A DNA stretch of 64,000 bases from the human T2T-CHM13v2.0 reference genome, Homo sapiens. Location of the stretch: the NCBI RefSeq assembly GCF_009914755.1, contig NC_060942.1, one strand, 5' to 3'. Under the pieces are notes generated by a model. The model did not search any database, was not told where the DNA came from, and saw only the letters and a list, made by a program, of their open reading frames with translations. Position 1 is the first letter of the stretch. Every line of letters starts with the position of its first letter. This document shows, piece by piece, positions 1 through 64,000 of the stretch. The position numbers were made by a program, and so were the translations under genes.

Positions 1-1900
1 TAGACCTGATAAATGACATCAGGAAATGTTTCAAGATACAAAGTTAATGCAAAAAAAAAATTCAATTGCACTCCTAAACACCAACAACAAACACTAAAGC
101 TGAGAACCATATCAATAACTTAACCTCATTTATGAGAGCCGTAAGGAAATTCCTAAAAATACACGTATAGAAGAAGTGAATGACCTCTCCAAGGAAACTG
201 TTAAACACTGATGAATGAAATAACAGATTACACAAACCAATGGAAAAACATTTCATATTCATGAATAGGAAGAATCAATATTGTTAAAATGACCATACTG
301 TCCACAGCAATCTACAGAATTAATGCAAGTCCTATTAAATTAATAATGTCATATTTCATCAAATCAAAATAATTCTAAAATTTGTATGAAGCCAAAAAGT
401 CTGAGTAACCAAAGCAAGCCTAAACAAAAAGAATGAAGCTGGAGGCATCACTTTATCCCACCTCAAACTACACTACAAGGCTGGCATAACCAAAACAGCA
501 CGGAACTGGTGCAAAAATAGACACACAGCTCAAGAGAACTGGATAGAGGGCCCAGAAATAAAGCCACATATCTACAAGCAACTGATCTTAGACAAAGATG
601 ACAAAAAATAAGCAATAGGGAAAGTACACCCTATTCAATAAGTGGTGCTGTGAATACTGGCTAGCCATATGCAGAAGAAGGAAACTGGACCCCTATCTCT
701 TACCATATACAACAATTAACTCAAGATGGATGCAGACTGAAAGCTAAGACCCCAAGCTGTAAAAATCCTAGAAGAAAACCTAGACAAACTCTCCTGGACA
801 CTGGCCAAGGCAAATAATTTATGATTAAGACCTCAAAAGCGAATGCATTGTAAACTATAATTGACAAATAGAACCTAATTAAACTTAAGAGCTTCTGCAC
901 AGCAAAAGAAACAATCAACAGAGTAACCAGACATCCTACAGAATGTAAGAAAAATTTGTAAAGTATGCATGTGACAAAAGACTAATATCTAGAATCTGTA
1001 AGGAACTTAAGCCAAGAAGAATAAACAACCCCATTAAAATGTGGAGAAAGGACATGAGCAGACACTTCTCTAAAGAAAACATACAAGCAGTCAACAAACA
1101 TATGAAAAAATGTTCAACATCACTAATAATCAGAGAAATGATAATTAAAATCCCATTGAGATACCATCTGACACCTGTCAGAATGACTATTATTAAAAAG
1201 TAAAAAGTTGAGAGATGGTAAGGATGCAGAGAAAACAAGATGCTTATACCCTGTTGATGGGAATGTAAATTAACTCAGCCACTATGGAAAACGATATGGA
1301 GATTTCTCAAAGAACTAAAAATAGAACTACTATTCAACTCAACAGTCCCACAACTGAGTATCTATCTAAAGGAAAAGAAACCATTTTATGGAAAAGCCAC
1401 CTGTGCTGTTATAACAGCACTATTCACAATAGCAAAGTCATGGAATCAACGTGTCAATCAATAGTTGACTGAATAAAGGAAATGTTTTACATATACATAT
1501 ATATATGTGGAATACTACATAGCCATAAAAATGAATGAAATCCTGTCTTTTGCAGCAACATGGATGGAGCTGGAGGCCATTATCCCAAGTGAAAAATTCA
1601 GAAACAGAAAATAAAATACCACATGTTCTCATTTATAAGTGGGAACCAAACAAGAGGTACGTATGGACATAAAGATGGAAATAATAGACATTGGGGACTC
1701 TGAAAGAGAGGAGGGTTGGGGTGCAGGGAAGGGTTTAAATACTACTTACTGGGTTCTATGTTCACTATGGGTGAGGAGTTCACTAGAAGCCAAAATCTCA
1801 GCATTAGGCAATATATCCATGTAACAAACCTGCATATATACCCCTAAATTTAAAATTGAACTAAATTAAATTTAAATAAAATACTTTTTTCAAAAATAAA
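1..1900 (+). mobile_element. LINE-1 3' portion (L1PB-like): degenerate ORF2 C-terminal half, 3' UTR, A-rich tail
   Basis: Classic L1 ORF2 wording (GGAAGAATCAATATTGTTAAAATGACCATACTG, GAGATACCATCTGACACCTGTCAGAATG) with many stops and frameshifts. The 3' UTR ends CATGTAACAAACCTGCA...CCCCTAAAT plus an A-rich tail. Continues off the left edge. Confidence 0.9.
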
Positions 1901-2604
1901 AAGGACATGAAATTAATACCAGAAGTTATCTCCCTCATGACTCTATTATCGAGTCTAATTTTGACATGAATATCTCTACACACATTTGTTATCACTAGTC
2001 TCACTCTGGGCATGCAGAAAAGCAAAAAAGAATTGACTCTGTGCAGCTGTTATTTATTTCTGAGGCTAGTACAAATTTAACAAGGTGCCAAAGGTCTTCT
2101 ACTTCCAATTAGCACCAGAACTAAAGTATCTGAATACTTATTTACCTGAAGGACCTCACCAATTAAGACATATTTATGTAAAAGAAAAAAAAACAGATGT
2201 AACTAAGTTTATCCAAATGAATCTTTTATTTTGAATTCCAGAATATCATCGTACCAGTGCACAAGTTATCCTGTCTTCAGTATATATCTATACACATGTA
2301 TATTTATTTATGTATTGCCTAAGGGGAATGTTATGTATCTTTCTCCACTGAATAAATGCATATTTAGCTGTGTTTATAGAAGAATAGAAGAACATTTGGG
2401 CACAAAAAAGAGGGTATTCAAGGGCAAGTGTGTCTCTCTGACCTGAGATTTACAGCCTCCCCTTGATGTGGAGACAGTTATGCATATAAATCTTTGTGCA
2501 CTGAGAAGTGAATCTATTCCCTATGCTCTGTGTTAGGTGCGGGGAAAGAGAGCACAGCAAGAACAGATGTGGCCATTCGCTCAGTTACCCAGTGAAAACA
2601 AGTA

Positions 2605-2618
2605 ATTGCCATGGCAAC
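2605..2618. promoter_or_regulatory. RFX X-box-like palindrome ATTGCCATGGCAAC
   Basis: 13/14 match to the palindromic X-box GTTGCCATGGCAAC in non-repeat sequence. TGTGGGAAA (RBPJ-like) lies at 2631-2639. Motif only. Confidence 0.45.
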
Positions 2619-2762
2619 TAGAAAATATCATGTGGGAAACGGACCGACCTCTAAAATTCAGAGTGCTTTATGCTATAGGAATTGCATCTGTATACTCGCT
2701 TGTGAAGTAGATTTCCTTCCTATGTGAGAGTACTACAGTGTTATGACAATTATAATTTTTTT

Positions 2763-3584
2763 TATTATTATACTTTAAGTTTTAGGGTACATGTGCACAA
2801 CGTGCAGGTTTGTTACATATGTATACATCTGCCATGTTGGTGTGCTGCACCCATTAACTTCGTCATTTAGCATTAGGTATATCTCGTAATGCTATCCCTC
2901 CCCCCACCCCACAACAGTCCCCGGTGTGTGATGTTGCCCTTCCTGTGTCTATGTGTTCTCATTGTTCAATTCCCCCCTATGAGTGAGAACATGCAGTGTT
3001 TCGTTTTTTGTCCTTGCGATAGTTTGCTGAGAATGGTAGTTTCCAGCTTCATCCATGTCCCTACAAAGGACATGAACTCATCATTTTTTATGGCTGCATA
3101 GTATTCCATGGTGTATATGTGCCACATTTTCTTAATCCAGTCTATCATTGTTGGACATTTGGCTTGGTTCCAGGTCTTTGCCATTGTGAATAGTGCCGCA
3201 ATAAACATACCTGTGCATGTGTCTTTATAGCAGCATGATTTATAATCCTTTGGGTATATACCCAGTAATAGGATGGCTGGGTCAAATGGTATTTCTAGTT
3301 CTAGATCCCTGAGGAATCGCCACACTGGCTTCCACAATGGTTGAACTAGTTTACAGTCCCACCAACAGTGTAAAAGTGTTCCTATTTCTCCGCATCCTCT
3401 CCAGCACCTGTTGTTTCCTGACTTTTTAATGATCGCCATTCTAACTTGTGTGAGATGGTATCTCATTGTGGTTTTGATTTGCATGTCTCTGATGGCCAGT
3501 GATGATGAGCATTTTTTCATGTGTCTTTTGGCTGCATAAATGTCTTCTTTTGAGAAGTGTCTGTTCATATCCTTCACCCACTAC
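2763..3584 (-). mobile_element. 5'-truncated young primate L1 (L1PA3-L1PA5-like), about 0.82 kb
   Basis: Near-consensus L1PA 3' end (TTATTATTATACTTTAAGTTTTAGGGTACATGTGCACAACGTGCAGG). Flanked by the direct repeat AGTACTACAGTGTTATGACAATTATAATTTTTTT at 2729-2762 and 3585-3618. Confidence 0.95.
2966..3577 (-). pseudogene. L1 ORF2p C-terminal fragment (Cys-rich domain to natural stop), promoterless
   Basis: The 203-aa ORF ...[25 protein letters not shown]...LIGGN* is the recognisable ORF2p C-terminus. It lacks the endonuclease and RT domains. Confidence 0.9.
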
Positions 3585-4534
3585 AGTACTACAGTGTTAT
3601 GACAATTATAATTTTTTTCTTTCTCCTTCCAATACCCTGTAGTTTTACTTGGATCACTAATCGAACAAACTAGACAGAAGGCATAGTCCTTGATGTTAGA
3701 ACTAGAAAACCTACTATTAGAAGATATAAATAAATGGTGAACTGCCACAGAAAGATGAAAGGACTCCTACTTTCAAACAGCTCAGGGAATAAAAAGCTCA
3801 GGTTATGTGTGAGAGCATTTCAGCTGCCCTTCAAAATAGCTGTACACTGACCCAAAGCTGTATTCTTAGCCATATGTATTTAATCCCCATATCAACCACA
3901 GGCTCTTTCTGTAGAAAAAGTAACAAAACTGAATGAATACATGGATTGTTGTTCCTAATGGATGTGTATCTATAATATAGATATAATAAAGGAAAAAGTA
4001 AGTAATTAAGCATTTACAAATTTTAGTAATTTTCCAGCTACAGGAATTTGTTGTAAGCATATAATTCAAACAAGATAATTACGGTGTAATTATTCCATGG
4101 TTAACATTCTCCCTAATATGAAAAACATCCAAAAATTAACTTTCGTGTATGGAAACCTGGGATTTGTTCAGCCTTTACTAGAGAATTTCTCTGAATGTGG
4201 GAACAGTTTGCTAGGAGCTGAAATTGGTAGATTCATTTCCGTTTGGTTTCCCTGCCACCTGCAGAGTGGAGCCCACAGGAAAAGCAGCATGTGTGGTTAA
4301 TGTGCACACTTGCCCTTCTCCTTAACTCACTGGTTTAGAGAACCTAAGTTAATTGATGTTCTTACCTTCTCCCAATCATGAAGAAAGCTGGTATTACCTA
4401 AAAATCTGAGTACTGAGTCCATTGTCACTCTCCTGGAAGGAAAGGAAATAGGCCATTTAGGAATAACACTAACTTTAAATCTGAAAAGTGAAAACATCCA
4501 TTTGTTCTTAGAGATACTTAGATTGTGGCTCAAT

Positions 4535-4695
4535 AGAAAGTGCTCTGAACTAGGAATAAATAGAGATCGATTCTAGCTGCACGTTCCCCATGATCAGTGG
4601 CCTTTAGTCCCAGCATTTCCTGGACTTTATTTCCACTGCGTGTAAAGGGAGGAAGAGGCTATCTCTAAGGGCCTTTTCTGCCCTAGGATGTAGAA
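4535..4695. mobile_element. MIR/MIR3-like fragment
   Basis: Degenerate MIR core and end (...GTAAAGGGAGG...ATCTCTAAGGGCCTTTTCTGCCCTAGGATG). Confidence 0.45.
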
Positions 4696-4969
4696 ACTTT
4701 GTAAAACTAGTCTTTAATCAGTAACATATAGTTCTATGTCCCTTATGAATTCAAAGCCTACTAATGTTATTTACCAAAGAAGCATAATAATAATTATAAT
4801 GTATTCTCAATAAGGACATTGTTTGAAACACATTTTAGCTAAAAATTAAAATATTACTTCTCAACCTGAATGTCAAGTTGGAATTATATGGCAAGAAGAA
4901 GTGGAACAAGAATTATTATTATACTTTCATGGTCAATCAGAACAAACATTATAGTCTAAATTCATAATA

Positions 4970-6414
<1,445 letters not shown>

Positions 6415-8304
6415 CTATTATTTTCTGGTCATGCAAGTGACAGGATAAACTAAAATAAACAAACTGTCTCTTATTTCATTTAATGTGGCACAGAACTTCC
6501 TTCAACCAAATTGGTGAGAATTAAGTGTAATCTGGGGATACAAAATCTAAAGAATGCCAAGAAACTGTTTTAGAGTTCTCAGCTACACTGACATGGGAGA
6601 GGAGCTGTAGCATAATCTTCCACGTATTTGCACATTAGATGAATACCTCAGAACTGAAGGAACAAAGAATTAGTGATATGATAAATAAGTATTTCATATT
6701 TTTACAGCATTTCAAACTTAGGGACTGATAGTTTAGGACACTGGTTTGTTTAACGTAATTGGAAAACTTCAAGTTAAGAACATTTAGAAGCATTGCATAT
6801 CACCAATGAGTGAGATTGCAGCTTTTACTGGCAGACTTTAATATGTATCAGCCCAGTCCTTTTTGTAATTACTCAGCCAAAGGAAGAGTGAAGTTGAATT
6901 CTGTGAACTTATTAAAGTATGGCACTAAAGAATCTCCAGGGATATGTGACATTTCCATTGTCTAAGAGAAGATAAAGAGAAATATTGTGATCTTGTTCAA
7001 GGCATTGGGGTATTAGAGCAGCACTGCAAGTTTATAGTATTTCCTAGATGCTAAGCCCTTCAAAATAATCTGAATGCTGTCTGTTAGAAAAGCAAGAGGA
7101 AAAAAACAGAGTCTGCACTTTGTAAAGAATGATAAGGAATGGGTAGGGCTCATTAGAGGATGGTTTTAAAGCTTTCTGGCTTTGAGAGCATACCTTCAAA
7201 AAGTAATAAACCATTGAGCAAGGAAAATGGGGGCAGGGGAAGCCTAGCAGATCAAGATCTTGGGCAAGATTTTTATTTTCCGGTTCATCTGAAACCACAA
7301 CCAATAATCTCATTATTGTTAATACTGTTGTATCTCTGAACAGGATTAGTACATTTAACAATAAATATACTTATCTATGACAGAGCCTGTTTTCAAGTGT
7401 GAATCTTAAAAGAGTAAACATAAGGTTTCCTTAATTGAAACCAGCCGGTACATAACAAAGGAATCAGGATAAAATTAGGAGAAAGAAAAGTGGTAGAGTT
7501 AGAACAAAAGAGGGGGTGAGAAGTAAAAATTAAGCTGGGAAAGAATAGAAAGAAGTGGTTTGGGAAAGAGTCCAAGCGGGAAAAAAAGAAGCAGAAGTAT
7601 AGTATCTAGGGAAATACAAAGGAGAAGAGGCCAAGTAAACCTGAATTTTGCCTGACTTTATAAGTGAGTAGGAAAACTGGGTTCTCTCTAATGGATACAG
7701 CTAATATTCAGGAGGAGCCCAATTCAGTCAATCACACATGCATCAAAGTAATTGCTTCCAAATTCATCCCTGAATAGCTGGGAGCTAGCAAGTTATACCA
7801 CATACTAAAGGAGGGGAAAGAAAGGATTTCTCTGTTCATCTGAGGACCAAAAATTTAGCTTAAAGAGACTCCTCACATAAAAGTGTTAGACCAGGGACTC
7901 AAGCAGAAATTTCTGGAAGGGTTCCCTCGGGCTTTATTAGCTAAAAATTAAACACCTCTCTAACATCCTTGGAATTCATATCTACTTGCGCTGTGTTTAA
8001 AGTGGGAATTATCTGAGGGTAAAGTGGCTTGAAAGCCTTTGCACATTCGGGTAACTTTTTCTCAATGGAATGAGTTTACCCCAGAAGTACTCAATCATGG
8101 AAGTTAACAGCTAAAAGGTTGATAGCAATTAAGATTTTGATTAATACAGACGAAAAAAATGAGAAAAAATAATTCAGATAAGGAAAGAACACCAAGAAAA
8201 ATGCCTATAGCGCTTTCTGAAATTTGATTCAATAAATCAATGGAGGAGAAAACAGAATAAAAGTACTTCCACTTTAATGATGATTGTTCTAAGAAGGCAA
8301 TTTT

Positions 8305-8490
8305 TAAAAACCTGGACCTGTAACCAATGTCACCTGAAAAGCTTATTAAAATACAGAGTCCTGGGCCCCACTGCTAGATTAAGGTATCGTAGGTCACAGA
8401 GTAGGTGGGTATGAGGTTGGGTCAGAGAATCTGTTTCCATGGGCTGCTATTTGGTTCCAGGACCTCACTTTGAAAATCATTGATCTATGA
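8305..8490. mobile_element. MER5-type hAT-Charlie MITE fragment
   Basis: CACCTGAAAAGCTTATTAAAATACAGAGTCCTGGGCCCCAC...GGACCTCACTTTGAAAATCATTG resembles MER5A/B. Confidence 0.6.
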
Positions 8491-11400
8491 GATAACACAT
8501 TGTTAAGCACTGTTAATTTTGTAATGAAAATTCTAAAAGTTTTACCTAGATATTTTAACAGAATTTTGGTTCTTCCCTGTTCCCAGTCTTATACGTTTTG
8601 GTGGTGGTGGTACAAGAACTCAGGCAGACACCTAGGCAGTAAGGTCTACAACATCGGAAGAGAATAATAGTTTCTTCTCATTGAAAAATATATCCCAATA
8701 TGTCAATGCAAAACAACCTGCAGAGGTTGAGGACTGCATATTCTCTTAGAGCAGATTTATTCGCCAGACCCTACAGTAGGGCCCTCACCAGAAAACTATT
8801 AGTAATTGCCAGGGCTTATCATCACTCATGACCATCCATGTACATAGCAGGAGAGTTAGATTTAAGGAGGACTTATGAATTTAAGGAGAAAAGTTCCAGC
8901 TTACAGTTAGAGTTATAATTTTAGAAATAATGTACCAGATTGCTCCAATGTTAGTTTTAGTAAAACATGTTGGAAATAGAAACTCCAGAGAAAAATCTAA
9001 ATTAATCTTTATTCCAACCACATAATTTATTGCTCTATGTGGAGATAAAGGACAAGAAATATGGAACCTCAGAAATGGTTATTTAGAGTTGATTTAATGA
9101 AGTGCATTAGGAAGTTAAGTAAGTGGCTTGTTTCATTAAATGAGACACGGAAGAAAATAAACACAATAAATACTGTAAGGTGTAGGTAATTCTAATGTTT
9201 ACAAAGTATTTTGAAATCCTTCAAATGAAAATGCAAACTTCTGTCATTAATCACTTTATTCTAGCTTATCTCCCTGAATATTAGATTGGTAAATTTATTT
9301 TATGTGTTGTTATTGTTGTCCAGGATGATTTTACTAATTTATTTAAACTGTATAATAATAGTATATGGATGTGGCTATGCAAACTTAATAATAGATATGT
9401 CCAAATAGTATCCTAAAGTAGAAAAAGCTGCAATGCTTGAAAGATTTCAAAATACTTTGTAAACAATAGAATTACCTACACCTTACAGTATTTATTGTGT
9501 TTACTTTCTTCCAACCTGTCTCCTTTAATGAAATAAGCCACTTACTTAACTTCCTAGTGCACTTCATTAAATCAACTCTAAAATGTCTTGTTAGAGGTAA
9601 TTTAGCCAAGAAAAATAGCTCAATATTGTATTCATTAACATCCGTTTAGTGAAAGAGACTGTGGTGGATTTACCTATAGACTTATCCAGAACACACAGTA
9701 GAACTGCAAAGACAAAGCAATACATTGATTAGGGGATGAGGCAAAGAAACTTGCTTTTAAAACCTGAATTACCTAGCTAATTAGCGTAAAATCAAGTTGT
9801 GGATATGACTTTTGCAATCAAATGATTTTCAGTTCAATTTGGCAAAAGACAATTTTGCCCAAGGCCCAGTATTTTGAATTTATAGCTACACTCGAATGTA
9901 ATTTAAATAAGGGAAGTGTATGTTTTCTTTAAAATTACACATGGATGATTCTTATATGAAAGACATGGTTATGATTATGACAAGGAAGTGTCAGAAATAA
10001 ACTGAATAATGACTCTAATACTTCTATTCAAGACAGTCACTATGAAGCCATCTATAGTTCTTTACATATTAGGAATACTAGCCCTTTAGCTGTGCTATAA
10101 ATTGTAATTTTTTTCTCCAGTTTTTCATTTGTCTTTAGATGTGCTTTGCTGTGCCTTTGCCATGCAAAAGTGTTGCATTTTTTTAATATAGTAGAATTTA
10201 CCAACTTTTAAATATTACACCTGAATTTTGAGTCATCATTAAAAAGCCTTTTCAACATCCTGGTTATTGAGAAACTTACAAGTGTGTCCTTTTACTAACT
10301 GTATGTAGTTTCTAAATGCAGGTCACTAATTCATTTGGAAATTTATTTTCCTCATGTATAGTGTGAGACATGAATCTTAATCTTTTTCAAAATTGTTAAC
10401 CATCTATCTCAGCACCATTTATTAAAAAGCCTATTTTAACCTAGTGATTTCTTATGACATTATTATGCACTTAATTTTTACATGTACATTGGTCTGTTTC
10501 TGAAAAACCTATTCTGTACAGGTCTTTCTATTTATGGGCCAATACTATATTGCTTTTGTTAGAGAGAGTATTGATTTATTTAATATTTTGTGAGGCTAGT
10601 CCCCTATAGTTTCTCTTTTTCATTGTTTTTCTTGCTACTCTTGCATGATTATTTTTCCACATTAAATTTTGTATCAAGTTTTCTGGCTTTATATGACTAG
10701 TTCATTGATACTTTATTGAATTGTGTAAAATTTACAAATTACTTGGAGGATAACTGACATCTTTATGATATTGACTTGTTAAAGAATGTGTACAAACCTA
10801 CATTTATGACTTTTAGGACTAGACTTTTCTTCTTATAGGTTTTGCTCATTTCCTGTTAAATTGATTTCTAATGATCTCTTTTTCTGCAGCGATTGAAAAC
10901 AGTTTTCTCTATCATTTTATTTTCTAATTGGCTATTTATGTAGATGAAGCTTATTGATTTTTGTATATCATTTGTATGTCCCGCTACTTGACTTATTTTT
11001 ATTGGTTAGCAATATCATTGATTCTCTTAGGTTTTCTAGGTGTACTATACTAGCTTCCTCTAATAGAGAATTGTTTACTTTCTCTTTTCTAATTCATATG
11101 CTTCTAATTGATTTATTTAACTAACTTGGGCAATACCTCTAGTACAGTGTTAAAAAAATAGAGGGGGAATTGGGAATATTTGCCTTATTTCTTGTTTACA
11201 GATATATGTGTGGGTGGGCGTAAGTAGGGAGAGAGAATCAATCTTGCATTCCTGAAATAAATACCACTTAAATGTGGTTCTATAGTATATCTTTACTGAT
11301 TTTTTTAATGAGTTTGCAGCTTTATTTCTTGTCCTATCTTTATTTGGTTTACTTCCTGATGTTAAAGTAACTTCAAAAGTAAAAGTTGGGGCATTTTTCG

Positions 11401-12549
11401 TCATTTACTCTGCTAGATACATTTTACACTATATTGTGATTATCTGTTCTTTGGAGATTTGGTAGATTTCCTCTGGGAAACTAACTGAGCCTGGTGCTTA
11501 ATTGTAGAGTAGTTCCTTAATAGCTTTTTCTATTTCTTCTACAGAAATTGGTTTGGTTAAATTTCCTAACTCTAATGGGGCCAATTTTGGTAACAATCAT
11601 TTTTAAATGATTTATTAATTTCATCTAGGCTTTCAAATCTATTTGCATATGGATTTGCAAAGTGGCCTTTTTCAATATTTTACAAAATAATTTGTGTCAT
11701 TTATTACTTTGTATGTCTGTGTTTTCTCCATTGTCTTTATTAAATTAGCTAGACATTTGAATATTTTGCTGTTTTTCAAACAACATTTTTTATTTATTAT
11801 TTAGAGCTATCAATTTTCTGGGCTTAACTCAATAATTTCTGCTTTTATATTTATTATTTCCTTCTTAATATGGTATTTTGGTTTACTTTGCTGTTGATTT
11901 TCTAGTTCATCTTTAATTGGAAATTTAATGCCCTTATTTTTAACCTTCCTTTTTTATTTTTATATGATCTGTAGCTACATTTTTACTATTTCCCATGAGG
12001 CCTGCTATGTAGTAGGTGAATTTTCACTATTTAAAAAAAATTGATAATATTTGTTTTTATTTCCCCTTTCACTCAAAAGTTGTTTAATAGAAGGTTTTTA
12101 AATTTCCAGAAGAGAAAGTTTTCTGTTTCCATCTTTTGTTTTCAAAGGTGGTTGCTCTGTTATTTGAAGCATAAATATTCATTACCAGTTATATTTATGT
12201 TATAAAATAGGACCTTTACAAGTAAAGTATTTCCTCTTTTTTCATGGCTTAATGCTTTTTAATTTAAATTCTATTTTGATATCAGAATTGCAAACTCTGC
12301 TTTTATCATGTTTTATTTGTCTAATACATTTTTGATTTATTTATAGCTTTTCTGCATCATTCTGTTTTTGGATTGTCTCTGTATACAGGAAGAGTTAGTT
12401 CTTGCTTTATGCGGTAAAAATTTCATTCACTTATTTGTAGAAACATAAATGTGATCTATTGATTGCATTGTTATGCTTAGTCACTAGCTTTGCCATTTTA
12501 TCTTATAACTGCATGTATTGTGTTATATTTCCTGTTTGTTTTTATGTGA

Positions 12550-12999
<450 letters not shown>

Positions 13000-13491
13000 T
13001 AATTCTTACATATTGTCTACGTAAAAATTAACAAGTCTTATGTTATTTCTTTCTCTCTTCCTTCTCCTATTTTTTAGTTTTCTTTTATCTGTTTTGTCAA
13101 AACATATGCCCCTTTATACATTATTCTTCTGTTCATGTCCTCACCTTTGTTTTAGTATTTATTTACAACTATCTATGTTAAATGCTCATCGTTAGACTTC
13201 TTCTCAAGTTTTTCCAGTTAACTCTTAGACAATTTTGTAAATGGTGTGAGGTTTCAATCAAGGCTCATTCTTTGGCCTCTGGGTATCCCATTGCTCCAGA
13301 ACCATTTGTTGAAAAGACCTTTGCCTTTCTATGTAAATTTTGGAATAATTTGTGTATGTCTACAGTTTTTTTTTTTAATCTTTTTCATGCCTTCCTTCCT
13401 GGGGCTATGTGAACATTTTTTGTTTTGGGATTTCATTTTGATTTATCTACAGTGTTTTAAGTGTCTTTCTGCATACTTTTTTAGTGGTTGC

Positions 13492-15077
13492 TCTAGGCGT
13501 AAAATTATATATACATAGCTTATCACAGTCTTCTAGTGTTGAAATTTTATCAGTTTAAGAGAAGTGTAGAAACCATACTTTACGTCCCTTTACCCTCCCC
13601 TATTTATAACAAATTGTTTCAAATAATATATCTATTATCTCTGTAGATAGTAGAGCATTATTGAGAATCACCATAAACAGTGTTATAATTTTTGTTTGAG
13701 ATGTAAAATAATTTAGAAAACTCGAGAGAGGGAAAGTTTATTGTATTTATCCATCTTTTTAATTACTGTATTATCTCTTCCTTCCTAATCTTTAAAAATT
13801 TCTTCTTTTATCATTTGATTTCTGTTTAGAGAACTTTCTTTAGCCATTCATTTAGGGTAAGTCTGTCTGCAACAAATTCTCTTCATTTACTTTGGCTGAG
13901 AATGTCTTTATTCTTACGGATTTTTGCCGGATATAAAATTCTGAGTTGACTGTTCTTTTCATTCAGCACTTAAAAATGTGTGTCACTTCCCTCTGTCCTC
14001 CATAGCTCTGGATGAGAAATTTGCTGTTCATTCAAATTCGTGTTCCTGTGTAAGTCATGTATCAGTTTCTTGATACTTCCAAGAGTTTTTTCTTTGTATT
14101 TTGTTTTCATAAATTTAACTATTGATGTGCTTTAACATGGATTTATTTGAGTTTGAGGTTCACACACCTTCTTCAATCTGCAGACTTTCTTTTTCTTTTG
14201 CCAATTTGGGAAGTTTTCAGTCATCATTTCTTCAAATAATTTCTCAAGTCCATTCTTTTTCTTCTGTCCTTCTGGAATGCCAACACTGAAGGTTATGGCT
14301 TTTGTTAAAGTCTTACATACCCTGAGTCCCCGTTCAGCTCTTGTTAGTCTATTTTCTCTTTCTTGTTCTGATTGTGATTTCTATTGTTCTATTTTCAAGT
14401 TCACTGTTTCTTGTCTGTTTTCTCCATTCTGCTATTGAACCTATCCATTTAATTTTTAATGTTAGTTATTGTATATTTTAGTTCTAACATTTCCTTTAGG
14501 TTCTTATTCATATCTTCTATGTCTTGCTGAGACTTCCCATTTTTTCATTTGTTCCAAGCATGTTTACAATCGATTGTTGAAGCATTTTTTGCGAGGACTG
14601 CTTTAAAATCTTTGGCAGATAATTCCAACATCTGTGCCATCTCAGTGTTGGCATCTGTTGATTACATTTTCGTATGTAAGTAAAGATGTTCTTGTTCTTG
14701 GGTATGATAACTTTTGATGAATACCCAACATTTTTATGTTATTCTATGAGACTCTGGTTCTTATTTAAATCCTGTGTTTTAGCAACACTTTGACCCACCT
14801 CTCCTGTGGGGTAAAGGTTGACTCTGCCTCCTTACTGCCAAATGAGGTGGAAGTCTAGGCATAGTCTCAGCTATAAACACAGCATAAACACTGCTTACAG
14901 TGGCTCTCAATAACTCTCTACTATATACAGAGATAATAGATATTATTTAAAACAATTTATTATAAATGGGGGAGGGTAAAGGGATGTAAAATATGGTTTC
15001 TACACTTTACTTGAACTGATAAAATTTCAACACTAGAAAACTGTGGTAAGCTATGTATATATAATGTTATGCCTAGA
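13492..15077. repeat. Inverted repeat pair, about 190-bp arms (13492-13684 and 14887-15077), about 89% identical
   Basis: Manual alignment of 13492-13684 to the reverse complement of 14887-15077 gives 20 substitutions and one 2-nt indel. Confidence 0.9.
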
Positions 15078-15482
15078 CTCAGATTCCTATAACACCTGGG
15101 TGGATGAGAGGAGGGTACTCCTTGTTACTAATGCATGGGCTGGAAGTTCAGGCCCCCCATGTGACCTCCATCATGAGGATTTGGATATTATACCCAAGCC
15201 CTAGTAAAAGCCTAAGCTCTTCCTTAGGCCTACTCCAACACCACACCAGTAGGGAAAAGAAAGGATGCCTTGTTACCACCAGTTGAAGGTGAGGGTACAG
15301 GCTCCCCATGTGGTCTCTACTGACACTGCAGGGATAGGGGAACCTTCTCAACACCTGGCATGGATGAAAGTCTCAGGCCCCAATTAGCTTTTTCTGATAC
15401 AACCCTGGCATAAGGGTTTGGGAGGCGTAGGAATAAGAGGTCTTGGGGCACCTCATCATATTCAGGTAAGAATAGACATCCA

Positions 15483-15984
<502 letters not shown>

Positions 15985-16344
15985 TTAATACCCTGTCTAG
16001 GATATATGAGACAAAAACCAAAATACAAAATCCAGGGAACTCATTTATGTACTGTCCCTTGGGTCCCCAAATTCTCAAGCCAATTTACTTCTTCCTTTTC
16101 ACCTTTCAACATTTTTATATTTTTGTGTATATAAGATGTCCAGGATTTTTAACTGTACTTATCAGCAGGAATAGGAAAGTACATCTAACCCATTCTGTCT
16201 TCCCTGAATGCGCAGTCTCCAGAACTATCCTCTTTATTGCATGAATAAGATCAGTGTAAGCCTAGATAGTTTTCAAAATATAAACATTTGAGATTAGATA
16301 TATTTGTTCTTTCATTCATAGAATACTGAGGCTTTAAAAATAAT

Positions 16345-16895
16345 ATTAATAATAGCTATCAGTTATTAAGCACTTAGTGTATGTCAAACACTGTGTTAAA
16401 AATCTTTTAAAATAATATAGTTAATCTTCAGAGGAAAGCTATGAGATACAGATTATTATCTTCACCTCACACTTAAAGAAACTGAGGGAGCTGAGTGGGG
16501 TGGCTCACACCTGTAATCCCCACACTTTGGGAGCTCAAGACAGGCAGATCACTTGAGGCCAGGAATTCGGGACCAGCCTGGCCAACATGGAAAAAACTCC
16601 ATCTCTACTGAAAATACAAAAAATAGCCAGGGAGTGGTGGCACACACCTACACACCTGTAATCCCAGCTACTAGGTAGGCTGAGGCACGAGAATCACTTG
16701 AGCCCAGGAGGCAGATAGGCACATGTTGCAGTGAGCTGAGATCATATCACTGCACTCCAGCCTGGGTGACAGAGTGAGATTTTGTCAAAAAAGAAAGAAA
16801 GAAAGAAAGAAACTTTGGTTCACAATAAATAAACAACTTCCTTAGTTCACACAGATAGTGAATGGTGGAATTTTGTCTCAAATCCAGGTCATAAT
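16345..16895 (-). mobile_element. MIR split by an Alu
   Basis: MIR wording TTATTAAGCACTTAGTGTATGTCAAACACTG...AAAGAAACTGAGG resumes after the Alu (CACACAGATAGTGAATGGTGGAA...AAATCCAGGTC). Confidence 0.65.
16489..16812 (+). mobile_element. Alu (old AluJ/AluS) with (GAAA)n tail
   Basis: Diverged Alu dimer with small internal insertions. Confidence 0.93.
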
Positions 16896-17929
16896 CTGAA
16901 GTATTTTTTATTTGGAAGCCCCTGTGACTGACTGCCTTTAGGAAATCTAGTAGATACCTAGATACTACTAAATAATCTAACAGATAAAGATCAGCATATA
17001 AGCTAACTTGACAGTTACACTGAAATATGAAGCTTAACTAAGTTGGCAGATTTCACCATACTACCTTTTATGGTTGACAAACATTTTAAATAATATCTCA
17101 CAAAATGTTAATGCAATTATCTTCCATTTGTAATCAATCTCTTTCTTGGCTCTTTCTCTACATACTGCAGGAATAATTATCTTCAATTCAGAGCCAATCC
17201 AGACTGATGGAAGAAGTATGTAGCACAACCTCTATTATAACTTCCAATGGGTCTTGCAACAGAGTCATACTTGGGATCCAAAGCCAACCATGGATATTAT
17301 GTTCCTTCATTCCTTTGCACTCCTCTCCCATCAGACTTCTCCACTGTGAGCTAATGCCCAATCAGATATTGCAGGCAAGCCCCACAACTACACTCTGCTC
17401 CTGCTTTTAACACTCTTGATCTCATTGCTATCATCTTAATTTCTAATCCATGAGCCTCATGGTGCAATCCTGTGAATGGCTATCCTTGCTCTTTCTTGAC
17501 AGAGTAATCTTCCCACAGGATTGAATCTGTTGCATGTCTGCTCTTCCCGGGCAGATCTCCTGGAAAGATCTTCCTGAGAACTGTTGCAGGGTGAGCCTTC
17601 CTGACATAGGTGTTCTTCAAGGCATATTGTCTCTGCTATTGGAGACTGCTTGAATTACACCCAAGTTTGAAATATCTTTTGCAAATATCTTTTACATCTA
17701 TGGTCGCCAACAAAAAGATGCACATATCCCAGGGAACACGTAAGATCACGTGTTGAGGAGCTGCAAATAAATATTAGATTTTTCATATTTATAGGTTTTT
17801 TAATAAAAAAGGAAAATGGAAAAAAGGATACTTCCCTATTATTTAATATGTAGAGTGATGCTGGTATATATACATGGAGACAATGTGAAGTAACCTGGGG
17901 AAGAGAAGAAAAGAAGTTATACAACATGA

Positions 17930-18860
17930 AAGCCCTGATAGTCCTCTAACTCATTGATTCAAGTTATTGAGTGTACTGGCTTCATGGAATATACTGTTTT
18001 AAATGGTAGAATCCTTGTAACACTTTGTAAAGATATCAGAAGTAACATTGAAAACCTTTTGTACCACACAGCAGTTTGAAGATCCAATAGTGAAGTACTT
18101 TAAAAAGTCATTGAGCTTAAAGATGAGTTATATGCTTCTTTTTTTTTTTAATAAAAATACATTTGTTTCAATTTTATAGGTCTTTTATATGGTAACACTG
18201 TCAGCAGTATGTTGTCTACAGACATTTGAAGAAATAAAAATATATGTACCTAGTTACTTATTTAACTAAATGGGATAGATACCATTTTAACAATAATTGA
18301 GAAAAATAACTTCTTTTTCAAAAGAATCTAAGAATCTCATAGTATAAAGGAACATGTTTAAAATGTTACTATTATTACGCAGTTCTGTTTTCGAAATGAT
18401 AATTACTTCAACTCTGGTAAAAAGATTGCCATACATGGCCAATTAAAAAAAAGTGGAAACAGTATTTCTAACCTCTTATCTTCCAAATGAAAATTTCAGA
18501 AATGTCTTTTTAACCAATTTGCTAAAATTATTAAAATCTAACATCTTCCAGTTGGCAAGTAGTTTGCTAAAGCAACTGGTTGGCACTGGAGAAGATGGAA
18601 ATATTAGCTGAACTTCTACAGAACTCTTCACATCACTGGCAAATATGGTTGAAATATGTGTATCACGATGTATCCAATGAAACCTTTCACATTAGTTGTA
18701 TGTATCTTTTTGAAGTAACTTTTCAGCTCTAAAACCATTAGAAACTGGACTTGAAGTCAGTTTAATTTAGAACAAAAGTAGCTCTAGTTCTAATTTAGTT
18801 AATTAGTTAATTTAGAATTAAATGAGCTTTTAAAAAAATAAACTAATTTTAATTACAGTG
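17930..18860 (+). mobile_element. Fossil hAT (Charlie/Buster-type) transposase fragment
   Basis: 18002-18079 translates NGRILVTLCKDIRSNIENLLYHTAV*, resembling the Buster/Charlie motif NSRLF..LC..MGS....LL.HTEVRW. Downstream remnants KVIELKDELYA, QLVGTGEDGN and FEVTF(SAL) lie in broken frames. Confidence 0.65.
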
Positions 18861-18965
18861 CTTTCACTAAAAACTAATATTGATTATTTGATATTTTAAT
18901 GAGAACAGAAATACTTGCTATTGTTAATAAGTTAACTAAAAATAAAAAATAAATGTATCTTAATC

Positions 18966-19281
18966 TTTTTTTTTTTTTTTTTTAGATGGAGTGTCACTGT
19001 TGCCCAGGCTGGAGTGCTGGATGGAGGGCAGTGGCGTGATCCCGGCTCACTGCAACCTCTCTCTGCCTTCCAGGTTCAAGCGATTCTCCTGCCTCAGCCT
19101 CCTGAGTAGCTGTGATTACAGGCATGCGCCACCACACCCAGCTAATTTTGTATTTTTAGTAGAGACAGGGTTTCACCATGTTAGCCAGGCTGATCTCGAA
19201 CTCCTGACCTCAGGTGACCCACCCGCCTCGGCCTCCCAAAGTGCTGGGATTTCAGGCGTGAGCCAACACACCCACACCCAG
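18966..19281 (-). mobile_element. Alu (AluSx-like)
   Basis: Poly-T followed by an antisense Alu body with a small internal duplication near 19010-19030. Confidence 0.95.
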
Positions 19282-21218
19282 AATCTTAGTTAATCTTTAG
19301 AACTTTATAATTTGTATTTTATTTATGTTTGATAATATATAAATTTGCTACTGTACTAATATAGTACACAGTTGTATAGTAGTAGCACATGTCTTGATAT
19401 ATCTTTTATATATCATTTTAGCTCTTTGGGTTATATGCTTAGAAAAGTAAGTTGCAAGAACACTGCCTCTGATGTTACAGCTGCCTTCTAAATCCTCTCT
19501 GAGGCTAACTACACCCTCGAACTCCATGCCACAGTGAAATGGGGACAATAAAAGAGCTCTTCACACAAACTTGCAAACTTATAGCTAAAGCTATTTACAC
19601 ACAAATACATAAATACATACAGAACGAGTGCTAAATTAACAATACATCACCAATAATTATTGAATCTAGGTGGAAAATATATGTGTTTATTCCTTAGCTT
19701 TTAGTTTTGTTTAAATATTTTTAGGGTGAAAAGCTTGAAGAATAAAACTCTTTATCCGTATATCTAGTATAACAACTAACTTTATTAATATATTTCCTAA
19801 ATATTCTTCTATTCAAAAGTAATTATTGGGCTGCTGTTATATAAAGACGTTCATTTGAAAGGATTTTTTTGATATATGCCTTAATTTCCCATTTCTGTCT
19901 GTTCATATATATACAGTTCCTAGTTTCAATGAAAGAGAGAGTGGGATCTTCACTGAGTAAGAAGTGCCAAAGTATTTTTTTCTATAAAGCAGCTTTAATA
20001 TATCAACTATTCTAACACAGGATTTATTCTTGGCAGAATGTATTCTATAGCTGCTATTTATATTCATTCTATTGTAATCTTTTCCTAGTCAATTTTTAAC
20101 GAGGAGGCCAGATTAAAAAAATAAAACTCAAGAGGTTTGATTCCTTAAACAAACAAAAAAAAGGTGCTGAATATTCTTCATGGGAACCACCCAGAAGACA
20201 AAAATGTACACAGATTTCCAAAACACCCTTCCAAATCTTCAATGTCATTAAAATTGAATGTCACAGGGTTTCCCCTTTCTGTATATGTACAAACTGGGAA
20301 CTAAAACTAGTTCCAGTAAGGAGGTTTCTACACATATATGAAAGGATTTTGATGACATTATAATAACCAACAGAGTGGAGCTGGAGCAGTTTGTGATGAT
20401 TTTGAAATCTCAAGACATTTAATTTCTGTTATAAAATATTAATAAAACATCTGGCATGCTAACAAAATTATAAAGAAGTACATCACACAGGAGAGAGATT
20501 TGGTGGCATCGATCTGAACTCCAAACTGAGGTTTTTGAACTCAATTATGCATGTGCCTACTATTACATTTGTGTTAATTGTGTACTTAATGAAGAAAGGC
20601 AACATTTTCAGAGACAGACATAGTCATAACCTCTTCATATTCAATGTATTTCAAAAGTGTTGGGGCAGGACAGAGTCTGAGCTGGTGCTGTTTTTACATG
20701 CCTATAAGTAGAAATGACTTATTTTGTAAAATGAATGTGGATAGGTTTTTGTTGTTTTGCCATTAGGAGTTTGTGGTTCAACATTCTTTATTGCCGCAGG
20801 AATTTCAAGGCGTAGTATTTCTTATTAGGAGGAAAAGAAAGAAAAAGATGGCTGAGGATGATCATAAGTACTGTTATTCACTGAGGGGTGGATAGCATAG
20901 TAGCATAAGTTGCTGTAGTCACAAAGTTTAGGACAAGAGGCCAACTCCTAATTGTTAGGAGCCATAAGATAGCTGAAATAATATCTGATATAGCTATGCA
21001 TGTATACTAGAATTGAACAATTCAAGTAAATAGATGACAGATGGTGGGAACCAAGCTTCTCATTGTTGTAGTGGGAGGTCATAAATAAGTAAGAAGAGAA
21101 TGATAGAATGATCCATGTGGAAATGAATTAAGAGTTGGAGACATAAATATGAACTCATGTTTGCCTTAATATAGATATAGATTACTGCATCCAAAAATGT
21201 TTACAGAGATCTGGATAT

Positions 21219-22457
21219 AAGTCATGTACTGCATAATAGTGTTTTGGTCAATGACAGACTGCATATATTATAATATGGGTGGTCCCATAAGATCATAATG
21301 GAGCTGAAAAATTTCCATTGCCCAGTGACATTATTGCTGTTATAACATCGAAGAGCAGTGAATTACTCATGTGTTTTGGTGCTGCTGGTATAAACAAAGC
21401 TACTACACTGCCAGTTGTATAAAAGTATATCGCACATATAATTATGTACAGTATATAATACTTGATAATACCAATAAATGACTGTGTTACTGGTTTATGT
21501 ATTTACTATGTTATACTTATTACTGGTATTTTATAGTGCACTCATACTTATTTTTGAAAGTTAACTGTAAAACAGGCTCAGGCATGTCCTTCAGGGAGTA
21601 TCCAGAAGAAGGCATTGCTGTCATAGGAGATGACAGATCTATGCATGTTATTGCCCCTGAAGACTCCCAGTGAAACAAGTTGTGCAGGTGGAAGACATTG
21701 ATATTGATGATCCTGACCCCGTGTAGGCCTAGGCTAATGCGTGTGTTTCAGTATTAGTTTTTAATAAAAAGTTTAAAATGTAAAAAATAAAAATAAAAAA
21801 TTTTAAATAGAAAAGAGCTTATAGAATAAGGATATAAATAAATATTTTTGTACAGCTGTACAACGTGTTTGTGTTTTAAGCTAAAGTTTATTACAAAATA
21901 ATCAAAAAGTTTTAAAAAATTAAAAAGTTTATAAAGTAAAAACATAACAGTGAGCTAAGGTTAACTTATTGTTGAATAAAAAATATTTTTAATTAATTTA
22001 GTGTAGTCTAAGGGTACAGTGTTTATAAAGTCTACTACAGTAGTATATATACAGTAATGTCCTCAGCCTTCATATTCACTCACTTTTCACTCACTGACTC
22101 ACACAGAACAATTTCCAGTCCTGCAAGCTCCATTCATGGTAAGTTCCCTACACTACTGTATCTTTTGTAGTCTTTTATATCATATTATTACTGTAACTTT
22201 TCTATGTCTGGATATGTTAAGATACATAAATGCTTACCATTGTGTTACAAATTCCTATAGGAAATAGTACAGTAACATGCTGTACAGGTTTACATACTAT
22301 ATAAACATACTATATAGTGTACTATATAGCATAGGTATGTAGTAGACTATACAATCTAGGTTTGTGTAAGTGCACTCTATGATGTTCACACAATGAGAAA
22401 ATTGCTTAATGACACATTCCTCAGAATGTATCCCTGTCATTAAGTGACTCATGACTG
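21219..22457 (+). mobile_element. Tigger3b (TcMar-Tigger/GOLEM non-autonomous DNA transposon), near full length
   Basis: Terminal inverted ends AGTCATG...CATGACTG flanked by TA. Internal GGTGGTCCCATAAGATCATAATGGAGCTGAAAAATT and CCAGAAGAAGGCATTG...GATGATCCTGACCCCGTGTAGGCCTAGGCTAATG match Tigger3b as I recall it. Confidence 0.85.
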
Positions 22458-22808
22458 TATATCAGTTAGTATACATGCATGTATTTTTTTGAACTCTCAG
22501 CTGAGAGGAGCTAAAAATAACACTTCAGTAGCAACAAGTGCACCTCGCACTGCAAGCTTGGTTTCTAACACTCTTCTCCAATAAAAGAACCAGGACTCCT
22601 CAGGAAATGAGGATCCTAGGACTAGGACAGGCAATTTACAAGATTCACTGGAGCATCTTCTAAGTGCCAGCAAATAAGGAAGTGCTCAAAAAAATAGTGA
22701 TGGGTGTATGTGAAAAGGACACAGGAACCATCTGAAAGAATTCTGAATCACCAAACCTGGAACATTTTGTGCACCAAAATAAATAAAGGTGTATTAGAAA
22801 ATAACTCA

Positions 22809-23134
<326 letters not shown>

Positions 23135-24326
23135 TCAATTACCTCACTGTGATATTAGTAATAAATAAAGGATATTAATACTGAATAAATGGAAAAATAA
23201 ACAAATTTCGTATGCAGAAGAATAAAAATAATTTATGTAGACACTTCACTCCTTCTTAAATGTAACCACACATAGTGACTTCCTTCCAAAATGTACAGCA
23301 TGAAAAGGAAAGTGGGTACAACAACTTTACTACAGAGAATCCTGACAAACACTACTTCAGCAATGTAGCCAAGGTCAACATCAAAAGTAATAAACCATAT
23401 TGATAGTATGTACCCTTGATATGCTGTGATTAAAATGACACTTAAGCTTTCTGGCCTTCCCTTAAAAACAGTAACCTCATTCTACTTACGAGAAAAACAT
23501 CAGACCAATTCCAATAGAGGGGCATCCTATCACAGATCTGAAAATATACCTGACCAGTAGTCCTCAAAACTGTTAAGGTCATCAAAACCAAGAAAAGTTT
23601 GAGAAACTTTTACAGCCAAAATGAATCAAAGGAGATATAATATGATAACTATATGAATATGGTACCCTTATGGGACCCTGAAACAAAAAGAACATTAGGT
23701 AAAAAATCATGGAAGCATGAATAAAGTATGGGCTTTAGTTTATAACAATATGAAGTAGATATTGATAATATAAATTAATCAACTGTGACAAACAAACCAT
23801 AATAGTATAATATGGGACTCTTGACTGATGTATAGGAAAACACTCTGTATACTTTTGTAATTTTTCTATAAATCTAAAACGGTTCTAGAATACAAAGTTT
23901 ATTTCTAAAATGATTATATAAAAGTTTTTAAGGAAATCAAGTACATGTTGAGCATGCTTTACTAAATAAACATATACACATAAAAAGATAAGAAAATAAG
24001 AAATGTTCTTTACAAATATACGTGAATAAAATATGTCAATAACTGACTCAGAATCTCTTTGTGGCAAATATATTTCAACAGAATCCGAGATATAATAATA
24101 TGTATCCTTGTTTTCACCTTTTAAGAAAATAAAGAAATATTTTATAGTAGAAAATTGTATTCTGTTGTGTAAAGGTGTAGTTTCTCAGAATAGGTGCAAG
24201 TAACAAACTTTGACTTGCATCACATCAAGTTTTATCTCAGCTCTGTCATTTGCAAGTTGTATGACCTTCTGCAATTTACTTATCTGCAGCTTAGCTTCCT
24301 CCTCCCTAAAACAGGAATCATAATAG

Positions 24327-24716
24327 TGTTGCAGAATTTTGCTCCTCAGTTCAGCTAAAACTGGGTTTTTGTCACATAATCGGAAAATTTAGGCACACAG
24401 ACACATTGAAGGGTGAATGGAGCAGAATTTTACTGGGCAAAAAGGGGAAAAAAGAAAAAAACTCAGCAAAGTGAGATGGAGTACAGGTCCTCCACCTCAC
24501 AGATAGATTCCAGGCCACAACACAGGAACTGAAGAGGCCAGGCTCCTCCCCAAGCCTATGGCTCCACCTTTTCCCCCAGCGTGCATGTGGCATGCTCAGA
24601 CAAGTCCCTGGGCAGTTCCCTCATCTGTACAAAAGCATCTGATGTAAACACTTGTGGGGTGGGTCAGAGATTCTCCAGGAATCTCTTTTTATCTGCCTAG
24701 GCATTTGGCTGTCTCA
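24327..24716 (-). mobile_element. 3' LTR (MER61-like)
   Basis: TGTTGCAGAATTTTGCTCCTCAGTTCAGCTAAAA...CATTTGGCTGTCTCA. Adjacent TTCTCTGCTT is the minus-strand purine tract. Confidence 0.88.
24588..24607. promoter_or_regulatory. p53 response element in 3' LTR
   Basis: TGGCATGCTC AGACAAGTCC: 19/20 to RRRCWWGYYY x2, no spacer. Confidence 0.65.
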
Positions 24717-24754
24717 TTCTCTGCTTGAAAGATGTACATCTAACTGCCATTAGA

Positions 24755-24830
24755 ATAAGGATAAGGATAAGGATAAGGATAAGGATAAGGATAAGGATAA
24801 GGATAAGGATAAGGATAAGGATAAGGATAA
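24755..24830. repeat. Perfect hexanucleotide microsatellite (ATAAGG)12.7
   Basis: Directly visible and uninterrupted. Confidence 0.99.
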
Positions 24831-27653
24831 AGACTGATCTTAACAGCTCCCTGCCAACAGGGGGTTCTGTTTTTGGAAAACGGGAGTTAGAGCTCCCTGA
24901 GAGGCCTATCTAAGGGTCCCCAGCAGAAGGGGCTATCGTCTGAGGCTCCGGTTGCATGACTGTTTGGAGTTTGATGGCCTGAATGTGACAAGAGACAAAC
25001 TGGGTTATTAGAAAACAAGTATCAAAAATAAATGTGGGGTAAGTACAGCTGAAAAATCCTGATGCCTTTTTACCAGTTTGCACAGGGAAATGGAGGCCAA
25101 AAGCATAACTGGTAGAAACAAAACAAAACAAAACCATTTACCCTTTTGCTGTCATGTCAGGCTTCTGGGTTCCATTCTCCTGAGCCCAATCCTAAGCCAA
25201 CCAGTGTAAGGTTTGGGAAATTAACTCTTCCCAATTTGGAGGATGCATCTGAGGGAAGTTTCCCATAGTACAGAGACACAATTACTTATTAGTGAAGAGG
25301 GGACAGAGGAATAAAAAGGAAAAAAGAAGGCATTTTTTTCAGAGGAGTCTCAGGGGTTCAGGATACATTTGAAAGTGGTACAGACTGAAGATGAATGGCT
25401 ATTTATCTAGGAAGTGGGGAGCAGGCATCTCTGGTTTCTTTCTCTTCCTAGCAAATACCCAGGGTACTTGAGGGAGAGAAAACTAGGTAATCTTCTTCCT
25501 TTCCTACATCCTTGTATTCCCGAGTCCTGGCAACCACAACAGAGTGCCACCCAGGGTGTCAAAGCAGATTTCACCCATGTTAACAGGAGGTACAAGGGTG
25601 AGAATATCTGCTCTTACCCACATACACCCCACCTCCCCTGCTGTCAGTAGCCTTTGAATTCCCTAGACCTCATTTATGCCATGGATACTAGCATGATCTT
25701 TATCCATGAAACACAAAGCTTGGCTTAATCGGCAGGAATTAGTCATGCTCACCTGCTCTATGCCTTTTAACTTCCATTATCATCTGCCTCTGGATCCCTC
25801 AGATCTACTTCTCTTTCCTAGGGCTTTCACCTGAAGCTTGGAATTGAGTTTGGGCCAAAAATGTGTTTTGGGGGTGTTGTATGGACTCCTTCTCATAAGC
25901 CAAATGCTAAGGTGAAGCTGTGGAATTGAGTCCTCCCCCAACAAGGGAGAGAAAAGGATCTCTTGTGACGTGCCCAGATATCTGGTGGCTATAGTCATGT
26001 TGTTAAGATTTGCATGCGTGGAGCTTGACTTTGGTTAGCTCCCTTGGTCTTACTTTCCCAAAAAGGAAACCTCCAGGTAATGTGCACCCTATTTATATCC
26101 ATAAACTGGCAAGATTTGCAGGATAGTTGCTCAGAACTAGAATATTGATCCAGATTTTTACATTAACAATCCCTCTTGTTCCTTTTGAGCTGCAGCTGCA
26201 AATTGCTGGTTGGTTTACAGGAATAAGCACAGTTGGTTTAAAATGTAGGCAAAAATTTAAAAAACAACTGAGTCTAGAATTTAATGACAAATGTATGATA
26301 TGTTGTGCAACATAATTTGTCTCTCTCTAGTCCTCATTTCTGTTAAAAACAGATCATGATAGGACTGTGTTGTTTTGCAAAATATACTTTAGTCTTACAC
26401 TTGGCCTTTTTATTTATACAATGTGCAGCAAGAATAATTATTTCTATGTAGGTCTTTTAGATTGACTTTGTTCTGTTCCACAAGGAATCTTAGATAAGAC
26501 CTTTTAAAGCCTAGCCCAGCCATGGGTTTGTATCTGCAAATACCTGTAAGTTGTGTAAACTCCTCTCTTTTTGAGGTTCCAAGAGCATGTGGTTCCTGGG
26601 CCTGTTGAAAAGTGACAATCTTTACCCACAGCAAGTTAGGAACCCTGTACAGGGACTGTGTAAACAAGGGTAGGAGGCCAGTTTTTCCAACAGGCTCTTA
26701 TCGGCTCTGAAAGTTGAGCTTGTCTCCTTAAAGGGAAATATACTCTTCCAGTCAAAGCCTTGGTAAAACAACCAGTTTCTCCAAATGTGCCCTGTTACAA
26801 AAGAGAATGCATTCTTATTACACTGAGGCAAACAACTATATTGCCATAAGTTAAAAATACTCACAGATAGTTGTCACATTCTAGAGGAACCAGGCAGAGA
26901 GAAACAAACATGCTCCAAATTTTGTTTAGACAGGAGTATAGCTTTATTAATTATTAAAGGCTGTAAATAGCCCAAAATAAGTTTCCTTGACTTACTGAAA
27001 AACAAAACAAGGATCAGCAATATTCCAAGCAAAAGTAAAAAAGATTAATTCAGTTTTCTATTAGTTCAGTCCACTCAGTTAATTTTTATTTTGCTTGATA
27101 TTTGTGAACATTTCAGCTCTTCATGAGTTGAGTCCTGTACATTTTTCCTTTATTCTAGTGTTACAATCTCCAAAATTATCAGAAATCTGCATTTGAGAGC
27201 ATCTGTCAAAGTTCTATAGTTGATTATAAACCATGCTTTGAAGAGGATCAAAACAAGACAATTATCTGTGAAGCACAAAATGTCCAGGATGGTTATAGTC
27301 AGAATCACAATTGGCACATAAATTTGTTTATCTCTATGGTACACAATAACATAACAACCTTGTGATTGATAGCATATACTCAGACATTAGAATTTTAGAA
27401 ATGTCATTAAATTTTGGAACATATATTAGTATTATTCACCCAAATGTAACCTAAATAAGATTGAACACCATTTTGGCAATCTCATGTAACTAAACATGTC
27501 AAATACTCCTGTCTACCTCTCTTTTGGAAACTCCAGGGGTGCTCTGTAGCATCCAAAAGCCAGGCATTAGGAAAGACAATTTTGAAACTGAAGGTTGATA
27601 TTGAGAAGTCTATTAAATATGTTAGAGGTTTGACACTTGATGCTATGAAATAG

Positions 27654-28106
<453 letters not shown>

Positions 28107-29557
28107 TCAATGCTCAATTTACAGAAAACCCATATTATACCCTTTGAATGTAGTCAATATATCCACACACAGAATTTTTGCAAGATTGATTTTTACAGTC
28201 CTTCCATCACTTGTTTAAACCTTCAGCTTTATCTTATCTAATTCAAAACAATCCTTCAACCAACTCTAGGCAAGAATTTACATCTCCCCGCCTTCTTATA
28301 ACCTTTTACTAAATATACATCTTATTGTTCTTACACACTTCATATGTAAATCTATTTCCAGTACTCTCAATTACATGTTATATTGGTAACTCCTAGCAAT
28401 TTTTAACTTTAATGTAAAACCTGGTAAGTTGTTTTAATTATGTATAAGGTGCAGCCAAAGTTTGACTCCTTCTAGAACAATTAAGGGCGTGGTTAATTCC
28501 ATATGTCCCAGGCCTTACCAATTGTTAAGCAGGCAAGTCAAACAGTTCTCAAAAACCAAAAAAAGCAGTTTCTAACCTTAAACAATTTATCAAACCTAGT
28601 AACTGACCTACATAATTTAGTCTACCTATTTACATTTTGGTGACATCTGCATTTTACCAATAATCTTTAAGGTTGTTTTTATTTTTCAAAGATTAAAGTA
28701 ACAGGAACTGAAAGGTACCACAGCTTTTATCTTCCCTTTAAAAACATTCGATCCAAGCACTTGTCTTCCTTTAGGCCAATTAACTAGAGTTCTTTTTATA
28801 GACATCACACACACAACACATATATAACTACACAAACAGGCAGGAAAAAACCGGTAGCCATAAGATTTTTCATTTGCCGATCTCCTGATTGAATTGTTGG
28901 CTTCTCATGCATGCATTAAGAGTGGCAAGACAAAATGGAGAAAAAGAATTCAGTTGACTGAGAAAAAACCCTTTTGCCAGCAAAACAAGATTCAAGAAAA
29001 TAAAATATAAAGGCCTTTTAAATATACCTGTAACTTGGATATCCACTTTTAATTAGGCTGCATGCTCTTTAAGAAAATCCTTTTAAATCCCTTGTTACTT
29101 GACCTTAGCTGCACCAAGTGGACAATATTTCTGGCTTTACCAAAGGTGACCCCCAGGTGCTCGGAGAAATGAAAATACAAGGTGGTTCACGGAGGGGAAG
29201 AGAATAAACAGCAAAAGTTATGCAGATATCAAACCAGAAAGGACTCATTCCCTAAGCCAAGATTGAACTTGGCCGCCATTGTAAAACAATGGAGGCTAAA
29301 CAAAACATGGCCACGTGGTTACGGGTCACATTCCCAAGAACATAAAACTAGATGGAAGCCTGCAGCAAAGTTTCCTACTGACCATACAGAAAGTCACGCA
29401 AAGCACATCAGATTGGCTACAGCTTAAGACCAACCTCACAAATCCGTTTTCATAATTAAAACTTTACAGAGGATACAAACAGTGATTCTTATCTTACCTA
29501 GCCTAGTAAAACATCTTCTAAAAAGAAAAAAAACCTCTCTCTTAAAAGTTAACTCCT

Positions 29558-29888
<331 letters not shown>

Positions 29889-30207
29889 TTAACTCCTGAC
29901 CTGATGTAAGAAAAAAGAAAAGCTTAAAGTGCAGGACTGTGCTAACTTCTTTCAGGGTTAGAGGAAAGGTAGAAAAAAGTTTAAAGTGCAGTGTTGAGCC
30001 TGGGGGCAATATCTCTTATTCTTGTACAAATGGGTTCCTAACCCCAGCTGGGAGGCGGGTGGGGGAGCCGCTGGTGCCTGCAGTCATTGGGGTGGGGTGG
30101 GGTGGTGCACAGTTTCTTCTACCCTCAGAAGAAGTCAGAGGACAAAAAGGCTCAAAAGCAAAAAAGCAAAAGATATTTTGGTTCACACCTTATTCACCCT
30201 TTCTCAA

Positions 30208-30225
30208 GCCCCACATTGGGTGCCA
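30208..30225 (-). other. Retroviral primer-binding site, tRNA-Lys(CUU) type
   Basis: Minus strand TGGCACCCAATGTGGGGC vs PBS-Lys1,2 TGGCGCCCAACGTGGGGC: 16/18, both differences CpG transitions. Lies 3 nt from the LTR end. Confidence 0.85.
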
Positions 30226-30228
30226 AAA

Positions 30229-30641
30229 TGTTGCAAAATTTTGCTCCTTAGTTCAGCTAAAATCAGGTTCTTGTCACATGACCAGTAAATGTAGACACAT
30301 AGACACATCGAAGGGTGAGTAGAACAGGATTTTACTGGGCAAAAAAAAGCAAAAAATAATAATACCTCAGCAAAGCAAGATGGAATCCTGCTGCTAGGTC
30401 CCCCACCTCACAGATTTATTCCAGGCCACCACACAGGAACTAAAGAGGCCAGGCTCCTCTCTCAGCTTGTGGCTCCACCCCAATGGGTGCACTCCACCCC
30501 AGTGCACATGTGGGCATGCTCAGACAAGGCCCTCGGCAGGTTCCCTCATGTACACAAAAGCACCTGATGTTAACACATGCAGTGTGGGTTGGAGATTCTC
30601 TGGGGACCCCTTTTTATCTGCCAAGGCATTTGGCTGTCTCA
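30229..30641 (-). mobile_element. 5' LTR (MER61-like)
   Basis: TGTTGCAAAATTTTGCTCCTTAGTTCAGCTAAAA...CATTTGGCTGTCTCA, homologous to 24327-24716. Confidence 0.88.
30512..30531. promoter_or_regulatory. p53 response element in 5' LTR
   Basis: GGGCATGCTC AGACAAGGCC: 19/20 to RRRCWWGYYY x2, no spacer. Confidence 0.65.
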
Positions 30642-32918
30642 ATAGTACATAATTTATAATATTGTTGCAAGTAATAAGTAAATCAAGTACTTGTTACCAT
30701 GCCAATGGTATAATAAGTGATCAATAAATGTTAGCTAGTGTTATTAATATAATTGGCACATTCCCAAGAAGCATCTATTTCTACATGTGTATTGTCCTTA
30801 ACATGAACAAATATTTGACTATTTTGATACATAAAAATGTTATTAAAATTTCTCTAAGTGTAGCATTGTGAATGTGAAAGTCAGAACATTTTATATTGAT
30901 CATAAGAGCATTGAAAGGAAGAGTCCAACTGAATCTCCCCTCTTCTCCTCTCCCTTTACTTCTTTTTCTCTCACTTTTTCCTTTTTCTATCATGATCCTT
31001 TTGTATACAGGAGTGACAATGACTTTAAAGAAATACAAGGATAAATGGAGAAGTCACGTTGTAGTGTCCTGGACTGAGATGGTGGGAGGTAATTTGGGAA
31101 AGACTGATAATTATATTAATCCAAACTGGTGACATATAATCACTTAATTGTGTCTAACCAAAGATAGTAATATTCAGATACACACTGCCAAAGCAAAATG
31201 AGTGAGTAAAACAAATGGTATCTTTATTGCTTGGAAATACATATATTAGTTTATTCAGATAATGGTCAACGAGTCATATGTACTAGGCCCTGGGTTAATC
31301 ATGGTGTCACAGTGCTGCAATAAAGACATAATTCCTTTTCTTAGAATGTATCTAGTTACTGGGGAGGATGGTGAGGATTAACTACTAAAAAGAAAAGACA
31401 TTAGAAGAAATAATGTCCAAAACATTTCCAAATTTGGTGAGAATTATAAATTCACAGACGCAAGAACCTCAATGAACTGCAAGTAAAAGAAACAGAAAGC
31501 AAACTACACCAAAGATTTTAAAATAAAATTGCTCAAAACCACTGATAAATCAAAAATCTTAAAAGCAGCCAGGGAGAAAAAAGGCTTGTTAGGAACAGAG
31601 GGCAAAGATGAGGATGACTACAGATATTTCATCATAAATAATGCAAGTGAGAAGATAGTGGAAAGATTTGATACAGATTATATACCAGCAGCTTCACTAT
31701 CCCCCTTTTTGGGCAGAAATCAATTGGCAAGCTGATTCTGACATTTATGTGAAAAATCAGTGAATCCTAAAAAGCTAAAACAACTTCAAAAAGAATAACA
31801 AAGCTCAAGATCTTATACTACCTGATTTCAATATTTATAATAATATCATACTAATTGAAATAATGTGATATTGGCATGAAGTCAAATATAAGAATGTAAC
31901 CCAATAAACAGTGCCAAAAAACACCCATATAATCATGGTTGATCAAGTTTTTGACAAATGTGCCAAGATAAATCAATCAAGAAAAGGATTTTCTTTTCAA
32001 CAAATGATTCTGGAATAATTGGATATTCATATGTTAAAACAATAAACTGATACCTTTAGCTCACAGCACACATAAAATCCACACCCTAACTCAAAGTAAG
32101 TCATATGCATAAGTTTATGAGCTAAACCTAAAAAATCTCTAGAAGAAAACATGAGAAAAAATATATGACCTTTGGTTAGGTAAAGATTTCTTAGATATGA
32201 TGCTATAAACATACTCTACACGCAAACACATACACACAAATTTGACTAATTGAGTTTCATCAAAATTGAGATCTTCTGCTTTTCAAAAGATACCATTAGG
32301 AAAATTAAAGATAAGTCATATACTGGGATAAACTAGCTATAAATCACATATATGGTAAAATACTTATATGCAATATATATAAAGAAGTCTTGAAAATCAA
32401 TAACAAGTAGATGAAAGACACAATTTTAAAATGGATAAAATATTTGAATACACATTTCACCAAAAATATCGTGTCACTTTGGAAACATGTACTTAAAATA
32501 AGATGCAGCAATTTGAAAATTTCTTCATATATTTACCATAAAATACAACAATTCCATTTGTAGGCATTTACCAAGAAAAATGAAAACATGACCACAAAAA
32601 GACTTATACACAAATGTTCATAGCACTATTATTTATTATTGCCAAGAGCTGTAGACCTTCTAAATATACTTCAGTTTGTCAATCGATAAACAAAATGTTG
32701 CATATCCATAAAGTAGTGTACTATAAAAAAAGAGACAAATTACTGATAAATGCAACAAAAATGGATAAATGCAAAATAAGTGAAAGAAACCAAACATAAA
32801 AGGCTGCACATTGTGTGATTCCATGTCCTGGAAGTAGAAACTGGATTTGACTTCAAATGGGCATGAAGGCATTTTTGGGGGGATGGTCAGTTGTAAAATT
32901 AAAGTTGTGGTTGCATAA

Positions 32919-33321
<403 letters not shown>

Positions 33322-33850
33322 AAATTTATGAAACTTTAATAAATATAATTCGGAGAAACAAAAGAGAAAATTAATAAATAGCCTATCATACATCATAGAA
33401 ATTGAATTTGCTGTAAAACCCTTTACATACATACACACACATGTTGTACGCACACAGTTATAACTTCAGTCCTATGTGGTTTCAGGAATGAATTCTACAA
33501 AACATTTAAGGAAGAAATAATACTAACCTAACAACTATTCTTTCAGCATTTTGGCATACAAAGAAGGAACAAACTTTCCAATTTATTTTATGAGTTGACC
33601 AATACTATAAGATATCTAGAAGATGTTAAAAAATCAACAATGAAGGATTAACATTCTTCATGAGCATAAAGACAGACATCATAACAAAATATTAGAAAAA
33701 AAATCCAGCAATATATAAAAGTAAACTTAAAAAGAACAAGAGTGGTATATTGTAGAAATAAAAGGTGTAACATGAGAAAATGAATCCATGTAACATACTA
33801 CATCAGCAGAATAAAAATATCTTATGATCGTATCAATAAATACAGAAAAG

Positions 33851-34117
33851 TCTCTATAATCCCAGCACTTTGGGAGTACGAGGCTGGTGGATCATGAGGT
33901 TAGGAGATTGAGACAATCCTGGCTAACATGGTGAAACCCCATCTCTACTAAAAATGCAAAAACAAAATTAGCCGGGCGTGGTCGTCGGTGCCTGTAGTCC
34001 CAGCTACTTGGGAGGCTGAGGTTGGAGAATGGCCTGAACCCGGGAGACGGAGCTGAGATCGTGCCACTGCACTGCAGCCTGGGCAACAGAGCGAGACTCC
34101 ATTTCAAAAAAAAAAAA
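33851..34117 (+). mobile_element. AluY-like, 5'-truncated, small internal deletion
   Basis: Begins at ...TAATCCCAGCACTTTGGG. TSD AAATACAGAAAAG at 33838-33850 and 34118-34130. Confidence 0.93.
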
Positions 34118-37100
34118 AAATACAGAAAAGCTTTTGACAAAATTTAAGACCTACTCAGAAAAGAGGGAAGGAACTGTGAGATTTTTAGGAAAGGAAGATA
34201 ATTTTCTGAATCAGATAAAGTGTATCTGCAAAAGTCATGCAGCTAATATGATACTTAAGTGAAACATGTATCTCTTTACTCCAACTTTAAGGATGTAAAT
34301 AGGGTAAGCGTGTTTACTCTCACCATGCATGTTCAGAATTGTCCCATAAGTCCTAGCCAGTGCAATAAAGCCAGAAAAATAAACAAAATTTATTAAATCA
34401 AGAAATATAACTTCCCTTATTCATAGACAACATACTCTACATATACATATAAAAATACTACTTGAATCTATAACACCAAAAGTGAATTTAACATCACAGT
34501 GTACAAGATTGACATTCAAATATCAATTTTATTTCTATACATTGTTAGCTAATAATCCAAGAATCAAATTTAAATACTATTTTGAATAGCATAGAAAATA
34601 TCAAAACTTGGGAATAAATGTAACAAACATATCCCAGAGTACTACATCAAACATTTTAAAACATGGCTGACACAAATTCAAGAAGTCCCTCAAAAATGAA
34701 TTCAACTTTATGGATATACCAATTTTGATATTGTGAATGTCTTTCTAAATTAGTACAGAAATTCAATGTCATCCATATAAAAATGGCTGATTCTTTAAAT
34801 TTATTTTATACAGAAATGCAAGAATCTAGAAAGTCCATAACAACCTTGAAAAAGAACAATAAAATTTTAGGATTTATGTATCTGATTTCAAGATCACTGT
34901 AAAGCTACTGAAATCAAAGCAGTTTGTTATTGGTATAAGTGTAACCATACAGGTTAATACGATAAAATATAAAGGCCAGAAATAGGCTCATACATATATG
35001 GTCAATTAACATTTGATCACAGTGCCAAGTCAATTCAATTAGTAAGAGTAATAATGATAAACTGTATAGAAACATCTGGATAGCCATATGAAAAACATTA
35101 GATCCCTGTCTCATTCTATACACAAAAATTAATTATAGTTAGATCATAGATGTGAATGTAAAACCTAGACCATAAAGCTTCTAGAATAAAAGAAAGGAGA
35201 ATGGCTTCTTAAATTTGGAGTAGGCAAAGATTTCTCGGGTAACACTCAAAAACCCTAACCATAAAAGAAAAAAAAAATATATATATATATATATATGACT
35301 TCATCAAATACACCTGACACCATTACAAAAATAAATAGATGGAGCTACCAATAGGGGAAATTACTATTAACAGGCCAAACTTATCTATGGTGATTGAAGT
35401 CTGAGAGTGGTTGTTTCTGAAGGCATGAGGAGTGACTGGAAATGGCATAAGGAAATATTTTGGGGTGATGAAAATGCTCTGTATCTTGTTTTGGATGATA
35501 GTTACTAGGGAATATACAATTATTAAAAGTCATCAGACCAAATATTTGAGACCTATGCCTTTTATTTTATGTTAATTATGCCTCCAGTAAAAAACAATAG
35601 AAAATTTTCCAAACTTTAGAAATTTTATTAAAGTGAAACACTCCTTGACTACATAGAGAACTTAGCAATAAGCCCACAAACAGAAAGGGGAGATTAGTTT
35701 TATAAAATAGAAATTAACTAAATGATTATAGGTTAGGTAGAAAAGTGATCTAGACAATCTACTATGGAGTTAATCGCCTCTTGGCCTAAAAAAGGGAGGG
35801 TCTCCAGAGAAAAGAATTTTCTGCTAAAAAATGCGCATTGATTAAAATTCCTACCAGCAACTCAATCCAGATATTCTTAAAATGCATGATTCATTATTTT
35901 GACATCTAAATGTCATAACTATCTTTGATCCTTTTCCTTGGGGATACCTTGCCTAAATGTGATAGAGTGGTAGAAAGTCACGGAGAGTGGGTGAGCAAGA
36001 ATCTCTTTTTCTGGATCTCTCTATTCCCACACAGAAGATAAACAGGCTTACCTCTGTTCTCACCCCCAGCCTCACTGGGGCTATGAAAATGCTGAACAGA
36101 TTTCTGCCACTGCAGAGTCATTGTTCTCTTTTTTCTTAAATATAGTCCTACTGCTTTACTCATTAATAGGTGGGCCTCAGTGGGGTTGGCAATTCCTGTG
36201 CTCCCCCCTGCCTTTCTTTCTTTCCCCACATAAGCCAATGGACAATTGGATGACATTTCCTTGGCCACAATGGGCTCCTAAGAGATCTTCCAGTTATTTC
36301 TGCTATTTAACTAATCAATCATGTCACCCCATGGTTACTGGAAGTGTGTTGGCTAAAATGATCAGCCGTGTCCCCTGCAATAAAACTCAATGGGAAAGCA
36401 ATAAGAATTCTTCAGTTACAAAAGGAGCCCTATCTCCCCATCACTTCAATCCATCCTTTTAAAACTTGCAGAATAGCTTTATATCTTCCTTTGAGCTTTT
36501 GGTGCTATGCATAGAAAGGAGAGGACATTCCAATATCAGGTTACTATCTAAGGGGTATACTTCATATGTTTTACTGTACAACTTATAATAGCAGTTAGGT
36601 ACAAAATTACTGGAATAAATTACTTGTTAATGATCCCTCTGAAGTTCTTTTTTTGGGGTCTCCATCACAAAATTTACTCTTTTGGTAAACATGAAAACAG
36701 AGGGAAACATCATATCAGTAAATGACCAGGATTCCATTATGTCTGAGACAGTAACTATAATCAGAATTCTAGTCTTCTTTGTGAACTAAGAAATTCTTTC
36801 TACATAAAGATAAATTTAGCAGCATGTAATTTTCCTTCTTATCCACTAAATGTGGGATTGAATTAGAGTTTACCTAGAGAAATCTAATTTGTAGTTTTGA
36901 AAATAAGCAAAAAGCTGTTAGACTGCAATGTTGAAATTCTGATCACATTATATATGCATAAGAAGATAGTATCACGCAACGCTTTATTTACATTTGCTAA
37001 GTGTTTTTTTTTTTTCATCTTGTATAAACTAATGAGTGGTGCTGTTAGGGAATATGTGTATCCCTCTTTGTGTAATGGATTAAGTGTGAGTCCTGTTAAA

Positions 37101-37817
37101 CGCTAGGCCATAAATCAGACTGTGTTCTCTATGGCTAATTAAGGGTTTAAAGGGGAAAAAGGTAAATTCTTGAATGAAGGGCTCTACTCAGAAGGAGAGT
37201 TTGTTATTGCACAAAGAAAGGAGAAAGATAAAGCAGAAAAGAGAGCAACTTAAGAAAGTGAAAAAGAAAACTATGGAAATATTTTTAGCTACTTTATTCT
37301 ATTTTTCCTCAGATTCAAGAACACTTTAGCTGCTAAGGGTCTCGATATATGATGAAAAATTTTATGTTTCAACTAGTGCACTGAAATATACAAACAATAC
37401 AAATTGGCCAGAGATTTAAAAATGAGTCTCAAAGTAGCTCTAATTTATCTTTTTAATGATATGCTTTGACAATATAAATAAAATCACCTAAAGAAAATTT
37501 TTGAAGAAAATGAAAATTTAATTGTCTTTATAGCTACACATATCTTCATAATTAAAATATGCTGAAATCTTAAAGTATTAAACTGTTATAGATTGCAAGT
37601 AAAAACAAAATGATCACAGTTATCCTACTCATGTCGTAGTGGAAGAATCGTCCCAAGTTTAGATAATCTTACTTTCGGATAATATTTTTAAGACTTCTAT
37701 ATGTCCTGAAGTGAAGCTAATTTGTTTATATTCATGGGAAAACTGACTTTAAATAGATATAATGAGGGACTCAAAAAGTTAAGGATATGTAGGAGTAGAA
37801 TAAAAGAGACAAGGTCA

Positions 37818-38124
37818 GGCCGGGCACGGTGGCTCACGCCTGTAATCCCAGCACTTTGGGAGGCCGAGGCAGGCAGATCACGAGGTCAGGAGATCGAGAC
37901 CATCCTGGCTAACAGAGTGAAACCCTGTCTCTACTAAAAATACAAAAAATTAGCCGGGCATGGTGGCGGGGACCTGTAGTCCCAGCTACTTGGGAGGCTG
38001 AGACGAGAGAATGGCGTGAACCCGGACCCGGAGCTTGCAATGAGCCGAGATCGCGCCACTGCCTCCAACCAGGGCAACAGAGTGAGCCTCCGTCTCAAAA
38101 AAAAATAAAAATAAAAAAATAAAA
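37818..38124 (+). mobile_element. AluY
   Basis: Full dimer. TSD AGACAAGGTCA at 37807-37817 and 38125-38135. Confidence 0.96.
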
Positions 38125-40769
38125 AGACAAGGTCAAAATTCATTTGCCCTTAGGAGCATCACTCAGTAATACTTGACTACACATAATGAATAATAGTGAC
38201 ACTTGGCTTTATTTTACTTTACTTTATATCTCCTAAATTGTTCAGTGGACTATAAATAGGACAGGAAAAAATGATACTAAGAGTAAAATGATAAAACTAT
38301 AACTTGATTTGTTGGACGTTTATTGTATTAAAAACAAAAGGGATCATTTTCCTTTATTTCCAATGGTTTATTTTTTATTCAGTAAATATTTATTGCACCT
38401 TAGAGTATGACAGGGAATTTGCTTACTGCTTGAAATTTAGTGAATTGAGCAGTGGACAAAGGAGATAAGGGGCTCACCTTCATGGATTTTCCAGACCAGT
38501 CAGATTCTAAATGATCATTAACAAAAGATGTTTAGAAAAACTAAAATTATTAAATGTTATTATTTGAAAATTCAGAGATTCTAAGCTTATGCATAGTAAA
38601 CAAACTTACTTCAAAAATAAAACCCATGGGGCATGGCCATCAGACCAACAAAGACCTCTTCCATCTCCCCTGCAACCCTGGCTTCCATTCTCTCCCCTCA
38701 TCTTTTATTACTCCTTCCCCACTCCACCTCCTGTTCTGTGTTGTGCCCGCTGGTGGGATTTTGTTGGAGAGGAATGGAAGATGTTTTTATTTAATCCAGA
38801 CTTCCTCACACAACATTCAACAGGCACGTGGATGGTAGCCATGTACACAAGGAGTCTGAATCCGAAGGAATCCCAGCCCCCTATCCCTGCCTGAAACACC
38901 TAAAGTTTCCCATATTTGGTGAACTCTTTGACCAGGATCCATGGCAAAAGCTTGTATCTCCTGAGGGACCACAGATATGAACAAACAACTTCTGTCCTCA
39001 AATCCTTAGGTGTCTCTTCTCTTGCTTTTGGAGCCTCACATTAACTTAGCCCATTTTCCAGTAAACCTCCATTTTGTACGGTAAACCATTTTCCAACACC
39101 TCTATTTTGTCATATGTAAATTAATATTTCTTCCTCTTTGGATTATATACCTATTTCTATTGATTGTTAAGCATGTTGCAATAAACATTACAGGAAATGA
39201 AAAAAATCTGCTGGAATTCTTGAGAGGAGATATGCACAAATGTTTAAGTTGTTGAATTCAGAACTATTAGTAGGAATGGAAATGAAGAAAGCAGTGGAAT
39301 GCAGAGAAGCTGCTGTTACATGCCAATTGAACTCTGGAGGGATCTCCATTACTGTATAATTGGGATGGGGATTCAGAAAAGGGAGGATTTATAGGCAATT
39401 CTAACTGGAGCCTGTTCTCTGAGTTATTCCTCTCTACTCATTTAAAAAAAGAGTTCTTGAAATATATGTGATCTGATATGAATTTAATTGAATGTAAGCA
39501 GTGCTTGGTAGTTGTCATCTATCTAATTTAATATTTTCCTAGTTTTCAATTGTCCTGACTGACCTTTATTGCATTTGTGTTTGAAAAAGCTTTTCTCCAT
39601 TCCTACAAGTGTGAATATTCAAATCCTACCCATTCCTCAAATCCCACCTGAAAACTTCTCTTTACTAAAGCTTTATTTAATCTCCCCAGCAGAGTTATTT
39701 CTCCCATTAATTTTCACAGAAATTTACTTGTACATTTCTTATAATGTATTTCACTTTATGTTGAAAAGCTATTCATATAATTTACCAAATTATAAAACAT
39801 CTGTAATTGATTAATCTATTTCCTGCCCCCTGACACAAAGTAAATGTAGAAGAAAGAAGTCTAACAATGGTCTCTTGGAAATGGTGCTCTGTAAAATATG
39901 TTAATTTGACATAGACTATTCACCAAGTCTTTAACCAGACTTACCTGCTATGGACTATTTATATTCAAGTACCCAAAAGGTGAGGTAGAATCTAAGAGTG
40001 AGTTCATAAGATTGGTTATTTATACTTAGCTCTCTGTCAGAGAATGAATGCATAAACAATAGCTTTTTTTTTAAAACATCAATTTACATCTGCTTAAGTA
40101 GGACAATATATTTTCTCTTAATAACCAGAAATTGGCCTTCCTGTGAAATAACTGAATATGTATGTTTTCCTTTAGCTGGCTCCAAAACTCCTTATTAAGC
40201 ACTATTTCACAGAAAATAACAAATTATATGTTATGTCTGATTGCTTAAAATAGGTATTTCTGAGTAGAAGAAAAAACACTAGAATGAAAATACTTTGAAA
40301 ATATATCAATTACTTTAGCCATAAAGAGAATTCTGGAAAATAAAAGCAGATGTGAACGTGATTCAAATTTAATATATTTGAAATGTAAAGTAAAAATATA
40401 ATACACCTGGATAGAATTATGCAAATTGCATGGATAAAATTTTCCCCTAGGGATAACTTCAGCGTGTTCTCTAAATCCATTTTAAAAAAAGAAAAAGTGC
40501 AGATAATCTTTTGATATTTTCTAAAACTGATGCATAGTCTTTTCTCAGTCTAATGAATTAATAAAACAAATATTCTAAAAGAATTATCATATGCAGCTCT
40601 TTATGATTATGAACTGTCTCTGTTTAATTTTTGGTAATCAAACATTTTTATTACTCCAATCATTTGACAGTGCTCTCAAAGGAATCACCTTACTATAATT
40701 GTTCTCATTCTGAGACATAAATCTCTTCATTAGATGTAAGTGTTCATTTTTTAGACAAGACTATTTTTA

Positions 40770-40990
40770 AACAGGCAGTATAGAATTGAATAAACAACAT
40801 GAGATTAGGGTCAAAAGACTTGAATTATTAAAAATGATTTAGCAAGATATCTTGGATACATTGTCATGTTTTTGAGTTTCATTTCCTCATTTGTACAGTA
40901 GAGGGGAAATATATGTTTAACTGAGCTGTTTTGGGGATCAAACGATATAATGTGTATGAAAAAACACAAAGTACTATTTATATACCATTA
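40770..40990 (+). mobile_element. MIR fragment
   Basis: MIR core TTCATTTCCTCATTTGTACAGTAGAGGGGAAAT...GGATCAAACGATATAATGTGTATGAAA. Confidence 0.6.
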
Positions 40991-41849
40991 ATATCCTATT
41001 CAGGAAATAACTTCAGAAAAATAATCCAGTAGAAGTGACCTTTTTGTTTTCAGATACTCAAGACAAATACACATAATTACTGTGTGGGTCACAGCGTCAT
41101 TTTTTTCTTTGCTTAAATAACTCTACTGACCCAAACAATTCACTAGAGATGTATGAAGTTGGAAAGATTACCATAAACTTTTAAGTCTTAACATATTTTT
41201 TGGTAGTTCGCTAATAAGGATAACAATCCAACACTTCATGTATCCCAGACCTGAAAATTATAATTTAAAAAATACACAAGCGTTAGCTTTTCAGTTTTTT
41301 CCATGTGCATCATGTTTTACTCTACAGAATGTTGACTACACGCTGTTTAAATATAATTAGCCCTACGGTATGGCATCGCGTGGATCCACGGTGACGGCTC
41401 TTTGGTCCTGCATTGTTTGAGATGCTGTAGGTGGTTCAACATTGTGTTAAGTTGCACGTACATTATTAGTTCTGTATCCGAAGACACTGGCTCTGTACCC
41501 TTTCAACAAGGCTCTGGGAGTTCCCCCAGCCAAGCAGAGACAGGGTTAAGGCAGTCCAACAGAGGAGAGTAGTGCGGTGTGTGTGTGAGTGAGTGTGCAC
41601 GCGTGAGCGCACAGGACAGAGGCGTCGAGGTGCGGGGCGGACTCCTACACAAGTTCCAAAGGCCACCGTGTCCGCGGCTTTCGGCCTGAGCGGGACAGCG
41701 GGAAGCGGGTGGAACGGCCTGCACGGAGTGGGCAGCGCCCCAGGAATTTGGGGGCTGAGTTGGAGGGAGAGGGGTCTCGCGAGGGTTTCAGGGCGTGGCT
41801 GGAGTAGGGGGCGCGCGGCGAGTGTGCACGGGTGTGCGCGCGCGAGAGG

Positions 41850-41888
41850 GCGAGTGTGAGCGCGGCGAGTGTGAGCGCGGTGAGTGTG
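41850..41888. repeat. 15-bp tandem repeat GCGAGTGTGAGCGCG x2.6 in core promoter
   Basis: Exact copies at 41850-41864 and 41865-41879, partial copy at 41880-41888, related copy at 41818. Confidence 0.85.
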
Positions 41889-41909
41889 CGGCCGCGTCGC
41901 CATTCCCCG

Positions 41910-41917
41910 TGACGTCA
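41910..41917. promoter_or_regulatory. Full palindromic CRE (TGACGTCA), overlapping an Inr-like TCAG
   Basis: Exact CREB/ATF consensus inside the CpG island. Confidence 0.75.
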
Positions 41918-42156
41918 GAGTGTATTGTTGTGAGCGGGGCCGAGCGGAGCATCCCCGGAGCTGTCACCGCAGCGGCCGCGGCGGTGGCGCAGCGCGAGCC
42001 CCGCACGAGCGAGCCCGGCCGGCGCCGCCCCCGCCCCTGGCCCGGGCCCCGCTGCTGCCGCCGCCCCCGCCCCCGGCCCGCCCGCCGCGCGCCGCCGCCG
42101 CCGCCGTCGCGCGCCCCCACCCACTCCACCCCACCCCCTCGCTCCATCCCTCCCAC

Positions 42157-42200
<44 letters not shown>

Positions 42201-42329
42201 GCCCGCGCGCCTCCCCCCGCGGAGCGAGTGCGGGTCACCGGGTCACTGGGTCATTGTCTCCGCGCCCGAACCCCGAGCACCCCGTGGAATCCCCCACGTC
42301 ATCATCAGAACCATCAATGAGATGCAAAC
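41917..42329 (+). other. ASXL3: ASXL3 exon 1 5' UTR (TSS approximate)
   Basis: C-rich leader upstream of the ATG. The TSS is inferred from the Inr-like TCAG and my recollection of a roughly 0.4-kb annotated leader; it cannot be fixed from sequence alone. Confidence 0.6.
42157..42195 (+). repeat. (CCG)13 pure trinucleotide repeat in 5' UTR, followed by CCA CCG CCC; second (GCC)5 at 42091-42105
   Basis: Directly counted. Confidence 0.98.
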
Positions 42330-42383
42330 ATGAAAGACAAGAGGAAGAAGAAGGACCGCACCTGGGCCGAGGCTGCCCGCCTG
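42330..42383 (+). CDS. ASXL3: ASXL3 (additional sex combs-like 3, Polycomb PR-DUB scaffold) first coding exon, 18 codons, start of the ASXN/HARE-HTH domain
   Basis: ATG in context AAACATGA. Translates MKDKRKKKDRTWAEAARL, the ASXL3 N-terminus (ASXL1 is MKDKQKKKKERTWAEAARL). Ends at phase-0 donor CTG|GTACGT. Confidence 0.95.
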
Positions 42384-45166
42384 GTACGTACCGCCCCCCA
42401 CACGCCGCCCGCGCCTCCCGCCGGCCCCGCCGCTCGCCCCGCGCCGGTCCGCGGCGGCGGAGACGGCCACTTCCAGCCCGAGCCGCCGCCCGCTCGCCGG
42501 GCTCCTGCTCTTTGTTATTCTGCGGGAGTGGGCTCGCCCGGGGGCCCCTGTGTGTGTGCGTGCGCGCGCGGAGGGGCGCAGCGATTATCTCCGGGAGCCC
42601 CGCGTCCGGGACCGCCCGGGACACTTCTCCCCGTACTTCGCTCTCGGGGCTCTGCTGTGCCTTCTCCACGGGTGAATTTCCGAGCGCTCGGCGCAGCTCG
42701 ACTTCCCTCTCTGCCGCTCCGGAGACCTTTGTGTGGCAATTACCACTCCCTCCCGGCCCCTCCACCCCCCGGAATTTCATCAATAACTCTGTGCACAGTC
42801 TGTGTGTATGTTCGGCGTTTGTGAGTTCAAACATTTTACACGTGCATGCATGGTGTGTGTCCGACACGGACTTGTGGGGCGTGTGCATGTGGGCTAGGTG
42901 GTTGCGTGTCTGTGTGCCATGTCGTGTGCATTATGTGTGCACACTGATACGTGCATGTTTTGTGTGGCTCCAGTTCGTTTGTGTTTGTAGGTATTGTGCT
43001 CTGCTCGATGTTTGTGTGTACATTCTGTGCACGTGTGTGCAATTTGTGAGTGTGTTTCGGGTGTGTGTGTGTTTGGTGAAGTTGGGTCAGTGTCATTTGT
43101 AGTGGGAGGTTATTAAGAGTGTACAGCTAGGTGTATTTTACTGCTGGCTTCCTGGGCGGTGTTACTTGGCTGCTTTTCCTTTTCTTTAACCTTTCGGAGC
43201 TTACGTTTTAATCATCGAAAGAATGTCTCTATAGAAATGCCGGTTGGCAGAGGGGCGTCGGCGTCTTTGGTTTGATGCATGTATATGTGTGGGTTTTTCT
43301 TTTCTTTCTTTCTTTTTTCTTCCTATCTTCTTTTAAAGGACAGCTGTAAAAGGATTTTTCAAAAGGATATTTCTGTACAGTGTGTCTCGGGAATGCCAGG
43401 CATTACATTTGAAGCTAAGCCTTTCAGGGTTTTGGCTGCATAAATTAAACATTTATTCGCCAGCTTACTATCTGTTATAAATTGGCCAAAAGAAAGCAGA
43501 CTGCATGCAGCGGGGGTTTTGGGAGGGGGGAGGAGGACGTGTTATTGGGTTGACTTTGTAAAGATTGTTTTACTGTAACTGTAGTCATTTTGAAAAGCAT
43601 TTGAGTAACTACATTATGCTCAAGGAGAACATTTGTCAAAAGTAATTATCTGAGTTTGGTTGAAGGGCCTTGCTCTGGTATGTATCTGGATTCTAGCAAA
43701 GGGTTTTAGATAATTGGCCCTATTGCCCAGCGAAGAAGTGACAAAGTCCTTTTTAATTGCAATCTAGTTATTGGTAGCTGGAGTGCCCAGGTCCCTTTAC
43801 TTAATCTCTTAATTTTGTAGTGTTGTATGTTATTTCTCCACTTATCTGTGATTGCGTTAATCGCTAAATCTCTCACTCTGTGGATGAATGGGCAGGTGAT
43901 AGTGATTCTTTAATGAACTGCATCTGGAAGAGGAAACTTAAGTTGTGGGGAATATGTGAGAAGTAAGCAGTAAGTGTTAAGTAGATGCCAGATTGATGTT
44001 GTCAATGAGTTTTTGCTGGAGCATAGTACATTACTTATTGTTTGCTCGGCCATTAATTCAGAATTGTGTGGGGATGTGCAAGGCTTCTGAAAATGCATTA
44101 TTCAGGTTCCGTGGAGTGGCAATCAAGTACTATTAGAGAGCTTTAGTGTATATTTTAAGCAAGTGAACAATGAGTTGATTTATAAATATTTAAAAATAAT
44201 AAGTCATGAATTAGCCATATCTGCCTGCAGAGAATTATTTAATAAATAACATTACTCTGATGGAATTTAAAGCTAGCCATTTGTATTCAATCAGTATATG
44301 TTACTATTCTTGAAGGTACTGTGTTTTATTTGATCTAATAATGATATATCTGTATTGATATAATTTGAAAGAGATTTCTAAGTCACAGGTTTTTGTTAAA
44401 AGTTGGATTTTCCTCTCGAAAAGTTCGTTGATGGGAAAAGACACACTAGGAGTCATCAACACAAAAGAACGATAGACCAGATGTCTCTATTTTAACCAGA
44501 CATATTGAACTAGTAGTTATGGTAATTTTTCAATTTGGTTTAAGTTATTTTTCCCCTGGTAGTTGTATAAATGTGTATGTATTCAAAATGTGCCAGTTAA
44601 AATCAAATACTGAATAAAATTGCAAGGAATCGTACTGGAAATATAATTTTCAGAAATTTATGATTTGTATAAGTGACTTATCTAATTCTTATTTTGTGAA
44701 GAAAGGAGAAATTGATCCATTTGGTTAACGGTGATAACTGGTCACCATTAACCAAATTAATATTTGGTTAATTTTCATATTTTCTTTATGATTACGTGAA
44801 TACATATGGACTTGAATTCTCTTCTAAACTTGCATGATAAAATATTTTTACTTTTATAATTGATAGTATTTCTTAACTCTCAATTAAAAAAAGTTTTTAA
44901 GCATTTCTGTGATATAGATACTATCATTTCATATTACACAATGCTTCTGATGATTTTGCTGTTGTTGTTAGGGACTTTAGCCTTTTCTTCATCAAATATT
45001 AAATGAGGTGCCTGATTTTAAAAGTAAAGATTCAGGATGGATAGAAAATATATAACTCAATATGTGGTTTTTGCAATAAATGAACTAAAGAGAGAGTACT
45101 CAAATTAACGTTAAGAATGATCTTCCAATTCATGCAGAATATGTTATATATATCTTTCTTGCTGGA

Positions 45167-45170
<4 letters not shown>

Positions 45171-45198
<28 letters not shown>
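45171..45198. repeat. (GT)14 microsatellite
   Basis: Directly counted. Confidence 0.98.
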
Positions 45199-45199
<1 letters not shown>

Positions 45200-46400
45200 A
45201 TTTTCTTGAAAGATAGGACATCAGGGGAGAGGAAATGCAAAATAGATATTTTGAACCATGACCAAAAGCTTATGTATAAATGTGGCTTTGCCTTCACTTA
45301 AAGAAAAATATATGTGGAAGAAGAATCTTTCTAGTGTAACTAAGACTTTCCAGTTCACAACAGAATTTCTATTTTCTTTCTTTGTGAGAAAAAGTATATG
45401 GTCTCCAAATTTGTAAACTCTGGAGTGGCAACTTTAGGGATTTTGTTTTAGATACAGATGCAGCTATCAAGCTGTATCATTTTCCTCAAAGAAGTGTGTA
45501 ATGCTTGTATGTGTTAGGCTTGCTTAGTGTATGAAAGAAGGAATGGTGGTACAATTTGCCTGTGTTTTCAGGAATGCAGTGATTATTAACAGGCTGCCAT
45601 TTTAAAACAGTAATACCACATCTTTTTTTCCCCTTCTTTTTTCTTCTGCCCTGCATCAGTTGCAGAAATTTCAGGCTTTAGCCTCCTCCCCTCCCCCACA
45701 GCCTTCTGCAGTTGTAGTTGTGTTACTTTGCGCATTGCCATTTAATATGGAGTCTGCTCCCAAACCAGATGCATTTTCATCTGTTTTATCTGCTCTTCTA
45801 AGGTTGTAGAGTCTCAGAGGATCCCACAATCACATGGAAGTATCTTCTGTCTTAATATTTGTAGACCACAATAAGAATAAAAATCAAAACCATAACTCAT
45901 GTCGAGCTGGGGCTTTGACTTTAATCCTTCTGACTTTTATCTCAAGTCTTCATTCTGTTACTATAAATACAGTTTAAACCATTGTGAAACGATCTTCATG
46001 CTTCTTTGTAAAAAATGGGGATTTGACAGGACTTTGTTTTACAGCACTAAGGGGTTTCTTTGTTACTGGCTTAACACAGAACATACTGTTATTTATATAT
46101 TTATTCTAGGTTAATTCTTTTTTTGACATGCAAAAATATTGCTTTGAGAAGTGCTTTTTGATATCTTCATCACTTTGTTCTATAGGGAATGCTGCTTTTA
46201 AGATAATAGTTTAATGTATTAATTTGTTCCCTGAGTTTCCTTTTATTTTATTCCTTACAATCTTTGTTTAGTCTCAGTGACACCTGAAAATAAATCTTAA
46301 CTATTTCAATAGCTTTGTGCTTGGTAACATGGCTGATTTATTTACTTGTAGTTTAGATACATGCACACAGATAATGAACATCAGTTTGTTGGTTGGTTTT

Positions 46401-46404
<4 letters not shown>

Positions 46405-46438
<34 letters not shown>
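46405..46438. repeat. (TG)17 microsatellite
   Basis: Directly counted. Confidence 0.98.
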
Positions 46439-46444
<6 letters not shown>

Positions 46445-46658
46445 TGGTAGTTCAAGGTGACCTTTGGGTAAAAATTTTTTAATGACAAATTCACCTCATT
46501 GTTGGAAGAAAACAGGCACATAACCTTTTACGACACAGCAGGGTTACTGAAGGTTTTAAGTAAATTAAAATTTGGTAAATCATATTGTGTTAAAAATTAA
46601 TCTACACTGAACAAAAGATTCACACAGATTTCCTTAAATTAATAGAGGAAATATTATG

Positions 46659-46730
46659 CATTACATTCTAAATAAACTGTTAGGATTTATTTATGCAATA
46701 CATTACATTCTAAATAAACTGTTAGGATTT
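46659..46730. repeat. 30-bp exact direct repeat, 42-bp period
   Basis: CATTACATTCTAAATAAACTGTTAGGATTT at 46659-46688 and 46701-46730. Confidence 0.97.
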
Positions 46731-47569
46731 CTATAAAATAAAGCTGAATGGTATTGTAGCTGTTAAAATTTTTAAAAAGCAATTCATAATTGTGTAATTT
46801 ACTGGTTGCCTTGCCTTTTGTCTTTGTATTTGGGAAATAAATATAATTTTTTAGGAGTGATAAGCATGGTGATAGGGGAGGGCGTGTGTACTGCCTTTGA
46901 CATTTTCTCACTGTGTTAATGGTACTTTGATTTCAGGTTATAATCAGGTATTCTTAAGAGTTGAAGAATTTTGACGTGTGATTTGGGTCACTCCAAAGGT
47001 ACACAAGAGCATAACTGACAATGTAGTTGGATCATGAGCCTGGCTAATATAGTTTTGCAAATGTAGTTTTATTTTTAATCACTAAAATTTCAGTTGGTTT
47101 GATTCAGCTCTTTTCTGTGGTCTGCACATAGCATCATTTCTTTATATCTATATCTCATCACCTTTTCTTTCAAACATGGAACCTAAATTTCTGTTTTACA
47201 GTTTGAAAGATAAAAAAGAGTTTAATGATCTCTATGCCTATTTAGAAAGAAAATGAGTTTCAAGCTGGATAAAAATGTACTTGAAAGAATGAGTAATGTG
47301 AACTTAGACCTGGTGTTTAGGTTGTTAATTTTTTATTTCCTGCCGACATTAAGTTTTTCTATTTTTTTGACAAATTCATGAGTAACAGATGATTTCTTAG
47401 ATGCCAGAAATGAACTATTTTCTTGGTGTACTGTGGCTTTTAGACTTGTAGAGTTGTACCTGGAAGGGAATTTCACCACAGAAAAGTTAACTGATAGAGG
47501 AATTGAATTCAACATTTAATAATGTAATAATTTTTAAACTTCAATGAAATGCACTGGAAAAGTGAAATA

Positions 47570-48075
47570 TGGCCCCTAAACACTTTGTAGGCTCCTATGT
47601 ATATGATTCAGATGCTGTTGAGGATACAAAGATACATCCTTAAGCAGTATAAAGTTTGGTAGAGGAACAAGAAAAAGTGGAGGATGACTGAGCTGACACC
47701 ATCTGTAGGTGACACATGAGTGATCAAGCAGGTGCTCATTTACAGATTTACAGAAGGGAAAAGCTATGTGGTATGTGGTGATTGTGGAATGCTCAATGGA
47801 TTAGGTGAAACTTGGTTTGGCCTTGAAATATGAGTAAGTTTAAGCAGGTGAAGAGAGAGCCTTCTAAGAAGAGAGAACGACATGGACAGAGGTGAGGTGC
47901 AGGCAAGAGGATAGGTTCAGGGGGTGATGAGTGGAGGAATCTAGAAATACCAGAAGACTTGGGGGGGCATAGGCACTGGGACAGAATTGAAAATGTAATT
48001 GCGATCAGATTGGGGAGGGATTTAAAGCCATTTTCATATTCAGTGAGTTTTACTATGGGGCTGTTGTAGTTAGGT
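47570..48075 (-). mobile_element. L2 fragment
   Basis: Degenerate antisense L2 3' region (GGCTCCTATGTATATG...GCTGTTGAGGATACAAAGAT; GGCCTTGAAATATGAGTAAGTTT). Confidence 0.5.
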
Positions 48076-51000
48076 GGTAATAGAAAGGGAATTAAAGACT
48101 CACCCCCTATTCTCCTTGCACACACAAAGAAGCACAAAACAAAATGAATATCACTTATGTCATAAGTCTTACGATATGTATTTGTACAGTGATGGGGGGT
48201 GCACCAGTGAGTGGTCTGAAGCTGTTTCTGAATGTTTTCATTACTTGATACTAAAGAATCTGAAAACAAATTAAATGATACAATTTAATTCTGTCTCATG
48301 TTCTTTACCAAATGAGGCAAAGTGAAAAAAAAATCAGTAAATTATATACATTACATTTGTATAAGACTTACATAGAGCACTCTGTTCCCTAAAATACCCT
48401 CTTGAGATTAGTCAGTAGCTAGGACTATCCCAGTAACTGTCTCTGAGAGTGGTTTAATGATACACCCAATATCATCATCCTGTCTATAAAAGCAAGGCTG
48501 GGACAATATATATGTATGTGTGTCTGTGCATGCACACACATACACATACACATTTTATATTTATATGTTGTGTATATATGTGTGTGTGTGTATGTGTGTC
48601 TGTATGTGTGTGTGTATACTTTTTTTTTTCTATGTAACTTGTCATTTTTTAAAAAAACAATATGGGTGTTTAAAGTGATGTGAATTTAATTGATCTGTTA
48701 CATGGAAGCGTAGGGAGGGCCCAAGCCTATGTCATACTTATTCCCTGCCTTTTGGATTGCCTACATATGTATTCTCCTCCCTCAGTCCCTTCCTCTCACT
48801 CTGTCTTCCTCCTTCCTTCCCTCTTTTCCTTCTGACATTCTGCTTGAAATTATTATCTTCTTTTACATTTTAAACTTTTCCTTTAAAGCTCATCAGTGGC
48901 AGATCCTGGCTCCTTCCTGATAGGGCCAGGAGGAGGGGCATCTGTATACAACCACTTTCAGCTATTTGCCAGCACTGAGTGCCTTGATTGTTCTGCTTTT
49001 GTCCCTGCACAGTTGGTAGCTGCCAAAATCTAGCCCTGACGGAAACTTTCCCTGAAGAGCCCTTGGGGAACAAATAGAAACATTATATGATTAACCACGT
49101 TGTTTTCATTATTAAACAAATCTACAAAAAGGAGTAGCAATTAACAGCTTTATCAGTCTGAATTTAGACACCTACCTCTCCTCTTCCCTCAGTATTCCCA
49201 CTTGAAGTAGTAACAATTAACTGTTGCTGGTTTTAATGTCAGCAACTGACAACACTAAATTGGGAATAGGCAGGTCTCCTGGTTGATTGACATATAGCCC
49301 TCTGACACATTCTTACGTAGTTTTAAGGCAAATTTATGCCCTGGGGTTAGCGCCAAAGGGCTTGTCAGAACATTGCCTTTAATATCTGAAATATATAACT
49401 TAAATGACATCCAAGGCCTTAGCTTTGGAGGAACTTTTAGAATCTGAGGAATTCTCCAAGGCGGTGCAATTTAGACTCAGTGGACAGGCTTAGGAATTGT
49501 AAGATTTTCCTAAATATATGCATGTCTAATTTATGATACAATTATTATTGCTTTATTTTGCATAGATGTAGCATAAATTAGTCCAGAGAAAACTAGATTA
49601 TGATTTTTTAAAACAATTGCACAATTGGTATTTTTGGCAAGTACACGTATTCCATTATTCTTTATGCATCTGTTGATTTAAAAAAATCAAAGTCAATCAT
49701 AATTATTTATGACTTATAGAAGGCAATAGGATGGACCATTCTTTATTCAGAAGGTGAATGGCATTTCTAAGATACTATTAACCATAATGTATTAGAACCT
49801 ATTTTAATAAATTTCAGTAAATAGAAACTGAAATTCGATCTTTGGGTTTGTTTTCCAGCTCGGTCATAGAGAGTCATGATACAGTGAGGCTGTTGTTTAT
49901 TCTCCATTTTTTTAATGTCAAAATAAATTACTACATATGTAATCTTTACATACATCAAATCCTTGTTGACATAGCCCCAGAACTAAGTCACTGTCTGGAA
50001 CATCAGGACTCTTTGTGACCCTCCACCCCCACCACCACCCCAAATGTGCACACAACAAATAAACCCTTATTTTAACAAGTATATATAAGAAAATTGCCTT
50101 CCTTTTTTTTTAAAGTATTATGTCTTCAAAACCTTGCAGTTAGAAATTGTTGTAATATTTTTCTTCTTCATTTCTTGTCTCTCTCATTTGTAAATCTTAG
50201 AGATTTAATTAATTTTTAAAAATCAGATTTCTTGATAGCTTCATTTCTCTTTCCATCACTTTTAACTCTTTCCTGCTCACTTGAGTGTCCCCTTCTCTCA
50301 GTTGCCCCTTTAGTGTTGGTGTATTTCAGGATGTTTCCTCCCCCTCCTCTTTATTCTCGTCGCCCCACACCCTTGGCCAGCTTGCCTAGCCCAATGTCAA
50401 GTCTTCTCTGATGAGGATGTCAGCCCTGATCTTTCCCCTGAATTTTAGAATTTTGTTAATAATTCCTTTTGTCTGTCTTCATGTATTGTGGATATTTCAA
50501 ATGAAATTTATCCAGTTCATTTAAACATTTATTGGATACTTTCAACAATTGTGTCATGCATTGGGCAAAGAAGAATGTGACAGTGTTCCTGTCTATTAGG
50601 GGATTATCTATGTGTCCCTAAGCACATGGTGTCCAGAGAAAGTGGTAGAGTCTGTCTTCCGAGTATAGCTCACATTTAACTCCTCCTCTATTCATTCACT
50701 ACATCTTACTTAGTTCTGACCTTCCAAATAGTTGTGTCTCTAACCTCTTTTCCAAATCTTACTGAAGCTGTAGTTATTTTTCAAGAACAGATACAATTTT
50801 ACTGAATCATTCCTGTTTAAAACGTTTGTGATTACCTTTAACCAAAAGTACCCCAGGCCGTAAGAAGCCCTTTTCAAAACTGACAACACTGTTTTAAAGT
50901 GATATATCATTGAATTTTCTAATCATATGCAGAATTTAGCATGTTTTATTTGTTATACACCACACAACCCCTGCAATCTTGTAGCAATTTCTACAGCCTT

Positions 51001-51984
51001 AGATTTATGTTATTTTCTTTTAAAACACATCAAACTAGTTATTTTTGACATTAGTTAATTGATTACATTTATCAGCTTATTTAATCAACTTCTCTGTTCA
51101 ACTTTCTTATATCACGCTCCCTCTTTCTAAATTGCTTTTCACAGCTTTATAATTTTTATGTGAAAGTCTTTGGATAGCAAATATTCTTAGTTTTTGTATG
51201 GTGAAATGTTTTTGTTTTGCCTTCACCTTTAAAAATATGTTTTAATTAAACTTTTTAACTTTGAGATACAGACTCACATGAAGTTGTAAAAGTTAGAAAA
51301 TAAAAGGATGAATAGATGGTCACATATCTTCTCCCTGTCATTCTTACTCTCTCCTGAAATCCTTACTATCCTCAAAAAATTGAATCTGAATACAGTCAAG
51401 ATTGGGTACAAAAATAATTAAAAGCCACCCTTTTGAAGCAGTATCCGCTGAATTTGTAGATTACAATTAAAAAAAAAAGGAGAAACTTAGTAGGAAAAAA
51501 CAAAAAGATCTCATATTACCCTCACCTTTGAATGATAATTTAGCTAGTTATAAAAGTCGGCTGATTATTTTTTATCCTTAGTACTTTGGAAATGTTCATT
51601 TGTCATGTCCATGAGTTAAATTGTTATTCTTAAAGAGGTATAATATACATTTTATATCTGATAGTTGCTACATGTTCTCTTTATTTTTGAAGTTGTACAG
51701 TTTTAATAGTCTGTCTTAATGTTTATGGGTGGATTTATCTTTATTCTACTTAGTGTGTATGTGTGTGTATATATATATATTTGCTTTAAAATGTGGATCA
51801 TGCTGTGGTTTATAACCTATTGATTGCATTTTATCACTGTTAGTCTATGAATTATTTGAAGTATTTTAAGATTTCCCTTAACATCTAGCAGATCGTTATC
51901 TAGCTTATGGGTTGGGGATGATACAAGAACAATGGGGAAAGGACTCCCTTAATCCTGTACATGATGCAGTGCTGAATGTATTGG

Positions 51985-52450
51985 TTTTATTATTCAGAAT
52001 TATGGACTGCAAGCAACAGAACACAACTCCTCCTAATTTAAGTAGAAAAGGAGCAGGTTTTTTTTTTTTTTGGAGGTCATAAAGTATTTCATATAATCAA
52101 AAAGGATCTGGAGAATGAGGCCTGATAAATAGGGATCAATAGAGGCTGGGCAGTGAAAACACATAGACAAGGTCATGCTTCAAGAATAGCCTAGTTGGAA
52201 TATTGCTGTGGGCACTAATATCATCAGTAATAGTCACCACCATGACTCCATGCTTATTGCATGAGACACTGCCATTGTTCCCAGTGTGTCATGAATAGTC
52301 TCGTAATTTGCTGTCTTTGCACCCCATGTTGAAGATTAAAATACACATTCAGGAGAATCAAATTGGCAGACTCTAGGTCCCATGTCTGTACCTTAGGTGC
52401 CAGAGAGCGATGATAAAGTATATATGGCCCCTTCAACTCCTGTAGTGAAA
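51985..52450. mobile_element. MLT1-type MaLR LTR
   Basis: GGACTGCAAGCAACAGAACACAACTC...AATTTAAGTAGAAAAGGA and TCTAGGTCCCATGTCTGTACCTTAGGTGCCAG are typical of old MLT1. Confidence 0.55.
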
Positions 52451-52769
52451 TATCTCCATTTGCATTTTCATAGCAACAATGAAGTCCACAACATTAAAGC
52501 TGAATGCCTTATCTCTTTCCCACTCCCATCAAGTCTTCTCCTCCTTTCTTTCATTTCCCAGTAAAGCCACCACCATTTCCACATTTGTTCAAGCCACAAA
52601 CCCTCTTGTCAGTGTTATACATTCTTATATTTTTTTCTTATACCCAGTAAATCACTGACTTCTGCCACCTTCATCTTTTTTCTTCTACTCTTCAGATCCT
52701 TGTTTTTAAATACTATAGTTATACATCCATTTCCACTGTCATTTACCTTAATTCAGGCTGTTATATGGG

Positions 52770-53010
52770 TTATGGAGACAGTGTAGATTAATGATGGTCC
52801 TAAGAGTCAGGCAGATTTGAGTTTGAGTCCAAAGTCTGCCACTTACTATGTGTTTGACCTTGAGAAAGTTACATAACATCTCTCAATTTTATTTCTATTG
52901 TTTAATAAAGGAATAATAATATCTACCGTAAAGAGTGGTTGCAATATTTAAATAAGATAATGTGTGTAGCGTAGTTTTGTGTCTGACGTTATAAGATGCC
53001 AGTTAATGTT
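52770..53010 (+). mobile_element. MIR within L2 remnants
   Basis: GAGTCAGGCAGATTTGAGTTTGAGTCC...TCTGCCACTTACTATGTGTTTGACCTTGAGAAAGTTACATAACATCTCT. Confidence 0.75.
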
Positions 53011-53654
53011 AGTATTTGGTAGCTTCCATCTTATGAAGTTCCTGCAACAACTTTGTAATTTGTTTCACTGACTCTAGACTTGCCTTCACTGAGAATGATT
53101 CTTTTTGCATTTATAATCACTTATTTAAAAGTGAAACTGGTTCATGGTACCCGCTTTGAGTCTAAGTACTGTAGGAAATAGACGGCATTACCTTGAAGGG
53201 GTGATTGAAGAAAGGGCACAGTAAAAGAAAAGAACAGGATATAGTGAGAGAAAAAAGGCTTGCTCTGACTTTCATATCAAGATAACTATTGTCTAGTACA
53301 TTGATTACAACACAGATTGGAAATGTTTGCAAAGTAAATAATCTCCTTTATATGTGCTAGTAAACTATTCTTAAACTTAGTGTCATAGCCTCCTTTTAAG
53401 AGTATAGGAATTTTATATGATGGAATAACCTTAGTATATCAATCATAATAAAATTATTACTAAAGGACAGTAATACCTTTATCACTAATTAATAAAAATA
53501 GCAATAAGAACTAATAATGATTGGGTACTTATGTGCTTCATGCTGAACTAAACTTGTTATATGCATTATATTGCTTAATCCTGTGAGTAAGCTTAGGAGA
53601 CATTTTATAATATTATTCACATTTGTCAAATGAAGAAATTGAGATTTAGAGTGT

Positions 53655-54205
53655 GTATTAGTTGAGTTTCTCCCGGTTACAAGTAAAACAAATTTAACTC
53701 AAATTAGTTTAAGGAAAAAGGCTCACATAACTGAGAAATCCAGGAATGAACTTCAGTTCTAGGTGAGGTAGGGACTTAGAGAATGTCGTCAAGGTATTTG
53801 CTTTCTATGTTTTTTTTTTTTTTTTTTTGCTTTGTTTTTTTCTTGGCTTCATGGTGTAGGCAGGATTCTATTTAGGTATTGGACAAGGTAAGATGGCCAC
53901 TGGCACAACCTACGTGTGTTGTCCAACCTTAGCCACGACAGCCTAAAGACAATCTCAGTCTCTTTTCCCCTCCCCAGGCCATATCTCTCTCTTATTTTTT
54001 AAGTGCTAATGCCAAAGAAGATTTTACTTTATCCTTGCTTGGCTGATATGCCCATTCCTGCACCAACAGCAATTGCCAAGATCAGGTATCACGATTGATT
54101 GCTACACAAGGATCATGTAGAGAGGAGGAAAATTACAAAAAAGCACCAATAAAAGGCAGATGGAAAGTATGCTGGAAAAACAAATTATAAATGACATTGC
54201 CTTTG
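53655..54205. mobile_element. MLT1J/K-like LTR inserted in a MIR (53510-54310)
   Basis: TGTATTAGTTGAG...GGTTACAAGTAAAACAAATTTAACTCAAATTAGTTTAAGG...GGCTCACATAACTGAGAAATCCAGG. MIR halves lie on both sides. Confidence 0.6.
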
Positions 54206-55286
54206 CTATATAGACGGTGAATTAACTTGCTTAGCTAGTAAGTTGTGGAGGACTGTTTCCAGTCTGGGTCTGCCTGACTTTAGACCTTAAGTGTTCTAAT
54301 GTAGGTACTCTTCATTCATTACTTCTGTTATTATTTTTATAATATTTATTTTACACTAAATATATGTTAAAGCTCAGGCATCCATTACAAAGAACCTAAA
54401 TATCTCTTTGGTCTGTTTCTACTGAAACCTACTTTCCTGATTTAGAAGCTAGAAGTTACCATGGATGATTTCTGTTCTATTTTCCCCCACAGACTAGTTT
54501 CTTTATGGTTATATAGGAATAGTCTATATATAATATTTATAAGATAGTTTGACACAATTTAGGATCCAAGTACTATTTAGATCTTAACACACTAAAATAT
54601 ACATTTCTTCGTGAAGCTTCCAGGTACCTTCTGGATGAAAGTAAATATTTTTATTCACTGTCTAAAATGCCCAAGAAGAACCTTTATTGATCATAATCCT
54701 TAGATGATATTAACTTACCGAAGAGAACAAATGTTTCTTCTCCATGGAATGAATCTTCACTCATTTTCTGAATATTGAGATTAGGTCAGCATCAGATAAT
54801 GATTCCTTATTTCATGTAGGAATTTATGGACATCACAGTCTTATTGCTGCCATTTGCTGTTTATTCATTTGACAACATTTCTCCTTTCCTAGAGCCCAAA
54901 TGAATCAAATATAGTGTTTCAGAAATTTTTTTTCTCTCCTTCTCCCTCTTTTTAACACATTTTACTTAGCTTTGTGGAAATTTATCTCTACTTTTTCAGC
55001 TTGGAAAGTGGATGGTTCTGAGAATTGATGTTTTTCATGCTCTGTCCTGGGCAGAGTTGCTACTATTTAAAGAGAATACACATTTAGTCTGGATCCACCA
55101 GGATCTTTAGTGAGCGAATGAGAAAAAGAAACATGCTATTGAATATAAACAAAAATATTATCTCCTATTCTCATCCTTTCTCCAATTTTTATTTCTTTGT
55201 CATTTTTTGCTAATGCTCTGTTTACAAACCAAGTTCCAGTAACTAAATAGGAATAGATGGACTGTCAGCAGGAAAAAGAAAAATGA

Positions 55287-55619
<333 letters not shown>

Positions 55620-56089
55620 ACACTACTTATTTTTTTTTTTGGAATTCACTATTTTCTGAGCTCAACTTCATAGTAGGAAATGAACTCATGAAAGTTAAAC
55701 ACATTTTTCCTTTAGTTAAAAGCTTTAGTGGAGAATGAAATCCTTAATCAGGGGAGTCTACCCTCTCCTATCTTTGTATGAAATTTTATCTTTTATCTTC
55801 TTGGTGCTAGGTGCTAGTCGTAGGCAGTTCAGATGGGGAAAGCAAATCTAAGCACATGAAAGGTATCATCTAGAGAAATGGGTGATGGGGAAACAAATAA
55901 TAGGACTTTAATAAAACAGTGTTTGAAGTTTTTTCATGTGTGTTTGTATGTACATGTTTATATTAAATAGAATCTACAAAGAAAAAAGTCTTTAAGTTAT
56001 TTAAATAAAAATCTTTCTCTGTCTTTAATACATGAGCAAGTAGATATTACCTCATAAGCATTAGGTTGATGGACAGTTTTTTCATTTTT

Positions 56090-56375
56090 CCTCCTTAGGG
56101 ACATGTGGTGGCATCATACTTCTTTGCTGCCTTGAATTAGGCATAACCGTTTTTGTTTTGTTACCTCTCACTTGCAGCTTTTGAGGGTCACTATTTTATT
56201 CACTTTATTTCTTTTCTGGTTGTATTGATCGCAGAAGCCGGTGACAAGATGGAATTTCAGTTAAGTTGGTTCTTGTCTGGAAATGTAGATGTTAGTGAGA
56301 AATAAGCATTTGTTTCAATCTGCTGAGATTTTGGGGTTGATTTTTACTGTTGCATATCTCTGCCTATCCTGACAG
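56090..56375. mobile_element. MLT1-type LTR fragment
   Basis: End motif GTGAGAAATAAGCATTTGTTTCAATCTGCTGAGATTTTGGGGTTG...CCTATCCTGACA. Confidence 0.55.
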
Positions 56376-58440
56376 AGTCAATCTTTATAAGAAAAACAGG
56401 TGTTTTTATTCCAGGCCCACCTTTACTTTTGTTTATGAGGCACTAAAATATATAATTACATGCTTCAGAGATCTGTTAGGAAAACAAGGTTAAGTTCTTT
56501 TGTGTTTTTTTCCTTCTCCATTACATTAAATTGATTTGTAAAATCTTCCTTTCCAGTATTTATATTTTGTTATTTTAAACTTGTAAAACCAGTAAAAAAT
56601 TTTTCATTACAAGGGAAATCTTTTTGTATTCCGTCTTAAGATAATCTTGTTTATATTTTTGCCTTACAAAATAACTGCCTTTTCTCCCACTTGTCTACTG
56701 AGGAGGAAAGTTTTTTAACCAGAGAGAGTAGAACAATCGTTGTAAACAAGGAATTGAATTCCAAGATTGTTGAAAAGATAGAGAAAGGGCACCTGGACAT
56801 TTTAAATGAGTTCAGGTTCCCAAGTTGAGACAAATTGTGTTTCATTGAAAAGGTATGGCCAGATTTCCACACCACTGAGAAGGGGAAAGCAGACACTGTA
56901 ACAATACTTCTTTCTTTCTTTATTTCTTTTCTTTTCTTTCTCCCCCTATGCCCACCTTTTTTTTTTTTTTTTTTTTTTTGGCCTAGGGCAGTGCTGGGAG
57001 AGAAGTACCCCCACCAGCAGATTATATTTCCCAGCCTGTCTGTCTCAGAGATTCCAGTCTATGTTTCCCATCCATTGAGGGCTCAGTTACCCTCGGGCTG
57101 TTTCCCACCAGTTTCCACTCTTCCTTAGATATCCCATGCAGAAACTCCTGGCAGCTCACAGATTCCCCATTGAGCCCAACCCCTTCATGTAGGAAAAGGG
57201 GGAAAAATGAAGAAAACTGGTCTTGAAAGCCCGCAGACTTTCATACCACAAGGAATGTGTTGACCACATGCATCTTAAACCAGACGAGCGACGTTTGTCC
57301 AGTCCTTCAACTTACTGATATTCAGCCATATCTGTTTCATGCTGTAAATTAAAACCTCAGAACCAGGAGGTTTTTCCCAATCCTTCTCACAAACAGGGAT
57401 TAAGTTGTAAATACACAGTTGCTTACATATTAAATTGTATTTTGTTTATGGCATAATTTATCTGCAGGAGACATTGATTTTCACAGCAAATTCCTTTATC
57501 TTTAAAATTTTCAGCCTATATATGGGTATGCAGCCACTGAAATATTATTATAGGTGAGGCTACCTCTGAATTGCTAAGGTCACAAAACAAAATCTCCCAT
57601 CTTTTTGTTTTAATTTCCCATAAAATAAAAGATATTTTACATTTATATCCCCTATTACTGGAACACCTACAGATTATCCAGATGTTTGTATTATTATATG
57701 TCCTCCATACCTGATGGCAGGCATAGTTATCTTTTAAACCTGAATGCAGGGGTAATTAACAACACTCTCAAAACTTTTTCTGTAGATAGCTTGCATTGAG
57801 AAGACGGATTCCTTGTGGGCTTAAATCCTACTGTCTGCAGTTGACCGAATATAAGAGAACAACATCTGGCCTAATTTATCTTTAGGCAAAATTTAATAAT
57901 GCTGAATGGCAACCTCTGGGAAAAATCTAAGTAAGACTTGTTGTGAGTCCTAATTTAGGGTTGGCTAAAGGTAACTCTTACTTTGTATTTCTTTTTTCAA
58001 AGGGATGGGTATTTTGATCACATGAAAGTTAATAATTTTTCTTCGTTCTGTCATCAAAATGTGATATTACAGTATAATGAGCTCCCAACCTGGTTGTAAG
58101 CAGAACTCAGCTTGTAAAATCAGGACTAAGGAAGGCTAGGAAGCAACAGGGACTATCTGATTTCATGCAGAATCTTTTGTTGGCAAAGGCAAGTTTTAAT
58201 ATTCCATTGACTTCTCAAAGAGATCCAACCCCTATTTCATAGCAACAAACATTGGCTGATTGAAACCAGTCCTGCTTGCTTATAAATATACCTTAATTCC
58301 TCTAGCACATAGTTTAAGAAACAAGACCAGAAATGAGGAGTAAACTGGGGAGGGTTGGAAAACTGGGGTAATATTAAGGTAGGTAGTACATCAAGAAGCA
58401 TGTAGAAATATTTGCCCTGAATTCGTTTAGCATAAATCTT

Positions 58441-58572
58441 AATTTATATATATATAAATGGGGTCTCACTATGTTGACCAGGCTGGTCTCTCATACTCCT
58501 GACCTCAAGTGATCCTCCCATCTTGGCCTCCCAAAGTGCTGGGATTACAGGCATGAACCACCATGCCTGGCC
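58441..58572 (-). mobile_element. FLAM_C (free left Alu monomer)
   Basis: Single antisense monomer with (TA)n tail. Flanking near-repeat TTTAGCAYAAATCTT at 58426-58440 and 58575-58589. Confidence 0.9.
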
Positions 58573-60480
58573 TATTTAGCACAAATCTTGATGCAGATAT
58601 TTTAATTACATCATAATTGAGTATAGTAAATCAGGCTGGGAGTTCTTTGAGTTGGTTTGTAGTATAAACCATTATGGTAAATATTTATGCATGACTCAAA
58701 TTGGAAACAGGAACACACATTTTGCTTAAGTCTACTGGTCTGTAGAAAGCCTGTGGTCTAAACTCTAAACTCTTAGGATACCTGCTTCATATTTTTAAAA
58801 TGTTAGTCCTATTTTTGAAGCCTTGGAATCAGGAATTTCTTCACCTATTACTCATCAAAGTTCTAGGTAAATAACTTTTACCGCTAGAATTATTTATAAC
58901 TTTGCCCGTGGACTCCCATTGTTGTAAAATGTTTATTTTTTTAGATATTACTTCTGGATGGGTCAAGTGCATATTTAACAAAGAAATACACCCTGCTTCT
59001 CAGAATTTTTGTTTATTAAGAGTTTGCATTGCCAGTGATGAGGTTTTAGAAATTGCTATCTTTCTGTTAATCTAAAGGAAGGAGATAAGTTAGCATCTGA
59101 CTTAAAAGCATTTATTATATATCCTGTATCTTTTTAAAATATCCTATGAAAGGAATCAACTATAGGCTCAATAATTAGTATAATGAACACATTGGTCATG
59201 AAACTTTGGTCATCTAACCAATTTAATGAAAAGGAGAGTTTATTGGAAGACTCATAAGTTAGAAGCCATTGCAGCAAAATGGGAGGTTCTAGGTAATACT
59301 TGGAAAGTAAGAATGAAAGTAACTAGGACTCTCCCATCCTCTCTCTGCAGAGTATGCTTATTTTCTGAGCCTGGCTCACATGCCTACGAACATAGCTTCC
59401 AGCAAATCTCAGGCTCTCCTCACATAGTATCATTACCAGAAAGTAATCAAGATGTGTTTTCTTGAGTTTTAGGGTTGTACATCCTGGAGAAGATTAATGA
59501 TTGGCTCTCCCTGTGTCCCCAACTCCAGCCATCCCTCCTTCCCATCCTTAATAGGAAGCTCTTCAGGAGTTGTTTCTTCCTGAAGGAATATGACAGGGAT
59601 ATGTCAGCTTCAGGAATGTAACAGCTTCCATTCAAATCAAAATGAGAAAGGGCATTCTTTGGAAGAAGGAAGTAGGGAATAATAAACTGAGTACATCAAT
59701 TCTTTCTTGTCAATTCATTGTCTTCTTTTTTTTTTCATTAGGCAAGTATTACACACCTACATGTGCTAGTTACTGGAAATATAGCAGCAAACACATATCA
59801 AGATAACAATTCCATAGAATCTGAATTATAAAACCACCACTAGAAACAGGGTAGGCAGCGGTCATTTCTATGTAGAGTAGATTAGCATTTTGAATGAATA
59901 TGAAAGAAGACATATAGCTTAGTTCCTTCCTTTCATTTTAAATCTATTTCTAAGTAAATTAAATGCTTGCCACCCTCCCTTCCCCCACTGTAGTAAGCCA
60001 GAGAGTAAATGTCTCCAGCAATGGTAATGGCAAATTTTATTGTATTTCATTTTAGTGTATGTGTGTGCTTGGTAAATATTTGTTAACTGAATGGATTATT
60101 GAGGTGGTGGTGGTGGTGTCCATCTATAGTCAGGAGAAAAGAATTACTATTAACTGTGACAAAATAAACATCATTGTTATTCAACATTTAAGTAGGCAGA
60201 ATCAAATAATTTCATATAACAAAGTCATTTTATACGATTATCTAAAGATATATTTTACAACTAATTTCTTCTGGCAGATACATCTGGATGCTGTGTCATT
60301 TCAGACTAGTTTGTGGGAATAACATTGAATAATTTTTCTGACTCAGATTGAATGATGAGTAATGTTTGCTTTGGAAAAATTTCAGTCTTCCTGTATTTTA
60401 TTTTCTTCACTATGATTACAGTATAAGGCATGTAACTGTTTCTGTTATTGGTTGAGTATTCATATTTGTTTTGTTTTTGA

Positions 60481-60812
<332 letters not shown>

Positions 60813-61352
60813 TTGAGCTGACTTTTAAATCAGCTGTTAACAACTATATAACTTATATAATACATGCATAAGTCATATAAATTACATAATATGTAGAGTC
60901 TCCAGGATTACAATTATTAACGCTAATATTTTTATATGGCGGGGATGTGGGTGGGACTTTGTGGTGTACATGTATATGTACACCACAGACACTGGAATAT
61001 ATGCGTCCTCTCTATGTATTGTTCTTCAACATGTTTATTTTTACTTACCACTTTCTCATGGACATCCTCCCATGTCAGTACATATTTTCTTATTTCTTAC
61101 CTTATTATTTCTATTATTTTATGGTATGTATGTACCTTCATTTATTTAACCATCTCCCTCTTAGACTACGTCTCATTATTTTGGAGTCATAATCTCATAT
61201 AATGCTTCATTGTACATGCAGGATAGGCTGTGAATTTTTGTAAGAAAAATACCTAAAGGTAGATGAAGTTCAGTAAGTGAGACTGCCTACCTTTTACATT
61301 GTAATAGTACTGTTAAATTACCCTCCAAGTGAGATTTTACCATTTGATACAA

Positions 61353-61650
61353 GGCAGTATATTGTGATGGTGAAACACTTGGACAAGGAGGCATGGATTT
61401 GAATCCCAGTTCTGCTTCTTACCTGGGAATAACCTGGTATAAGTGAATTAAAAGTGAATTAATGTATTGGTGTCTCAGTTCTCTCATCTACAAAAAAAAA
61501 AAACAAAAAAAACAAAAAACAAACAAAACAAATCTACCTGAGTGATTGTGAAATTAAATGTCTTAACATAAGTCAAGTTCTTAGAAAAATGCCTAGCCTA
61601 TTTTGATTACGAAATGCTTTCTAGCATTATGTATTAGCTGCTCTTATTAA
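61353..61650 (+). mobile_element. MIR
   Basis: GGATTTGAATCCCAGTTCTGCTTCTTAC...TGTCTCAGTTCTCTCATCTACAAAA. Confidence 0.7.
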
Positions 61651-62499
61651 CACTAGCATCTTATATGGATTCCCAAGATTTAAAACTTTAGGGTCTTGAC
61701 TGATTGCTGCTCTTCACGTTATCCTGCAGGGAATGCTGGGTATCCCTGTTGTCTGTTTCCATAAGGACAGGTGTTTAGTATTCATATGTAGGCAAAAATA
61801 TACACTAAGCACCTTAATTTTCATAATATTGTATTAATCCTACATCTGCAAATATTGTTTTCAGAGTTGTTATATATCTATCTATACTAGTAGTAGTAAA
61901 ATATAAACCCCAAATTGTTAGAGTATCTAATCTTGATTTAATCATATTAGATCTTGGGAAGATTGTCTACTTTAATTATTTCATCTAATATTCTCATTTA
62001 TATTTTTGTGTTATGTTTAGATTTTTATGGGAGGTTCTATAACAAAACTTATTATATGTCCCATGTTTGCTTTTACTTAGCCCTCCTTGTAAATATTGTC
62101 CATTGCCCCCCAGTGCCTCTGTATAAAAATGTCTATGTGAGACACTTCTCTTAGTTTAGAAATAAGAAAGCGTTTATCTGCTCTGACAAACTCATGTTTC
62201 TTTCATTCAGCTAATGAGAGTTAACTAATGTCTGCCTCTACATTTTAACTGCCATAAAATTGGGACAATGTTCAAGATCAAAGTCACAGCAACTTTATCA
62301 TCGGGCATGATTTCTCATTTTTGAAGCATTTCACTGGATTAGTCTCTTTTAAACTAGTGCAAGTTTCTTTCAAGGAGATGTGATAAGAAAAGTTACATGA
62401 GATAAGTTATCTGGGATAAGAAATGATGACATATGAACCTCGATGACAAGACACTGTAAGAATCTGCAGGTATGACCAGGAGGTATTGTGGATAACCAT

Positions 62500-62740
62500 G
62501 GGGATAATCATGGAGAACAGGAGAGCAGTTGTCCAAAGGCCTGGGTTCAGATCTTTGTTCTCCCACTTTCTAGCTGTGTAACACTGGGCAAATTAAATTA
62601 ACTCCTTTGTATCTTCATTAATTCATCTATCATCTATAAAATGAGGGGGACAATAGGCCCTATGTGATAGGGTTGTTAAAAGTATTAAATGAACTCATAT
62701 GCATGTTAGAATAATGCTTAATGCAGAGTAACTGCATTTT
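62500..62740 (+). mobile_element. MIR
   Basis: GGCCTGGGTTCAGATC...TAGCTGTGTAACACTGGGCAAATT...CATCTATAAAATGAGGGG. Confidence 0.75.
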
Positions 62741-63369
62741 AAAAAAGAGAAGAGAAAAATTTTTAATTATAGATTGTTGAGCTTCATCTCAACCTTCAGT
62801 AAAATACAAGAGTGTATTGTTAAACAGATGACTGTAAGCATATAGAAGCGGAAGATCATATCCCTGGAAGGCATTATGGATTCTCTAATTCATGTCAAAC
62901 TAAATTAATTTATTTTTGATAGGATTATTAGACTTATACATCAGGAAGATGCATATGTTAGAGCTAAATTTCAGCCAGTCATTTGATATAAGTCTGTTTA
63001 TTGTAAAACTCATTCATAAGTGATGGACACTTATAAACTGGGTGGTAGTATAATTAAATGAATTTGTAGTGGATTGAACATGTATAGATAAAGTATATAG
63101 ATTGAGTAATCAGTATCAGTCTGAAAAGAGATCCCAGTGGCAGCCACAACAGTTTGTTTTCCATTGCTTTGTTTAGCTCTGTCATGAATAACTTGGAGGA
63201 ATAAGTCAAAATCATGCTTGTCAAATAGGTGGCCAATAAAATAAGGGAAACCGAGCAATTGGAAAACAATGGGGATTACAAAAGAACTTTGTAAGCTTGA
63301 GAAAATAATATGTAACTAAAAGATAAAATTTACTTGAGATCACAGTGTCCTTTTTTGCAGCAGGTTTTT

Positions 63370-63970
63370 TTGGGGCATGTAGAAATCCAGTGGAGGAGAT
63401 TTCTGGGATGAGTTTAGCTGTTACTTTCAATAATCAGCTATTTGGCACTAATAAGATTTCAGAGCCTAAATAACTGGATTAAACAAACACTAGTGCATTA
63501 AAACAAAGATATGCTTATGCCTGGCAAGTTTGGAAAACACACCACAGAGCTGTGGGTGCAATTTCAGAAGCAGATATTGAAAGATCTGGAACTTTTAGTT
63601 GAGTGACAATGTGAGGTGGCTGCTGAAAAAAAGCACGTCATATTAGGTTAATGTAGTTACTGCAGATAGAAAAAAATGATTTTCCCATATTCTATTTGGA
63701 TCAAGCTACAGTTAAAATATTTATCAATTTTTAGCTCATTTATTTTAATGAGTGTAATTCTTAAATGTATTTTAAAAGTGACACTGGAAAACTCAAGAAT
63801 GTTCAGAGAAGGATGATTTGGGTGACTGTGTTTGCAAACTACTTTATATGAAGATTGATGAAGAAACTAAGGATCTATTAGTCTGGAAACAAAGGGAGAC
63901 TTGGTCTGAATAGTGTTTAAAAATATGTGGCAACGTATTTTGTGTATAACTTATTGAATCCCATAATTGT
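63370..63970 (+). mobile_element. L3/CR1 LINE 3' fragment
   Basis: Degenerate CR1 ORF2 end: CTGGAAAACTCAAGAATGTTCAGAGAAGG...TATGAAGATTGATGAAGAAACTAAGG...AGTCTGGAAACAAAGGGAGACT (YEERLKELG.FSLEKRRL-like). Confidence 0.6.
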
Positions 63971-64000
63971 AAACTTATATAACACAATTGCCTTTTGACC

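What the first reader, a model, noticed from the sequence alone, without database searches (positions are those of the whole stretch)
42314..42335. Three AUGs in three frames and two AUGA stop/start overlaps in 17 nt: a possible ribosome frame router
Seen: ...TCA ATGA G ATG CAAAC ATGA AA... has three ATGs, one in each frame. ATG 42317 has a weak context (T at -3) and opens the out-of-frame overlapping ORF MRCKHERQEEEEGPHLGRGCPP.... ATG 42322 (G at -3) opens a minimal uORF, MQT*. ATG 42330 (A at -3) is ASXL3. The CCG repeat frames map onto them. The poly-Pro frame terminates on top of the productive ATG. The poly-Ala frame (open from CTG 41961, same frame as ASXL3) terminates at TGA 42318-42320 on top of the non-productive ATG. 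The poly-Arg frame runs without a stop into the overlapping ORF. Established: upstream AUGs immediately 5' of a start codon are depleted in human mRNAs and repress translation. Inference: ASXL3 synthesis needs double leaky scanning or termination-reinitiation, so single-base variants here could change dosage. Loss of TGA 42318 would also allow a poly-Ala N-terminal extension. Caveat: any ATG followed by A creates an overlapping TGA, so each overlap alone has about a 1-in-4 chance.
Basis: partly seen in the sequence, partly recalled or inferred. Interest (0 to 1): 0.7.

Follow-up and report, generated by a model that had tools for sequence, protein, structure and literature searches.

The report
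Frozen triple start codon in ASXL3
The human developmental-disorder gene ASXL3 has two extra out-of-frame start codons just before its real one, in a stretch left unchanged in distant vertebrates, and they likely act as a built-in brake on how much ASXL3 protein is made.

Summary
In detail: ATGs at 42317 (c.-13), 42322 (c.-8) and 42330 (ASXL3) lie in three frames and are the only ATGs in the 413-nt leader. After splicing, c.-13 opens a 64-codon overlapping ORF ending in exon 3; c.-8 opens a 3-codon ORF ending on the main start.

The new result is conservation. A pigeon record carries the same 22 out-of-frame residues. Two unnamed records that read opposite strands of a vertebrate whose intron no longer aligns give 70 of 70 bases identical to human from c.-16 to c.54, both upstream ATGs included. 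ASXL1 and ASXL2 lack the cluster.

The 'repeat frame router' fails: leader frames shift between species, and the main AUGA overlap is forced by codon 2.

Best reading (0.55): a conserved brake in which three close AUGs compete, like known inhibitory overlapping uORFs. Main rival: a splicing or chromatin element in which the ATGs are passengers. Translation is untested; the ORF is absent from the one Ribo-seq catalogue I could check with a control, and my searches found no paper on it.

The parts
41917..42329 (+). ASXL3 5' leader, 413 nt, GC-rich, turning A-rich in its last 40 nt; holds only two ATGs
   Evidence: annotation in the finding
42157..42195 (+). 13 CCG units; not part of the conserved element (run shorter or absent and frames shifted in P0040, P0041)
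42314..42383 (+). Frozen block c.-16 to c.54: 70 of 70 bases identical in the two-strand reading of P0043 with P0054; 17-18 of 20 free coding sites forced to the human base in each of 7 single records
42317..42319 (+). uATG1 (c.-13), frame +2, T at -3 (kept in both cross-strand pairs)
42317..42383 (+). Exon-1 part (22 codons plus 1 base) of the 64-codon overlapping ORF; it continues through exon 2 (C18:33799291-33799373) and stops at c.180-182 in exon 3 (C18:33836574-33836682), outside the window
42318..42320 (+). TGA in the ASXL3 frame, overlapping uATG1; closes the upstream frame 0
42322..42333 (+). uATG2 (c.-8) and its 3-codon ORF MQT*, whose TGA (42331-42333) overlaps the main ATG
42330..42383 (+). 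ASXL3 coding part of exon 1, main ATG 42330-42332; splice donor follows at 42384
   Evidence: annotation

Best explanation
Two out-of-frame ATGs sit 13 and 8 bases before the ASXL3 start in a block unchanged in distant vertebrates, and they likely form a translational brake in which scanning ribosomes would be shared among three close start codons, so that only part of them would make full-length ASXL3. Shown: the anatomy, the 64-codon and 3-codon ORFs, the conservation, and the absence from ASXL1 and ASXL2. Inferred: (1) both upstream ATGs are used; (2) the main share lies between about 5% (strict leaky scanning) and about 36% (even competition); (3) ribosomes on the 64-codon ORF stop in exon 3, 64 nt before the next junction, and would expose the mRNA to nonsense-mediated decay, perhaps weakly because the stop is near the start; (4) ribosomes ending the 3-codon ORF, or missing all three ATGs, would next meet the in-frame ATG at c.82 and make ASXL3 lacking residues 1-27; (5) the kept pyrimidine at -3 of uATG1 would make the split depend on start-codon stringency.
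For: Pigeon P0019 begins with the same 22 out-of-frame residues and then joins bird-type exon 2. The +2-frame peptide is identical over exon 1 in 7 of 7 hits (10 candidates; one hit is the window itself). The antisense frame over exon 1 and c.-15 to c.-1 is identical in 7 of 7 hits (21 candidates), 4 with unrelated-looking flanks; it fixes the A of uATG2. P0043 and P0054 agree at 51 of 51 shared codons and give 70 of 70 identity for c.-16 to c.54, against 24 of 70 in the intron, where the best local score equals that of shuffles. FACS-seq model values for the three contexts are 84, 91 and 97, and that paper reports reduced output when an out-of-frame AUG lies 5 nt upstream (PMC4299517). In yeast, out-of-frame uAUGs, including a weak one at -13, lower output by competition and trigger decay (PMC9743702 section 9). 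ASXL3 is intolerant of loss of function (10.1101/2025.09.24.678298).
Against: There is no direct evidence of translation. ASXL3 has no row in the Ribo-seq ORF table of PMC10032668 (the paper analyses the 7,264-ORF catalogue), while the ASXL2 uORF does. Start codons cannot explain frozen synonymous sites as far out as c.30-54, so some other constraint covers the block and could cover the ATGs too. Repression weakens as a uAUG nears the main AUG, so the brake may be mild. The searches return only look-alikes; 3 of 10 and 14 of 21 candidates fell below the cut-off and were not seen. The A of uATG2 is not fixed by the pigeon record or by the P0041 with P0048 pair. The two-strand reading joins two unnamed records that are assumed to be one locus.
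Confidence: 0.55

Rival explanations
1. The whole 70-base block is frozen for a reason other than initiation (an exonic splicing enhancer for a short first coding exon, a protein-binding site on the RNA, or a promoter-proximal chromatin element). The ATGs are passengers, tolerated because close spacing lets the strong main AUG win.
For: All 20 free coding sites are frozen, including c.33 and c.39, which are free in both sense frames. The block ends at the splice donor and is purine-rich. RefSeq lists an enhancer over 42246-43233. Inhibition falls at short distance. Thousands of such synonymous constraint elements are reported (PMC4014394, listing only).
Against: The strictly frozen part starts at c.-16, exactly the -3 base of uATG1, and a 2-nt insertion is tolerated just 5' of it. 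Harmful ATGs could be removed by single changes over this time span. No RNA structure signal (z 0.68) and no Rfam match in the block.
Confidence: 0.25
2. Exon 1 to exon 3 is a dual-coding region, and the 64-residue product of uATG1 is a functional microprotein that freezes the synonymous sites of ASXL3.
For: 22 of 22 residues are identical in pigeon. The frame stays open to c.180, which synonymous re-draws of the ASXL3 codons achieve in 2-33% of cases depending on GC3.
Against: Sites that are silent in both frames are frozen too, as is the antisense frame, so the constraint is on bases. The same frame is also open over exons 1-2 of ASXL1. No usable feature hit in the Atlas for the first 24 residues of P0019, no catalogue row. 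Exon 2-3 conservation in this frame could not be tested.
Confidence: 0.1
3. One reading: ribosomes starting at non-AUG codons upstream of the CCG repeat are sorted by frame and restart at the AUGA overlaps.
For: In human the frames do end as described.
Against: Frames shift between species; the repeat run varies; the mapping is automatic with three ATGs in three frames; the main AUGA is shared by both paralogues.
Confidence: 0.05

Closest known systems
Conserved poor-context inhibitory uORFs and overlapping uORFs that sense start-codon stringency (Hox mRNAs, PMC8892498; BZW1/BZW2, PMC5823381; both seen as search listings only; eIF5 recalled)
   Same: Out-of-frame upstream AUG with a pyrimidine at -3, conserved in vertebrates, in a developmental regulator.
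   Different: Here two upstream AUGs lie within 13 nt of the main start, inside the range of direct competition, and the constraint runs through the coding part of the exon. Repression and response to eIF1/eIF5 are untested.
Closely spaced competing AUGs (Brownian ratchet scanning, PMC9743702, abstract and section 9 read; PEMV2 p26/p27, PMC6294492, and 43S sliding, PMC4770231, listings only; influenza B NB/NA recalled)
   Same: Out-of-frame AUGs less than about 17 nt apart that share ribosomes.
   Different: The natural cases in these listings are viral and give two proteins. This is a cellular gene with three AUGs, and no product of the extra frames is shown.
Synonymous constraint elements in coding exons (PMC4014394, listing only)
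   Same: Synonymous sites frozen far beyond what the protein needs.
   Different: This block extends into the leader and holds a start-codon cluster. I could not check whether it is in the published element lists.
ASXL1/ASXL2 transframe ORFs reached by frameshifting (PMC5644247, passages read)
   Same: Overlapping ORF with synonymous-site constraint in an ASXL gene.
   Different: Those are central ORFs behind shift sites. The paper says ASXL3 lacks them, and the passages I saw do not mention its leader.
Stop-start (AUGA) termination-reinitiation and repeat-containing uORFs (caliciviruses; FMR1, NOTCH2NLC; all recalled)
   Same: AUGA overlaps and a GC-rich triplet repeat in the leader.
   Different: No conserved upstream long ORF or conserved repeat frame; the main AUGA follows from codon 2.

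Membership tests
Inhibitory overlapping uORF in conserved poor context | AUG upstream of and out of frame with the main ORF, stop inside it | tested here: met
   c.-13 to c.182, 64 codons
Inhibitory overlapping uORF in conserved poor context | AUG conserved across vertebrates | tested here: met
   pigeon P0019 and 5 further records besides the window's own; fish and amphibians not tested
Inhibitory overlapping uORF in conserved poor context | Poor context, itself conserved | tested here: inconclusive
   T at -3 kept in both cross-strand pairs, but the FACS-seq model value of 84 is not low
Inhibitory overlapping uORF in conserved poor context | Translated in cells | not testable with these tools
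   no row in the table of PMC10032668, with ASXL2 as positive control; larger catalogues not seen
Inhibitory overlapping uORF in conserved poor context | Represses the main ORF and responds to eIF1/eIF5 | not testable with these tools
   needs reporters
Closely spaced competing AUGs | Out-of-frame AUGs within about 17 nt | tested here: met
   5, 8 and 13 nt apart; range from PMC9743702
Closely spaced competing AUGs | Measurable initiation at more than one AUG | not testable with these tools
   only model arithmetic
Synonymous constraint element | Synonymous rate far below background | tested here: met
   20 of 20 free sites identical in the P0043 with P0054 reading; paralogue controls keep 9 of 14 and 6 of 10 codons; intron at background. 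Few lineages; no formal rate test
Dual-coding alternative ORF | Constraint on the second peptide, with sites silent in both frames left free | tested here: inconclusive
   c.33 and c.39 are frozen in 4 of 4 divergent antisense records; only 2 such sites; exons 2-3 untested
Repeat-containing uORF or frame router | Repeat held in a fixed frame relative to the start codons | tested here: not met
   frame shifts in P0040 and P0041, 2-nt insertion in the divergent pair
Stop-start termination-reinitiation | Translated upstream ORF with a ribosome-tethering motif before the overlap | not tested
   no motif search was made; the only AUG-started ORF ending at the main start has 3 codons

The most novel reading that the evidence does not exclude
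The 17-base cluster is a three-way start selector kept since before mammals and birds split. Start-codon stringency would decide among full-length ASXL3, a form lacking residues 1-27 (restart at c.82 after the 3-codon ORF, losing the basic tail and the start of the HARE-HTH domain), and a 64-residue alternative product coupled to mRNA decay. Single-base leader variants would then be an overlooked cause or modifier of ASXL3 disease, and blocking the upstream AUGs could raise protein from the intact allele.
Probability: 0.15. Interest if true: 0.75.

Novelty: new member of a known kind. Interest (0 to 1): 0.5.

Why it matters
ASXL3 is dosage-sensitive (Bainbridge-Ropers syndrome). If two conserved upstream AUGs take much of the ribosome flow, variants at c.-16 to c.-1 and 'silent' variants in exon 1 become candidates for changing dosage, and the upstream AUGs become a handle for raising output in loss-of-function patients. 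It also offers a natural, deeply conserved cellular test case for models of competition between close AUGs, which rest mostly on yeast libraries and viral RNAs. The general mechanism is known.

Tried and rejected
Repeat-frame routing: rejected. Paralogue conservation: none; in the 700 nt upstream of the start, the nearest ATG is at -290 in ASXL1 and -226 in ASXL2. RNA structure: z 0.68, 152 of 200 shuffles fold as well. Rfam: 1 match at E 0.76, in the intron, far below its cut-off. A cassette exon ending at the annotated donor 62469 that would put uATG1 in frame with ASXL3: 0 of 19 acceptors tried. Atlas: no usable feature hit, structure hits all TM under 0.5. Representative search with the third antisense frame: 3 hits, of which P0047 is an unrelated repeat protein and was dropped. 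Two-strand readings: P0042 with P0054 conflicts in the intron over the full span, and P0043 with P0052 and P0042 with P0053 conflict in the flanks, so only P0043 with P0054 was used for the 70 of 70 count; all 45 pairs agree in the core. The ASXL1 exon 1-2 join holds one extra codon, which leaves the frame unchanged. Literature: ASXL3 with uORF (1 paper), with repeat expansion and CCG (3), with upstream open reading frame (1), with upstream start codon and untranslated (0), and the peptide motif (0); the two hits I opened do not describe this leader. No ASXL3 row in the supplements of PMC9943669 (1 file) or PMC11057154 (3 small files), both without a positive control.

Full report
Observation. 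Window 42314-42333 reads TCAATGAGATGCAAACATGA. Its three ATGs (42317, 42322, 42330) are in frames +2, +1 and 0 and are the only ones in 41700-42500. Exon 2 (83 nt) and exon 3 (109 nt) were located in the same genome. On the spliced mRNA, uATG1 opens 64 codons ending at c.180-182 in exon 3, uATG2 opens MQT*, and the next ATG after the cluster is the in-frame c.82. Shuffles give ATGs in both other frames of the last 13 nt at 0.0003 to 0.0056. That is rare, but with about 20,000 genes (recalled figure) some cases are expected by chance.

Conservation. No vertebrate genomes are held, so I read orthologous DNA through proteins that gene finders predicted in off frames. A search with exon 3 returned 39 proteins. 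One, pigeon P0019, starts with the 22 residues of the human +2 frame and then joins bird-type exon 2, so it is not human contamination. A search with the +2 frame gave 7 hits of 10 candidates, all identical over exon 1; one is the window itself. A search with one antisense frame gave 7 hits of 21 candidates, all identical over exon 1 and c.-15 to c.-1; four have flanks unlike human. A second antisense frame gave 2 true hits of 3.

Given the ASXL3 protein, single records force 17 of 20 (pigeon) or 18 of 20 (six unnamed records) free coding sites to the human base. P0043 (sense) and P0054 (antisense) agree at 51 of 51 shared codons; pairs that are not one locus agree at roughly a third of the codons outside the core. 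Together they fix 70 of 70 bases from c.-16 to c.54, all identical to human, including both upstream ATGs, both TGAs and the -3 T of uATG1. The intron beyond +6 matches at 24 of 70, and its best local score equals that of shuffles. With the per-codon identity of ASXL1 (9 of 14) as the rate, 20 of 20 has a chance of about 1e-4; with generous rates 0.05, or 0.0015 when the 16 leader bases are added. Limits: only pigeon is named; pigeon alone and the P0041 with P0048 pair leave the A of uATG2 open; searches favour look-alikes; fish and amphibians are untested. ASXL1 and ASXL2 have no ATG near their starts.

The router idea. In P0040 and P0041 the open frame that reaches uATG1 matches human frame +2 near the cap, then human frame 0 (the poly-Ala frame), then uATG1. 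The divergent pair has two extra bases just 5' of c.-16. The repeat frames therefore do not keep their targets. The main AUGA comes from codon 2 and is present in both paralogues. The distance from the conserved promoter motif to uATG1 is 261-372 nt in 4 of 4 records and 406 nt in human, so a too-short leader is unlikely; CAGE data could not be checked.

Mechanism. The FACS-seq model table gives 84, 91 and 97 for the three contexts and 83 for the consensus. The model was trained without upstream-AUG cases, and a figure legend there sets the consensus at 100, so these values are rough. With that paper's constant of 0.86, strict leaky scanning gives 72%, 22% and 5%; shares in proportion to the values give 31%, 33% and 36%. 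The paper also reports reduced output when an out-of-frame AUG is 5 nt upstream. In yeast, out-of-frame uAUGs repress less as they near the main AUG, including a weak one at -13 before a strong start, and they lower mRNA through nonsense-mediated decay. I infer a brake of uncertain strength. The stop at c.180-182 lies 64 nt before the exon 3-4 junction, beyond the 50-55 nt rule (recalled), though stops near the start often escape decay (recalled). Restart at c.82 after MQT* is inference from the ATG map alone. I give this reading 0.55.

Rivals. The freeze runs to the splice donor and includes c.33 and c.39, which are silent in both sense frames. Start codons do not explain that, so a splicing, RNA-binding or chromatin constraint with passenger ATGs gets 0.25. 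Against it, the strict block begins at the -3 base of uATG1. No structure or Rfam signal was found. A functional 64-residue product gets 0.10: the open length is only mildly unusual and the constraint is on bases. The router gets 0.05.

Literature. Five searches and three supplement searches found no description of this cluster. Only the PMC10032668 table had a positive control, the ASXL2 uORF. What I saw: passages of PMC12381280, 10.1101/2025.09.24.678298, PMC5644247 and PMC4299517 (plus five table rows); the abstract and section 9 of PMC9743702; supplement searches only for PMC9943669, PMC11057154 and PMC10032668; listings only for PMC8892498, PMC5823381, PMC6294492, PMC4770231 and PMC4014394. 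The supplements of PMC13010147 and PMC13275300, brain Ribo-seq catalogues and uORF databases were not seen and may list this ORF.

Verdict. A real, deeply conserved start-codon cluster that likely works like known inhibitory overlapping uORFs. Membership is not shown, because translation and repression are untested. New member of a known kind; interest 0.5.

Noticed in passing
window 41899-41917: A perfect palindrome TGACGTCA (41910-41917; CRE label recalled), the only one in the window, overlaps the annotated transcription start, just after a GCCAT motif (YY1-like, recalled). The translated flanks of P0042 and P0043 resemble this promoter stretch although the rest of their leader does not align.
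   Followed up: partly
window 62443-62469: The alternative exon ending at the donor 62469 holds an ATG 9 codons before exon 2 and in frame with it, so other annotated transcripts could bypass the three-ATG cluster.
   Followed up: partly
window 42157-42195 (within 42049-42203): Thirteen pure CCG units inside a longer degenerate CCG array in the leader of a dosage-sensitive gene; a candidate for expansion and silencing. The search listed 3 papers; the one opened concerns CHD3.
   Followed up: partly
L011 (ASXL2 leader, -226): The 17-codon uORF found is listed as translated in the Ribo-seq table of PMC10032668.
   Followed up: yes
L012, ASXL3 c.164 and c.169: A second pair of ATGs 5 nt apart (out of frame, then in frame) lies in exon 3; several database models start at the in-frame one or at c.82, probably because exon 1 is missing from them.
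   Followed up: no
window 41800-43102, frame +2: The uATG1 frame has no stop from before the transcription start to 43102 in unspliced DNA, and it is open upstream in P0040-P0043 as well; the search favours such records, so this may mean nothing.
   Followed up: no
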